From assembly GCA_965228895.1 (NCBI GenBank), contig OZ245842.1, positions 2,816,001 to 2,880,000 on the forward strand: a stretch of DNA of 64,000 bases, given 5' to 3'. The notes beneath the pieces were generated by a model, which was not told where the DNA came from, made no database searches, and worked only from the letters and a program-made list of their open reading frames with translations. The DNA comes from Alphaproteobacteria bacterium (lineage in GTDB: Bacteria; Pseudomonadota; Alphaproteobacteria; SP197). Shown here piece after piece: positions 1 through 64,000 of this stretch; within the stretch, counting starts at the first letter, position 1; every line of letters begins with the position of its first letter. The position numbers and the translations under genes are program-made.

Positions 1-937
1 GCCGGAAATACGCGAGGCCGTCATGATCACCCGTGAAGACAACGCGATCGAGATCATCGTCTCGGGCATCGCCGAGCGCGGGTTGGCGAAGGCGAAGATC
101 GGCGTCCAACCCTGGGGCTACGCGCCGCACGCAACGACATCCGACCAGTTCAAGGCGGCGCTGGAGGCCGGCGGCGCGACGGTCGAAGATCATTCGTTCC
201 TGGTCGAGCACCAGCGTTTCGTCAAATCGCCGCTGGAGGTCGAGACCGTGCGCAAGGCGTCGGCGATGGCCGATGACGCGATGACCGCCGCGCGTGACGC
301 GATCGCCGAAGGTGTCATGGAAACCGAATTGGAAGGCATCATCATGGCGTCGATGATGAAGGCCGGCGGCGGTTACCCCGGTATCCGCACCATGATCGGC
401 ACGGGCCCGCGCGCGGGCACCCACCACAGCCCGCCGCAGCACCGCAAGATCAAACAGGGCGATCTCGTCTTCGTCGACTTCTGCGGTTGCCTGCACCGTT
501 ACCACGTCAACCTGAACCGAACGTTTTCGCTCGGCGAGCCGGACCCGCGCTGGGCCGACATGATGGACAAGTCCGCCGGCTGCATCGATGCGATCCAGGC
601 CGCCGTTAAGACCGGCGACATGATGTCGAAGGCGCAGGACGTCGCCGACCACTACATCGATCAGGTCGGCCTCAGGCAGTACGTCTGGTTCGTCGGCGGC
701 TATTCGCTCGGCATCGCGGTGCCGCCGGACTGGTGCGGCAACCACTGGGTCAAGCCGCGCCTCGACTTCGGCGACCGCGAGCTCGAACCCGGCATGGTCT
801 TCAACATGGAAAATCAGTTCGACGTCTGGGAAGACTGGCCCGGCGGCTCCGGCGCCGCCTATATCGATACTTTCCTGGTGACCGAAGACGGGTTGGAGGT
901 GCTGTCGAAACTGCCGCGGAACCTGGTTGTGGTTTAG
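1..937 (+). CDS. Xaa-Pro peptidase / M24 family protein (5' partial)
   Basis: Frame open from the window edge; KSPLE, HHSPP..RKI..GD, LNRTF and ELEPGMVFNME motifs of the M24 fold; TAG stop lies inside the 140-bp element. Confidence 0.8.
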   Translation, partial: PEIREAVMITREDNAIEIIVSGIAERGLAKAKIGVQPWGYAPHATTSDQFKAALEAGGATVEDHSFLVEHQRFVKSPLEVETVRKASAMADDAMTAARDAIAEGVMETELEGIIMASMMKAGGGYPGIRTMIGTGPRAGTHHSPPQHRKIKQGDLVFVDFCGCLHRYHVNLNRTFSLGEPDPRWADMMDKSAGCIDAIQAAVKTGDMMSKAQDVADHYIDQVGLRQYVWFVGGYSLGIAVPPDWCGNHWVKPRLDFGDRELEPGMVFNMENQFDVWEDWPGGSGAAYIDTFLVTEDGLEVLSKLPRNLVVV

Positions 938-1073
938 AGCAGATCCCGTTTTGATGAAATCGCTCCGCGATTTCGTCACGGCAGGTGAATCTGCTCTGCT
1001 CATAGATGGAGAGCGGATTCACATGGCTAGGTAGAGTTGTCCAACGGTTCCACCTAGCCATGATCCGCTCTAG
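934..1073. repeat. 140-bp palindromic dispersed element (MITE/RIME-like), copy 1
   Basis: TTAGAGCAGATC...GATCCGCTCTAG ends, two internal hairpins; similar copies at 10488, 49252, 62561. Confidence 0.9.
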
Positions 1074-2038
1074 CGCCAGATACCCTGATCGGCCGCGAAC
1101 CGGTCGGTCGCGGCGACGATGGCCTCGCCGATACCGGCCTCGGACACGGCATGGCCGGCGTTCGGCACGATGACGAGGTCACCGTCAGGCCAGACCTTCG
1201 CGAGGTCCCAGGCCGTCATTAACGGCGCCTCAAGATCGAGGCGGCCCTGCACCATGACGCCTGGAATGCCGACCAAAGCGTCGGTGCCGTTCAGCAACGG
1301 GTCCTCGGCCAGCCATGCGCCGTGGTGGAAGTAGTGCGCGACGATGCGCGCTCTGGCCAAACGGAATTTGGGATCGGCCCAAGTGGGCGATGGTGTGGTA
1401 TCGGGACCGGTGGTCAGCGATCCCTCCCAGTCGTGCCAGTCGTTCGCCGCCCTAAGACGGACCGCCTCATCAGGGTCGTTCAGGAGATGGTGATAGGCCG
1501 TCACAAGATCGCCGCGCGCATGTTCCGCCACGCCCGCCCGAAACCGGTCCCATTCTTCAGGGAACAACGGCGCGATCCCGCGATAGAGCCAATCGATCTC
1601 CGACGCCCGGCACATCGTCACGCCGACAAGAACCAGTGCGGCAACCTCTTCCGGATGTTGTTCGGCATACGCCAGACCGAGGGTGCAGCCCCAGGAATGT
1701 CCGAAGATCAGCCAACGTTCTATGCCGAGGTGCTGGTGAAGACATTCCATGTCGCGCAAAAGATGCGCCGTCGTGTTGACGGCCATGTCACAATCCGGGT
1801 CGCTGGCATGCGGCGTGCTTCGTCCGCAGCCGCGCTGATCGAACAGGATGATCTTGTAGATATCGGGGTCGAAGAAACGCCGCGTTGCCGGCGAGCGTCC
1901 GGAACCAGGTCCGCCGTGAAGCACAACCACGGGCTTGCCGTCGGGCCTACCGCAAGTCTCCCACGCAACCTGGTTGCCGTCGCCGACGTCCAGCAGACCT
2001 TCGGCGTAGGGTTCGGTCAGCGGATAGAGAGTTGCCAT
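1070..2038 (-). CDS. pip: Proline iminopeptidase
   Basis: LHGGPG, FDQRGCGRSTPHA, GHSWG nucleophile, QGRLD, AGH. Confidence 0.93.
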   Translation of the reverse strand: MATLYPLTEPYAEGLLDVGDGNQVAWETCGRPDGKPVVVLHGGPGSGRSPATRRFFDPDIYKIILFDQRGCGRSTPHASDPDCDMAVNTTAHLLRDMECLHQHLGIERWLIFGHSWGCTLGLAYAEQHPEEVAALVLVGVTMCRASEIDWLYRGIAPLFPEEWDRFRAGVAEHARGDLVTAYHHLLNDPDEAVRLRAANDWHDWEGSLTTGPDTTPSPTWADPKFRLARARIVAHYFHHGAWLAEDPLLNGTDALVGIPGVMVQGRLDLEAPLMTAWDLAKVWPDGDLVIVPNAGHAVSEAGIGEAIVAATDRFAADQGIWR

Positions 2039-2073
2039 GCCCCGTCCAAACGGCGTCCGTCGTCAGGTCTTGT

Positions 2074-2238
2074 AACCCCCTCACCCAGCTCCGGCTAGGG
2101 CGCTATCGCACCCAAGCCTTCACATCCCTCTTCCCCACCATCGTGGGGGCGAGGATTAGGTTGGCGGCACACATCGCCCTCTCCCACGGTTTGGGAGAGG
2201 GCGGGCCCCGACGCGAAAGCGGTGGGAGGGTGAGGGTT
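2074..2238. repeat. Nested inverted-repeat (REP-like) element
   Basis: CCCTCACCC...GGGTGAGGG outer arms; inner hairpins CGCCCTCTCCCA-CGGT-TTGGGAGAGGGCG and CCCCAC-CATC-GTGGGG. Confidence 0.7.
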
Positions 2239-2250
2239 GGTTGACGCGTC

Positions 2251-3096
2251 CTAACTCGTCGGCTGGGCATTGGGGAAGAAGAGTTGTTCGCCATCGATCT
2301 GGAAGGCGGCGATGGCATCCTGACCTTCGGGCGACAGCACCCAGTCGATGAAAGCCTGGCCGTGGTCGACCTTGACGTGGGGGTACATCTGGGGGCTGAC
2401 CAGGATGATGCCGTACTGGTTGAACAGCCGATCATCGCCCTCGACGATGATCTCAAGATCGCCCTTGTTCTGGAACGCCAGCCACGTCGCCCGGTCGGTC
2501 AAGGTGTAAGCGCCCAGACCGCTTGCCGTGTTGAGCGTCGCGCCCATGCCGGAACCTGTCGCGCGGTACCACGGCCGGTCCGCCGGCTCGATGCCCGCCT
2601 CGCCCCACAGGCCAAGTTCCTTCTTGTTGGTGCCGCTGTCGTCGCCGCGCGAGGCGAAGACCGCGCCCTGCTCGGCAATTTGGCCAAGCGCCGACACGAC
2701 GTCGCTTGAACCCGCGATACCGGCGGGGTCGGCGGACGGGCCGACCAGAACGAAGTCGTTGTACATGACGTCGTGACGGCTAATGCCGAACCCTTCGGCA
2801 ACGAATGCCTCTTCCGACGGTTTGTGGTGCACGAAGAGCACGTCCGCATCGCCGTCCCGGGCCTGTTGGATCGCCTTGCCGGTGCCGACCGCGACAACGC
2901 GCACCTGAATGCCGGTCTTCGCCTCGAACATCGGCAACAGATAGGCGAAGAGACCGGAGTTTTCCGTCGACGTGGTCGACGACACGATGATGAAATCTTC
3001 GTCGTCGGCCATGGCGGGCGCCGCCGCCAACAGAGCGGCGGCCGCGAAGGCCAAGACGGTACGGCGTGTCCATGCGCCAACGCGGTCTTTCACCAC
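2251..3096 (-). CDS. tupA: Tungstate ABC transporter substrate-binding protein
   Basis: STTSTENSGL (TTTS-type motif), GTGKA, SRGDDSGT, signal peptide. Confidence 0.92.
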   Translation of the reverse strand: MVKDRVGAWTRRTVLAFAAAALLAAAPAMADDEDFIIVSSTTSTENSGLFAYLLPMFEAKTGIQVRVVAVGTGKAIQQARDGDADVLFVHHKPSEEAFVAEGFGISRHDVMYNDFVLVGPSADPAGIAGSSDVVSALGQIAEQGAVFASRGDDSGTNKKELGLWGEAGIEPADRPWYRATGSGMGATLNTASGLGAYTLTDRATWLAFQNKGDLEIIVEGDDRLFNQYGIILVSPQMYPHVKVDHGQAFIDWVLSPEGQDAIAAFQIDGEQLFFPNAQPTS

Positions 3097-3863
3097 AACA
3101 GTTCTCCTCTGATAAACGCGGCCGCTTCGGCCGTCTCGGGTTGATCGAAAAAGGCTTCCGCCGGCTGCTTCTCCAGCAACCGGCCTTGGTGCATGAAGAG
3201 GATCTCGTCGGCCAGACGGCGCGCCTGACCGAGATCGTGGGTGGTCATCACGATCTTGACGCCGGCGCGATGAATCTGAGCGACGATGGTCTCGACCGCG
3301 CGGGTCGCGGTCGGATCGAGGCTCGCTGTCGGTTCGTCCAGGAACAGCACCTGGGGTTCGGTCGCCCAGGCACGCGCCAGGGCCAGGCGCTGCTGCTCAC
3401 CGCCGGACAGCACCCGCGCCGAACGGTCGGCGACCGATGTCAGGCCGGACAGCGCCAACGCGTCGGCGACCCGGGCTCGTCGTGCGTCCCGCGCCATGCC
3501 GTGGCGCTTCAGCGCATAGTCGATATTGGCGGCGGCCGAGCGGCGCAGGTGGACGGGTTTTTGAAACACCATCGCCTGGTGGCGCCGCGCGATGTCCGCC
3601 TGTTCGGTGCCAGCCCAGCTCAAGCTGCCGCTGGTCGGCGAGATGAGCCCGTGACAAAGCCGCAGGAAGAGGCTCTTGCCGGCGCCGTTCGGGCCCAGCA
3701 CGACCGTCCGCGGCCCGCCCCCCAACGTGACCGTGAGATCATCGATCAGGGTCTCGCCCTGGATCCGATAACAGACCGAGCGCGCGGCCAGCGGCAAGGT
3801 CGCCTGCCCCGGCGCCGAGCGTGTCATGGGCGCGCCGACCGCAATGGCGAGGTCCGCGTTCAT
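3090..3863 (-). CDS. tupC: Tungstate ABC transporter ATPase
   Basis: GPNGAGKS, LSGGEQQR, LDEPT; ATG at 3863 overlaps tupB stop (ATGA). Confidence 0.88.
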   Translation of the reverse strand: MNADLAIAVGAPMTRSAPGQATLPLAARSVCYRIQGETLIDDLTVTLGGGPRTVVLGPNGAGKSLFLRLCHGLISPTSGSLSWAGTEQADIARRHQAMVFQKPVHLRRSAAANIDYALKRHGMARDARRARVADALALSGLTSVADRSARVLSGGEQQRLALARAWATEPQVLFLDEPTASLDPTATRAVETIVAQIHRAGVKIVMTTHDLGQARRLADEILFMHQGRLLEKQPAEAFFDQPETAEAAAFIRGELLW

Positions 3864-4564
3864 GCGTAACCGCGCGACGCCACACCGCGCATGCCCATGG
3901 CGATCGCGTTGACGCCCAGGGTGATCGCCAGCAACACGACGCCCAGGCCCAGCGCCAGGGCGAGGTCGCCGCGGCTGGTCTCCAGCGCGATGGTCGTCGT
4001 CATGACGCGGGTGACGCCGGCGATGTTGCCGCCGACGATCATGACCGCGCCGACCTCGGCACTCGCCCGGCCAAAGCCTGCCAGGATGGCGGTGATCAGA
4101 CTGTAGCGGCCTTCCCACAACAGGGTGAGCGCCAGCCGCCCCTTCCCCACGTTCAGCGAACGCAGCTGTTCGTCATATTCGCCGTGGAGATCGGCAATGG
4201 TCTGGCGGCTCAGCGCGGCGATGATCGGGGTGACCAGAAGGCATTGCGCGATCACCATCGCTTCGGGCGTAAACAGCAGGCCGAGTTCGCCGAGCGGGCC
4301 GGCGCGCGACAGCAGGATATAGATGGCGAGCCCGGCCACCACAGGCGGCAGTCCCATGAAGGCGCTGGTGACGGCAATCAGCGCGCCGCGCCCGGGAAAC
4401 CGTGAGAGCGCCAGCCAGGCACCGAGCGGCAGGCCGATCAAGGCCGCCAGCAACACCGCGGTCAGGCTGACCCGGAGCGACAGGCCGACGATGCCGTAGA
4501 ATGTGGCATCGAAGCCGGTCACAAGAGCCCAGGCATGGGTTAGCGCATCGGTCGAGTCGGTCAT
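3860..4564 (-). CDS. tupB: Tungstate ABC transporter permease
   Basis: GLPPVVAGL, GFGRASAEVGAVMIVGGNI..TRVMTT.IALETSRG. Confidence 0.92.
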   Translation of the reverse strand: MTDSTDALTHAWALVTGFDATFYGIVGLSLRVSLTAVLLAALIGLPLGAWLALSRFPGRGALIAVTSAFMGLPPVVAGLAIYILLSRAGPLGELGLLFTPEAMVIAQCLLVTPIIAALSRQTIADLHGEYDEQLRSLNVGKGRLALTLLWEGRYSLITAILAGFGRASAEVGAVMIVGGNIAGVTRVMTTTIALETSRGDLALALGLGVVLLAITLGVNAIAMGMRGVASRGYA

Positions 4565-4669
4565 GAAGGCCCACAGTCGCCAAACTGTACCTGATGTGCC
4601 CTAGGACATTAGAAGCCTCAATGGACGCAGAAAACAGACAGGATATGCAGGATTGTGCAGCATGCCCGC

Positions 4670-5599
4670 CTACCGCGCGGCAGCCTCGACCTCGGGACAC
4701 GGGCCGATTTCGACCTGAATCGTCGCGTGCTCGACGCCGAAATCGTTCGCCAACGCCTCGCTCACCGCATGGAGGACGTCCTGCTGGTCGGCCTCGTCAC
4801 GGACCCGGACATGCAAGGTCATGACCGGCCGGCCCTCCGTCAGGAGCCAGATATGCAGATGGTGGACGTCCTCGATGGCCGGAATCGCCGCCATCAGGTG
4901 CTCGCGGATACGGGCAGCCTCCATGTCGTCGGGCGTACCCTCGAGCAGAATATGGCCGGCATCGCGCACCAGGCCGACGGCCGTATAGATGATGAGCCCG
5001 CAGATCAGCAGCGACAGCAGCGGATCGATCGGCATCCAGCCAGTGAAGTAGATGATGGTGCCGGCGCCGAGCGCCGCAACAGATCCCAGCAGGTCGCTGA
5101 GCACATGCAGCGAGGCGCCGCGCATGTTGATGCTGCTCCGGTCGCCACGGTGCAGGATGATGAAGCCGACGATGTTGACCAAAAGGCCGAGCGCAGCGAC
5201 GCCCATCATTAGCTCGGATTCGACAGTGACCGGTTCGACGAAGCGCGTGACCGCCTCGATCACGATCCAAATCGTGATGATGACGAGCGCGATACCGTTG
5301 GAGAACGCGGCGATAACCTTGAGCCGATGATAGCCGTAGGAACGTGACGCGTCCGCCGGTCGCCGCCCGATGCGAAACGCGAACCAGGCAAGCGCCAAGG
5401 CACCGGCGTCTGTCAACATGTGCCCGGCATCGGCCAGCAGTGCCAGGGAGCCGGACAACAGGCCGCCGACCACCTCGACAAGCATGAAGCTCGCCGTCAT
5501 GACCAGAACGATCAGCACACGGCGTTCGCTGTCTGCGTCCACGTCGTGGCTGTGGCCGTGACCGTGGTGGTGGCTATGCCCCTTGTGGTCGTGGCTCAT
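4670..5599 (-). CDS. Cation diffusion facilitator (CzcD/ZitB-like)
   Basis: His-rich N-terminus, SLALLADAGHMLTD, HVLSD, HATIQVE. Confidence 0.92.
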   Translation of the reverse strand: MSHDHKGHSHHHGHGHSHDVDADSERRVLIVLVMTASFMLVEVVGGLLSGSLALLADAGHMLTDAGALALAWFAFRIGRRPADASRSYGYHRLKVIAAFSNGIALVIITIWIVIEAVTRFVEPVTVESELMMGVAALGLLVNIVGFIILHRGDRSSINMRGASLHVLSDLLGSVAALGAGTIIYFTGWMPIDPLLSLLICGLIIYTAVGLVRDAGHILLEGTPDDMEAARIREHLMAAIPAIEDVHHLHIWLLTEGRPVMTLHVRVRDEADQQDVLHAVSEALANDFGVEHATIQVEIGPCPEVEAAAR

Positions 5600-5647
5600 T
5601 GCGGTTCCCGGGACCCGGCTCCGATGCCGGGCCCGAGACTACCATGC

Positions 5648-6373
5648 CTAGGTACTGGCGCCGGAAAACCGTTCGAACAACCGACCGGCGAGCCAGCCCA
5701 GCGCCGCCCAGAAGACGAAAGCCGTCACCAGCGATGCGGCGACAAAATGACCGGCCAGTTCCGGCGGCACGGCGCCGCCTATCTGGGCTGGCTGCGGCGC
5801 ACCGACCACGTGCGGTAGAGCGATCAAGACGATGCCCACAGCCCGCATCCACCACTGGTTGCCCAGGACCAGAAGCCACAAGCCGGCGCCTGTGGCGACG
5901 GCGGCAAACAGCCACCAGACCTGGCGCGCGCCGAGTTCGGCAGCCATGGCGCCCGGCACCTCCGGCGGCAGGCCAAGGGACGGTGCGATGGCGAACGTGG
6001 CAAAACCCGCCATGCCCCACATGACACCGCGCCGCGCATCGACCGGCTTGCCGGCCAAAACGAACCCGGCGACCAGCAGCAACGCGAAGGCGACGCCGGT
6101 CAAGAGGTTGGTGAGCAGGGTATAGAACGACCGCTCGATACCGTCTTGCGGCCCCCAAGCCCCTTCGTCGCCATGCGCTTCATCGCCGTGGGCCAGGATA
6201 AACGTGCCGCCCTCATAGAGGTCGCTCAGGAAAGCATGATCGGCCTCGCCGCCGCCTTCAAACTCCTCGGCGTGCAAAATGATTGGCGTGGTCGTGAATT
6301 CCTGGATCACCGTGATCAGGAAACCCGCCAGCAGCCCCGACAGCAGTGCCGAGGCCAGAACCTTGCGTATCAT
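5648..6373 (-). CDS. cbtA: Cobalt transporter subunit CbtA
   Basis: PSLGLPPEVPG, ARQVWW, LPHVVGAP; follows cbtB and B12 riboswitch. Confidence 0.9.
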   Translation of the reverse strand: MIRKVLASALLSGLLAGFLITVIQEFTTTPIILHAEEFEGGGEADHAFLSDLYEGGTFILAHGDEAHGDEGAWGPQDGIERSFYTLLTNLLTGVAFALLLVAGFVLAGKPVDARRGVMWGMAGFATFAIAPSLGLPPEVPGAMAAELGARQVWWLFAAVATGAGLWLLVLGNQWWMRAVGIVLIALPHVVGAPQPAQIGGAVPPELAGHFVAASLVTAFVFWAALGWLAGRLFERFSGAST

Positions 6374-6382
6374 GAACCCCTC

Positions 6383-6565
6383 CTAGTGGCAGGGGAACGC
6401 GAAGGCGTGGCGTCCGTCGTGAGCGGCGTTGTGAATCACCTCGGAGCCGGCAAAGCCGACACCCATCAACAGAAATGTTCCCAGAAGCAGTGCGATAACC
6501 GCTGGAATGGCACGCTGGGACAGGCTGTGTGCGGCGATTGAGGTACGTAGAACTTGGTCTGACAT
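6383..6565 (-). CDS. cbtB: Cobalt transporter subunit CbtB (60 aa)
   Basis: C-terminal IHNAAHDGRHAFAFPCH; ATG at 6565 with GGAGG RBS. Confidence 0.92.
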   Translation of the reverse strand: MSDQVLRTSIAAHSLSQRAIPAVIALLLGTFLLMGVGFAGSEVIHNAAHDGRHAFAFPCH

Positions 6566-6630
6566 GTCACCCTCCGTGAGCGTCGAACCGATCGACAAAA
6601 CCGGCCCGCCCCCAATGGCGAACCGCGTGA

Positions 6631-6828
6631 CGATGGCAGGTCTCCTGGCTAGCGGATCGTCGCTTGATGTCCAGCCTTCCCGGTTTCCCAGTGGCACCGA
6701 TGGACAACACGCTCACCGCCTACAGTTGCGGGGGCAGCCAGGGTTGGAGATCCCCGATGGGGTCGATCTCTTCCCTGTTCCCAATTAATCCCCGGGCTCT
6801 CCTGTCCAGCCCCATGGGGAACCATCTG
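6631..6828 (-). ncRNA. Cobalamin (B12) riboswitch
   Basis: Minus strand has GGTTCCCC..GGGATTAATTGGGAACAGGG..CTGCCCCCGCAACTGTAGGCGG..GCCACTGGGAAACCGGGAAGG..AGCCAGGAGACCTGCC (B12 box) upstream of cbtB. Confidence 0.93.
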
Positions 6829-6858
6829 CGCGCATCTTGTTGGTGCGGAAGGCGGCTG

Positions 6859-7800
6859 TCAATCGGCGATACGCGGGTTGTGGACACGCCGGCGCCGGGT
6901 CGCAACGACGATGCCGGCGACAATGATGGCGCCGCCGGCGACGTGATAGAGTTCCAAAGGCTCGCCCAGGACCAGCGCCGCAAGGCCAATGGTGTAAGGC
7001 GGGATCAGGTAGAGGAAGACACCAGCGGTGTTGGCGCCGGCAAGGCCTACGCCCAGGGTCCAGGCGCCGAACGCGATCAGAGAACCGAACAACGTGCCAT
7101 AGGCGATCGCCAGGATGGTCTGAAGATCGAAGGTCAAGACCTCGCCCGACGCGAGCTCCCAGCCATAAAACGGCAGGTGGAAGACGGTGCCGAGCGAAGC
7201 CGTCACCATCAGAATTGTGATCGGACGTAGCACACCGGCCAGTTTTTGAATCAGCACGGTATAGAGTGCCCAGATGACGAAGGAGGCGGTGACCAGGAGG
7301 TCGCCCTGGTTCAATTCGAACCGGGCGAGCCCCGTCAAGCTGCCCTCGCTCGCGATCACGACCATGCCGACACCGCCGATGGCGATGCCCGCCCACTGCG
7401 CACGCCGCAACCGTTCGCGCAGCAGGACCCAGGCGACCAGCGCGATCCATAACGGCTCGCTGGTGCTGAGGACGCCGGTGTTGACGGCCGTCGTGTGCTT
7501 GAGGCCGTTGAACAACACGACGGCAAACAGCGCGATGCCAAAAAAGCCGGCCAGCGCCAACGTCACGATGTTGGCGCGCACCGCCGGCCATTCCCGGCGC
7601 AGGTGCGGCCAGGCAAACGGCAAAAGCAGGATGCTGGCAAAAAGCCAGCGCCAGAAGGAAAAGCCGATCACCGGCATCGTCTCGTGCAGGGCACGCACAA
7701 GGATCGTCGACGACGACCACAACAACGGTGCGGTGGCCAGGGCAGCGACGGCAACGAGGCGACTGACTTGCCGCCCGCTTTGCTGATCGTGATCGGTCAT
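6859..7800 (-). CDS. DMT/EamA family transporter
   Basis: About 10 TM segments in two EamA repeats; likely ATG at 7800. Confidence 0.85.
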   Translation of the reverse strand: MTDHDQQSGRQVSRLVAVAALATAPLLWSSSTILVRALHETMPVIGFSFWRWLFASILLLPFAWPHLRREWPAVRANIVTLALAGFFGIALFAVVLFNGLKHTTAVNTGVLSTSEPLWIALVAWVLLRERLRRAQWAGIAIGGVGMVVIASEGSLTGLARFELNQGDLLVTASFVIWALYTVLIQKLAGVLRPITILMVTASLGTVFHLPFYGWELASGEVLTFDLQTILAIAYGTLFGSLIAFGAWTLGVGLAGANTAGVFLYLIPPYTIGLAALVLGEPLELYHVAGGAIIVAGIVVATRRRRVHNPRIAD

Positions 7801-7813
7801 GGCCGATCCTGCC

Positions 7814-8800
7814 TCAGCCCCCTGAACCTGCCCAACGAAATTCGCCGTTCGCCAGCAACGCGGCCGCCTGTTCGAAGACATAGGCATGGCGGCGCGCGAT
7901 CAAGGCGACATCGTCGCCATAGCCGCCACCGATCACACAGGCAACCGGTACCCGGCGTTGCGCGCAGGTCTTGAGAACAACTCGTTCGCGGGCCTCAAGA
8001 CCGCCATCGCTTAGCGCCAGCTTGCCGAGCCGGTCGTCGGCATGGGCATCGATGCCGGCGACATAGATAACGAGATCCGGCGCAACACGATCGATCAGGG
8101 GCCCTAGTTGCTCGTGCAAGACCGCCAAATAGGCATCGTCGCCGGTCCCAGGCTCAAGCGCGATGTCCAGATCGCCTACCTGCTTGCGCACCGGAAAGTT
8201 GACGCCGCAATGGACGGAAAAGGTGAAAACACTGTCGTCGCCGACAAACGCCGCCGCCGTGCCGTCGCCTTGATGCACATCAAGGTCGACGACCAACACC
8301 TGGCGGACCAGTCCTTCGCGCTGCATCATGCGTGCGGCGACCGCGACATCGTTGAAGACACAAAAACCGGCACCGTAGCCTGGAAACGCATGATGGCTGC
8401 CACCGGCGGTGTTGCAGGCGACGCCGACTTTAAGCGCCGCCCGTGCCGTTATGATGGTGCCCGCAACCGCACGGCGCGAGCGCTGCGCCATTTCCGGGGT
8501 CACCGGGACGCCGATGCGCCGCAGGGCCTGCTCGTCCAAAGTCTGGCTCAACACCGCCTCGACATAGCCGGGTTCGTGAACCAGACCGAGCACACGGCGC
8601 GACACCAGACCGGGTTTGAGCACGGTTTCCGGGCTCGCCAGGCCCAGTTCTGTGACCTTTTCCAGCAACAGCGCGAACTTGGTCATGGGAAAGCGATGCC
8701 CCGCAGGAAGCGGCGCGACATAGTCTTTATGGGCAACAACCGGCAGAAAACGCCGCTTCACATTCGTGTCAAATGCCACCAAGACTGCATCCCCTGTCAT
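7814..8800 (-). CDS. Histone deacetylase family protein
   Basis: HRFPM.KF, GGSHHA, GFCVFND, DLDVHQGDG, D.LGKL, GGGY. Confidence 0.9.
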   Translation of the reverse strand: MTGDAVLVAFDTNVKRRFLPVVAHKDYVAPLPAGHRFPMTKFALLLEKVTELGLASPETVLKPGLVSRRVLGLVHEPGYVEAVLSQTLDEQALRRIGVPVTPEMAQRSRRAVAGTIITARAALKVGVACNTAGGSHHAFPGYGAGFCVFNDVAVAARMMQREGLVRQVLVVDLDVHQGDGTAAAFVGDDSVFTFSVHCGVNFPVRKQVGDLDIALEPGTGDDAYLAVLHEQLGPLIDRVAPDLVIYVAGIDAHADDRLGKLALSDGGLEARERVVLKTCAQRRVPVACVIGGGYGDDVALIARRHAYVFEQAAALLANGEFRWAGSGG

Positions 8801-8939
8801 CGGTTCCGCGTAATAGAATAGAACCAGGAACCGGCGCGCCCGGCTTCGGCCACAGTCGTGCCGTTTCCTCGCGCCAAGCCGACAGGTCCCTGTTGATGGG
8901 GCGCCGACGTGCCAGACTATCTAGCTGGAGAAAGACGCG

Positions 8940-9419
8940 ATGACCAAACCGTTTGACGTTGTTGCCGGGGCGCTTGCGATTTTCCTGTTCGCCGCGGGGT
9001 CCGCATTTGCCGCGGGCGGTTCCAGTAACGACACCAACTCCTATGACGACACGCCAGCGGGTTCGGCGCTCAAGTCGGGGATGGACGCCGTCAATGACGA
9101 GGATTGGCCGCTGGCAATCCAGGAATTCACGATCGCAACCCAAGAAGACCCCAACAGCGCCGACGCGTTCAACATGCTGGCCTACAGCTATCGTCAGTCG
9201 GGCGACCTGGACAACGCATTCGCCAACTACGACAAGGCGCTTGCCCTCGATCCCGACCATGAAGACGCCCACGAGTACCTCGGCGAGGCCTACCTGGCAG
9301 CAGGCGATCTGGCCAAAGCGGAAGAACAGCTGGCCATCCTTGACGACATCTGCTGGCTGGGCTGCGACGCCTATGACGAGCTGGAAGAGGCCATTTCGAT
9401 CTACAAGGCCAGCAACTAG
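8940..9419 (+). CDS. Exported TPR-repeat protein
   Basis: Signal peptide, ADAFNMLAYSYR / AHEYLGEAYL TPR helices, C-terminal CxxxC. Confidence 0.8.
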   Translation: MTKPFDVVAGALAIFLFAAGSAFAAGGSSNDTNSYDDTPAGSALKSGMDAVNDEDWPLAIQEFTIATQEDPNSADAFNMLAYSYRQSGDLDNAFANYDKALALDPDHEDAHEYLGEAYLAAGDLAKAEEQLAILDDICWLGCDAYDELEEAISIYKASN

Positions 9420-9487
9420 CCTGCCTATTGTCCTTTGCCCGTTTGACGCCCTACGATCGATCATGACGGTCGCTACGGGGACAAGAC

Positions 9488-10357
9488 ATGGCGGTGCTTT
9501 CTGACGATCAAGTCGCTCAATTCAAACGCGACGGCTACGTTATCGTCCGTCAGTTGGTCACCGGCGCACCGCTTGAGGCGGCACGCCGGCAATTGGCGGC
9601 ATGGGTCGACGAAAGCAAGTCCCAGTCAAGCAACTGGGGTGAATGCCTTGACGGCAAAGCACGCTTCGATTTGGCGGACGGCCACCGCGCCGACCGCCCG
9701 CTGCTTCGACGCATCTCCAATCCAGCGGAAATCTCGCCGGTCATCAAAGACATCCTGTTCGACAGTGCGATACCCGATGCCATCACCGATCTGATTGGCC
9801 CGGATATCAAATTCCACCATTGCAAAATCAACGTAAAACTGCCGAGCTCGCCGACCTATGTCGGTTGGCACCAGGACCATGCCTACGATCCGCACACCAA
9901 CGACGATGTCGTCGTCGCTCTCCTGATGCTGGATGACGTGACGGAAGACATGGGACCGCTGATGGTCGTGCCTGGTTCCCACAAGACGCCTCTTAGTCTC
10001 TTCAAAGACGGCCGCTATACGGGAGCCATCGGCGAAGAACATCACAGCGCTTTCGAGCAGGCCGCCCTACCGATGACCGGCCGTGCCGGCGATGTCATCT
10101 TGCAGCATACCTGGATGGTTCATGGCGGCGGCTCCAACACCACCAGCAATCCGCGCGCGATGCTGATCTGTGATTACACGGCAGCCGACGCCTTCCCGCT
10201 GACGCCGCCCGCCATGCCTAGTGCCCAGTTCGGCGCGATTGTGCGTGGTCAGCCGACCCGTTTTGCGCGATTGAAAGAGACGGTGATTGAAATGCCCGAG
10301 GCTTACACCGACGACTCCTTCTTTGGGCTGCAAGGGCAAAAGGCAGCCGCCGAATAG
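9488..10357 (+). CDS. Phytanoyl-CoA dioxygenase (PhyH) family Fe(II)/2OG dioxygenase
   Basis: F.RDGY, WHQD, VVPGSH, HGGGSN...R. Confidence 0.9.
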   Translation: MAVLSDDQVAQFKRDGYVIVRQLVTGAPLEAARRQLAAWVDESKSQSSNWGECLDGKARFDLADGHRADRPLLRRISNPAEISPVIKDILFDSAIPDAITDLIGPDIKFHHCKINVKLPSSPTYVGWHQDHAYDPHTNDDVVVALLMLDDVTEDMGPLMVVPGSHKTPLSLFKDGRYTGAIGEEHHSAFEQAALPMTGRAGDVILQHTWMVHGGGSNTTSNPRAMLICDYTAADAFPLTPPAMPSAQFGAIVRGQPTRFARLKETVIEMPEAYTDDSFFGLQGQKAAAE

Positions 10358-10487
10358 CGGCTTGCCGCGGCCGCCCCTCGGCATCATCGCCAATCTGTCC
10401 AAATCGCACGGCGATGCAGTCATAATGGGTCAGCTAAGCCCGTCCAATTGATGTAGAGCGGATTCCCGTGATTAGATGGGGCACTGC

Positions 10488-10627
10488 TTAGAGCAGGTCC
10501 CGTTTCGATGAAATCGCTTCGCGACGCCATCAAAATAGGTGAATCTGCTCTACACATAGATAGAGAGCGGATTCACGTGGTTAGGTGGGAACGTCCATCG
10601 GTTCCACCCAACCACGATCCGCTCTAG
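10488..10627. repeat. 140-bp palindromic element, copy 2 (short remnant of the right arm at ~10454-10480)
   Basis: TTAGAGCAGGTCC...GATCCGCTCTAG. Confidence 0.9.
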
Positions 10628-10639
10628 GGGGGTAGTTTC

Positions 10640-11083
10640 ATGTTTAAGAAGATCGTCGTGCCGGTGGACGGCTCGGAGCATGCCTTGGAGGCAGTCGACG
10701 CCGCGGTCGATTTGGCCGGCAAGTACGATTCTGAGATCTATCTGGTCAATGTGAGTCGGCGTGCCAAGTACACCGGCGACATCGACAGGTTCGCACAGAG
10801 CGAGTACCGCCAGGCCGGCTCGTCCTTCGTCACTGACGAACTGGCGAAGAACATTCTGGAGAACGCGCGGACCCGGGCACGACAGGCAGGCAAGGCCGAC
10901 CCCAAGTTCGAACTGCGCGAAGGCAATGTCGCTCGTTCGATTGTCGACTTCGCCAAGGAAGTCAAAGCCGACTGCATCGTCATGGGCAGCCGCGGCCTGG
11001 GCGATATCGACAGCATGCTGCTGGGCAGTGTCTCGCACAAGGTGTCGAGCCTGGCGTCCTGCACAGTCGTCGTCGTTCGCTGA
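10640..11083 (+). CDS. Universal stress protein
   Basis: MFKKIVVPVDGS, IVMGSRG...LLGSVSHKV. Confidence 0.93.
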   Translation: MFKKIVVPVDGSEHALEAVDAAVDLAGKYDSEIYLVNVSRRAKYTGDIDRFAQSEYRQAGSSFVTDELAKNILENARTRARQAGKADPKFELREGNVARSIVDFAKEVKADCIVMGSRGLGDIDSMLLGSVSHKVSSLASCTVVVVR

Positions 11084-11113
11084 CGCCACCTCGTTGCCTG
11101 TAGTCCGCTCATC

Positions 11114-11653
11114 ATGGCGTACCCGGAACCCGTCATCATGCCCTATCACGGCACGTGGCCGACACTGCATCCCCGTTCCCTGGTGGTGCCCGGCGCGGCG
11201 GTCATCGGTGACGTCACCCTGGCCGAAGAGGCGAGTGTCTGGTTCAACGCCACGGTGCGCGGCGACGATGGTCCGATCACCATTGGCGCACGCAGCAACG
11301 TGCAGGATAACGCCATCATCCACGTCTCGACGGAGTACCCGACGATCATCGGCGACGACGTCACGATTGGCCATGCCGTCCATCTGCACGCCTGCCACCT
11401 GCAAAGCGGTTGCCTGATCGGTAGCGGCGCGATTGTTCTAGACGGCGCCACGGTCGAGACCGGCGCCCAGGTCGCCGCCGGCGCACTTGTCTCCCCCGGC
11501 AAGACGGTGAAGGCCGGCGAACTGTGGGCCGGGGTGCCCGCGAAAAAGCTCCGCGACCTCTCCGACGAAGAGGCCGGTTGGATCGTCGAGAACGCACGCT
11601 GGTACGTGAAGGAAGTCCACGAGTACCGCGAGGAACTCGGCCAGACGGACTGA
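11114..11653 (+). CDS. Gamma carbonic anhydrase family protein
   Basis: Hexapeptide repeats, RGD, NVQDN..IH, IGH..LH. Confidence 0.9.
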   Translation: MAYPEPVIMPYHGTWPTLHPRSLVVPGAAVIGDVTLAEEASVWFNATVRGDDGPITIGARSNVQDNAIIHVSTEYPTIIGDDVTIGHAVHLHACHLQSGCLIGSGAIVLDGATVETGAQVAAGALVSPGKTVKAGELWAGVPAKKLRDLSDEEAGWIVENARWYVKEVHEYREELGQTD

Positions 11654-11718
11654 GCCGTGGCAGCTTCGGCCGTCTCCCTGCTAGCATGCCGACACATGCT
11701 CTTGGGGAGGAACGGAAG

Positions 11719-12471
11719 ATGTCGAACTTCAAAGGTTTGAAGGTTCTTGTGACCGGCTCGACACGCGGCATTGGCAAGGCGACCGTGCGGGCGTTTCGCG
11801 ACGCAGGCGCCATAGTCGCGGTCAACGGACGCAAACCTGAAGCCGTCGCGGCCACGATCGACGAGCTGGGCGGTGAGCGCCTGATCGCGGCACCCGGTGA
11901 CGTCGCCACGGCCGCGGCCTGCGACCAACTCGTCGGCGATGCCGTCACCTCGCTCGGCGGCCTCGACATCCTCGTCAACAACGCCGGCGTCTTCAGCGAA
12001 GGCCCGGTCGATGATGTCGGTGAAGACACTTATGACTGGCTGATGGATATCAACGTCAAGGGCGTCTTCTTCTGCAGCAAGGCGGCGCTACCTTCCTTGC
12101 GCGAAAGCAACGGATCGATCGTCAACACGGCATCGGAATCGGGCCTGGTCGGCAACGCGAACATGGCGCTCTATTGCGCCAGCAAAGGCGCGGTCGCCAA
12201 CCTGACGCGCGCCATGGCGTTCGATCTGGCGCCGGCGGTTCGCGTCAACGCGGTCTGCCCCGGCGGCGTCATGACCGACATGGTGACCGACGGGCAAGAC
12301 ATCACAGCCGACGACCCGTCGCTCGACGAGCTCAAGAACTATGCGCCCATGAAACGTATCGGCCTGCCGGAAGAGATTGCCGACGCGATCCTCTATCTGG
12401 CCAACCCCGCATCAAGGTTCACGACAGGCGCCATGCTGTCGGTCGACGGCGGCTCCACCGCCTGCCGCTAA
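11719..12471 (+). CDS. SDR family oxidoreductase
   Basis: TGSTRGIG, NNAG, YCASK; ATG at 11719 after GGAGG. Confidence 0.9.
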   Translation: MSNFKGLKVLVTGSTRGIGKATVRAFRDAGAIVAVNGRKPEAVAATIDELGGERLIAAPGDVATAAACDQLVGDAVTSLGGLDILVNNAGVFSEGPVDDVGEDTYDWLMDINVKGVFFCSKAALPSLRESNGSIVNTASESGLVGNANMALYCASKGAVANLTRAMAFDLAPAVRVNAVCPGGVMTDMVTDGQDITADDPSLDELKNYAPMKRIGLPEEIADAILYLANPASRFTTGAMLSVDGGSTACR

Positions 12472-12564
12472 GATTTGGCAAAAAAGATGACAAGCTGATG
12501 TCAGCGGCTCATGCTGTTCCCCGTGGGCAATCTTCACGGGTTAACCGTGGATCGGGAGGACATC

Positions 12565-13686
12565 ATGAACCGCGTTAAAATGATTGACCGGCTGTCCCAA
12601 GGCAGGCTCAGCCGGCGCGAGGTCAAACAGTTGGCAGCGGCGGCCGGCGTCGTCGGTGTGACGGCGCCCGTCATAAACCGCCCGGCAAGGGCAGCAAGCG
12701 GTGAGGATCTGACCTATTTCACCTGGGGCGGATTCGAAGACCCGAACCTGTTCCCGACGTTTGTCAGCAGGTACGGCGACCCTGTCGTCACCTTCTATGG
12801 CGACGAGTACGAAGCGATCGAAAAGCTGCGTGCCGGCTATGAGGCCGATGTCGTCTGTCCGTGCATCGATGTCATGCCGAACTGGATGCGTGTTGGCCTC
12901 AAGCCGATCGACGAAAGCAGGTTGGAGTATCTGGACGACACCTTCGAGTCGATCCGGAGTCCCGAGGCGGCGTTCGACAAGGGCGAGCGCTACTATGTGC
13001 CGACCTATTACGGCTTCACCTCGTTCGTCTACCGCACGGACTTGACGGACATCACACCGGAAACGGAATCGTGGAAACTGTTCTTCGACGACACGTACGC
13101 CGGGCGCATCGCGATCTGGGATAGCACCGATGCGGTCATCCCGGTCGCGTCGCTTGCTGCTGGTGATCTGGAAGATCCCTATCGTCCGTCGGCCGAACGG
13201 CTGGAAGAGGTCGAGGCGTTAATGCGCAAGCAACGCGACCTCGTGCGTTTCTATTGGGGCGAGCAGACGTCGGCCCTGGAAGCGTTCGTGTCCGGCGAGG
13301 TCGTCTTGAGCTATGTCTGGTCGGCGGCCATTCCGCCCCTGCTTGAATCGGGCATTCCGTTCAAGTGGGCGCAACCGCAGGAAGGTCTCATCAGCTATGT
13401 CTGCGGTCTGTCGCGCGCCAACAAGGAAGGCACAGACGAAGCGTTGGTCTACGACTTCATCAACGCCAGCATGTCACCGGAAGCCGGCGCCTACATGATC
13501 GAGGTCTTTGCGCTCGGTGCCGCCAACAAGTCGTCCTACGACTTGGTTGATGCCGATGTTCTGGAGCGAAACGGCCTGTCGACACCGGAGGAGTCACTGG
13601 CGGGATCGCACACCTATCAGTTCGTCCCGGTCGATTTGAAGCAGGAGCATATTGCAATCTTCGACGAGATTCGCGCCGGTTTCTAA
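12565..13686 (+). CDS. PotD/PotF-like ABC substrate-binding protein (Tat-like leader)
   Basis: SRRE leader, FTWGGF, YAGRIAIWD, PQEG..YVCG. Confidence 0.85.
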   Translation: MNRVKMIDRLSQGRLSRREVKQLAAAAGVVGVTAPVINRPARAASGEDLTYFTWGGFEDPNLFPTFVSRYGDPVVTFYGDEYEAIEKLRAGYEADVVCPCIDVMPNWMRVGLKPIDESRLEYLDDTFESIRSPEAAFDKGERYYVPTYYGFTSFVYRTDLTDITPETESWKLFFDDTYAGRIAIWDSTDAVIPVASLAAGDLEDPYRPSAERLEEVEALMRKQRDLVRFYWGEQTSALEAFVSGEVVLSYVWSAAIPPLLESGIPFKWAQPQEGLISYVCGLSRANKEGTDEALVYDFINASMSPEAGAYMIEVFALGAANKSSYDLVDADVLERNGLSTPEESLAGSHTYQFVPVDLKQEHIAIFDEIRAGF

Positions 13687-13701
13687 CACCGGCCCACGGC
13701 T

Positions 13702-13744
13702 ATGCCGGCCCTCGCCTCCGAGAGAACGAAGGCAAGGGTCGGCA
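13702..13744. terminator. GC-rich hairpin between convergent genes
   Basis: TGCCGGCCCT(C)GCCT...AGGC(A)AGGGTCGGCA; no U-tract. Confidence 0.4.
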
Positions 13745-13768
13745 GGTCCGCTAGATTGTTCTTTGGTC

Positions 13769-14116
13769 TCAGCGCGCGGCGATGCAGGCGATCTCGACCT
13801 TCAGGTCGGGTGCGGCCAATGCCGCCTCGACCGTGGCGCGGCAGGGCTTGTTGTGCGCGTCGACCCACTCGTCCCACACCTCGTTCATCTTCGCCCACTT
13901 GCCGATATCGGTGAGCCAGATATTGACCATCAGAAGCTTCGACTTGTCACTGCCGCACAGCGCCAGGGACCGGTCGATCTCCGCCAGGATCTGTCGGGTC
14001 TGCCCCCGGACGCCCTGACTGGTGTCGGTCGCGGTTTTGCCGGAAACGTAAACGGTGTCGCCGTGAACAATCGCGCCGCAGAAGAATTGGCCGGGTTCGT
14101 GACGAATGATGGTCAT
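13769..14116 (-). CDS. RidA family protein (YoaB-like)
   Basis: VYVSG, MNEVWDEW, PCRATVEA, VEI. Confidence 0.9.
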   Translation of the reverse strand: MTIIRHEPGQFFCGAIVHGDTVYVSGKTATDTSQGVRGQTRQILAEIDRSLALCGSDKSKLLMVNIWLTDIGKWAKMNEVWDEWVDAHNKPCRATVEAALAAPDLKVEIACIAAR

Positions 14117-14186
14117 GGATTAGGCTCCCGTGGTTTTTGGTTGTGATCACGGGAGCCTATAACACCTTTGCGGTTTCGGTGCTGCC

Positions 14187-14531
14187 TTAGATGGCCGCTG
14201 TCAGCGTGACCTCGATGCCGAAATCGAGCGCCAGGCCCGCCTCGACGGTCGCGCGGCACGGCTTGCTGTCGGAGTCGATCCATTCCAGCCAGACTTTGTT
14301 CATCTGCTGGAAGGTCGCCATGTCCTGCAGATAGACGTTGACCATCAAGACCTTGGACTTATGGCTGCCGCATGCGCCGAGGATGCGGTCGATCTCGACG
14401 AACACCTGACGCGACTGGCCTTCGACATCCTGGCTGGTATCGGCGGCGACTTGGCCCGAAAGATAGACGGTGTCGCCGTGGATCGAGGCGGCGCTGTACC
14501 AGTCCTTGGGCTCGATACGTTTAACGGTCAT
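14187..14531 (-). CDS. RidA family protein (tandem paralogue)
   Basis: VYLSGQVA, MNKVW, PCRATVEA. Confidence 0.9.
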   Translation of the reverse strand: MTVKRIEPKDWYSAASIHGDTVYLSGQVAADTSQDVEGQSRQVFVEIDRILGACGSHKSKVLMVNVYLQDMATFQQMNKVWLEWIDSDSKPCRATVEAGLALDFGIEVTLTAAI

Positions 14532-14668
14532 GAATGCTCTCCTTATTGAAGCCGGGCGCGCGGATCCTAACAGACACGACGGCGCAACAAAGCCCAGCCT
14601 TTGCCCCTTTTCTCGCGAGACGCAAGGCCCTACGGTTTGTCGGTACGATAACCGGAAGGAATCATCCC

Positions 14669-16099
14669 GTGCCCCTGCCCTCTGACGGATTGATCATGGT
14701 GGTCAAACGCGACTGCCCGACCTGCCAGTTGATCGTTCCGGTCGCTCGCGAGCTGGCCGAGCGCGGCATGCTGGCCGGACTCTACAGCCAGGACGATCCC
14801 GGCTTTCCCGAGGCGCTGGACGTCCTTGATGACGGCGAGCTCGAAGCCTCGTTTCATCTGGATATCGACATCGTGCCGACGCTGGTGCGCCGGGAGGCCG
14901 GCCAGGAAACAGCACGCGCCATCGGTTGGCACCGCGGCGAATGGCAGAACCTGACCGGCGTCAATGATCTGGGCGCCGACCTCCCGGACGAACGGCCGGG
15001 CTGCGGCTCGCTCTCGGTCGGCCCCGGCATGGCGGAAGAGCTTCAAGCCCGTTTCGGCGAGACCGGGCTCAAGGCCCGCGAAGTCCCGGTCGATTTTCCC
15101 GAAGACCCGATCGAGCAGATGTTCGACCGCGGCTGGACCGACGGCCTGCCCGTCGTGCCGCCGACACCGGCCCGCGTGCTGCGCATGCTGGACGGCACAT
15201 CACGGTCGCCCGACGACTTGGTCGGTAAGATCCCACCGGGCTTCGACGACTGCACGGTCGAAAAAGCCGCCATCAACGCGGTGATGGCCGGCTGCCGGCC
15301 GGACTATTTTCCAGTCGTGCTGGCCGCCCTTGATGCCGCTATGGACCCCGACTTCGCGTGGAGCGGCCTGTTGTCGACGACCATGGGCGCAGGGGTCGCC
15401 GTGGTCGTCAACGGTCCGATCGCCAAACGCATCGGCATGAACACCGGCATCAACGTGCTGGGCCACGGCAATCGCGCCAACGCGACGATCGCGCGTGCGC
15501 TGCTGCTGACGGCGATCAATGTCGGCGGCGCGGTGCCCGGCGGTGTCGACCGGTCGACGCTCGGCCATCCCGGCAAACACGGGCTCGCCTTTGCCGAAGA
15601 CGAAAGCGATCCCGATTGGCAGCCGCTTGCCTTCTCGCGCGGCTTCGAACCGGGCAAATCCGCCGTCACCGTGTTCGGCTTCTGCGGCACCAGCATCAAC
15701 AACGACGAGAAGGCGCGCGATGGCGAGGGCCTGACCCGGAGCCTGGCGCGCAGCCTCAACAGTTTCTATGACCCGCGTCTGACCGGCGGTGGGATCGGCG
15801 CCATGCTCGTCTTGTCGCCGGAATACTGGCGCGTCTACAAGGCGAGCGGCTGGGACCGCAGCCGGATCGAAGCCGGGCTTCACGAAGCGACAAAACGCAC
15901 CGAGGACATGATAGGGAACGACATCGTCGCCGCCCATGACGGCCCCGGCGACACGAGCGGCCTAACGGCGAAGTTTGCGCCGGGTGACCTCATCGTCGTA
16001 CGCGCCGGTGGCGCGGCGGGCCTGTTCTCGACTATCATCCAGGGCTGGGCCAGCGGCCCGACCGGCAGCCAGCCCGTGACCAGGGAGGTTATCCCATGA
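14669..16099 (+). CDS. Uncharacterised protein: thioredoxin-like CPTC domain + GWTDGLPVVPPT domain (UGSC partner)
   Basis: VKRDCPTC, RPGCGS, GWTDGLPVVPPT, NAVMAGC, GNRANATIARA; GTG start at 14669 after GGAAGGA preferred to track start 14534. Confidence 0.75.
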   Translation: MPLPSDGLIMVVKRDCPTCQLIVPVARELAERGMLAGLYSQDDPGFPEALDVLDDGELEASFHLDIDIVPTLVRREAGQETARAIGWHRGEWQNLTGVNDLGADLPDERPGCGSLSVGPGMAEELQARFGETGLKAREVPVDFPEDPIEQMFDRGWTDGLPVVPPTPARVLRMLDGTSRSPDDLVGKIPPGFDDCTVEKAAINAVMAGCRPDYFPVVLAALDAAMDPDFAWSGLLSTTMGAGVAVVVNGPIAKRIGMNTGINVLGHGNRANATIARALLLTAINVGGAVPGGVDRSTLGHPGKHGLAFAEDESDPDWQPLAFSRGFEPGKSAVTVFGFCGTSINNDEKARDGEGLTRSLARSLNSFYDPRLTGGGIGAMLVLSPEYWRVYKASGWDRSRIEAGLHEATKRTEDMIGNDIVAAHDGPGDTSGLTAKFAPGDLIVVRAGGAAGLFSTIIQGWASGPTGSQPVTREVIP

Positions 16100-16623
16100 C
16101 CGAAACCACCGTTCTTCTCGATCCGACATCGGAGCGGGCGGGCGCCATGCGGTCGCGGCAAGCGCCGCCGCCGTCGCTCGACGGCCTGACGGTCGGCCTG
16201 CTCGATATCAGCAAGCCGCGCGGCGACGTTTTCCTCGACCGCCTGGAAAGTCTCTTGGGAAATCGAGGCATCACGGTCGAACGCTTCGCCAAGCCGACCG
16301 TCGCGAAGAAAGCGCCGGACGAGGTCATCGCCTCGATTGTCGAACGCTGCGATGTCGTGATTGAGGCGCTGGCCGATTGAGGCTCTTGCACGTCGTGCAG
16401 TCTGCAGGACATGTTGGAACTTGATCGACGCGGCCTCCCCGCCATCGCCGTGTTTTCCGAAGAGTTTGAGTCCGGTGTCATCGCGTGGCGCGAGCTGCAC
16501 GGCTTCGATGCCGGCGCGGTCTATGTGCGCCACCCGATCCAACCGCTGACCGACGACGAGGTGAACGAACGCGCCGACGCGGTGTTCGACACCATCATCG
16601 CGGGTATTACCCGGCCAGCCTAA
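16096..16623 (+). CDS. UGSC-family selenoprotein, 175 aa, Sec at codon 95 (TGA 16378-16380)
   Basis: Track ORFs 16096-16380 and 16411-16623 share a frame; readthrough gives ALAD-U-GSCTSCSLQD; SECIS-like hairpin follows the TGA. Confidence 0.88.
16392..16410 (+). promoter_or_regulatory. Bacterial SECIS-like hairpin
   Basis: GTC-G-TGCA-GTC-TGCA-G-GAC; loop G about 20 nt after the UGA; resembles E. coli fdhF UGCAGGUCUGCA. Confidence 0.75.
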
Positions 16624-16632
16624 GGAACAAGT

Positions 16633-17232
16633 GTGACATTGCGGGTCGTCGGTGCGGGAGTGGGTCGAACGGGGACAGCGTCGTTGAAGTTGGCTTTGGA
16701 ACAGCTGCTCGGCGGCAAGTGCCATCACATGTTCGAGGTGGCAGATAACCGTGACCAGGTTCCGGTCTGGACCGCTGCCGCCAATGGGAATATGCCGGAC
16801 TGGGGACAGTTTCTGAGCGGATACACCGCACTTGTCGATTGGCCTGGTGCATCGTTCTGGCCCGAGTTGAGCAGAGCTTTCCCGCATGCCCTCGTCCTCC
16901 TGTCGGTTCGCGATCCGGAAAGCTGGTACAAAAGCGCGAGCGAATCCATTTTTCTGGACGATCTCGAGGAGGAAACGGACTTCGACGTGATGTGGAGGTC
17001 CATCGTCCGCAACCGCTTCTGCGACGACCTGGGAAGCAAGGAAATGGTCATCGCCGCCATGATTGCCCATAACAAGGCCGTGGAAGCGGCGATACCGGCG
17101 AACCGGCTGCTGCGCTGGCAGGCCGGTGACGGGTGGGAGCCAATATGCGCGGCACTGGGCGTACCGGTTCCCGATGAACCGTTTCCGCACACCAACACAA
17201 AAAAACAGTTTCTCGCGAAAAACGGCCCGTAG
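16633..17232 (+). CDS. Sulfotransferase-like P-loop protein
   Basis: VVGAGVGRTGTASLKLAL, CHHM, VDWP, GWEPIC..LG.PVP..PFP.TN. Confidence 0.85.
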   Translation: MTLRVVGAGVGRTGTASLKLALEQLLGGKCHHMFEVADNRDQVPVWTAAANGNMPDWGQFLSGYTALVDWPGASFWPELSRAFPHALVLLSVRDPESWYKSASESIFLDDLEEETDFDVMWRSIVRNRFCDDLGSKEMVIAAMIAHNKAVEAAIPANRLLRWQAGDGWEPICAALGVPVPDEPFPHTNTKKQFLAKNGP

Positions 17233-17252
17233 AAAACCGTATCGTTCCTTGC

Positions 17253-17864
17253 TTACAGCATGGTGGATCGCTGGCGCGTGGGACGTCCAACGAAAAGAAC
17301 GAAGAAGGCAAGCGTTGCTCCCAGCGCATTGAACACAAGATCAAGGGCCGTGTTGTAGTAGCCCCCGACACCGGTCTCCGGCGACACCACCACGGCCAGA
17401 AACTCGACGAGTTCGTTGACCGCGCCAAATCCCATGCTTGCGACCGCGCTAAGGACGAGAACCATCGTTGCGTAGGGACGAGCACAGTAGGGCCTGAGCA
17501 GGTGATGCACGACAAAGGTGGTCACAAAGAACCCGTAGAAATGTACGACTTGATCAAACCTTAAGACGAACCCGTCACCCGACCCGAACACGTGCACGAT
17601 CTCAAAGGCGTAGAGCACCCGGTCGCCCACAACGACACCGCCGCCCGCCATGTGCAGCAACCCCCACAGCGACAGCAACCACAGCAACCATGGTGGGAAC
17701 TGCGTTCGGTTCAGCGTCAGGCCGATAAGGACCATGAAGAACAGAAGGACGGCGACGTACCAGAGGAACTCATAGTTCTCGATGGCGAAGTAGTAGATGC
17801 CAAACCCAGCGACGTAGGCCAGGTTTGCCACAATGAGCCATAGATGTCGGCGGATGAGATCCAT
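17253..17864 (-). CDS. Membrane protein, DUF2238-like
   Basis: Multiple TM segments; LH..GG, FDQVVHF, NELVEF, T..DL. Confidence 0.6.
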   Translation of the reverse strand: MDLIRRHLWLIVANLAYVAGFGIYYFAIENYEFLWYVAVLLFFMVLIGLTLNRTQFPPWLLWLLSLWGLLHMAGGGVVVGDRVLYAFEIVHVFGSGDGFVLRFDQVVHFYGFFVTTFVVHHLLRPYCARPYATMVLVLSAVASMGFGAVNELVEFLAVVVSPETGVGGYYNTALDLVFNALGATLAFFVLFVGRPTRQRSTML

Positions 17865-17879
17865 CAAACTTGCAAAGGT

Positions 17880-19043
17880 CTAGAGGGCACCTGGTTTCCG
17901 GTCGGGCTTCACCGATGACGAGCGCACGACGTTGTCGTCGCGCAGCCGCACCGGCTGACGTTTGCGGCCCCAGGTGCCCGGCTGGTGTTCGAAGACGCCG
18001 GCGACGGCCGTGCCGCAACTACCACAATGGCCACCCTGCTGAATGCCCCAATGGGTGAGCTCATACCAGTCGCGGCCGATCAGCGCCGTGCCGCAGTTGG
18101 GACAGGTTGTCGTGTCGCCGTCACGGTCGTGCACGTTACCGGTATAGGCATAACGAACGCCGTTCTCGATCGCGATGCGGCGCGCGCGCGTCAGTGTCGC
18201 CGGCGGCGTGTTGCCCTTATCCAGCATGCGGTAGTCGGGATGAAACGCCGTGAAGTGCATGGGCACATCCGGCCCCAGTTTGTCGACCACCCATCGGGTC
18301 ATGGCGTCGATTTCATCGGCTGAATCGTTTTCGCCGGGGATCAGCAGCGTCGTCAATTCGAACCACACATCGGTCTCGTGCTTGAGATATTCGAGCGTCT
18401 CCAGAACCGGCGCCAGCTCGCCGGCACAGATCTTTTTGTAGAAGCGCTCGGTGAACGCCTTCAGATCGACATTGGCCGCATCCATGGCGGCGAAGAACTC
18501 GGCGCGCGGCTCCGCCGTCACGTAGCCGGCGGTGACCGCGACCGTCTTGACCCCAACCGCGCGGCAGGCCTCTGCCACATCAACCGCGTATTCGTGAAAG
18601 ATGACGGGGTCGTTATAGGTAAAGGCGACCGAACGGCAGCCGAGATCGCGTGCCACGGCGGCGATCTTCTCCGGCGGCGCCTGATCGGCGAGCGTGTCGA
18701 TTTCACGCGACTTCGAGATATCCCAGTTCTGGCAGAACTTGCAGGCGAGATTGCAGCCCGCCGTGCCGAAAGAGAGCACCGGCGTGCCCGGCAAAAAGTG
18801 GTTAAGCGGCTTTTTCTCGATCGGGTCGATGCAATAGCCGCTGGAGCGGCCATAGGTTGTCAGAACGATAGCGCCGTCCTGTGCCTGGCGGACGAAGCAA
18901 AGCCCGCGCTGGCCCTCGTTGAGCTTGCAAAACCGCGGACACAGGTCGCACTGCACGCGACCATCGTCCAGGGCATGCCAATAGCGGCCAGGGAACACGC
19001 CAAACGTGTTCATTTCCCGTGTCTTTTCGGTGGTATCCGACAT
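17880..19043 (-). CDS. amrS: AmmeMemoRadiSam system radical SAM enzyme
   Basis: CDLCPRFC, DPIEKKPLNHF, GCNLACKFCQNWDISK, FHPDY, CPNC; start 19043 or 19013. Confidence 0.93.
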   Translation of the reverse strand: MSDTTEKTREMNTFGVFPGRYWHALDDGRVQCDLCPRFCKLNEGQRGLCFVRQAQDGAIVLTTYGRSSGYCIDPIEKKPLNHFLPGTPVLSFGTAGCNLACKFCQNWDISKSREIDTLADQAPPEKIAAVARDLGCRSVAFTYNDPVIFHEYAVDVAEACRAVGVKTVAVTAGYVTAEPRAEFFAAMDAANVDLKAFTERFYKKICAGELAPVLETLEYLKHETDVWFELTTLLIPGENDSADEIDAMTRWVVDKLGPDVPMHFTAFHPDYRMLDKGNTPPATLTRARRIAIENGVRYAYTGNVHDRDGDTTTCPNCGTALIGRDWYELTHWGIQQGGHCGSCGTAVAGVFEHQPGTWGRKRQPVRLRDDNVVRSSSVKPDRKPGAL

Positions 19044-19142
19044 CCTCACGCTAGGCCGGGCTCGCAACCGGGCTCCGGCCTTCCCACCTAGTATCTTATG
19101 TCTATGTGGGTATTGCCCCGCGCGATGTCATGACGGACGACG

Positions 19143-20534
19143 ATGATGACAGGCATCCGTGAACCCCAGCTTGCCGGCACCTGGTATCCAGGCGACGCCC
19201 AGGCTTTGGGTATGGCGGTTGACGACTATATCGCCAGCGCCGAGACGATGGCGCCGCAACGGCTTGATCGTCTGAAGGCGGTGATCGCGCCGCACGCGGG
19301 TTACCGCTATTCGGGCCCGGTCGCCGGCAGCGCCTATGCCCAGGTCGCAGCCATCGGCGAGCGCATCAACCGCGTCGTCCTGTTCGGACCGTCGCACCAT
19401 GTCGGCTTTCGTGGTCTGGCGGTCAGCGGCGCCGACGCTTTCCGTACGCCACTGGGCACCGTGCCGATCGATCGCGATGCCGTGCGCCATCTGATGAACC
19501 TGCCCTTCGTCCAGCACATGGAAGCCGCCCACGCGCGCGAGCATAGCCTGGAGATCCACCTGCCCTTCCTGCAACGGGCAATCGGCGACTTCTCGCTGGT
19601 GCCTGTCGTCACCGGGGATGCATCGCCCGGCCAAGTCGCCGAGGCGCTGGCGCATCTTTGGGGCGGGCCGGAGACGCTTGTCGTGATCAGCACCGACCTC
19701 ACCCACTTTCTGGACTACGACACCGCGCGCCGCGTCGATGCTGCGACGTCGCTGTCGATTGTCGGCTGCCAGCCTGACGCCATCGGCGACGATCACGCGT
19801 GCGGCCGGGTCGGCTTGAAAGGACTTCTGGAGATCGGCCACCGCCACACCATCGATGTCGATCTCCTGGATCTCAGGAGCTCCGGCGACACCAGCGGCCG
19901 GCGCGATCAGGTGGTCGGCTATGGTTCGTGGGCCGCGATGGATGTGGGCGACCCGGTCACCGATCTTGAGATCATCGCGCTTGGCCACGGCCGCCTGATC
20001 CGGCGGCTTGCAGCGGATGCCATTCGCCATGGCCTGATCACCGGACACGAGCCCGAAGGACTGTGGGACGACGCGCCGCCGGCATTGGCGCGCGACGTCG
20101 CCAGTTTCGTCACGCTGCGCAAAGCCGGTGAGTTACGCGGCTGTATCGGATCGGCCGAGGCGCACCGCCCGCTCGCACAAGACGTCGCCGTGAATGCCTT
20201 TAAATCGGCGTTCCACGACCCACGGTTCCGCCCGCTCGACGAGCGTGAGTTCGACCAACTGGACATCGACATCGCGCTGTTGAGCGAGCCCCAGATCCTG
20301 ACCGTGACCGATGAGGCGGACCTGATCGAGCGGCTCAGGCCCGGCATCGACGGACTGATCCTGGACGACGGGCAGCGCCGCGCCCTTTTTCTGCCGGCCG
20401 TTTGGCAAAACCTTACCGAACCAAGGGACTTTGTGCGCCACCTCAAAGAGAAGGCCGGCTGGAGCGCCAGCGACTGGTCGCCCTCGATAACCGCGCACGC
20501 GTTTCGGGCCGTAAAAATCACCGGAGCCGACTAG
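19143..20534 (+). CDS. amrB: Fused AmmeMemoRadiSam protein B (Memo) and protein A (AMMECR1)
   Basis: PHAGYRYSG, GPSHH, EHSLE, STDLTH, ACG then FVTL...LRGCIG, DPRF. Confidence 0.92.
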   Translation: MMTGIREPQLAGTWYPGDAQALGMAVDDYIASAETMAPQRLDRLKAVIAPHAGYRYSGPVAGSAYAQVAAIGERINRVVLFGPSHHVGFRGLAVSGADAFRTPLGTVPIDRDAVRHLMNLPFVQHMEAAHAREHSLEIHLPFLQRAIGDFSLVPVVTGDASPGQVAEALAHLWGGPETLVVISTDLTHFLDYDTARRVDAATSLSIVGCQPDAIGDDHACGRVGLKGLLEIGHRHTIDVDLLDLRSSGDTSGRRDQVVGYGSWAAMDVGDPVTDLEIIALGHGRLIRRLAADAIRHGLITGHEPEGLWDDAPPALARDVASFVTLRKAGELRGCIGSAEAHRPLAQDVAVNAFKSAFHDPRFRPLDEREFDQLDIDIALLSEPQILTVTDEADLIERLRPGIDGLILDDGQRRALFLPAVWQNLTEPRDFVRHLKEKAGWSASDWSPSITAHAFRAVKITGAD

Positions 20535-20543
20535 CCACCCGCC

Positions 20544-21407
20544 ATGTTTCGTGATCGACTACACCAGGAGCTGCGAGAACACCGGGGGGACATCTTGCCG
20601 AACTCCGAAATCAGGGTCACGTTCTGGGGCGTGCGTGGCGGACTGCCGGCGCCCGGCGCGATGACCCAAGGATACGGCGGCAACTCGCCGTGCATCGAGA
20701 TGCGGTGCAACGGGCGTCTGCTCATCTTCGACGCCGGCACCGGCATTCGCGCGCTCGGCAAGGATCTGATGGCGCGCTCCCCGGTGGCTGGCGATCTCTT
20801 CTTCAGCACCACGCGCTTCAATCATATCTGCGGCCTGCCGTTCTTCGCCGCCGCCTTCAATCCGGCCAACAGCTTCAGACTGTGGTGTGGCAATGCCCAG
20901 CCGGAGACCTGCATCAAGGATGTCCTGAGCGGCCTGATGAACGATCCGATCTTTCCGGTCCCGCTGGATATCTTTAACGCCGAACTAAGCTTCCGCGATT
21001 TCAGCGACGGCATTGATCTGGATATCGGCGACGGTGTCACGATTGCGACCAACAAGCTCAACGGTTGTCCGCCAGGCACCGCATACCGGGTGAGCTATGG
21101 CGGACGTTCGGTTTGCTACCTGGCTGGCGCGTGTCTGGATGACCAGGCGACGGTCAAGACGATCGTCTCGTTCGCCGGCGACGCCGACATGATCATCTTC
21201 GGCCCACCCTTGATCGACGGCCAGTCCAAGGAATGCGCCTGGACCGCCGCGACACGCCTGGCGAGCGACGCCCATGTCGACAAGCTGGTTCTCTCCGGCC
21301 ACGCCCCCGAAGACGACGACCATGTGTTGACCCAACGCGAGGCGCAGCTGGCGCACGATCACCCGGGCACCGTGCTTGCCCGCGAAGGCCAGGAAGTCGC
21401 CATCTAA
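20544..21407 (+). CDS. MBL-fold protein with degenerate metal-binding motifs
   Basis: FWGVRG..P.P..YGGNSPC, DAGTGIR, GLPFF, AREG present; HxHxDH is TTRFNH. Confidence 0.8.
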   Translation: MFRDRLHQELREHRGDILPNSEIRVTFWGVRGGLPAPGAMTQGYGGNSPCIEMRCNGRLLIFDAGTGIRALGKDLMARSPVAGDLFFSTTRFNHICGLPFFAAAFNPANSFRLWCGNAQPETCIKDVLSGLMNDPIFPVPLDIFNAELSFRDFSDGIDLDIGDGVTIATNKLNGCPPGTAYRVSYGGRSVCYLAGACLDDQATVKTIVSFAGDADMIIFGPPLIDGQSKECAWTAATRLASDAHVDKLVLSGHAPEDDDHVLTQREAQLAHDHPGTVLAREGQEVAI

Positions 21408-21420
21408 GCAGACAGTCGCC

Positions 21421-23184
21421 TCAGGCGCGCAGGGCGTCTTCCACCGTTAATCCCTGGGTCGCCACGCCGTCGATATGACGGGCGTGCCACAACGCATAGA
21501 AAAGCAATGTCCACGCGGCGAAGCCGGCGCGCTTTTTGCCCGCCTGTTCGAACAACCTGACGACCCGGTCCGGCTGGGCAATCGCCTCGATGGCCGGTTG
21601 GGCGGCGACCAGCGGCCCGATCCCGCCACCACGTCGGGCAATCCAGTCACCGACAGGCACGGTGAAACCGCGTTTGGCGGAAAACGCATTGGCGGCGGGT
21701 AGCTCGCGGTCAAGCCAAGAACGCAGCAGCCACTTGCCTTGGCGTTTACGGATCTTCATGGCGTCCGGAAGACGCCACGCGACATCGGCGACATGGTTGT
21801 CGAGCAACGGCACCCGTCCCTCGACGCCATGGGCCATCAAGCAGCGGTCAAGCTTGGTCAGGAGGTCGTTGGGCAACCAGTCCGCCATGTCGACGGCCTG
21901 CGCCACCTGCAAGGCGCTGCGGCCCGGTTTCTTGAAGGCCTCGGCGGCCACGTCCAACCCCATACGCCAGGCGGCATGACCATCCAGCAGCACCTCGAGC
22001 CCATCGAACGTGCCCTTGCGGCGCAACCGGCCACCGCCCAACAGCCGGGGACGCAGCATGCGGCGGTAGCGGCCGTATCCGGCAAAGAGTTCGTCGCCGC
22101 CCTCGCCTGACAGCACCACCTTGACGTCGGCCGCCGCCCGGCCAGCCAGCTTATAGGTCGGCAGTGTTGCGTAGTCGGCGGCGGGATCGTCCATCGCCGC
22201 CGCGACGTCCGGCAACAAGGCCCAAAAGTCGTCTTCGCCGAAACTGACTTCGACATGGTCGGCGCCGGCCGCGGCAGCCACCTCGGCCGCATGACGTCGC
22301 TCGTCACGCGCATGGGGGATATCGAAGCCGATCGTATAGGCGCGCACCGGGCGGTTATTGAGCCGCGCCATCGCCGCCAGCACGGTCGAACTGTCGACAC
22401 CGCCGGAAAGAAACATGCCGTAGGGCACGTCGGAACGTTCATGCACCCTGACACTATCGAGCAGCGCGGCGTCGAGACGCTCCATGGCGTCTTTCTCATC
22501 CCAGTTCGCGCTATCCAGTTCGGGCAGTGCCGAACGGCGCAAGCGTTCGACGATGCGGCCCTGTTCGACGACGACTGTCTCGCCGGGCAGAACCCGTTCG
22601 ACATGTTGAAAAATCGTGCGCCGGCCGGTCGTGAACTGCATCTGCAGGAGTTCGCCAAGTGCCGTATCGTTAACCGCGGGCTCAACCAGACCAGCAGCAA
22701 CGAGCGCCTGCGCTTCCGACGCGAAGGCCAGTCCCATCGTGGTCTCGGCGATGTAGAGCGGTTTGATACCGAAGGGGTCGCGCGCCAGATAGAGCCGTTC
22801 CTGCGCCCGGTCCCAAAGCGCGATGGCGTACATGCCGCGCAGGCCCTGGGTGAAGTTGGCGCCATCGCGCTCGAAGAGGTGCAAGGGCACCTCGCAGTCC
22901 GACTGGGTCGCGAACCTGACCTCCGACAGGACGCGCCGCCATTCCACGTGATTGTAGATCTCCGCATTGGCGATCAACGTCGCGCCGCTCGGCCCCGTCA
23001 TCGGCTGATCGCCCGTGACGAGATCGATGATGGCGAGGCGCCGGTGCACCATGGCGAGCGGCCCGTTACGGAACCGTCCTTCCCCATCGGGACCGCGATG
23101 GGCCAGCGCGCGCGATAACGCGTCCAGTGTCGCCTCGGGCACCTCTTCGCCCGGGCGGGCGAGCACACCGGCCAAGCCACACAT
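21421..23184 (-). CDS. asnB: Asparagine synthase (glutamine-hydrolysing) family amidotransferase
   Basis: MCG start at 23184, HRGPD, RDPFGIKPLY, LSGGVDS, SGEGGDELFAGY. Confidence 0.92.
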   Translation of the reverse strand: MCGLAGVLARPGEEVPEATLDALSRALAHRGPDGEGRFRNGPLAMVHRRLAIIDLVTGDQPMTGPSGATLIANAEIYNHVEWRRVLSEVRFATQSDCEVPLHLFERDGANFTQGLRGMYAIALWDRAQERLYLARDPFGIKPLYIAETTMGLAFASEAQALVAAGLVEPAVNDTALGELLQMQFTTGRRTIFQHVERVLPGETVVVEQGRIVERLRRSALPELDSANWDEKDAMERLDAALLDSVRVHERSDVPYGMFLSGGVDSSTVLAAMARLNNRPVRAYTIGFDIPHARDERRHAAEVAAAAGADHVEVSFGEDDFWALLPDVAAAMDDPAADYATLPTYKLAGRAAADVKVVLSGEGGDELFAGYGRYRRMLRPRLLGGGRLRRKGTFDGLEVLLDGHAAWRMGLDVAAEAFKKPGRSALQVAQAVDMADWLPNDLLTKLDRCLMAHGVEGRVPLLDNHVADVAWRLPDAMKIRKRQGKWLLRSWLDRELPAANAFSAKRGFTVPVGDWIARRGGGIGPLVAAQPAIEAIAQPDRVVRLFEQAGKKRAGFAAWTLLFYALWHARHIDGVATQGLTVEDALRA

Positions 23185-24206
23185 CAGGTGGTCACCGAGT
23201 CGAGCAGTTGGATGTAATCGCGCACGACGACATCGCGGGCAAAGGCCTCCCGGTAGGCGATGTAACCGGCTTCGACAAGATCGGCGGCCAGTGTCTGATC
23301 GGCCAAGCACGAGTTGATCGCCGCCGCGAGCAGCCGCGCCTCGTCGACGGGAACCAGAAGACCGCTCTTGCGGTCCTCGATCAGTTCCGATGGTCCCTGG
23401 CTTGCCGCAGCAACGACCGGCCGGCGATGGGCCCAGCCCTCCAACACGACATTGCCGAGAGGTTCGTGGCGTGACGGACAGACCAGGACATCGGCCGCGG
23501 CCAACAACGCGGCGCCGTCGTCGCGCCAGCCAAGGAATCTGACACGGCCCTCAAGGCCCAGGCTGTTGACGTGATCCTCCAGACGGGTCTGGAGCGGGCC
23601 GGTGCCGGCGAGCCACAGCATGGTATCGGGCACCTCGGTCATGGCCTCGATCAGCATGTCGAACGCCTTGTTCGGATGCAGCCTGCCCATGGCGAGAACG
23701 ACCTTCATGTCCTCCGGCGTGCGTAACGATTCCTTGTCGACCGGTGGACGTTCCTCCGCATCGACAAAGTTGGGCAGGTAATGCGTGCGCTCAGCGGGCC
23801 AGCCCTGGCCAATCAGGTAGTCACAGATGCCGCGCGTGTTGCCGATCAGGTGATCACAGCGCCGGTAGTACTTGAGATCGTAGAAGCCGCCAAGCCGCGC
23901 CAGATGCACAAACGGACCGCGCGGGCATTGCGCCGTCGCGCGGTTCATCCAGGTCAGCACGGCGTCCGGTGCAAAGTCTCTGACCGCGCGGCCATAAGCC
24001 AAACGCGACGCCAGGTCGAACGGTCCGCCGAAACGCAGGCCGACGGTTTCGACACCGGCGAGGTTGAGGGCTTCCTGCCGCACATCGTGGCGGCGGATGA
24101 TCGCCCGCTGCTCGACGCCGGCGTCCGCCAGGGCAGGCACCAACCGCATGAAGAAGGCTTCGGCGCCGCCGACCTCCGCGCCCGCCATGGCTTGGACGAG
24201 ACGCAT
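23184..24206 (-). CDS. Glycosyltransferase family 4
   Basis: GGAE, GRLHPNKAF, PSRHEPLGNVVLE; TGATG overlaps at both ends. Confidence 0.9.
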   Translation of the reverse strand: MRLVQAMAGAEVGGAEAFFMRLVPALADAGVEQRAIIRRHDVRQEALNLAGVETVGLRFGGPFDLASRLAYGRAVRDFAPDAVLTWMNRATAQCPRGPFVHLARLGGFYDLKYYRRCDHLIGNTRGICDYLIGQGWPAERTHYLPNFVDAEERPPVDKESLRTPEDMKVVLAMGRLHPNKAFDMLIEAMTEVPDTMLWLAGTGPLQTRLEDHVNSLGLEGRVRFLGWRDDGAALLAAADVLVCPSRHEPLGNVVLEGWAHRRPVVAAASQGPSELIEDRKSGLLVPVDEARLLAAAINSCLADQTLAADLVEAGYIAYREAFARDVVVRDYIQLLDSVTT

Positions 24207-24961
24207 CAGTCGCGCTCCAGCCGCGCCTTCAAATGCGAGATCAGCGGATAGAGACCGGCAAACAAGGCGTTCAGGAACCCGTATCCGCCTTCCCGGTAAC
24301 CCCGGCGCATGACGTAGCACTTGAAGAAGCGGGAGTAGAAACGGCGGATGTTGCCGGCGAGCGTGCCGATATCGCCGCTTTCTCTGAGGTCCCGTGCGCG
24401 CGCCTCCGTGTAACGGTCCAGGCGCTGGATCATGTCGGAGATGTTACGGTCGACATAGTGATCAATGCGCTCTTTGAGCCAGCGCTTCTCGCCCTCTAGA
24501 GCAAGCGAGGGATGGACACGGTCATCGCCCCAGCGTTTGGCGCCCGGCGAAAACAGACGCACCGCCGCGCTGACGCCCCATGATCCGCCCCAACCGTAAC
24601 GCACACGGTGTTCGCCGATGTAGTTGTCGAACGGCACGAGGTAGTGGGCAGGCGCGGTGGCGGTTTGGATGACCGACGTGATCTCCTGGGCGAGCGCCGG
24701 CGTCACGCGCTCATCGGCGTCGACTTCCACGATCCAATCGCCGGTCGCGGCATCCAGGCCGGTATTGCGGCGCGGGCCTTCGATCTCCCACGCGCCTTCG
24801 ATCACCTGGTCGGTATGGCGCCGCGCAATCTCTGCCGAACCGTCGGTGCTGCGGTCGAGCACGACGACGATCTCGTCGCAGAAGCCGAGACAGGCAAGGC
24901 ACGCGTCGAGCTGGGCCTCCTCGTTGCGTGCCACGACAACGGCGCTCAGGCGAACGCTCAC
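24206..24961 (-). CDS. Glycosyltransferase family 2 (LPS core type)
   Basis: ARNEE, STDGS, VDADE, VH, GY.EG..GF; GTG start inferred. Confidence 0.88.
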   Translation of the reverse strand: MSVRLSAVVVARNEEAQLDACLACLGFCDEIVVVLDRSTDGSAEIARRHTDQVIEGAWEIEGPRRNTGLDAATGDWIVEVDADERVTPALAQEITSVIQTATAPAHYLVPFDNYIGEHRVRYGWGGSWGVSAAVRLFSPGAKRWGDDRVHPSLALEGEKRWLKERIDHYVDRNISDMIQRLDRYTEARARDLRESGDIGTLAGNIRRFYSRFFKCYVMRRGYREGGYGFLNALFAGLYPLISHLKARLERD

Positions 24962-24992
24962 CGGCTGTCCGCTGGTGTCGCTGGCCGGCGCA

Positions 24993-26018
24993 TCACGCCG
25001 CCATCGCCTCGATCTCGGCGGCGGCATCGTCCCACGTGCGGCCGCGCTGCATCTGGAATGCGTCCTTGCTGCGCCCGCGGTAGACGATGTCTTCCTTCAG
25101 ACACAGCACCGCGCAGTTGACGAAGGCCTCGTCGTCGGGTGTCAGGAAACCGCTGCGCCCGTCGGTGATACGTTCCTGGGCAGCACCCAACCGGCGTGCG
25201 ACGGCCGGCAGGCCGGTCGCCTGGGATTCGGCAAGCGTCGAGGCATAGACCTCGCGTTCGGTGCCCGGGTAGAGATGCACGCGGGCGCGGCGGTAGACCT
25301 CGGCCATGTCGTGGTCGGCGAGCGGACGCTTCACCTTGACTCCCTGCCCTGCCGCCGCGAGCGCCTGATCCAGAAGCGGGCGCAGCTCCGCGTCCATCGT
25401 CCGCTCCTGGCTGCCGGCGTAAAGCGAGCCGGAATAGATGTGCAGCTCCGATCCCTTGATCAGCGGTTCGATCTTCTCGGTCCATCGATCGATCAGCCAG
25501 TCGAGGTCCATGCGTGGGTGGGTCGTGACAATCGCGCGCGACGGCCAATAGCCGGCCGGCGCTTCGGATTTGAGATAGGCCGGCGCGACGCCCGGCAGAA
25601 CCACCTTGGCGCGCTCGTCCGGCCCATCCCAGGTGGCGCGATGGTTCGCTCCCATGAAGATCAGCGGCGTCGCCGGGTGACGCTCCATAGCAGCCGCCGC
25701 GTCGGCGCGTTTCAGGATGCTGGCGGGCGTCACCAGCCACAGCATGCGATGGCGCGCGGCGACCGCGTCCAGGAGTTCGGCATGACGCAGCGCGATCAGC
25801 AGATCGGCGGTTTCGGGCAGACCGTCATCGATCGGCCGCCAGGCGACATCGGCGCAGGTCACCGCCTGCTCACACCGGTTATAGACGGTGACCGCGTGGC
25901 CGCGGCGCGCCAGCGCTTCGGCCAGATAGACCAGACCTTTTTCGGGTCCGCCCAACGGGTCGTTGCGCGGGGTATAGCCGTCAAAGGCGAAGGAATCGTC
26001 AACGAGAACCACATCCAT
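24993..26018 (-). CDS. GT-B fold glycosyltransferase
   Basis: PLGGPE, LARRGH.V.V, LYP...E......ESQA.GLP. Confidence 0.8.
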   Translation of the reverse strand: MDVVLVDDSFAFDGYTPRNDPLGGPEKGLVYLAEALARRGHAVTVYNRCEQAVTCADVAWRPIDDGLPETADLLIALRHAELLDAVAARHRMLWLVTPASILKRADAAAAMERHPATPLIFMGANHRATWDGPDERAKVVLPGVAPAYLKSEAPAGYWPSRAIVTTHPRMDLDWLIDRWTEKIEPLIKGSELHIYSGSLYAGSQERTMDAELRPLLDQALAAAGQGVKVKRPLADHDMAEVYRRARVHLYPGTEREVYASTLAESQATGLPAVARRLGAAQERITDGRSGFLTPDDEAFVNCAVLCLKEDIVYRGRSKDAFQMQRGRTWDDAAAEIEAMAA

Positions 26019-26128
26019 GGCGCGGTTTATAGGGTTTGCGGGCGCGCAAGTCCAAGGCCGACAAATCCTGGACTTGCCACGGGCGCCCGCTCCGCCCACC
26101 TTAGGGGACAGTAAGGAAAAGGACGGCG

Positions 26129-27018
26129 ATGACCGCTATCAAGACAATCGCGCTGCCGGGACGCGGCGTCCTGGGCGTCACAGGCCCCGAAGCCACGGCC
26201 TTTCTGCAGGGTCTGATCACCAACGATATCGAGCTGGTCAACCCGGCGCGCGCCATCTATGCGGCGCTGTTGACGCCCCAGGGCAAGTTCCTGTTCGACT
26301 TCCTGATCGCCGATGACGGCGACGGCGGCTACCTGCTGGAGACCGACCGCGAACGCCTCGCCGATCTTGCCAAGCGGCTGACGTTTTACAAGCTGCGCAG
26401 CCAGGTCGACATTACCGACAGGTGCGACGACCTCACCGTCTCAGCCCTGATTGGCGACGGCGCGGCCGCCCGCGCCAAGCTGAACGCCGCCGCCGGCAAT
26501 GCCTGGCGCTGCGGCACCACGATGATCTATGTCGACCCGCGCCTGGCGATGCTGGGCGTGCGCATGATTCACCCGGCGAACGAGGAGCCCGCCATTGCCG
26601 GCGACGCCGCCGGCACCGTCGAGGACTACGAGGCGCTCCGCTTGGAGCTTGGTGTGCCGGAAGCCGGGCGCGATGTGCTGGTCGACAAGTCGTTCATTCT
26701 GGAAAGCAACTTCGAGGAATTGAACGCGGTCGATTTCGACAAAGGTTGTTACGTCGGCCAGGAGTTGACCGCGCGCACGAAACACCGGGGCAAGATCCGC
26801 AAGCGACTGTTCCGCATCGACGTCGATGGCGACCTGCCGCCCGCCGGCACGCCGATCATGGCCGGCGAAGCGGAGATCGGCGAGGTACGGTCGGGCAATG
26901 GCCGCACCGGCATCGCGCTCATCCGCACCGACCGTCTGGACGAAGCACGCGACAAGGGCAACGCCCTGGTCGCCGCCGGCGTCCCGCTCAAACCGGTCAA
27001 ACCAGATTGGGTAAGTTT

Positions 27019-27022
<4 letters not shown>
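26129..27022 (+). CDS. ygfZ: Folate-binding protein YgfZ
   Basis: FLQGLITND, LTPQGK, KGCYVGQE. Confidence 0.95.
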
Positions 27023-29670
<2,648 letters not shown>

Positions 29671-29674
29671 GCCG

Positions 29675-31771
29675 TTAACCTTCGATCCTGGAGAAGTCGG
29701 CCACACGGTCGAGCGCATGGCGAATACCTGATAGCAGACGCAGGCGGTTTTGACGCAAGCCAGCGTCGTCGCAATTGACAGTCACCTCATCAAAAAACGC
29801 ATCGACCGGTGCGCGAAGACCGGAAAGCGCCGCCATGGCATCGGCGAAACGTTCTTCGTTCAGGGCCTCATCAGCCTGACTTGCGGCCTCCGCGAGCCCG
29901 GCGACAACGGCCTTTTCTTCGTCCTCTTCAAGCGCGCTCGTGTCGACGTTGCCATCATAGACGACGCCGTCCTTCTTTTCCTCGATCTTCACGATGTTGC
30001 CGGCACGCCGATAGGCGGTCAGCAGGTTGGCGCCGTCCTCGCTCGCCAGGAACGCGCCCAACGCTTCGACCTTGGCGAGCAGGCGCACCAGATCGTCTTC
30101 ACCGCTTTGTGCAAACACCGCATCAATGAGGTCGTGACGCACGCCCTCGCCGCGCAGATGCACCTTCAACCGGTCGGCGATGAAGGCGAGTAGCTCGACG
30201 TTCTGCGTTATGACACCTTTGTCACGTCCCGGCCAACTGACCATCCCGCGCCCGTCGGGTTTGTACAGTTCGACCGCCAATTCAAAAGCGTCCATCAATC
30301 CAACTCGTAGTCCGTTTTCCACGACAAGTCGGATTAGACCAAGCGCAGCGCGCCGCAGGGCGAAGGGATCTTTCGAACCAGTTGGTTTCTCTTGGATCAA
30401 GAAAAACCCTACCAGCGTATCGATCTTATCCGCCAATGCGACGGCCACGCTTTCCGGTGCGCTGGGGCAAACATCGCCCGGCCCTTGAGGCGCATAGTGT
30501 TCGGCGATGGCCAAGGCGACGGCGTCATCCTCGCCGTCATGGCGGGCGTAGTAGGACCCCATCAGGCCTTGAAGATCGGGGAACTCGCCGACCATCTCGG
30601 TGGTCAGGTCGGCTTTGGCGAGGTTTGCGGCGCGGGCGGCCTTCTCGGCATCGCAATCCGGAATCGCCTCGGCCAGCCGTCGCGCGAGCTTGATGAGGCG
30701 CGTTGTCTTGTTCGCGACCGTACCAAGCTTGGCGTGAAACACCACGGCACCCAGATCGTCGACGCGATCTGCAAGCTCCCGCTTGCGGTCCTGATCCCAG
30801 AAATGACGGGCGTCTGCGAGGCGCGCGTTCAGCACCCGCTCGTTGCCGCCGGTGACCGTCTTGCCGTCGTCGAGGCCCGGCGCGTTGGCGGCAAAGATGA
30901 AACGCGGCGCGAGCTTTCCCTGCCTGTCGCGCACCGGCAGATAGCGTTGGTGGGAGGTCATGGAGCTGACCAGGACTTCCGGCGGCACTTCCATGAAGGC
31001 ATCGTCGAAGGAGCCCATCAGCACGACCGGCCACTCGACCAGGCCGGCGATCTCGTCGAATAGGCCCTTCGGCGCGTCGACGGCAAGGCCGGCCTCTGTC
31101 GCCAGACGCGCCGCGCCCTCTTCGACCAACGCGCGCCGCTCGCCGCCTTCGAGCACGACCTTGGCCTCGCGCAGTTTCGTCTCATAGTCGGCGAACCCCG
31201 ATACCGAAAACGCGCCGGGCGCCAGGAACCGATGCCCCTCGGTCTCGTCGCCCGATGTCACGGGACCGAAGGCGAACGGCACGACGGCGCCGTCGAACAG
31301 GGCGGTGATGCGGTGCATGGGCCGGACCCAGCGTTCGTCATGATCGCCCCAGCGCATGGATTTCGGCCACGGCAGCGCGGCCATGGTGGCGGGCAGGATC
31401 TCGGCCAGCACCTCGCCGGTCGCCCGGCCCTGACGTTCGACCACGGCGAACCAGCAGGGACCCTTGTCAGTATCGCGTTCGACGAGGTCGCCGGCGGCAA
31501 TCCCGGCGGAGCGCGCAAACCCTTCGACCGCCTTGTCCGGTGCGCCGACCTTCGGGCCCTTACGCTCTTCCTTCAGGTCTGGCTGGCTCGCTGCCAGACC
31601 GTCGATCACGAGGGTCAGCCGGCGTGGCGTGGCGAAATGGCGCGCGGGCTCGTGCTCAAGCCGCGCCTCGCCAAGCGCCTTGGTAACAAGGTCCGCAAGA
31701 TCGCCCGCGGCGCGTTCCTGCATGCGCGCGGGGATCTCCTCGGAGAAGATTTCAAACAGAAGCTCAGCCAT
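29675..31771 (-). CDS. glyS: Glycine--tRNA ligase beta subunit
   Basis: [41 protein letters not shown]. Confidence 0.97.
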
Positions 31772-32657
31772 CGGCGGCCTCGTCGAGATGGCCGCGGCTG
31801 GTCAACCACTCGGTGGCGCAGGCGCGGCTCAGCGCCCGCACCCGGCCGATATAGGCAGCGCGCTCGGTGACCGAGATGACGCCGCGCGCATCCAACAGAT
31901 TGAAGGTGTGGCTGGCCTTGATGCACTGGTCATAAGCAGGCAGCGGCAGATGCGCTTCGACCAGCGCGTGACACGCCTTTTCCGCGTCCTCGAAATGGCG
32001 CGTCAGCGTCTCGGTATCCGCGTATTCAAAGTTGAAGGCGGAGTATTCCTTTTCAGCCTGCAGGTAGACGTCGCCATAGCTGACGCCGGCGCCGTTCCAG
32101 TCGAGATCGTAGACGTTGTCGACGCCCTGCAGATACATGGCGAGCCGCTCGAGGCCATAGGTCGCTTCACCCGGCACCGGTCGGCAGTCATAGCCGCCGA
32201 CCTGCTGGAAATAGGTGAACTGGGTGACCTCCATGCCGTCGCACCAGACTTCCCAGCCGAGCCCCCACGCGCCCAGCGTCGGACTTTCCCAGTCGTCCTC
32301 GACAAAGCGGATATCGTGCGCCAGGGGATCGATGCCGATGGCCTTCAGGCTCTCCAGGTAGATGTCCTGGAAGTTGTCGGGCGACGGCTTCATCAGCACC
32401 TGGAACTGGTAATAGTGCTGGAGGCGGTTGGGGTTCTCGCCATAGCGACCGTCGGTCGGCCGTCTGGACGGCTGGACATAGGCGACGTTCCAGGGCTCCG
32501 GCCCCAGGCTGCGCAAGGTCGTCGCCCAGTGGAAGGTGCCGGCGCCAACCTCCATGTCATAGGGCTGCAGGATGACGCAGCCCTGCCCGGCCCAGAACTC
32601 CTGAAGCCTTAGAATGAGCTGTTGAAACGGGAGGGCGGACCCGTTGGGCGCGGTCAT
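31764..32657 (-). CDS. glyQ: Glycine--tRNA ligase alpha subunit
   Basis: [33 protein letters not shown]. Confidence 0.98.
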
Positions 32658-32754
32658 CTCGAACCGTCTCCGTGAATGTCGTGGGGCATGGCCGCGTGCG
32701 GTTCGCCCAACCGGCTGAAATCGCGGCGCAACTTAGGAGTCAGGCCGGGCCGGG

Positions 32755-33042
32755 TCAAGCGGCGGGCGGCTTCTGACACGTGTGTTTGGTGTCGCCGACC
32801 GGCACGTAGGCGCCGCAATGCGGGCACGCCGCCAACTCAACCTCGCTGGCCGCCGAACGGCTGGCCCCCGGCGCGTCGACCCTGTCACGACGGCCAAATC
32901 GGCTGAACCAGGACGAGCGCACCCGTCCGGCCTGCCGCTCCTCAGCCTTGCGTTTCTTGTCCATGTTGCTGACCAGCCGGAAACCGAGCCAAAGCGCGGC
33001 GATGATGATCGCGAAGACAATCAGCTTCTGGATTGAGAACAT
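32755..33042 (-). CDS. Small membrane-anchored protein with CPHC zinc-knuckle
   Basis: N-terminal TM (MFSIQKLIVFAIII), CPHCGAYV..C; lies upstream of glyQ. Confidence 0.7.
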   Translation of the reverse strand: MFSIQKLIVFAIIIAALWLGFRLVSNMDKKRKAEERQAGRVRSSWFSRFGRRDRVDAPGASRSAASEVELAACPHCGAYVPVGDTKHTCQKPPAA

Positions 33043-33173
33043 GGCAGGCACTTAAGGCGCAGACCCGCGGCGGTCAAGGAATTGCTCGGGCTGCAGAGCG
33101 ATGGCACCGGCAACCCTGACGTGCCGATCGAAGCACCCTGTGTTACGCCAACGCCTGCTCTCGGGAGGCAATC

Positions 33174-33641
33174 ATGGCACCAGCGCACAATATTGTTGAG
33201 GTGACGGACGACCGCGAAGCCGTCTGCCGGCGCATCCTCGCCGACCTGCCCGATTGGTTTGGCATTCCCGAGGCGACAGAAAACTACATCAAGGCCGCCG
33301 GCCGCATGCCCATGCTGGGCTGGCGCGATGGCGACGAAATCGCCGGTTTTGTCTCGCTGGATAGAACCAGCGATGCGACGGTCGACATGCATGTCATCGG
33401 CGTCCTTGCCAGCCATCACCGCAAGGGTGTGGGCTGCGCCCTGGTCGATGCCGCAGCCAACTGGGCGCGTGCCCAAGGCGCGTCGCTGCTCGCCGTCAAG
33501 ACGCTCGGCGCGAGCTATCCCGACCCGTTCTATGAGCGCACCCGGCTGTTCTATGAGGCCATGGGTTTTCTGCCGGTCGAGGAGTTCAAGAACCTCTGGG
33601 GTCCCGACAACCCCTGCCTGCTGATGATCAAACCACTCTGA
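33174..33641 (+). CDS. GNAT N-acetyltransferase
   Basis: LPDWFG, HRKGVG, FYEAMGF. Confidence 0.88.
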   Translation: MAPAHNIVEVTDDREAVCRRILADLPDWFGIPEATENYIKAAGRMPMLGWRDGDEIAGFVSLDRTSDATVDMHVIGVLASHHRKGVGCALVDAAANWARAQGASLLAVKTLGASYPDPFYERTRLFYEAMGFLPVEEFKNLWGPDNPCLLMIKPL

Positions 33642-33657
33642 GGCCGCCGAACCGAGG

Positions 33658-34422
33658 CTAGGTCCGGGTGATCGAGACGCCACCATCGACCGGGATCGAC
33701 GCGCCGGTGATGAAGCTCGACGCGTCGGAGGCCAGATGCAGCACGGTCTGCGCGATCTCCTCCGGCGCCGCCGTGCGTTTGAGCGCGTGCAAGTTTTCGA
33801 CGAAGGCCAGGCTCTCCGGCGTGTTGGCGACCGAGCGGCCCATCGGCGTATCGGTGCCGCCGGGCAGGACCGCGTTGACCCGGATACCGTCGCCGCCGTG
33901 CTCGACGGCCAGCACCTTGGTGAGGCCGTTGAGGCCCGCCTTGCTGGCCGCATAGGCCGCCATCCCCGGCATGCCGACCGTGTATCCGACGAAGGTCGAA
34001 TTGAAGATCAGCGAGCCGCCGCCGCGCTTGATCATCGCGGGGATCTGATACTTCGCGCCAAGAAAGGCGCTGGTCAGGTTGGTATCCATGGTGTCGTGCC
34101 AACCGGCCAGCGATAGGTCGGCCACATCGCCCATCTCGCCCAAAATGCCCGCGTTGTTGAAGGCGATATCCAGGCCGCCGAACCGATCCACCGCCGTCGC
34201 GACCAGCGTCTCGGCAAGGGCCTCGTCCTTGATGTCGCCGGCGATCGCCACCGCATCTCCGCCATCGGCCTCGATCTCGCCGACCAGATCGTCCAGCGCA
34301 CCCTGCCGCCGACCGGTTACCACGACCTCCGCGCCCTCGTCCGCGAAAAGCCGGGCGGTCGCCCAACCGATGCCCGAACTGGCGCCCGTTACGATCGCCA
34401 CCTTGCCTTTCAACATACCCAT
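33658..34422 (-). CDS. SDR family oxidoreductase
   Basis: TGASSGIG, FNNAG, YAASK; ATG 34422 after GGAGG. Confidence 0.9.
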   Translation of the reverse strand: MGMLKGKVAIVTGASSGIGWATARLFADEGAEVVVTGRRQGALDDLVGEIEADGGDAVAIAGDIKDEALAETLVATAVDRFGGLDIAFNNAGILGEMGDVADLSLAGWHDTMDTNLTSAFLGAKYQIPAMIKRGGGSLIFNSTFVGYTVGMPGMAAYAASKAGLNGLTKVLAVEHGGDGIRVNAVLPGGTDTPMGRSVANTPESLAFVENLHALKRTAAPEEIAQTVLHLASDASSFITGASIPVDGGVSITRT

Positions 34423-34633
34423 GCCTGCCTCCTGCTCTGTCATGCGTTGTCTCTCTGCCGACAACAGATGCAGAGGCGGCAGGCGATCCTCCACCCGGAT
34501 CTTGCTACGCCCTGGAAGAAACAACATAAAGATAAGATATAAAATTGTTATATAATAATGGTTTATAGTTATATTTTAAACTAATTTCTAACCACCTATT
34601 CCATCCAGTTTCCAACGGCTCGGACGCAACGGC

Positions 34634-35719
34634 CTAGAGCCATCGCTCCAGAAAACGCCGGACATCGGGACCCCAGACGTGGGGGCCGTTGCGCTCGAAG
34701 ACGTGGCCCTCGTCCTCGGTCAGGCCCCAGGCGGGAAAGACCTTCTGCTCGGTCGTGATGCCGGCAGCCCGGGCGGCAGCGGCCAGCTCAACCGTCGGCC
34801 GGGTCGAATAGTCGGTCTGGGCCTGGATGAAAAAGATTGGACACGAGAGCTTGCCGGTGGCCTCCAGCATGGTGCGACGCAGACCGGGCGTGTGCTCCCA
34901 GTTGATCGCCGCACCGGCGAACTCGACAGCGCAACGAAAACGGTTGGTCTTGGCGGCCGCGAGCAGCGTCGTCGTGCCGCCGAAACTGCTCCCCATCACG
35001 CCAATATGATCGCTTCGTGCGGTGTCGAGGCTGCAGACATGATCCAGCGCAGCCAGCACATCGTCGCTCTCGCGATCGAGCCGTGGCGCCAGTTGTTCGT
35101 CATAGGCGGGGGTTCCAAATTCGGCCGTGACCTCATCCAGCCAGCCCGCGCCCGGCGAATTGCCGTAACCCGCGCGGTGCGGCAGGAACGACGCGATGCC
35201 CCATTGCATCAGCAGCGCCGCGGTACCCGGCCGACAGATGTCGTCGGTTCCCTGATGGATCTGGCTGCCGTGGTTGGTGATCATGCAGGGGAAAGGGCCC
35301 GGGCCCGGCGGGCGATAGAAGTAACCCTTCAGCAGTTCACCTCGACTGGGAAAGCTGTGTTCTTCCGGCACGATAGGCCAGTCACCCAACACCGTCGCGT
35401 GCATCGCCGACGGTGTCACCGGCTCGTCATCATGGCGCTCGAAGAGGCGTTCGAACCGGTCGACCAGTGCCGCCATGCGTTGGCGCGCGGCCGTGAACTC
35501 AGGGCTGGCGTCACGCCGGTCGAGGTCATCCTGGTGCGCGGTCTCGTCGGCGAAGGCGCAACACCAGGCGACGTCCGGGCCGTCGCCGCCATCGTTGATG
35601 TGGATGTCACCCGGCGCCAAGCCCATCGCGACCCGCGCCCGGCTGGCCTCGCGGCGAACCGCCAAGACGTCGCCCGCCTTGCCCGGTTTGGCGTAGTAGT
35701 GCGTTCTCTCGACAATCAT
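34634..35719 (-). CDS. NIPSNAP-like domain fused to dienelactone hydrolase-like alpha/beta hydrolase
   Basis: N-terminal ERTHYYAKPG domain; GSSFGG nucleophile, QTDY, EGH. Confidence 0.75.
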   Translation of the reverse strand: MIVERTHYYAKPGKAGDVLAVRREASRARVAMGLAPGDIHINDGGDGPDVAWCCAFADETAHQDDLDRRDASPEFTAARQRMAALVDRFERLFERHDDEPVTPSAMHATVLGDWPIVPEEHSFPSRGELLKGYFYRPPGPGPFPCMITNHGSQIHQGTDDICRPGTAALLMQWGIASFLPHRAGYGNSPGAGWLDEVTAEFGTPAYDEQLAPRLDRESDDVLAALDHVCSLDTARSDHIGVMGSSFGGTTTLLAAAKTNRFRCAVEFAGAAINWEHTPGLRRTMLEATGKLSCPIFFIQAQTDYSTRPTVELAAAARAAGITTEQKVFPAWGLTEDEGHVFERNGPHVWGPDVRRFLERWL

Positions 35720-35817
35720 AAGGTGAGTCGACCTCTACATCGTACAGGGCTACCATCCCGTCCTGCGACCGGAGTTACAACAACGACCCCCAATAGTCAG
35801 CAAAGGAGAGCCATCCG

Positions 35818-36975
35818 ATGGGTCACGTCAACGACATGCTCGAAAAGCGCCGCGAGTTTCTCGCGGGCAAGATAAACCGGCGCCAATTCAACCAGGCGCT
35901 GGCGGCGGTCGGACTGACGACCACCGCATTCCCGATGCACGCGGCGATGGCGCAAAGCGGCGAACACCCGACGGTCTTCACATGGTCGGGATACGAGGAA
36001 GAAGCCTTCATCGCGAGCTATGTGAACCTGCACGGCACCGCGCCCGACTTCTCGTTCTTCGCCGACGAGGAAGAAGCCTATGCCAAGTTGCGGTCGGGCT
36101 TCCCGGCGGATGTCTTGATGCCGTGCACCTATAAGGTTCCGCCGTGGTACCGGGCCGGCCTCTTGGCGCCGATCGATACGTCGAGACTCACCCACTGGAA
36201 CGATATCGTACCGAGCCTGAAGGAAATTCCGGGTACGGTGTTCGACGGTGAGCACTATTTCGTGCCGCAGGATTTCGGTTTTACCGCCATCACGTTCCGT
36301 CACGACCTGGCACCTGAGTATCTGGAGCCTGAGAACGCAAGCTGGGGTTTCCTTTGGGACACCAACTATGCCGGTCGCTTGGCAATGATCGACAGTCTGA
36401 TCGACGGTGTCGCCGTCGCGTCAATCTATGGCGGCTACAACCCGTTCGACATGAACGAGCTTGAGATCGAAGGGACGAAGAAACTCCTGCAGGAACAGCT
36501 GCCTCTGCTGCGCTACTACGCAGGCGGTATGTCAGACGTCGAGCAGTCCTTGGCCGCGGGTGAACTGGTCGCCTCGGCAACGTGGAACGGCTCGCGCATC
36601 CGTCTGACCGAACAGGGCGTTCCCGTCACCTTCATGAAACCGGACCAACCGGCCCTGAACGGTGAGCCCCAGGGTCCGATGACCTGGGTCTGCGGCATCT
36701 GCCTGTCGGCGACCATGGATCCGTCACTCGAACAACAGGCTTATGACGTGATGGACGCCTATATGTCGCCGGAAGCCGGTGTCTATGAAGTCACCGAGTG
36801 GGCCGCCGGCCACGCCAACAACAGGGTCTATGAAATGATCGATGAGCAGCAGCTGCTCGATTATGGCTTGGCGAAAAACCCCGACGAGGTCCTGGCGAAG
36901 GGCATCTTCCAGGAAGAAATGAAACAGGAAGCCCGGCTGCAGGAAATGTTCGAAGAAGTCAAAGCCGGCATGTAA
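35818..36975 (+). CDS. PotD/PotF-like ABC substrate-binding protein
   Basis: NRRQF Tat-like leader, FTWSGY, EEEA..K.R.GF, TWVCG. Confidence 0.88.
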   Translation: MGHVNDMLEKRREFLAGKINRRQFNQALAAVGLTTTAFPMHAAMAQSGEHPTVFTWSGYEEEAFIASYVNLHGTAPDFSFFADEEEAYAKLRSGFPADVLMPCTYKVPPWYRAGLLAPIDTSRLTHWNDIVPSLKEIPGTVFDGEHYFVPQDFGFTAITFRHDLAPEYLEPENASWGFLWDTNYAGRLAMIDSLIDGVAVASIYGGYNPFDMNELEIEGTKKLLQEQLPLLRYYAGGMSDVEQSLAAGELVASATWNGSRIRLTEQGVPVTFMKPDQPALNGEPQGPMTWVCGICLSATMDPSLEQQAYDVMDAYMSPEAGVYEVTEWAAGHANNRVYEMIDEQQLLDYGLAKNPDEVLAKGIFQEEMKQEARLQEMFEEVKAGM

Positions 36976-36999
36976 CCGACTTTCTTATCGACGATTTGC

Positions 37000-37034
37000 G
37001 GCGCCGGGGCCTTGTGCCCCGGCGCCATTTTTTT
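37000..37034 (+). terminator. Rho-independent terminator
   Basis: GGCGCCGGGGC-CTTGT-GCCCCGGCGCC then ATTTTTTT. Confidence 0.85.
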
Positions 37035-37160
37035 GCCACCGTGAGAAGTCTTCTTTATGGCTACTTGTTGACCTTGATCCTGCCAGGCGCAATGATCCGG
37101 GCTGAGGGGATCGGTTTGCACTAACACATAAGCGTACAAAACGCTTAGGGAGACGATTGA

Positions 37161-38330
37161 ATGAAAAATCTTGATGTTAACCGCATCTGTGACGGTATCC
37201 GCGAAGGCAAGATGTCGCGTCGCGAAATCCACACAGTGCTTGGTGCCGTTGGTTTCGGCCTGGCTGTCGTGCCGCTGACCAAAGGTGCACAAGCCCAAGA
37301 GATTGCCGCCGCAAGTTGTGGTGATGGTCATCCGATGACATTTACTTGGTCGGGCTACGACGAAGTTAACTTCCACAAACAGTACATCGCCGAGTACGGC
37401 TGCGCTTCGAACTTCACCTTCTGGGGTGACGAAGAAGAGGCCTTCGCCAAGATGCGGGCGGGCTTTGAGCCCGACGTCATGGCGCCGTGCACCTACGAGC
37501 TGAACCGCTGGTTCAATGCCGGCCTTTTGGCACCGATCGACACGTCGATGCTGTCGAACTGGGATCAGATCATCCCGGCACTGAAGGAAGTGGATGGTTC
37601 GATTCAGGGCGGCAACCGCGTGTTCGTGCCAATGGATTGGGGCCAAACCTCCGTCACGTTCCGCACCGATCTGGCGCCGGAGTATGTCGACGTCGAGAAC
37701 CACACCTGGGGCATCCTGTGGGATCCCAAGTATGCCGGTCGCCTGTCGATGATCGACAGCTTGATCGACGGTGTCGCCGTTGCATCGATCTATGCCGGCC
37801 TTGAGGACCCTTACGACCTTTCCGACCCCGCCGATATGGAAACGACGGCCAATTTGCTGCGCGAACAGCTTCCGTTGCTGCGTTACTATTCCAACACCAT
37901 GTCGGACGTCGAGCAGTCGCTGGCCTCCGGTGAGCTGGTTGCCGCGGCAACGTGGAACAGCTCGATCGTCGCGCTGCGCGGCCAGGGCCTACCGGTCATG
38001 TTCATGCAGCCAAAGGAAGGCGCGATGACATGGGTGTGCGGTCTGGTCCGTCATCCCTCCAACGACGGCAGGGGCGAAGAGCAGATCGAGAAGGCGCATC
38101 AGATCCTCGACTCCTATCTCAGTGCCGAAGCCGGTGCGTGGGAGATCATCAACTACGGTTACGGTCACGCCAACCTCGGCGCCTACGAAATGGTGAGCGA
38201 AGAAGAGCTCGCCGAGCGTGGTCTGTCGAAGAACCCGGACGACCTGCTGGAAACCGGTATCTTCCAGGTGGAGATGACACCGCAGCAAGATATCCAAACC
38301 ATGTTCGAGGAAGTCAAAGCCGGCATGTAA
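37161..38330 (+). CDS. PotD/PotF-like ABC substrate-binding protein (tandem paralogue)
   Basis: Same motifs; identical C-terminus MFEEVKAGM. Confidence 0.88.
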   Translation: MKNLDVNRICDGIREGKMSRREIHTVLGAVGFGLAVVPLTKGAQAQEIAAASCGDGHPMTFTWSGYDEVNFHKQYIAEYGCASNFTFWGDEEEAFAKMRAGFEPDVMAPCTYELNRWFNAGLLAPIDTSMLSNWDQIIPALKEVDGSIQGGNRVFVPMDWGQTSVTFRTDLAPEYVDVENHTWGILWDPKYAGRLSMIDSLIDGVAVASIYAGLEDPYDLSDPADMETTANLLREQLPLLRYYSNTMSDVEQSLASGELVAAATWNSSIVALRGQGLPVMFMQPKEGAMTWVCGLVRHPSNDGRGEEQIEKAHQILDSYLSAEAGAWEIINYGYGHANLGAYEMVSEEELAERGLSKNPDDLLETGIFQVEMTPQQDIQTMFEEVKAGM

Positions 38331-38356
38331 GCCGACCTAACTTCTTGATGGTGATC

Positions 38357-38392
38357 AAGGGCCGGGGTGGCGACGCCCCGGCCCTTTTCTTT
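38357..38392 (+). terminator. Rho-independent terminator
   Basis: AAGGGCCGGGGT-GGCGAC-GCCCCGGCCCTT then TTCTTT. Confidence 0.8.
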
Positions 38393-38480
38393 GCACCACA
38401 TCGTCACAACAACGCTTGCCCTGCATGCTATAAGGCCGCGCATCAACCTTGCCTTCGTGCCGTGGTGAAAGGGGACCGCG

Positions 38481-39689
38481 ATGGCCGATGCCGAAACCCT
38501 GCACGTCGACGACTTCGTCGCGTTGACCATCGGGATCGTCGTCTACTTTGTCGGCGTACTGCTGACTCGCCGCTTTGAGTTGCTGCGCAGCTTCAACATT
38601 CCCGAACCGGTAACCGGCGGCCTGATCGCTGCGGGCGCGACCTATGCGGTGTTCGTCATCTTTGATTTGTCCATCACGTTCGACCTTTCGACGCGGGATG
38701 AACTGCTGGTCTACTTCTTTACCGCCATCGGCTTGAACGCGCGGTTTTCCGACCTGTTGCGCGGCGGGCGAGCGCTCGCCATCCTTCTGGTTCTGACGCT
38801 GGGCTACATCGTCATCCAGAATCTTGTCGGCCTGGCCGGCGTATCGATCTTCGACCTGCCTGAACCGGTCGCCGTGCTGGCGGGTTCGGCGTCCCTGATT
38901 GGCGGACACGGCACGGCGATTGCCTGGGCGCCGGATATTGCCGAGCGTTTCGGCATCGAGAATGCCATGGAGATCGGCATCGCCTGCGCCACGTTCGGGT
39001 TGATCCTGGCCAGCCTGATCGGCGGACCTCTCGCCAAAATCCTGATCGACCGCAACAACCTGAAGGCAGACCCTGACGCCGCCAACATTGTCGGCATCGC
39101 CTATGACACCGATGGCGGGCGCACGGTCAACCACATCAGCATCATGGCGGCGCTGCTGGCGCTGAACGTCGCCATCATCATCGGCTACCTGATCAACGTC
39201 GAACTGGAAGAGCGCGGTTTTAAACTGCCGCTTTTCGTGACCTGTCTGTTGGTCGCGATTTTGATGTCGAACGCCGTGACGTATCTGCTGCCCCGGGTTC
39301 CCTGGCCGGCGCGGACCCGCGCGCTGGCCCTGATCTCGGACTATGCCCTCAACATCTTTCTGGCGATGTCGCTGATGAGCATGCAGCTATGGACGCTTGC
39401 CGGTTTGGCCGGCCCGTTGTTCGGCATCCTGATCCTGCAAACGATCGCGGTCATGCTCTTCGTGCTGTTCCTGTTGTTCCGATTCATGGGCAGTAACTAT
39501 GAAGCAGCCGTGTTGGGCGCGGGCTTCGGCGGCTTTGCGCTGGGCGCGACGCCGACCGCGGTGGCCAACATGACGGCAGTGACCAAGGAACACGGTCCCG
39601 CCCCTAACGCCTTCATCATCCTGCCGCTGGTCGCAGCCTTCTTCGTCGACCTGGCCAACGCCATCGTTATTCGGACATTTGTCGGCTAG
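38481..39689 (+). CDS. gltS: Sodium/glutamate symporter
   Basis: NIPEPVTGG, GGHGTA, GATPTAVANM. Confidence 0.92.
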   Translation: MADAETLHVDDFVALTIGIVVYFVGVLLTRRFELLRSFNIPEPVTGGLIAAGATYAVFVIFDLSITFDLSTRDELLVYFFTAIGLNARFSDLLRGGRALAILLVLTLGYIVIQNLVGLAGVSIFDLPEPVAVLAGSASLIGGHGTAIAWAPDIAERFGIENAMEIGIACATFGLILASLIGGPLAKILIDRNNLKADPDAANIVGIAYDTDGGRTVNHISIMAALLALNVAIIIGYLINVELEERGFKLPLFVTCLLVAILMSNAVTYLLPRVPWPARTRALALISDYALNIFLAMSLMSMQLWTLAGLAGPLFGILILQTIAVMLFVLFLLFRFMGSNYEAAVLGAGFGGFALGATPTAVANMTAVTKEHGPAPNAFIILPLVAAFFVDLANAIVIRTFVG

Positions 39690-40810
39690 GCGAATTCGCT
39701 CGCCTGATAGCTGGCCTTGTCCAGCCAGTCGGGGTTGATCGTCACACCCCACCCGGGACCGTCCGGGATCCGCACCTTGCCGTCCTCGGGCATCAGGGCC
39801 GGTTGGTAGAGATCGGTTTGCCAGGGATAGTAGTCGTCATCCGGCTCGATGGAGAACTCGACATAAGGCCCGGCGTTGGCGATGGCACCCATCATATGCA
39901 GCGAGAAAACCGTGATCATGGAGAGGTTGGCGGAATGGGGCGTGCAGGGCAGCCCGGCTACCTCCGCCATACGCGCCACCTGTAGCGCGCGGGTCAGGCC
40001 GCCGATGTAGCAGATATCGGGTTGGACCACGTCGACCGCGCCGCTGCCGATGATGGTGCGCCAGACCGGCAGGTAGATGTCCTGTTCGCCGCCGGTGACA
40101 TCGAGGTCGAGCGCCTGTTTCACCTCCCGCGTCCAGTCGATCTCCCAATACGGACACGGCTCCTCGAAGTGGACGACGCCGTTGTCCTGCAACATGTGAC
40201 CGACCTCGATCGCCTTTCTGGGCGAATAGCAGCTGTTGCCATCGACCAGCAGGCGCATGTCATCGCCCAGCGCCTTGCGCACCGCCGGCACTACCGCCTC
40301 GGTGCGGCCCGGCCATTCGTCGAGGTCATGGCCGCACTCGCGACCGACGCGGAACTTCACCGCCGTGTAGCCATGGGTTTCGCACAAGCGTTTGAGTCGA
40401 TCCGCTTCATCATCAGGCGTGATGTCGCGCCGCATGCTGGAACCGTAAACGCGAAACGGCCTTGGCGTGCCACCCAGCAATTCGCATACGCTCTTGCCCT
40501 GGCGCTTGCCGCGCAAGTCCCACAGCGCCGTGTCCAAGCCGCCTAACGCACGGCAGATGTAGGCGCCCGGAAACTTGTGCTCACGTTCGAGAACCAGTTC
40601 GCTCAGACCATCCAGATCCTCGGCATCATGACCCAGCGCATGCGGCGCGACCTGCCGATGCATGACAAGGGACGCAATGTCCGAGTGATAGGTGGAGATC
40701 TGGCCCCAGCCTTCAGCGCCGTCATCGGCGGTGACGCGCACGAATGCGACGAACTCGTTCGAGAACGTCTCGACCTTGGCGATGGTTGGTGCGTCAGAAG
40801 ATGATGACAT
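39686..40810 (-). CDS. Mandelate racemase / muconate lactonising enzyme family
   Basis: DTALWDL.GK, K.RVG, VDGN, FEEP, GGEQ, VQPD, PH. Confidence 0.9.
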   Translation of the reverse strand: MSSSSDAPTIAKVETFSNEFVAFVRVTADDGAEGWGQISTYHSDIASLVMHRQVAPHALGHDAEDLDGLSELVLEREHKFPGAYICRALGGLDTALWDLRGKRQGKSVCELLGGTPRPFRVYGSSMRRDITPDDEADRLKRLCETHGYTAVKFRVGRECGHDLDEWPGRTEAVVPAVRKALGDDMRLLVDGNSCYSPRKAIEVGHMLQDNGVVHFEEPCPYWEIDWTREVKQALDLDVTGGEQDIYLPVWRTIIGSGAVDVVQPDICYIGGLTRALQVARMAEVAGLPCTPHSANLSMITVFSLHMMGAIANAGPYVEFSIEPDDDYYPWQTDLYQPALMPEDGKVRIPDGPGWGVTINPDWLDKASYQASEFA

Positions 40811-41873
40811 TGCGCAACGCCTCACCGCGCCTGACTGAGGCAATGGCCTCATTGATCTGGTCGAGGGGATAGCGCCCCGAAATCAACTCATCGAGCTTGA
40901 GCTGGCCATCTTGGTAGAGCGCCACGAGCTTGGGAATGTCGACGGCCAGACGGGTCGAGCCCATCTTGCTGCCCAGGATGGTCTGGGCGTTGTTGGCGAC
41001 ATCGCCGATTTCGATTTCCGCCATCTCGCCATTGGCCGGCATGCCGACCATCACCATGGTACCGCCCTTGCGCATCAGACCGACAGCCTGCTCGGCCGCC
41101 TTGGTCGAACCGACGGTGACAAAGACGTAGTCGGCGCCGCGGCCGTCCGTCAGTTGCTTGACGTCAGCGACGACGTCGTTGCTTTTGGGATTGATGCCAT
41201 GTGTCGCGCCGAACGTCTTCGCAGCCTCGATCTTGGCATCATCGAGATCCATGGCGATCACGGGATAGGCGCCGGAAATAGCAGCGCCCTGCACACTGTT
41301 CAGGCCGACGCCGCCGGTCCCGATGACCACGACACTGGCACCCTGCGGAACCTTGGCCGTGTTGACGACGGCGCCGAGCCCGGTGATAACGCCGCACGAC
41401 AAAAGCGAGGCGCTATCAAGCGGGACGTCGTCGGGGATCGCAGCGACCTGCGATCGGTCGACAACGACTTCTTCGGCGAAAGCGCCGGTGCGCAGCCCCT
41501 GCACCAACGGCTTGCTGTCGCTGTCCTGCAAAGGGCCGTGGCGGTCGAGGGGAAACTCGGCATCGCAGATATGCCGGTCGCCTTGTGCACAATGGTAGCA
41601 ATGCCCGCATGAGCGGATCAACGTGACGAGCACACGGTCACCAGGCTTAATGTCGTCGACACCAGGCCCGACTTTCTCGACAAGCCCTGACGCCTCATGG
41701 CCATAGACAGCAGGCAGCGTCCCGCCCCAGCCGCCATCCATATAGATGATGTCGCTGTGGCAGATCGCGCAGGCGGCGAGCTTGACATGCACCTCGCCTG
41801 GACCAGGCGGTTCAAGCGTCACCTCCTCGATGACAAGGGGTGCACCAAACTCACGACAGACTGCGGCCTTCAT
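40794..41873 (-). CDS. Zn-dependent alcohol dehydrogenase
   Basis: CHSD, GHE, C..C..C......C, GTGGVG. Confidence 0.92.
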   Translation of the reverse strand: MKAAVCREFGAPLVIEEVTLEPPGPGEVHVKLAACAICHSDIIYMDGGWGGTLPAVYGHEASGLVEKVGPGVDDIKPGDRVLVTLIRSCGHCYHCAQGDRHICDAEFPLDRHGPLQDSDSKPLVQGLRTGAFAEEVVVDRSQVAAIPDDVPLDSASLLSCGVITGLGAVVNTAKVPQGASVVVIGTGGVGLNSVQGAAISGAYPVIAMDLDDAKIEAAKTFGATHGINPKSNDVVADVKQLTDGRGADYVFVTVGSTKAAEQAVGLMRKGGTMVMVGMPANGEMAEIEIGDVANNAQTILGSKMGSTRLAVDIPKLVALYQDGQLKLDELISGRYPLDQINEAIASVRRGEALRNVIIF

Positions 41874-41964
41874 GGCAAAACTCCGGGCAGAAAACGGCGG
41901 CACAATCTAGCGGTTTCGCCGTTCAGCGCATCAGCAAAGTGCAGGCCCGACAGCAAAAAAACGA

Positions 41965-43830
41965 TCACGTCTCCAGGCGGTAGACCTCAATCGACGCCGA
42001 CCGGCCCTTCACCTCGTGGTGGCCGACCGCATGGACCACCGTCGAACCGTCGAGGGCCCGCCATGTGGTATCGCTGATCAGCACGATGACATCACCGCTG
42101 GCCTGATCATCGAATGACTTGCCGAGCTGCTCCAGCCGCTGGCAGGTGTTCACGGTGTCGCCGACGATGGTGTAGTTGACCCGGTCGGGCGCACCAATGT
42201 TGCCGACGATCACCGGGCCTGTGTGCAATCCGATGCGCACGCGCACGGCCTCTTCGCCACGTGCCCGCCGCTCGGCGTTGAGCGTCGCCATAGCCTCGGC
42301 AATGGCCTTGGCCGCACGGCAAGCGCGCATGGCGTGGTCGGGTTGATGTTCTGGCGCGCCCCAGAAGGCCATGACGGCATCGCCAATGTACTTGTCGACC
42401 GTGCCGCCCTCGGCCTCGACGCAGCTCGTGATAAGGGCGAAGTGTTCGTTCAGAAAGCGCGCCGTCTCAGCAGCCGGCAGGCGTTCGGCAAACGGCGTGA
42501 AACCGATGATATCGGTGAACATCACGGTGACCTCGCGCTCTTCGGACACGAAGTCGCGGTCCTCGATCATCAGGCGATGCACCAGCTTGCGCGGCACATA
42601 GTTCTCGAACCAGCGCAAGCCCGTCAGCATCAGATTGAAGGCGCCGTTGGCTTCGTCCAACTCGCGCATACGGCTTCGCGCGAGCGGGTCAACCTTGTCG
42701 AACTCGAGCGCGCCGATGCGCTGCGCCGAAATTGCGAGGTTGTGCACGGGTCCCGCGATGCGATGGCCGATGAAGAACGCCGCCGCGACGCCCAACGCCA
42801 GCACAATCAGGCCCGCGATGATTGCCATGTTCAACCGCTCGAACTCGTCTTCGAAATCACTGCCGCGGTAGTAGCTGCCTAACAACCACGATACGTTCCC
42901 GAACGTGTCGATACGGTGATAGACGTAAAACCACTCCTCGCCGTCTATCTCAGTCATATGCGATAAGACGCCGGAGCCCGAGATGTCCTCCGCCGGAAAA
43001 GTAGGCTCTTCCCATATTGCCGCAAGGATAGGGTCATCGACTTCGTCGATCAGCGGCACCGGTTTTTCCGGTGACAGGCCGCGTTCAATCGCGCCGACAT
43101 CATCGGCCAGCGATGGATGGGCGAGGATCATGTCTTCACCCTGAAGAATGAAGACGCGGCTTCCGAAATCCTCTTCCAGTTCCGCAGCAAGACGGGAGAG
43201 CTTCTGGATTGAAACGCCGGCGCCTAAAACGCCGATGACGTCGCCATTGACGGACACAGGCCGACGGATGGTCTGAACCGCGATCTCCAGGCCCGGCGAC
43301 CAGACGACATCCCCCCAGCCGCCGCCCCGCATGTTGTCCATATCGTCGGTCAATGCATCGATGTCAGGTCCGCCAGCGTAGTCGTCGCTGATCCAATAGG
43401 CACCGCCGCCAACACGGCCGACGCCGCGAAGGCGTCCGTTCGTGTCGACGAAGATGATACCGTCAACCTGCGGCGTCGCCGCCAGCGCACCGGTCAGGAC
43501 ATCCTCCATCTGTTGATCATCATTGGGATCAAGCCGGCCGGCCGTGATCAGGTCATTGATAAAGTCGAGCTGGTCCTCCGCCGGTACCAGATGTTCTTCC
43601 AGCCGTGCCTCGACCGTGTCGATCGCGAAGACAGCTTGGTCCTGCAGCAGATCAATGGTCGATTGGATGCCGCTCCAGATACTGATGACCAACACGCTCG
43701 CGGCCGCCAACAACACCAGCGCGCCCAGGCTCAGGCCCAGCAACATCGCAATGGGAATGCGCCAGGGCTTGCGCGCGTGCTGTGCCGCTGGCCCAGCATC
43801 AAGCCGTTCTGAAGATGTCCTTACCGCCAT
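41965..43830 (-). CDS. Membrane class III adenylate/guanylate cyclase (periplasmic sensor + HAMP)
   Basis: Two TMs, MFTDI.GFT, DKYIGDAVMA, YTIVGDTVN...RLE. Confidence 0.9.
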   Translation of the reverse strand: MAVRTSSERLDAGPAAQHARKPWRIPIAMLLGLSLGALVLLAAASVLVISIWSGIQSTIDLLQDQAVFAIDTVEARLEEHLVPAEDQLDFINDLITAGRLDPNDDQQMEDVLTGALAATPQVDGIIFVDTNGRLRGVGRVGGGAYWISDDYAGGPDIDALTDDMDNMRGGGWGDVVWSPGLEIAVQTIRRPVSVNGDVIGVLGAGVSIQKLSRLAAELEEDFGSRVFILQGEDMILAHPSLADDVGAIERGLSPEKPVPLIDEVDDPILAAIWEEPTFPAEDISGSGVLSHMTEIDGEEWFYVYHRIDTFGNVSWLLGSYYRGSDFEDEFERLNMAIIAGLIVLALGVAAAFFIGHRIAGPVHNLAISAQRIGALEFDKVDPLARSRMRELDEANGAFNLMLTGLRWFENYVPRKLVHRLMIEDRDFVSEEREVTVMFTDIIGFTPFAERLPAAETARFLNEHFALITSCVEAEGGTVDKYIGDAVMAFWGAPEHQPDHAMRACRAAKAIAEAMATLNAERRARGEEAVRVRIGLHTGPVIVGNIGAPDRVNYTIVGDTVNTCQRLEQLGKSFDDQASGDVIVLISDTTWRALDGSTVVHAVGHHEVKGRSASIEVYRLET

Positions 43831-43921
43831 GGGTCCTTCGTTTGCGCTGCTCTGGCGTGAACGTCAAGTCTGGGACGGCGTGAACGGCCGACCCACCGCG
43901 CCTACGCGGCCGATCACCCAA

Positions 43922-44512
43922 TCAACGTTCTTCGACCCCTTTGATCGCGATATCGATGAGTTCAAGCCTCCGTGCTGGCGGGAATCGGCGCGGCCGAGCG
44001 ATGACGCACGAATAGATTCCGTCGGCCGCCGCGATCAGGCTGTCCGTGGCGTCCCGCAAACTCAGGCTCAGCGCCAATGAGCCGTCCGCCACCGCGCTTT
44101 CGATCCGGGATTGCACGATCTGGTCAAAGTGCTTGTACATGCGCCGAGAACGCTCGCCCATGGCGCCACTTTTCGGTGCAGCAGCCAGCCGGAGGAAGAA
44201 GACGCTGCCCGACACCGCGTCGGCGAAAAGACACAGGCGCTGAAGCGTGCGGCGAAGGGCGTCGCGTCCGTCGACAGCGCCCTTGGCGACCGCCGACAGA
44301 TCGTCGAACAACCGGCGATCTTGAAGATCGAGCGCATGAGCGATCAATGCCTCTCGGTCGCCGAAGTAATGGGTCAGCAGTCCGGTCGTCGAACCCAGCT
44401 CCGCCGCGATCTTACGCATCGTGACCTGCTCCAGCCCATCACGCGCCATAACCGTCAGAACGGCCTCGGCAATCTGCGCCCTCTGGGCTCCGTGATCGAC
44501 GTGTCTGGGCAT
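43922..44512 (-). CDS. TetR family regulator (BetI-like)
   Basis: MPRHVDH..R..I, TMRKIAAELG.TTG.LTHYF. Confidence 0.9.
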   Translation of the reverse strand: MPRHVDHGAQRAQIAEAVLTVMARDGLEQVTMRKIAAELGSTTGLLTHYFGDREALIAHALDLQDRRLFDDLSAVAKGAVDGRDALRRTLQRLCLFADAVSGSVFFLRLAAAPKSGAMGERSRRMYKHFDQIVQSRIESAVADGSLALSLSLRDATDSLIAAADGIYSCVIARPRRFPPARRLELIDIAIKGVEER

Positions 44513-44521
44513 GTTATTTCG

Positions 44522-44557
44522 TAACAAAACAATTGTTGCGCAACAACTGTTTTGTTA
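44522..44557. promoter_or_regulatory. 36-bp palindrome, putative TetR operator
   Basis: TAACAAAACAATTGTTGC|GCAACAACTGTTTTGTTA, 17 of 18 positions paired, 10 bp from the TetR start. Confidence 0.8.
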
Positions 44558-44633
44558 TGAGTCACTGCCATCATGGCCAGAGCACCGGCGGCATCATTCA
44601 CGCCGACGCGCGTCATCGAAGAGGAACCGAAGC

Positions 44634-45635
44634 ATGACCGAGTTCGATATCGAGAAAGCCAAGAAAGAGATGGAGGCCTGGTATTGGTGGGGCATTCAGA
44701 CGTTCTTCAAGTGCCCGTGGAACGAGGACCCCAACGACTGCGATATCGCGCTGATCGGCGTGCCCCACAGTTCCGGCAACGGTTCAACCGAGCGCGACCA
44801 ACATCTGGGCCCACGCGCCGTGCGTAACGTCTCCGGCTGGCACCGGCGCGGCCATCAGGCGTTCGGCATGGTGCCGTGGGACGTCTGCCGCATCCACGAC
44901 CTCGGTGACGTGCCGCTGCCCCAGGCCATGGTCAACGACATCAGCGTCGAGCATATCGAAGCCTATTACAAAACGGTCGACGAAGCCGGCGCGCGCCCGG
45001 TCTCAATCGGTGGCGACCATGCGATCACCGGACCTATTTTGAAGGCGATCGCCGGCGCCAACGCCAAGACCACGGGGGGCGAGAAAGCCGCCCTGCTCCA
45101 CTTCGACGCGCACCGCGACGACTACATGCACATCCCCCACTGGCTCGGCAACATACGTTCGGCGGCCCACTGGGCGGCCTATACGGTGGTCGAGGAACAT
45201 GTCGACCCGTCGAAAAGCATTCAGGTCGGCATGCGGGGCAACCCGATCAAGCCGCGACCGGACATCTACGAGAGCAAGCTGGGCTATCAACTGTTGCCGG
45301 CTGAGGATTTTCACAAGATCGGCGTCGAGGAAACCATCAAGATCATTCGCGAACGGGTCGGCGACGCGCCGCTTTACATCACCTTCGATCTCGACGTGCT
45401 GGATGCCACCGAAGCGCCGGGCGTCGCGAACCTGGAGCCGGTCCATCGCGGCATGCGCGGTTGGCAGATCGTCGAGATCTTCCATGGCCTGCGCGGCATG
45501 AACATCATCGGCGCCGACATCGTCTGCCTGATCCCGTCAAAGGACACCGCCGCCAAGATCACCTCGATGACGGCGATGGTCCTGATGTTCGAGATGGTCG
45601 CCCTGATCGCCGACAGCATCCAGACGACACGGTAG
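44634..45635 (+). CDS. Ureohydrolase (agmatinase/arginase family), non-canonical
   Basis: GGDHAIT, DAHRD, DLDVLD...APG; ATG 44634 after GAGGA. Confidence 0.88.
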   Translation: MTEFDIEKAKKEMEAWYWWGIQTFFKCPWNEDPNDCDIALIGVPHSSGNGSTERDQHLGPRAVRNVSGWHRRGHQAFGMVPWDVCRIHDLGDVPLPQAMVNDISVEHIEAYYKTVDEAGARPVSIGGDHAITGPILKAIAGANAKTTGGEKAALLHFDAHRDDYMHIPHWLGNIRSAAHWAAYTVVEEHVDPSKSIQVGMRGNPIKPRPDIYESKLGYQLLPAEDFHKIGVEETIKIIRERVGDAPLYITFDLDVLDATEAPGVANLEPVHRGMRGWQIVEIFHGLRGMNIIGADIVCLIPSKDTAAKITSMTAMVLMFEMVALIADSIQTTR

Positions 45636-45657
45636 GCGAAGCAGTATAGCGACCAGG

Positions 45658-46551
45658 TCAGGCCGCCTTTTCCGCCAGCACCTTCGCCATGGTTGAGCCA
45701 AGCTCGGCCGGGCTTGGCGCCACGGCAATGCCGGCTTCCTTCAGGATCTCGACCTTTTCAGCGGCGCTTTCGCCGAATGCCGAGATGATCGCGCCAGCAT
45801 GGCCCATCTTGCGGCCCTTCGGCGCGGTCAGGCCGGCGACATAAGCCACCACCGGCTTCGACATGTTCTCCTTGGCGAACTGGGCGGCCTCGGCTTCCTG
45901 GGGACCGCCGATCTCGCCGATCATCATGACCGCGTGGGTTTCCGGATCCTGCTCGAACAGCTCCAGGATGTCGCGGAACGAGCTGCCGTTGATCGGATCG
46001 CCGCCGATGCCGACGCTGGTCGAAATACCGATGCCGAGATCCTGCATCTGCGACGCCGCTTCATAACCCAGCGTGCCCGAGCGGCCGACAATACCGATAT
46101 TGCCCTGGGCATAGATGTGGCCGGGCATGATGCCCATCATCGCCTTGCCCGGGCTAATGACGCCGGCGCAGTTGGGTCCGATCAGACGCATGCGCTTCTC
46201 GTAGCGGTAGCGACGCATATAGCGCTTCACATGCATCATGTCCTGGGCCGGGATGCCGTCGGTGATGGAGACGCAGAAGCTGATGCCGGCGTCCGCGGCC
46301 TCCATGATCGAGTCCGCGGCAAACGGCGGCGGCACCAGCACCAGACTGGCTTGCGCGCCGGTCTCACGCACCGCGTCCTTGACCGTGTTGAAGACCGGCT
46401 TGCCCAGATGGGTGGTGCCGCCTTTGCCCGGCGTCACCCCGCCGACCACGTTGGTGCCGTAGTCGATGGCTTCCTGGGCATGGAAGGTGCCGGTCTTGCC
46501 GGTGAAACCCTGCACGATGACCGGTGTCGTTTCGTTGAGAAGAATGCTCAT
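45658..46551 (-). CDS. mtkB: Malate--CoA ligase alpha subunit (SucD-like)
   Basis: GVTPGKGG, ITDGIPAQDM, GPNCAG, MGHAGA; follows sga-mtkA. Confidence 0.82.
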   Translation of the reverse strand: MSILLNETTPVIVQGFTGKTGTFHAQEAIDYGTNVVGGVTPGKGGTTHLGKPVFNTVKDAVRETGAQASLVLVPPPFAADSIMEAADAGISFCVSITDGIPAQDMMHVKRYMRRYRYEKRMRLIGPNCAGVISPGKAMMGIMPGHIYAQGNIGIVGRSGTLGYEAASQMQDLGIGISTSVGIGGDPINGSSFRDILELFEQDPETHAVMMIGEIGGPQEAEAAQFAKENMSKPVVAYVAGLTAPKGRKMGHAGAIISAFGESAAEKVEILKEAGIAVAPSPAELGSTMAKVLAEKAA

Positions 46552-46555
46552 CGCC

Positions 46556-47734
46556 TCACCCCTTCCCCGTCGCTTGTTTCCACGCGGCGACCGCCTTGTC
46601 GGCGGCATCGGCCAGCGTGTCGGCGGTGATGATATCCAGGCCGCTGTCGTCGAGAATCTTGCGGCCCTGCTCCACGTTGGTGCCGGCCAGACGCACGACC
46701 AGCGGCACGTCGATCTTGGTCGTCGTCACCGCCTGCACAACACCCTCGGCGACCCAGTCGCACCGGTTGATGCCGGCGAAGATATTCACAAGGATCGCCT
46801 CGACGCCGTCGTCAGACAGCACAAGGTTGAACGCCTTGGTGACGCGCTCGGGCGAGGCGCCGCCGCCGATATCCAGGAAGTTCGCGGGCTCGCCCCCGGC
46901 ATGCTTGATCATGTCCATGGTCGCCATGGCAAGACCGGCGCCGTTGATGATGCAGCCGATATTGCCGTCCAAGCCGACATAGCTGAGACCGCGGTCGGCG
47001 GCATCGCGCTCGCGGATATCCTCCTGCGACTTGTCGCGCAGCTCCGAGACGTTGGGACGGCGGAACAGCGCGTTGTCGTCGAAGGTCATCTTGGCGTCGA
47101 GTGCCAAGAGGTGTCCGTCGACAGTCACGACCAACGGATTGATCTCGACCATCGTCGCGTCGAGATCGGTGAAGGCGCGGTAGCAACCCTGCAGGATCTG
47201 CGTCATCTGCGCCACCTGCGCGGTGTCGAGCCCAAGCCCAAAGGCCATCTCGCGCGCCTGGAACGCCTCCATACCGATGGCCGGATCGACGCTTGCGCGG
47301 ATAATCGAGTCGGGTTTCTCTTCCGCGATTTCTTCGATCTCCATGCCGCCGGCGGCCGAGGCCACGACCATGATGCGTTCGGATTTGCGGTCGAGCACGA
47401 GACCCAGATAGATCTCGCGGTCGAACGGCGTCGCTTCCTCGACATAGAGCCGGTGGATCAATTTGCCGCGCGGTCCCGTCTGGATCGTCTCCAGGCGTTT
47501 GCCGAGCAACGCGTCGGCGGCGTCCCAGACTTCGTGCTGGTCGCCGCACATCAAGACGCCACCGGCTTTGCCGCGCGCGCCGCTGTGGATCTGTGCCTTG
47601 ACGACCCAGCGTTCGCCGCCCAGTTCCTGCGAACGATAGGCAGCCTGTTCAGGGCTGTAGGCAAGCCCGCCTCGCGGCACGGGCACACCGAAGTCGGCCA
47701 AGAGTTCCTTGGCCTGATACTCGTGAATGTCCAT
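46556..47734 (-). CDS. mtkA: Malate--CoA ligase beta subunit
   Basis: [32 protein letters not shown] (Mtk-type). Confidence 0.85.
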
Positions 47735-47786
47735 CTGTCCCCTCCCCGGACCCGCCATAAAGGCGGGCGATGTTTAACCGGGCTTT

Positions 47787-48977
47787 TTACTCGGCAGCTT
47801 GCGCTAGCACCTCGCTGCCTTCCCGGTACCACGATTGGGCGGCGGCGACACCCGATCCCAATTCTACGGCAATGCCCGCATCGCGCATCGCCATTTCAGC
47901 ACCGGCGATAGCACTGATCAGCATCAACTCGGTGACACTGCCCAAGTGGCCGATGCGAAATACCTTACCTGAAAGCTGCGCCAGGCCGGTGCCCAGCGAC
48001 AGACCGTAACGGTGGTAGGCGCCGGTGATGACCGCGGTCGCATCCCCGCCTTCGGGGACACGGATGGCGCTGACCGTGTCAGACCGCCACTGCGGTCCGG
48101 CCGAAACCAGCTCCATATCCCAGGCCTGGACGGCACGACGCACGCCTTCGGCCATGCGGTAGTGGCGGGCGAAGACGTTGTCGAGCCCTTCTTCCAGCAA
48201 CAGGTCGAGCGAGGCGCGCAGACCGCGCATCAGGCCGACGGCGGGCGTATAGGGGAAGAAGCCGCTGCGATTGAGCGTCAGCATGGCGTCGAAATCGAAA
48301 TAGCACCGCGGCAGTTGCGCCGACTTTGCGGCTTCCAGACCACGCTGGCTGACGGCGATCAGCGCCAGGCCTGGCGGCAGCATGAAACCTTTCTGCGAAC
48401 CGCTGACCGCGCAATCGACACCCCACTCGTCCATGCGGAAATCGATACTGGCGATCGAGCTGACGCCGTCGACGAACAGCAGGGCCGGATGACCGGCGTC
48501 GTCGAGTACGCGGCGCACGCCGGGAATGTCGCTGGTGACACCGGTCGCCGTCTCGTTGTGACAGGCGAGCACCGCCTTGATCTCGTGGCCTTTGTCGGCG
48601 CCAAGGATGTCGGCGAACTGATCGAGCGGCACGCCTTCGCCCCACGGCACGTCAGCGGTGACGACCTCAAGCCCCAGGCGCTCACACATCTCCGCCCATA
48701 GCATGGAGAACTGGCCGAAGCGGCTGGTCAGCACCTTGTCGCCCGGCGACAGCATGTTGGTCAGCGCGGCTTCCCAGCCGCCGGTGCCGGATGCCGGAAA
48801 GATCAGGGCTTCGCCGGTCTCGGTCTTGAAGACGCGTTTCAGGTCTGCAAACAGCGGCAGCGTGAAATCGGGGAAGTCGGGCGCCCGCTGGTCCTCCATG
48901 GGAACATCCAGCGCGCGGCGCACCGCTTCGGGAAGGTTGGTCGGGCCCGGAATAAAAATCGGGTTCTGGGTCGGCAT
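47787..48977 (-). CDS. sgaA: Serine--glyoxylate aminotransferase (class V)
   Basis: PGPTN, MEDQRAPDFP, FGQFS, SGSQKG, FRIGHLG; adjacent to mtkAB. Confidence 0.8.
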   Translation of the reverse strand: MPTQNPIFIPGPTNLPEAVRRALDVPMEDQRAPDFPDFTLPLFADLKRVFKTETGEALIFPASGTGGWEAALTNMLSPGDKVLTSRFGQFSMLWAEMCERLGLEVVTADVPWGEGVPLDQFADILGADKGHEIKAVLACHNETATGVTSDIPGVRRVLDDAGHPALLFVDGVSSIASIDFRMDEWGVDCAVSGSQKGFMLPPGLALIAVSQRGLEAAKSAQLPRCYFDFDAMLTLNRSGFFPYTPAVGLMRGLRASLDLLLEEGLDNVFARHYRMAEGVRRAVQAWDMELVSAGPQWRSDTVSAIRVPEGGDATAVITGAYHRYGLSLGTGLAQLSGKVFRIGHLGSVTELMLISAIAGAEMAMRDAGIAVELGSGVAAAQSWYREGSEVLAQAAE

Positions 48978-49251
48978 GGCCAGCACTCCCATCGCGAGTC
49001 GTCAAGGGAATCGCCCTATAACGACTCGCGTGACTTCCTACTAGGCAAACCAATTTACAAGTAGGAAACAGGCAGATTCGGGCGCGTTTTGGATTGAAAC
49101 AGACCAATTTCGTGGTGATCTGGGCCGAAAACCGCACTTCTCGGATCGCGCCAGACACCAACTAGACCAAACATGCGAATCGGATTCGTTTGCCGACCAA
49201 TTTAGACCGAGCCCTAAGGTGGCCATTGGCTGGCAGGCCGGTTGGCGGGTT

Positions 49252-49391
49252 CTAGAGCAGATCCCGTTTTGATGGAATCGCTTCGCGATGCCGTCAAGAC
49301 GGGTGAATCCGCTCTATTCATCGATAGAGAGCGGATTCACGCCGTTAGGGGGAACCGTCAAACGGTTCCCCCTAACGACGATCCGCTCTAG
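49252..49391. repeat. 140-bp palindromic element, copy 3
   Basis: CTAGAGCAGATC...GATCCGCTCTAG. Confidence 0.9.
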
Positions 49392-49609
49392 CCCTTGGAA
49401 TCGCTGGAGAACATGCGTTCGATCCGAACGGCAACGGCATCCAAGACGGAGAGCACCAGGAAGAAGACAAGAATGATGGGCAGGTATTTGAAATCGCTGA
49501 CAAAGGTGCCCTTGATCTCGTCCTCCATCAACGGCCAGGCCTCGTACCCGCCATAGGCGAGACCCGCGGTAACAATCGCGGCGAGGACGACGCGCAGCAT
49601 CCAGGTCAT
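49388..49609 (-). CDS. Small two-TM hypothetical protein (73 aa)
   Basis: ATG 2 bp after the upstream stop; two hydrophobic helices; stop lies inside the repeat end. Confidence 0.65.
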   Translation of the reverse strand: MTWMLRVVLAAIVTAGLAYGGYEAWPLMEDEIKGTFVSDFKYLPIILVFFLVLSVLDAVAVRIERMFSSDSKG

Positions 49610-49611
49610 CG

Positions 49612-50397
49612 TCAAAAGACCTCGGCCGACGACAGGTCGACCTTGAAGACGAGAATATCGTCGCGGCGCTCGACCTCGCCTTCCAAGCTCACGCGAAGCG
49701 CAACGAGGTCGTAGTAGGCGTCCGGCAACGGTCCGCCGTCGGCATTGGCGAGCCACATGAAGTTCATGCCCTCGATCTCGCCGGTCGTGACGAACACGGG
49801 CGGCACGCCTCCCAAGAGACAGAGATCCGCGCAGGCCAGATGCGCCAGACCGTTGCCTGGGCGCATCGCGCCGGCGTAGCACTTGCCGTCGCAGATCTCG
49901 CCTTCCAGGCGCCAGTAGCCGAGCGATTCAGCGGCGGCCGGCGTGAAGTTCTGCTGGTCGGCGGTGAGCGTCGCCGCCGTCGGCGTCAGCTTCATGTTGT
50001 TGACGCCGCCGCGCACCACCAGCATGTCGAGTTCGCCGCGCCTGAGGAAGAAACCTTCGATATCGACGATCTGGCCATCGAGCGGTTCGGCCGCGTTCAT
50101 GACGCCCCACTTGCCCTGTCCGGTCAGCGGAATGGCGCGGGCTTCCTGATCACCGTCCGGCATGACACGCAGGATCGGATAGGGCTGCAGTTCCACAATG
50201 CCGGTCAATGTCTTCAAGTTCGCCGCGCCGCCGATGAAACGGCCGTTGCCCGGGTCTGCGGTACCGGCGCCAAGCGCAAATGCGACCACGGCGGCGATAA
50301 CCAGAAGCGAGCCGGCGACAGCCGCCAGAAAAGCCATCAGGCGCGGCGGCACCTTGCGGGAATATCCGATGAAAAAGTCGTCATGCGAACTGGCCAT
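49612..50397 (-). CDS. Membrane-anchored hypothetical protein with Cys/His cluster
   Basis: DDFFIGY, TM, GEICDGKCYAGAMRPG.G..H.ACA.LC..GG.PP. Confidence 0.75.
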   Translation of the reverse strand: MASSHDDFFIGYSRKVPPRLMAFLAAVAGSLLVIAAVVAFALGAGTADPGNGRFIGGAANLKTLTGIVELQPYPILRVMPDGDQEARAIPLTGQGKWGVMNAAEPLDGQIVDIEGFFLRRGELDMLVVRGGVNNMKLTPTAATLTADQQNFTPAAAESLGYWRLEGEICDGKCYAGAMRPGNGLAHLACADLCLLGGVPPVFVTTGEIEGMNFMWLANADGGPLPDAYYDLVALRVSLEGEVERRDDILVFKVDLSSAEVF

Positions 50398-50399
50398 GG

Positions 50400-51458
50400 T
50401 TAGGCCTCTCCAATCGTCACCGGCTCGATAAAGGTGCCGGGCGCCAATGGGTTGGGATCAAGCAGGATGCGCGACCCGTCCAGTTTCAAACGATAGGTCG
50501 GGATCTTCTCGGTGAACGGTGCGGGCGCGCAGCCATCGGCCGGGTTGTATTGGAAACCGTGCCAGGGACACGTGACGCAGCCGCCGATGATGCGGCCCTC
50601 GCCCAGCGGCCCGTTCTGATGCGCGCAAACATTGCCGACCGCCGAGAGTTTGCCGTCATAGCGGAACACGGCGACACGCTCGCCGTCTGTCAACGGCACG
50701 ACGATCGCCTGGTTGTTGGGGATGTCGTCGACCTGGCCGGCTACCAGCCATGAACCGTCGCCCGCGCTTGTCGCAGCCCGGCGGTCGCGCCGTCTCTCCG
50801 CCAACGCGGCAGCCAGATGAAGTCCGACGACAGCGGTCACGCCGACGGCGACGATCAGCGGCAGCACCGGCCCGGTCTCCGCCTGCAACGCGCCGAACGC
50901 GATGTGCAGCACGATCGCGAGATAGGCCGCATAGACCAGCATGTGGATCGCCTTCCACACCGGCGGCGTCAGGAAACTCAGCCAGAAGTCATGACTGGTC
51001 ACCGCCATGATGACGAGGATCAACAGAGCGAAGATGCCGAACGCCTCGAACGGGAATCCGAGAAGCTGATCATAGTTGGTGTTGGTGCCCAGCACCGCGA
51101 CGTACTTGTCGAAGAACGGGCTGAACGAAAAGTAAATGCCGATGACGAAGCTGGCATGGATCAGCGCGACGATGCAGGTGATGACGCCGAAGTGGCGTCG
51201 ATTGTAGACGAGCGGCAGGAAACGCCGATCGAGGCGCGCCAATGGACCGAGACACAAGATCAGACTGAGCATCAGGAAGGCGCACGACCCGAACGCGCGC
51301 GCCTTGTAGATATTCCCGCTGACCGGCCGCGTCGTCGATTGATAGGCCGGCGCGATTTCCAGGAACATCCAGATGTAAACGAAGACACCAACCAACAAGA
51401 CGGCGTCATAGATGATCTTGTTGCTGTTCCAGAGAACCGGCTGATAGCGCGCGCTCAT
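50400..51458 (-). CDS. Ferric reductase-like TM domain fused to Rieske [2Fe-2S] domain
   Basis: RRHFG..IH, SHDFW, WK.IH...LH; CAHQNGPL and CPWHG. Confidence 0.88.
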   Translation of the reverse strand: MSARYQPVLWNSNKIIYDAVLLVGVFVYIWMFLEIAPAYQSTTRPVSGNIYKARAFGSCAFLMLSLILCLGPLARLDRRFLPLVYNRRHFGVITCIVALIHASFVIGIYFSFSPFFDKYVAVLGTNTNYDQLLGFPFEAFGIFALLILVIMAVTSHDFWLSFLTPPVWKAIHMLVYAAYLAIVLHIAFGALQAETGPVLPLIVAVGVTAVVGLHLAAALAERRRDRRAATSAGDGSWLVAGQVDDIPNNQAIVVPLTDGERVAVFRYDGKLSAVGNVCAHQNGPLGEGRIIGGCVTCPWHGFQYNPADGCAPAPFTEKIPTYRLKLDGSRILLDPNPLAPGTFIEPVTIGEA

Positions 51459-51616
51459 GGTGTGGATGCCTCCGCAGACGGCGCTTCGATTCGTTCGGCG
51501 CGGGTCTCCAGCGGCCCTTGCTGGCGGACCACCATGGCAACAAAAATGACAAGCGGCAGCAGAACCGCAAGCGTCATCCAGATACGGGCATGGGTTCTTC
51601 GATGACCACGCTTCAT
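51455..51616 (-). CDS. 53-aa single-TM protein (absent from ORF track)
   Basis: MKRGHRRTHARIWMTLAVLLPLVIFVAMVVRQQGPLETRAERIEAPSAEASTP; ATGA overlaps with both neighbours. Confidence 0.75.
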   Translation of the reverse strand: MKRGHRRTHARIWMTLAVLLPLVIFVAMVVRQQGPLETRAERIEAPSAEASTP

Positions 51617-51828
51617 GACGGCCTCGCGCGTTCAAGCGCCATCCAGCGCAACAAAACGAGCGGCCACAAGACGATGCAGCCGGGTATCAACAGCGCGCGA
51701 AACACATACGAGCCGCGCGCACCCGGTTCGACACGATCAACGCCAATAATCAGAAATAGGGCCGCAACCCCAAGACCGACCCAGAAATAGATCTGGACGA
51801 TCTGGATGATAAGGCTCGCCGTTTCCAC
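51613..51828 (-). CDS. Small two-TM hypothetical protein (71 aa)
   Basis: GTG after AAGGGGG; Y..G...A..F...GV.R..P.A.G...FR.L.IPG...LWP. Confidence 0.75.
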   Translation of the reverse strand: METASLIIQIVQIYFWVGLGVAALFLIIGVDRVEPGARGSYVFRALLIPGCIVLWPLVLLRWMALERARPS

Positions 51829-51924
51829 GACTACCCCCTTCGCTGCGATCCCAGGCCCTTATATCGCGAGAGCGCGCGAGAACCAACCGGCTGGGCGATC
51901 AACCTTTGTTACGCGTGGCGTTCG

Positions 51925-52770
51925 CTAGAGGCCGTAGCGGTTCCAGGTCAGGCGGTGTTCGGTCTCGTCGGCGAGCGCTTCGGCGAAACCTTCGCCCACT
52001 TTGCTCGATCCCAGCCCCAGACGGGCGAGCAGCGGTTTGGAAACGTGCACCGCCTTGAACTTCACTTTGTCGCCGAACTTCTCACGCATGATGGTGCGCA
52101 CATCGCCCATGCCGTCGACGAGACCAAGATCCAGGCTGCGTTGGCCGCTCCAGAATGCGCCGCTGAAGCGTTCCTCCTCGTCGCCCTTCAAGCGGCCGCC
52201 ACGCCGGTTGCGCACGTGCTGCTTAAAGACCTCGTGCAATTCATCCTGCAGTTCTTTCAGGCGCACGACGTCGTCGGGGTCTTCCGGGCGAAACGGATCG
52301 AGCATGCTCTTGCGCGTGCCCGCCGTGTGCATTCGGCGCTCGACACCGAGCTTGGCCATGGCATCGACAAAACCGAAACCGGCCGAGATGACGCCGATCG
52401 AGCCGATGATCGAACTGGGTTGCGCGTAGATCTCATCACCCGCGCAGGCGAGCCAATAGCCGCCGGACGCCGCGACGTCCTCGCAGAAGACATAGACCGG
52501 CAGTTTCTTTTCGTCCGCCAACGCGCGGATACGGTCGTGCACCAGCGCCGATTGCGTCGGCGAGCCGCCTGGCGAATTGATCACCACCGCGACAGCCTTG
52601 GCCCGCGACACGCCGAACGCCTGCTCGATCGCGCTGGCATGGCTTTCGATGGAAATGCCCTTGCCCATACGCCCGCGCGGCGCGATGACGCCGTCCAATC
52701 GCAGCACGGCGATCTGAGGACGCCGGCGCAGGAACTTGGGCAGCGGGATAAGGGAAAAGAGTTTTTTCAT
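51925..52770 (-). CDS. S49 family peptidase
   Basis: INSPGGSP, DVAASGGY, GSIGV. Confidence 0.92.
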   Translation of the reverse strand: MKKLFSLIPLPKFLRRRPQIAVLRLDGVIAPRGRMGKGISIESHASAIEQAFGVSRAKAVAVVINSPGGSPTQSALVHDRIRALADEKKLPVYVFCEDVAASGGYWLACAGDEIYAQPSSIIGSIGVISAGFGFVDAMAKLGVERRMHTAGTRKSMLDPFRPEDPDDVVRLKELQDELHEVFKQHVRNRRGGRLKGDEEERFSGAFWSGQRSLDLGLVDGMGDVRTIMREKFGDKVKFKAVHVSKPLLARLGLGSSKVGEGFAEALADETEHRLTWNRYGL

Positions 52771-52842
52771 GCGAAAACCAGTCTGTGAATTTCGATCCTA
52801 AGACATGGGCTCGCCCGCTCCTGACTCAAGGTCATCAGCACC

Positions 52843-53586
52843 TCAAGACCACAACAAAGGTTTGCCGTCGCGCAGAATGGCCTCGGCCGCCTCAGAAAAA
52901 CCACCACCTGGGCCATGCATCACGAGACCCGGCAGCAGGCGAAGCGGCGCCTTGACGCCCTTGCGCGCGCGCACCAGGACCCGGCGCGCCGGTTTGTCGC
53001 GGTCATCGTTCGACCACAGCGGATAGATCGCGATGTCCCCGGCCGGCCCCGACAGCACGTCCAGCAGATCATCCAGTCGATCGGCGCGATGCACGACGGT
53101 GAGCGACCCACGCGGCCGCAGCTTTTCGAGCGCGAAGCCGAGCCAGGTCGCGAGATCGACGCTTTCGACGGTCGCCCTATCACGCGCCGTATCGTCGCTG
53201 CGCCGTGTGCGCCCGACCGGCAGATAGGGCGGGTTGGTCATGACGTGATCGAACGGCCCGTCGAGCGCCGTCGATGTCGTCTCCGGCAGCGTATCCGTCA
53301 CGATATCGACACGCACCTCGACCTCGTTCAGCGCGGCGTTGGTGGCGGCCAGCGCGGCCAGGGACTTATCGTGCTCCAGACCGGTTACCCGGCAGCCGCC
53401 GACGCGCGCGGTCAAACAGAACGTCGCCGCACCTGTACCGCAGCCCATGTCGAGCACGTGATCGACCGGCCCGGCGCGAACGGCGGCGGCCAGCAGCACA
53501 GCATCGGTGGTCGCACGCAGGCCCGAAGCGGGCTGGCGCAGCACCACCCGGCCATCCAGGAGGCTATCGCGCGTCGGCTCAGCCAC
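52843..53586 (-). CDS. tRNA1(Val) A37 N6-methyltransferase-like SAM methyltransferase
   Basis: DAVLLAA, DMGCGTG, NPPY; GTG start overlaps DUF2007 stop region. Confidence 0.88.
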   Translation of the reverse strand: MAEPTRDSLLDGRVVLRQPASGLRATTDAVLLAAAVRAGPVDHVLDMGCGTGAATFCLTARVGGCRVTGLEHDKSLAALAATNAALNEVEVRVDIVTDTLPETTSTALDGPFDHVMTNPPYLPVGRTRRSDDTARDRATVESVDLATWLGFALEKLRPRGSLTVVHRADRLDDLLDVLSGPAGDIAIYPLWSNDDRDKPARRVLVRARKGVKAPLRLLPGLVMHGPGGGFSEAAEAILRDGKPLLWS

Positions 53587-53806
53587 CGGGCTTGTCGGGA
53601 ACGTCGAGGCCGGCGTCGCGCAGGATCGCGCGCGCCTCGTCGAGATCCTCGTCAAGCACGACCACACGCCGCTGAATGGCCAATACGCTGCCTTCCAGGC
53701 TGCTGGTATGGCCATCAAACACATCAAATGCGATAGCCGCCTCCTTCAAGAGCGCGCTGGCAAAGGAGATCTGAACGGGGTCGTTGGTGCGTAACAGTTC
53801 TTTCAA
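53579..53806 (-). CDS. DUF2007 family protein
   Basis: KELLRTNDPV.ISFA.ALL, D.H.S.LEGS; TTG start. Confidence 0.85.
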   Translation of the reverse strand: MKELLRTNDPVQISFASALLKEAAIAFDVFDGHTSSLEGSVLAIQRRVVVLDEDLDEARAILRDAGLDVPDKPGG

Positions 53807-53964
53807 GGGTGTTGTTCTCTCAAACCAGTAAAACGGTTCTGCTTTTGCCGGACTTCGTGGGAGTGCTAAAGTGGTAGACGAGACAGCGGCCTCGCGATGC
53901 TGTCGATTGGGGGCCGTCGGGTCAAGCCGGCGGTCCAACGCGTGATTCAACGGGAGACCACGGT

Positions 53965-54987
53965 TTGAGCCTTGCCCTCAACGTCGCCGGGCAGAATGCC
54001 AGCGCCGCTCGCCAGTCCTATGAGCTGCTGCGTGATCTTGTCGCCGACGACTTGAACCAGGTCAATCAGGTGATTGTCGAGCACATGCAAAGCTCGGTCA
54101 CCTTGATCCCGCAGCTTGCCGGTCACCTCGTCGCGTCGGGCGGCAAGCGGCTGCGCCCGATCCTGACGCTGACCACAGCGCGCATGTGCGGTTATGCCGG
54201 GCGCCGTCATGTCGACTTGGCGGCCTGTGTCGAATTCATCCATACGGCGACCTTGTTGCACGACGATGTCGTTGATGACAGCGACTTGCGGCGCGGCAGC
54301 GCGACGGCCAACGCGGTCTGGGGCAACAAGCCAAGCGTGCTGGTCGGCGATTTTCTGTTCAGCCGCGCCTTCCAATTGATGGTCGCCGACGGCTCGCTGC
54401 AGGTTTTGAAGATCCTCTCCGATGCGTCCGCCGTGATCGCCGAGGGCGAGGTCGATCAGTTGATGATCTCCAACGACATCGCGACCGATGAAGCCGCCTA
54501 TATGCAGGTGATCGGCGCCAAGACCGCCGCCCTGTTTGCCGCGGCGAGCGAGATCGGCGCCGTCGTCGCCGACGAGACCGATGCCAACCAGGCGGCACTC
54601 AGGACCTACGGCATGTCACTCGGCATCGCCTTCCAGCTTGTCGACGACGTGCTCGACTATTCCGCGCGCGAGGCCGACCTCGGCAAATCGGTCGGCGACG
54701 ATTTCCGCGACGGCAAGATCACGCTGCCGGTGGTCTACGCCATCGCGCGCGGCAACGACGCCGAACGCTCGTTCTGGAAACGCACCCTGGAAGACGAGGA
54801 TCAGCAGGACGGCGACCTCGACCAGGCGATGATGCTGATGCAGCGCCACAACGCGCTGGCCGACGCCATGGCGCGCGCCAGGGAACACGGCGCCCGCGCT
54901 AGCGAGGCGCTCGCCGGCTTCCCCCCGAACCCCTACCGCGACGCGCTGCTGGAGCTGGTCGCCTTCTGCGTCGACCGCGAGTTCTAG
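53965..54987 (+). CDS. ispB: Polyprenyl diphosphate synthase
   Basis: GGKRLRP, LHDDVVD..RRG, FQLVDD.LD. Confidence 0.93.
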   Translation: MSLALNVAGQNASAARQSYELLRDLVADDLNQVNQVIVEHMQSSVTLIPQLAGHLVASGGKRLRPILTLTTARMCGYAGRRHVDLAACVEFIHTATLLHDDVVDDSDLRRGSATANAVWGNKPSVLVGDFLFSRAFQLMVADGSLQVLKILSDASAVIAEGEVDQLMISNDIATDEAAYMQVIGAKTAALFAAASEIGAVVADETDANQAALRTYGMSLGIAFQLVDDVLDYSAREADLGKSVGDDFRDGKITLPVVYAIARGNDAERSFWKRTLEDEDQQDGDLDQAMMLMQRHNALADAMARAREHGARASEALAGFPPNPYRDALLELVAFCVDREF

Positions 54988-55079
54988 ACCGCTTTAGCCC
55001 GACCAACACGCCGCCTAAACCGACCCCGTCACACCTGTTGCGGGCCAAGGACCTTGGCGCTATAAGCCCGGCTCTGGTT

Positions 55080-55156
55080 CGGAGTGTAGCTCAGCCTGGT
55101 AGAGCACCGTCTTCGGGAGGCGGGGGCCGGAGGTTCGAATCCTCCCACTCCGACCA
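55080..55156 (+). tRNA. tRNA-Pro (anticodon CGG)
   Basis: CGGAGTG/CACTCCG acceptor stem, CCGTC-TTCGGGA-GGCGG anticodon arm, GGTTCGAATCC, encoded CCA. Confidence 0.97.
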
Positions 55157-55337
55157 TGATCTCAGCACACAACAAGCGTTTGTGGGCCTTGGACAGCCGA
55201 CGGGTTTGCCGTCCGGCTCGACGATCGGTTGCTGTGCAGCGCATCCCGGACAGGAACACCAGACTTGCCACGCACCTTGCGGTAGTGGTTAGGTCGTCGG
55301 CACGTCTCGGGTAGGTTGCCATCCAAGGCACCATTTT

Positions 55338-56237
55338 ATGCGTCAGTTTGGGTTCCTGGTTCTGATTGTGATCATGGGGGTTGCTTGGGGCGCCGAGTTC
55401 TCGATGCTGAAGCTCGCGCTACAGGGCGGCTATGACGAGATCACCGTCCTCACGGTTTCCCTGGGCCTGATCGCGATCGCCTACTTCGTCGTGCTGGTCG
55501 TGCGCGGCAAGGTGTTCTGGGTGACCTGGGACACCGTGGTGTTCCTGATCATCACGGCGCTCATGGGTTATCTGATACCGCTGTTGGCGGTGCTCTATGC
55601 GGCACCCCATTTACCGGTCGGCATCATGACGTTGATCGCGTCGCTCTCGCCGGTGGTCACGGTCAGTACCGCGTTGCTGCTGCGCACCGAACTGGTCTCA
55701 GCACGCCGCGTCGCCGCCATCGCGTTGGGCACACTGGCGGCACTCCTGGTCCTGGCGCCCGAAGCCAGCCTGCCCGGCTTCGGCACCCTGCCCTGGATGT
55801 TGCTGGTCTGCCTGGTGCCGCTCAGCTACGGCGTCGAATCCATCTATGTCGCCGCGCGTTGGCCGCGCCGTCTCGACGCGTGGCAGGTCAGCTTCGGCGA
55901 AGCGCTCATGGCCTTTCTCCTGATCCTGCCGGTTTGCGTGATCTTTGGCGACACGGCGTATGACGGCTTCACGTGGTCGATCGCGGAGACCGGCATCGTC
56001 TTGTTCGTCGTCGCCGGGTTGATCAACATCGTGCTCTATTTCTACATTATCCAGCACACCGGCGGCGTGCTCGTCTCGTTCGGCAGCTTCGTTTCGCTCT
56101 TCGCCGGCATTGCGTGGGGCATGGTGCTGTTCTCCGAAAGCCACGGGATCATGGTTTGGATCGCGGTCGCGGTTTTGATTCTGGCGTTGGTGGTCGTGGC
56201 GATGGACAGCGCCGACAAACAACGCAAAAAAGATTGA
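55338..56237 (+). CDS. DMT/EamA family transporter
   Basis: About 10 TM segments, WG near N-terminus, two repeats. Confidence 0.85.
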   Translation: MRQFGFLVLIVIMGVAWGAEFSMLKLALQGGYDEITVLTVSLGLIAIAYFVVLVVRGKVFWVTWDTVVFLIITALMGYLIPLLAVLYAAPHLPVGIMTLIASLSPVVTVSTALLLRTELVSARRVAAIALGTLAALLVLAPEASLPGFGTLPWMLLVCLVPLSYGVESIYVAARWPRRLDAWQVSFGEALMAFLLILPVCVIFGDTAYDGFTWSIAETGIVLFVVAGLINIVLYFYIIQHTGGVLVSFGSFVSLFAGIAWGMVLFSESHGIMVWIAVAVLILALVVVAMDSADKQRKKD

Positions 56238-56285
56238 GAGCCTAGACCGGACTGGCAAGAGGACGCGGCTCGGCGCGGCGAGATC

Positions 56286-57593
56286 CTAACGCGGCGCCGC
56301 AGCCTCACCTGTTATCGGCGCGCGATAGGCCAGCGCCGGCACCAGGCGACCAATCCAGCGGAAGAGGCCATGACGTTCGATCCACTCGGCATAGGCGACA
56401 TAGGTCAGGTCCTCGGAGAGGTGGCGTTCCTCGGTGCGCGCGCGCGCGACATAGATCGCGTTGACGACGAGCAACAGGAGACAGTTGCGCAGCGCGTCCT
56501 CCCAGCTTGTCAGCGAGATGAAGGGCACGCTTAAGAGCCACCAGTAGATGTTCTTGGCGATGTAGGACGGGTGTTTGGTCCAGCGGTAGGGCCCGTTGGT
56601 CAATATGCCGCGGTGTGTCAGGTTGGAGAAGCGCAGGCCGAACGTCATGTTGGCCCAGACCCACAGAATGTTGGCGAGCACCATGAGGCCGGCCCATGCA
56701 TAGAGCAGGACGCTGTCGTCCTTCAGCCAATCCCACCAGCCGAAACCGTCGTTGTAGCTGAGGTACTGATTGGCGATGACCGACCAAAACGGTTGATAGC
56801 AAATCAGGGCGACCAGCCAGCCGATAACCAGCGGATTGACCGAGCGGATGTGGTTATCGAGCAGGCGCAGGGTCACCACATAGCCGATCGAGACAAACGC
56901 AAGATCGGCGAAGACTGCGACCTTGAAGAACCAGGCGACGGTCCCGAACGCGTTGTCGAACCCGCCGCCGACAGGATTGGTCATGACCCAGCCGATGACG
57001 TCATAGAACCCCGAGACCATCAGCGGCAGAAAGAAGGCACGAATGACCCAGCCGAGCAGAAAGGTCTTGAGCGTCTGGCCGTCACGGCCGCGCCAACGAC
57101 CGAGACAAAGCCGGCCCCAGTGCCAGGCGCCGTCCTTTGGCGCCGTCATGCGCCGGTCGATCCACACGACGTAAGGCACGGTGAGGACGACGACAAGCGG
57201 CAGGCTCCAGGTGGCGAGCGTGATGAAGGGCGCATAGAAGTCGCGGCCATAGATCGGCATCGCCCAATAGAACAGCGCGAGAAGCGCGATCATCACGCCG
57301 AGCCCAAGCAGCTTCGTCGCGACACGTGCGGTGTCTATCGGGTCTAGCGGATCGCCTGGGCTTTTGAGCCCGGCCGTTGGACGCCGGTGGACCTTGAGCA
57401 CGATGAGATCGCCAAGCGCCATGGGCAGCGCGACAAGCACGAGCGCGATGGCCGTCGCCCACAGCGTCGCGACCTCCAGCCACGCCATCATCACCAGACC
57501 GGCGCTGACGGCGCCGAGCCCCGCAAGGCAGATCCAACCGTTGGTGACCGAGGCCGGCGGCGCCGCCCTACCCGTGCTGTGCTCACTGGCCAT
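56286..57593 (-). CDS. Isoprenylcysteine carboxylmethyltransferase family membrane protein
   Basis: FSNLTHRGILTNGPYRWTKHPSY, RARTEERHL. Confidence 0.82.
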   Translation of the reverse strand: MASEHSTGRAAPPASVTNGWICLAGLGAVSAGLVMMAWLEVATLWATAIALVLVALPMALGDLIVLKVHRRPTAGLKSPGDPLDPIDTARVATKLLGLGVMIALLALFYWAMPIYGRDFYAPFITLATWSLPLVVVLTVPYVVWIDRRMTAPKDGAWHWGRLCLGRWRGRDGQTLKTFLLGWVIRAFFLPLMVSGFYDVIGWVMTNPVGGGFDNAFGTVAWFFKVAVFADLAFVSIGYVVTLRLLDNHIRSVNPLVIGWLVALICYQPFWSVIANQYLSYNDGFGWWDWLKDDSVLLYAWAGLMVLANILWVWANMTFGLRFSNLTHRGILTNGPYRWTKHPSYIAKNIYWWLLSVPFISLTSWEDALRNCLLLLVVNAIYVARARTEERHLSEDLTYVAYAEWIERHGLFRWIGRLVPALAYRAPITGEAAAPR

Positions 57594-58420
57594 GGGAGGC
57601 GCACTATCGGCAAATCGCGCAAGGCCGGAAACGCAGCGCGACGCGTGATTGGGGCGTGCAGCACCAAGACTGGTTGTTTACTTCCGCTTTTGGCGATCAT
57701 TCGGTGCAGCGCCGGAAGGTCACTCGCGCGGCGGCTTGATGTTGCTTCCGCGCCGAATCTACCCGGTCAAACGCGACAGACGCAGCCGTCGGCTTGCCGC
57801 GTCATCCCTAGCGCTCTCATCTCAACGCAAGAACGTCTTGGTGGCCTATACTTTCGAGATAATAAACGGTGTTTACCCTCAATAGTGGTAGATTGCTTCA
57901 AAGGGTGGGCCCCATGGCCGATCGCTCCATGTCGAGGGCTGTCAGCGTTGTATGTCAACGCCTTGGAGCCATCGGCCAGTGCTCAATTGAGCGCCGAGGC
58001 TGCGCTCACGGTGAGAGCGATGGCATCGCAAATCGATAGCCTGCGAGCACGGCAGAAACGATTTGGTGGCAGAACGACCGCCGAATGCGGCCAGACTCGC
58101 GCACGACGACGTCATGACGGCATGTGATGCAATCGTGAACGTGGTTCACGACATAACGTGACGGCAATCACCATCAAAAGTGGTAGTCAATAAGTGCATA
58201 ATATGTAATGAATTCGGAGAGGAAGTTACCAAAACGTCGAGCGCATGACGGTAGAAGGTAGTACCTCATTCGTGGAAGCAATTTACAAAGTTCTTAACGC
58301 ATCATTCCCTAAACGATTGCCGCTGTTTGCCAAGCCCGGCGCCTGTCGACGGGCAGGCGGAACACCGCTGATGGGTCTACACGAGTCGGCGGCCGCCATG
58401 TCGAAGGCGGAGGTGGCGTC

Positions 58421-59341
58421 ATGTTGACCGACGATGCCGCCACGCGGCCTCAGATGCGCGCAGCACTCGACATCACCATCCTGCGCACGCTGGTCATGAT
58501 CGTCGACAGCGGCGGATTCACGCGCGCGGCCGAACGCCTGGGCATTACCCAGTCGGCGGTCAGCCTGCAGATCAAACGGCTGGAAGAAGCCACCGGCCAA
58601 AGCATGTTCGTACGCGAGGGACGCCAGGTTCACCTGACGTCGGACGGCGAGATGCTGCTGGATTACGCGCGCGAGATCGTCCGGCTGGAGGAAGAAGCGC
58701 GGCTGCGTCTGGTTGAACCGGGCGAGCGCCGCAGCGTCAGCCTGTGGGCGACCGAGGACATCGCGACCGCGTATCTCAACAACCTGCAGGCCGCGAGCCA
58801 GCGGATCGCGCTCAACGTGCGCTCCGACAACCCGGCCAGCGTCGTCAACCAGATGGCCCAAGGCGCTTTTGACCTGGCGCTCATCAGGCGCGAGCCCGGC
58901 GCGACCCGTGGCGGCGCGTGGCGCCATGACCTCGCCTGGATCGAGCCGCTGGCCTGGATCGGTCCGGTCGGCACCAAAACCGAGGAGTTCTCCGGCCGGG
59001 TGCCGCTGATCCTGCCGTCGCCGCCCAGCATCGCGCGCCAGCGCATGCTGGACCTTGTCGAACGCGAGCGTCCGGCCTGGCGCATCGTGTTGTCGACAAC
59101 CAGCCTGTCGATGCGCCTGGAAGCGGTTCGCCGCGGCCTCGGTGTCAGCATCGCGCCGCGCCACACGGTGCCCGCCGACCTTTCCGTGCTGGAGGATATG
59201 CCGCCGATCACGGTGCCGGCGCTGCTCGCCATGGCACGTTCGCGCAATTCGATCAGCAACGAAGCGCGGCGCATCGAGGAGATGATCGTTGCCCTGCTCG
59301 ATCAGCGGCTGATGCGCGACCGCCGGCTAAAAGAAAGCTGA
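58421..59341 (+). CDS. LysR family regulator
   Basis: GGFTRAAERLGITQSAVSLQIKRLEE; start 58421 or 58454. Confidence 0.9.
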   Translation: MLTDDAATRPQMRAALDITILRTLVMIVDSGGFTRAAERLGITQSAVSLQIKRLEEATGQSMFVREGRQVHLTSDGEMLLDYAREIVRLEEEARLRLVEPGERRSVSLWATEDIATAYLNNLQAASQRIALNVRSDNPASVVNQMAQGAFDLALIRREPGATRGGAWRHDLAWIEPLAWIGPVGTKTEEFSGRVPLILPSPPSIARQRMLDLVERERPAWRIVLSTTSLSMRLEAVRRGLGVSIAPRHTVPADLSVLEDMPPITVPALLAMARSRNSISNEARRIEEMIVALLDQRLMRDRRLKES

Positions 59342-59354
59342 GCGCACCAATCCA

Positions 59355-60803
59355 CTAGTCGCCCATGGGGATGGCCGGCGGTGCGATATCCAACGCGCCG
59401 CCGCCGCTCCAATGGCGCTCACCGACGCCGGCATCGCTACGGATCTGCGCGGCTTCAAGGCCGGTGAGCGCGCCTTCGTAGTCCAGACCCAGCACCCTTC
59501 CCTCCTCGACCACCTTTTGGCCGTCGACATAGACCGCCGAGATCGGGCGTTCGAGCGCATGGAACAACAGGCAGCGCAGCGGATCGCGCGCCGGTCGCAT
59601 CGACGGATGGTCGAGGTTCACCGTCACCAAGTCAGCGCGGGCGCCGGGTGCCAGCCGGCCAATATCATCGCGGCCAAGCGCACGGGCGCCACCGATCGTC
59701 GCGGCCTCGAACACATCCGCGGTCACGGTGGCGTCCAGATTGGCGTCGGCTGCCTTGGCCAGAACACAGGCCCAGCGCATCTCATCCAGCATGTTGTGGG
59801 GCGTCGTATCGGTACCGATTACCATGTTTACCCCGGCGCGCCGGTAGGCCCCGAAGCTTTCCAGGATGGCGCCGTAGCGCGCGAACGGCGTCGGACAATG
59901 GGCGACGGTGACGCCGGCATCTGCCATCAGGTCCAGGTCCTCGCGGGTGTGCCAGCGCACCCAGCTATGGGTGTCGATGTAGATCGCGTGCGCCAGGATG
60001 GTGCGCGGACCCAACAGCTCGAGATCGGCCAGGAATCGCACCGGCGACACGCCATGGCGGCGCCGGATCTCCTGCACTTCCTGAACGCTCTCCGAGATAT
60101 GCATATGAAAGCGCCAGTCGCGCGCCTGACATAGGTCCATGGTTTCGCGCAGCAAGTCGGGCGAACAGGTGTCGCTGGTCGCCGGTGACGGCATGCCGCC
60201 CAACCGGCCGCACGGATGCGCCTCGGCCGCTTCGATCACCGCGATCGCGGCCGCCATATCGGCGGCGCCATCGTCGGTCCTCCAGTCATAGATGACCTCG
60301 CGGCCATTCTCCGAATGCCAACCGGCCGAGCCATACATCGGCGCGGCATAGGCACGCGCGCCGCTTGCGGCCATCAAATCGACCCAGCCGTCAAACGGGT
60401 GGCTCAGGTCGACAAAGGTGGTAACGCCCGACAGCAGCATCTCGGTATAGGCGACGGCGGCGGAATGCGGTTCGCCTTCCGCGTCCGTGGTGAACACGGC
60501 CTTGGCGTCATAGAGACCGCTCCACCAGAGCTCGGGGTTGCCGAGCTCCTCGACGATGCCTTTGTAGAGCGGCTGGGACGTCGGGTGACTATGCAGGTCG
60601 ACCAGTCCGGGCATGACAAAAAGGTTACGGCCATCGACCTGGTGCGCGACATCGCCCTCGTAGCGGCCGCCGACCTGGATGAGTTCGCCACCGCGGAACG
60701 CGACATCGCCGCCGCGCAGATAGGTGTGCCGCCGATGATCGACGTCCCACGCGGCGATCCAGGCCGCATTCTTGATGACCGTGACCTCGTCGAGCTCATT
60801 CAT
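59355..60803 (-). CDS. Amidohydrolase (AtzA/MtaD-like deaminase family)
   Basis: PGLVDLHSH, HMHISE, LAH, GTD, G.L.PGARADL. Confidence 0.9.
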   Translation of the reverse strand: MNELDEVTVIKNAAWIAAWDVDHRRHTYLRGGDVAFRGGELIQVGGRYEGDVAHQVDGRNLFVMPGLVDLHSHPTSQPLYKGIVEELGNPELWWSGLYDAKAVFTTDAEGEPHSAAVAYTEMLLSGVTTFVDLSHPFDGWVDLMAASGARAYAAPMYGSAGWHSENGREVIYDWRTDDGAADMAAAIAVIEAAEAHPCGRLGGMPSPATSDTCSPDLLRETMDLCQARDWRFHMHISESVQEVQEIRRRHGVSPVRFLADLELLGPRTILAHAIYIDTHSWVRWHTREDLDLMADAGVTVAHCPTPFARYGAILESFGAYRRAGVNMVIGTDTTPHNMLDEMRWACVLAKAADANLDATVTADVFEAATIGGARALGRDDIGRLAPGARADLVTVNLDHPSMRPARDPLRCLLFHALERPISAVYVDGQKVVEEGRVLGLDYEGALTGLEAAQIRSDAGVGERHWSGGGALDIAPPAIPMGD

Positions 60804-60967
60804 GACGGCGGCACTCCCGCAGTTCGGCGTTTTCAACAGGCTAGGATCTTTTTGACAGTCTTGGAAACGCCAGCGCCGCTGCCCACAGGGAAATGCGTTG
60901 GTGCGGCGCACTTGGCGGCCTAGGATCAAGTGACTGAAGACCGATAGACCGCCAGGATCCGGCAGGC

Positions 60968-62104
60968 ATGGCAACAGTGAGACACTTCTCCCGCATCATC
61001 GACCGCATGGCAGGCGGTCGCGCCGTCGACCGCCGCGACCTCATGCAGGCGATGACCGCACTCGGGCTTGGCGTTGCCGCCATGCCGCTGGTTCCAAGAC
61101 GCGCCGATGCCCAGAACGTCGTGGCTTACTTCACCTGGTCCGGTTACGAGGTACGCGAGCTTCACCCAGGCTTCATCGAGACCTATGGCGAGGGCAGTGT
61201 CGCCGCGACGTTTTTCGGCAGCGAGGAAGAAGCACTCTCCAAACTGCGGCGCGACTACCGGGCCGACATCGCTCACCCGTGCAGTTACTCCATGCCGCAT
61301 TGGATCGACGCCGGTGTTGCCGGCCCGGTCGACGTGACCCGTCTCAGCAATTGGCCGGACTTGTTCGCGCACCTGCGCGAGTTACCCGATACCATGCGCG
61401 ACGGCGAACATTACCTGGTGCCGTTCGACTGGGGCACCTCGTCGGTGCTCTACCGGTCCGACCTGGTCGACCCGAAATATGTCGACGATCCGACCTGGGG
61501 CATTCTGTTCGACGAGACCTATGCCGGGCGCCTGGCGATGTACGACACGTCGGTCATGGTTGATGTCGCGATGCTGGTGAACGGCCACCATGACATCGCC
61601 TCGTTCACCGATGCGCAACTGGAAGAGGCCCGGCCCTTACTCGAAAAAGGCGACAGCCTGTTTCGCTTCTATTGGACCGACCCGACGGAGGTCACGCGCG
61701 ATCTGGCCTCAGGCGACCTGGTCGCCGCCTATGCCTGGAACGGCATGACCAAACCGCTCGTCGAACAAGGCGTGCCGGTCACCTACATGAACCCGAAAGA
61801 AGGTCAGTTCACGTGGGTCTGCGGTTTGACCATCGACCCACGCAGCCAGGCCGACCCGGCGATGGTCTATGCGTTCATCGACGCCATGATCTCGCCGGAA
61901 GCCGGGGTCTACGAAATCGAGGTCTATGATTACGGCCACGCCAACATGAAGGCGTTCGAGCTGGCCTCGCCTGACGCCTTGACGCGCCTCGGCTTCACCG
62001 ATCCCAAGGCGGTCATCGACCAGGGCAACTTCATCCCTGCCCTGCCCGCCGATCTCGAAGCGAAGATCAACACGCTGGCCGACGAGATCAAAGCCGGCCT
62101 TTAA
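60968..62104 (+). CDS. PotD/PotF-like ABC substrate-binding protein
   Basis: DRRDL leader, FTWSGY, PFDWG, PKEGQFTWVCG. Confidence 0.88.
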   Translation: MATVRHFSRIIDRMAGGRAVDRRDLMQAMTALGLGVAAMPLVPRRADAQNVVAYFTWSGYEVRELHPGFIETYGEGSVAATFFGSEEEALSKLRRDYRADIAHPCSYSMPHWIDAGVAGPVDVTRLSNWPDLFAHLRELPDTMRDGEHYLVPFDWGTSSVLYRSDLVDPKYVDDPTWGILFDETYAGRLAMYDTSVMVDVAMLVNGHHDIASFTDAQLEEARPLLEKGDSLFRFYWTDPTEVTRDLASGDLVAAYAWNGMTKPLVEQGVPVTYMNPKEGQFTWVCGLTIDPRSQADPAMVYAFIDAMISPEAGVYEIEVYDYGHANMKAFELASPDALTRLGFTDPKAVIDQGNFIPALPADLEAKINTLADEIKAGL

Positions 62105-62121
62105 CGTTCTGAGAGGGTTTC

Positions 62122-62517
62122 ATGATGTTGAAGGGGACTTGCCTTTGCGGCGCGGTGCGCCTTGAGGTCAGCGGACAGCTGGAACGCCTGCCCGAAGCGT
62201 GCCACTGCTCCCAATGCCGCAAGCAGTCAGGTCACTTTCTTGCAGCCGTCAACGTGCGGCGCACGGAACTGTCGATTCTCGGCGGCGACAAGGTCACCTG
62301 GTATCGGTCGTCCGACAAGGTGCAACGTGGATTCTGCTCCGTCTGCGGATCGTCCCTGTTCTGGAACCCCACGATTGAGGGCTACGAATACACGGCTGTG
62401 GCAATGGGATTGTTCGATTCGCCAACCGGCAGCCGTATCGCCAAGCACACTTTTGTCGCTGACAAAGGCGACTACTACGACCTCGATGACGACATCCCCC
62501 AAAGCGAGAGCTACTGA
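62122..62517 (+). CDS. GFA/CENP-V family protein
   Basis: GTCLCG, CHCSQCRK, FCSVCGS. Confidence 0.92.
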   Translation: MMLKGTCLCGAVRLEVSGQLERLPEACHCSQCRKQSGHFLAAVNVRRTELSILGGDKVTWYRSSDKVQRGFCSVCGSSLFWNPTIEGYEYTAVAMGLFDSPTGSRIAKHTFVADKGDYYDLDDDIPQSESY

Positions 62518-62560
62518 GTCGATCATCATTGGACATTCGCCCCGAGCCCGGCTATCCGGG

Positions 62561-62700
62561 TTAGAGCAGATCCTGTTTTGATGAAATCGCTTCGCGATGC
62601 CAGCAAAGCAGGTGAATCTGCTCTACTCATAGATAGAGAGCGGATTCACATGGTTAGGTGGAACCGCCAAACGGTTCCACCTAACCATGATCCGCTCTAG
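62561..62700. repeat. 140-bp palindromic element, copy 4
   Basis: TTAGAGCAGATC...GATCCGCTCTAG. Confidence 0.9.
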
Positions 62701-62727
62701 GCCGCATTCTTGCAGGAGCACAAACCC

Positions 62728-64000
62728 ATGGCTGCGTTAGCGATCGACCTGTTGCCCAAGGTTGCCTGGGGCAAGGGCATGTACATCTACGACACCGACG
62801 GCAAGCGTTACCTCGACGGATCCGGCGGGCCGGCGACTTTCTGTCTGGGCCATGGCAACGAAGAGGTCAACGCAGCGATCAAGGAACAGCTTGACCGCAT
62901 CGCGTTTGGCTACCGCCATCACTTCCGCAGCGATGCCGCCGAGGAACTGCAAGACATCATTACCGAACGCGGCGGCGGCAACCTGAAGCACTGCATCTTC
63001 ACCACCGGCGGCTCGGAATCGACGGAGTCGTGTCTGAAACTGGCGCTGCAGTATCACGCGGCGCGCGGCGACATGTCACGCCGCCGCTTCATTTCGCGGC
63101 AGCGAAGCTGGCACGGCAACACGCTGGGCGCGCTCTCGGTCTCCGGCTTCCTTGCGCGTCAGGAACCTTACTTCGGCTCGTTGCTGGAAGTGAGCCACCT
63201 GTCGCCGGTCAACACCTATCGCCCGCCCGAGGGTGTCGCGCCGGAAGACGTAGCCGAATACTGTGCCAATGAGTTGGAAGATGAGATCCTGCGGCTCGGC
63301 GCCGACAAGGTTGCGGCCTTCATCTTCGAGCCGGTGGTCGGTGCCGCCGGCGGTGCTGTGCCGGCGCCTGACGGTTATGCCAAGCGTATCCGCGAGATCT
63401 GCGATCGCCATGGCGTCTTAATGATCTCCGATGAAGTGATGTGCGGCGTCGGACGCTGCGGCACGTGGCGCGCCTTGGAGCATGACGGGGTCGAGCCGGA
63501 CATCATGGCGATTGCCAAGGGCCTGGGCGGCGGTTATCTGCCCCTGGGTGCAGCGGTCTATACCGACAAGGTCGCCGAGCCGATCAACCGGGTGCACGGC
63601 ATGCCGATCACCGGCCATACCTTCACCGCCCACACGACGGCGTGCGCGGCCGGCGTCGCGGTGCAGAAGATCATGATTCGCGACGGTCTGGTCGACCGTG
63701 TCGCCGAAGAAGGTCAATACCTGCGAGACCAACTGGAGTCGGCGCTCGGGCAGAACCCCCATGTCGGCAACATTCGCGGCCGTGGATTTTTCCAGGGCGT
63801 TGAATTGGTCGAAGACCGCGAAACCAAAGAGCCGTTCGCGCCGGAGCATAAGATGTTCTTCCGCGTCATGCAGGAATCGGTCGAAGGCGGTTTGATCTGT
63901 TATCCGACCGGTGGCAACGTGGACGGTGTCAAAGGCGACCAGATCATCATCGCGCCGGCTTATAACGCCACCCGTGACGAACTGGACGAGATCGTGAGCC
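62728..64000 (+). CDS. Class III PLP aminotransferase (3' partial; absent from ORF track)
   Basis: ATG after AGGAG; GKRYLDGSGG, GGSES, SWHGNT, EPVVGAAGG, SDEVMCG.GR.G, AKGLGGGY. Confidence 0.92.
   Translation, partial: MAALAIDLLPKVAWGKGMYIYDTDGKRYLDGSGGPATFCLGHGNEEVNAAIKEQLDRIAFGYRHHFRSDAAEELQDIITERGGGNLKHCIFTTGGSESTESCLKLALQYHAARGDMSRRRFISRQRSWHGNTLGALSVSGFLARQEPYFGSLLEVSHLSPVNTYRPPEGVAPEDVAEYCANELEDEILRLGADKVAAFIFEPVVGAAGGAVPAPDGYAKRIREICDRHGVLMISDEVMCGVGRCGTWRALEHDGVEPDIMAIAKGLGGGYLPLGAAVYTDKVAEPINRVHGMPITGHTFTAHTTACAAGVAVQKIMIRDGLVDRVAEEGQYLRDQLESALGQNPHVGNIRGRGFFQGVELVEDRETKEPFAPEHKMFFRVMQESVEGGLICYPTGGNVDGVKGDQIIIAPAYNATRDELDEIVS

Follow-up and report, generated by a model that had tools for sequence, protein, structure and literature searches.

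A probable selenoprotein gene of the UGSC family and its thioredoxin-linked partner gene in an alphaproteobacterial genome

The window, a stretch of 64,000 nucleotides from the single contig of an alphaproteobacterial genome, carries a gene that, judged from its sequence, almost certainly encodes a selenoprotein (16096–16623). The protein belongs to the UGSC family, and its gene overlaps the end of a partner gene in which a thioredoxin domain is joined to a long, uncatalogued domain, here called X. The family is already known, having been in print since 2007–2008 and being covered by curated models, and the locus is a sound annotation of a known family, not a discovery. A passage in PMC1976440 (2007) lists UGSC as a selenoprotein without known function, and the relevant part of PMC2398784 (2008) counts it as one of the most abundant families of the Global Ocean Sampling data (255 Sec vs 21 Cys forms), with its motif given as UxxC. 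A 2026 review, in the portion dealing with the family, cites the NCBIfam model NF041046, and nearly all of the selenoproteins grouped there with UGSC have functions that are largely uncharacterised. Going by titles and passages, the papers found on UGSC are all computational surveys, and excerpts from PMC1976440, PMC2398784, PMC9312934 and PMC13188914 agree with the preliminary description of this DNA, which had called UGSC a computationally identified family with no assigned function.

Features of the locus and of the selenocysteine machinery are collected in Table 1. Read directly, the frame of the UGSC gene runs from an ATG at 16096 to a TAA at 16621–16623, and its sole interruption is the TGA that becomes codon 95, followed in frame by GGC TCT TGC ACG TCG TGC. 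With TGA translated as U, the product is 175 aa long and contains the stretch ...VVIEALAD-U-GSCTSCSLQDM.... The same codons, the ALAD-U-GSCTSC reading and the length of the read-through product had been given in the preliminary description, and both the sequence and its translation bear them out. It had further predicted that gene callers would split the gene. Under translation table 11 the region indeed yields two ORFs, of 94 aa (16096–16380) and 70 aa (16411–16623), and among the best 120 database proteins 108 cover just 49–54% of the UGSC query, one covers 86%, and 11 cover at least 93%; the half-length entries are gene calls ending at the UGA. Its label of a hidden selenoprotein fits to the extent that naive callers truncate the gene, but not beyond that, as the NCBI equivalog model NF041046 names exactly such a selenoprotein.

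Table 1. Positions of the features discussed. Numbering is that of the window, except for the last four rows, which are numbered along the contig.
Feature	Position	Strand	Evidence or remark
Two RidA/L-PSP genes, divergently transcribed (13769–14116 and 14187–14531)	13769–14531	-	
Shine-Dalgarno-like GGAAGGA before the partner GTG	14654–14660	+	
Partner gene, 476 aa, GTG start	14669–16099	+	Homologues all begin here in the alignment
Shine-Dalgarno-like AGGGAGG, 7 nt 5' of the UGSC ATG	16082–16088	+	Read directly
UGSC-family selenoprotein gene (probable)	16096–16623	+	175 codons and TAA stop; Sec95, Cys98
In-frame UGA, probably Sec, residue 95	16378–16380	+	Recurrence of TGA in relatives; Cys in homologues
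Extended SECIS hairpin, lower helices, less conserved	16380–16422	+	Minimum-free-energy fold
Cys98, likely resolving cysteine of the U-G-S-C motif	16387–16389	+	Conservation in alignments A1 and A5
SECIS upper stem-loop	16392–16410	+	GUC / G.G mismatch / UGCA stem; apical loop G23-U24-C25 at 16400–16402
Sulfotransferase (PF17784), 10 nt downstream of UGSC	16633–17232	+	Downstream in 2/28 loci, including the window's own
selA	4488687–4490039		588 bits
selB	4490066–4491952		450 bits
tRNA-Sec (selC)	4493192–4493282		82.4 bits; ARAGORN anticodon TCA (UCA)
selD	4494490–4495383		280 bits

Profile scans were made with the read-through product, Cys being written for Sec. The equivalog NF041046, "UGSC family (seleno)protein", matches residues 29–169 with 138.7 bits (cut-off 125), and Pfam PF24696 (UGSC) matches residues 7–172 with 148.1 bits (cut-off 25). 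Both alignments pass through the UGA, the point at which the preliminary description had allowed that homology might break off. As in the rest of the family defined by these two models, the gene has a D-U-G-S-C motif, a UGA at the Sec position and a SECIS directly 3' of it; it differs from the family in nothing of substance and is an ordinary member. Cys-containing homologues, which the preliminary description had proposed to look for, were found: in the alignment of the 11 full-length homologues (A1) the residue facing U95 is Cys in eight, Trp in two and Arg in one, the tryptophans probably reflecting TGA read by another code. In a larger alignment of 55 sequences (A5), Cys occupies position 95 in at least 90%, and Cys98 is likewise conserved in at least 90%. 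G96, S97 and C98 are invariant in A1, and D94, U/C95, G96 and C98 are conserved in both alignments. A CxxCxxC iron-sulfur site composed of U95, C98 and C101 was considered and rejected: the family does not conserve position 101, which is Trp in two relatives (L053 and L066).

The same comparisons bear on the plainest alternative, namely that the TGA is an ordinary stop, in which case the locus would be either two small unrelated ORFs or one gene disrupted, whether by a nonsense mutation or by an error in sequencing. This alternative can draw on the two table 11 ORFs, on the ATG available at 16411, and on the half-length form of most family entries in the database. Against this, the 30 nt that separate the TGA from that ATG encode the family's most conserved stretch, GSCTSCSLQD, including the invariant G96, S97 and C98, and homologues with Cys extend as single chains over both halves. 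PF24696 is present in 31 of 61 related genomes, and of its 38 matches there 37 have exactly one TGA, the identical one, while one has none. The genome also has a complete Sec system (see below). An ordinary stop is thus very improbable indeed, and the reading of codon 95 as selenocysteine is taken up again in what follows.

The signal that would direct this recoding begins 14 nt after the UGA. The segment GTCGTGCAGTCTGCAGGAC (16392–16410) folds as GUC.UGCA-GUC-UGCA.GAC; written as GUCGUGCAGUCUGCAGGAC, the same interval has three pairs at its base, then a G.G mismatch, and above this a UGCA/UGCA stem of 4 bp that carries a GUC loop, the whole being enclosed in the longer, imperfect hairpin at 16380–16422. 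The SECIS of Escherichia coli fdhF (E. coli K-12, NC_000913.3) is likewise a hairpin inside the coding sequence shortly after the UGA. With the U of UGA numbered 1, GUCUGCA occupies 23–29 in each of them, and they share an apical UGCA/UGCA stem of 4 bp. They differ in the loop, which has 3 nt (GUC) in UGSC vs 4 nt (GGUC) in fdhF, and below the apical stem, where fdhF has a bulged U17 and UGSC a 1x1 mismatch, G18.G30, replaced by a G-U pair in seven of the 13 relatives. The preliminary description had the hairpin nearly matching the fdhF tip; this is correct, the heptanucleotide being shared and the differences being a loop one base shorter and the missing bulged U. From its sequence the UGSC element appears to work like an fdhF-type SECIS without being identical to one. 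G23 and U24, presumably the bases contacted by SelB in the fdhF element, are invariant in all 13 Sec forms compared.

The case for the hairpin rests on comparison and not on thermodynamics, because its folding energy does not separate it from shuffled sequences (z of -1.3 to -1.7, within the shuffle range); the true fdhF SECIS has a z of -1.56. In the 13 diverse Sec forms 91.3% of the cells of the upper 8-pair stem are paired, vs 10.6–51% in controls in which the pairing partner was slid, and the lower pairs (16380–16422) are kept at 80–93% among family-level relatives. All 12 other Sec forms that were folded retain the hairpin (-12.6 to -28.5 kcal/mol), and in L063, the single Cys form examined, it is lost at this position in favour of a different structure of -4.3 kcal/mol. 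Pair 21–27 changes from C-G to G-C in two of the 13 Sec forms, L053 and L066, Cys101 thereby becoming Trp, which gives one compensatory pair, and pair 18–30 is G-U in seven, A-U in one and G.G in five. Covariation is nevertheless thin, with one pair changed on both sides: the covariation score was reached by 3 of 500 shuffles, the cell count by 11 of 500, and the count of changed pairs by 157 of 500. A further sign is the suppression of synonymous change. Among codons for invariant amino acids in 26 family-level relatives, a single codon is used at five of the seven positions from +4 to +10 after the UGA, and at two of 40 elsewhere, these being codons -2 and -1; the contrast is significant (Mann-Whitney p = 5e-5, Fisher p = 3e-4), although these p-values are generous, because the alignment had been viewed before the codon window was picked and the 26 relatives share recent descent and are not independent. 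The hairpin proposed in the preliminary description has thus stood up to comparative testing, being conserved in 13 of 13 Sec forms, with one compensatory pair and with synonymous changes suppressed. A scan of 16000–16700 against Rfam at E <= 10 returned matches at chance level, with no SECIS family among them.

The genome, a single contig of 5.53 Mb that is 98.7% complete, contains all of the machinery needed for selenocysteine. The genes for selA, selB, selC and selD, whose presence the preliminary description had suggested as a check, were all found, each above its cut-off, in one cluster (4488687–4495383) on the same contig as the window and 1.66 Mb from it. Directly beside selD lies a second selenoprotein gene, of PrdB-like type, with 402 codons and the motif V-U-P-L-C; it scores 33.6 bits with PF07355 and 104 bits with TIGR04483, the latter below the cut-off of that equivalog. 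Its SECIS follows the same design as that of UGSC: a stem of 4 bp is capped by a GUU triloop, which lies closer to the UGA by one base, and beneath the stem is a G.G mismatch (z = -2.77). A strict genome-wide search for the UGSC design returned three matches, the UGSC gene itself and two without a convincing frame. That pattern is too narrow for a census of the selenoproteome, because it missed the PrdB-like gene.

The TGA stop of the partner gene overlaps the ATG of UGSC as ATGA. Residues 1–100 of the partner form a thioredoxin fold with a C16-P-T-C19 motif (14714–14725), and residues ~150–476 make up the uncatalogued domain X (~330 residues), with an invariant Cys209 (15293–15295). The partner has over 7,900 matches among database proteins, a few of them under the name "thioredoxin family protein" and none with a Pfam domain. 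No Pfam or NCBIfam family was found for X. Scanned against Pfam at E <= 10, the whole partner gave just weak matches in its thioredoxin part (TraF, Thioredoxin_2), sequence and profile searches of the PDB matched thioredoxins alone, and in the ESM Atlas its own unnamed clusters were the only hits. When the whole 476-aa model was submitted to Foldseek and VIA-align, the thioredoxin domain filled the results, so that X was barely probed; the weak Foldseek rows for X itself, to class I fumarate hydratase, have probabilities of 0.44–0.63 at an rmsd of about 15 A and yield nothing firm.

A homologue of X stands directly beside UGSC in every one of 28 loci from relatives and again in all 14 loci of a more diverse set. 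In the diverse loci X is either linked to thioredoxin and upstream of UGSC, or occurs without a thioredoxin domain on either side of it. The two are also fused. The natural fusion P0262 (561 aa) consists of UGSC (residues 8–176) followed by X, the latter with 37% identity to partner residues 152–473 (E = 2e-58). Fused UGSC frames that contain Sec occur in two relatives, L053 and L054, and nine further long representatives have an N-terminal UGSC and an unassigned remainder, going by a Pfam scan alone. Fusion of UGSC to an unnamed domain, 'Unknown_1', was already reported in the part of PMC2398784 that deals with the family. Two kinds of apparent fusion were rejected. P0248 (651 aa, with a C-terminal UGSC) has its partner match fragmented by arginine- and proline-rich junk and is treated as a frameshifted gene call. 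Some relatives also have long open frames before UGSC, which result from reading the partner gene out of frame in GC-rich DNA.

Beyond these two genes the surroundings vary. The sulfotransferase gene is a genus-level neighbour only and probably lies outside the UGSC module. The RidA genes are family-level neighbours only: the four context loci, of 14, in which they adjoin the module all belong to the same family. No recurrent third gene was found near the module among 12 loci (71 ORFs), so the genomic context yields no hint of a substrate.

An AlphaFold2 model of UGSC, built with 55 sequences, has a pLDDT of 95.8 and contains five beta-alpha units. Sec95 lies just after strand 3 (87–93), at the start of helix 3 (96–111), and Cys98 is one helical turn beyond it; because of this spacing a Sec95–Cys98 selenenylsulfide would be possible. 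The fold is predicted to be of the flavodoxin-like alpha/beta type. Among the 50 Foldseek and 50 VIA-align rows listed for the model the matches are flavodoxin- or Rossmann-like, with no thioredoxin. The section of PMC2398784 on UGSC proposes a thioredoxin-like fold for it. Thioredoxin-fold selenoproteins (Trx-, Prx- and SelW-like, with UxxC or CxxU) do share with UGSC a Sec/Cys motif of two-residue spacing at the start of a helix, but the five beta-alpha units of UGSC are predicted to be parallel, and the thioredoxin fold is found instead in the N-terminus of the partner.

A working scheme may be put together from these elements. SelB and Sec-tRNA(Sec) would decode the UGA at codon 95 as Sec, directed by the SECIS hairpin, and the UGSC gene would be translationally coupled to the upstream gene for the thioredoxin (CPTC)–X protein. 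UGSC and X would together form one enzyme, a reductase, presumably as a physical complex. In it, Sec95 would attack a substrate or a cysteine of the partner, Cys98 would resolve the intermediate, and the Sec–Cys pair would be recycled by the tethered thioredoxin module, itself supplied with electrons by the thioredoxin reductase of the cell. Electrons would then flow from the thioredoxin module to the selenoprotein; the chemistry carried out by UGSC and X is a guess, because neither a fold nor a family could be recognised for X. Considered as a whole, the proposal of a SECIS-directed UGSC selenoprotein, coupled to a thioredoxin–X partner and proposed to act with it as a joint reductase, can be put forward with good confidence. 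The specific assignment of UGSC–X as a thioredoxin-driven two-part reductase is more tentative, its chances falling a little below even.

Two other views of what the protein does have to be set beside this scheme. UGSC might act by itself, as a thioredoxin-like thiol oxidoreductase of a general kind or as an antioxidant protein, with the upstream gene a mere neighbour. UxxC motifs are typical of thiol-disulfide oxidoreductases, and a view of this kind is suggested in passages of the survey literature; it has to be read alongside the predicted flavodoxin-like fold and the constant adjacency of X, and is judged decidedly unlikely. The other view has UGSC distantly related by descent to the Sec-bearing region of GrdB/PrdB (PF07355, TIGR01918, TIGR04483), the protein B of glycine/sarcosine/betaine and D-proline reductases, which together with X would reductively cleave a C-N or C-S bond of an amino-acid-like substrate. 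In both, a UxxC follows a beta-strand, the protein depends on a partner, and there is a link to thioredoxin, and a PrdB-like selenoprotein is encoded in the same genome. A profile-profile alignment of 55 UGSC with 8 PrdB-like sequences places Sec on Sec over 69 columns (E = 0.0015 as a single comparison), and 'LE.rGvP' falls on 'LEseGi'. However, the hhalign probability is just 16.5%, and 1.1% against a single sequence, and PF07355 is matched by none of the 55 UGSC sequences even at E <= 10. The proteins differ in size (175 aa for UGSC vs about 240–435 aa for GrdB/PrdB) and in partner, which is domain X for UGSC vs a pyruvoyl proprotein for GrdB/PrdB; neither a pyruvoyl proprotein of the PrdA/GrdE type nor a second selenoprotein of the GrdA type was seen beside the module. 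The two may share ancestry, but this view as a whole, with its particular chemistry, is unlikely; GrdB/PrdB can still serve as the nearest working analogy for UGSC.

For the window itself, the outcome is one probable selenoprotein gene with its SECIS and a partner gene, in place of two hypothetical ORFs. UGSC is one of the most abundant selenoprotein families in aquatic metagenomes, and its fixed pairing with the partner, together with a predicted fold that differs from the one in print, offers a starting point for experimenters. In a wider reading, which is possible but tentative, UGSC and X would constitute a widespread, thioredoxin-powered, two-part selenoenzyme, in which X, the catalytic domain, is without a solved structural relative and the Sec module may share its ancestry with protein B. 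If UGSC and X do form such a two-part enzyme, one of the most abundant selenoproteins of aquatic environments would gain a well-defined partner, together with a reaction scheme that experiments could test.

The window's own genome (G000) carries a second selenoprotein gene, PrdB/GrdB-like and directly adjoining selD, with an in-frame TGA within V-U-P-L-C. It scores 33.6 bits with PF07355 and 104 bits, below the cut-off, with TIGR04483. The SECIS design of this gene is shared with that of the UGSC gene. Immediately 5' of it, a TGA closes the upstream ORF, which shares its frame.

Next to the UGSC module in the window, tandem RidA/L-PSP paralogues (55% identical to each other) are divergent from the partner gene that encodes domain X, and four family-level relatives keep one RidA gene at this position. 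Beyond the module, the radical SAM and Memo-AMMECR1 fusion genes are arranged divergently. This trio, known as the AmmeMemoRadiSam system, looks ordinary and without relation to the UGSC finding.

Further features in the window, its genome and related genomes (L, cut-out loci; C, contigs; G041 and G057, related genomes)
Feature	Location	Strand	Remarks
RidA/L-PSP paralogues, tandem pair	window 13769-14116 and 14187-14531	both (-)	
Radical SAM gene	window 17880-19067	(-)	
Memo-AMMECR1 fusion gene	window 19143-20534	(+)	
PrdB/GrdB-like selenoprotein gene	G000:C1:4495497-4496705 = L069:742-1950	(-)	402 codons, in-frame TGA
Family III CoA-transferase neighbourhoods	L055 10855-12126; L056 8637-10427		both G041
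UGSC-X pair, selD-like, selA	L060 (G057:C2:2973000-2989000), about 8083-13327		

One related genome, G041, has two UGSC modules, each with a family III CoA-transferase gene 0.1–2.5 kb away; no such neighbour was seen in the other 10 surveyed loci. The database protein P0318 (274 aa) has, after its UGSC domain, a region that matches NifU weakly, its 26.5 bits falling slightly short of the cut-off of 27; this region is a possible alternative fusion partner.

In a more distant relative (L060), a selD-like gene (AIRS/AIRS_C) and a selA gene lie within about 1.5 kb of UGSC-X, and the selenoprotein module therefore adjoins Sec machinery there.
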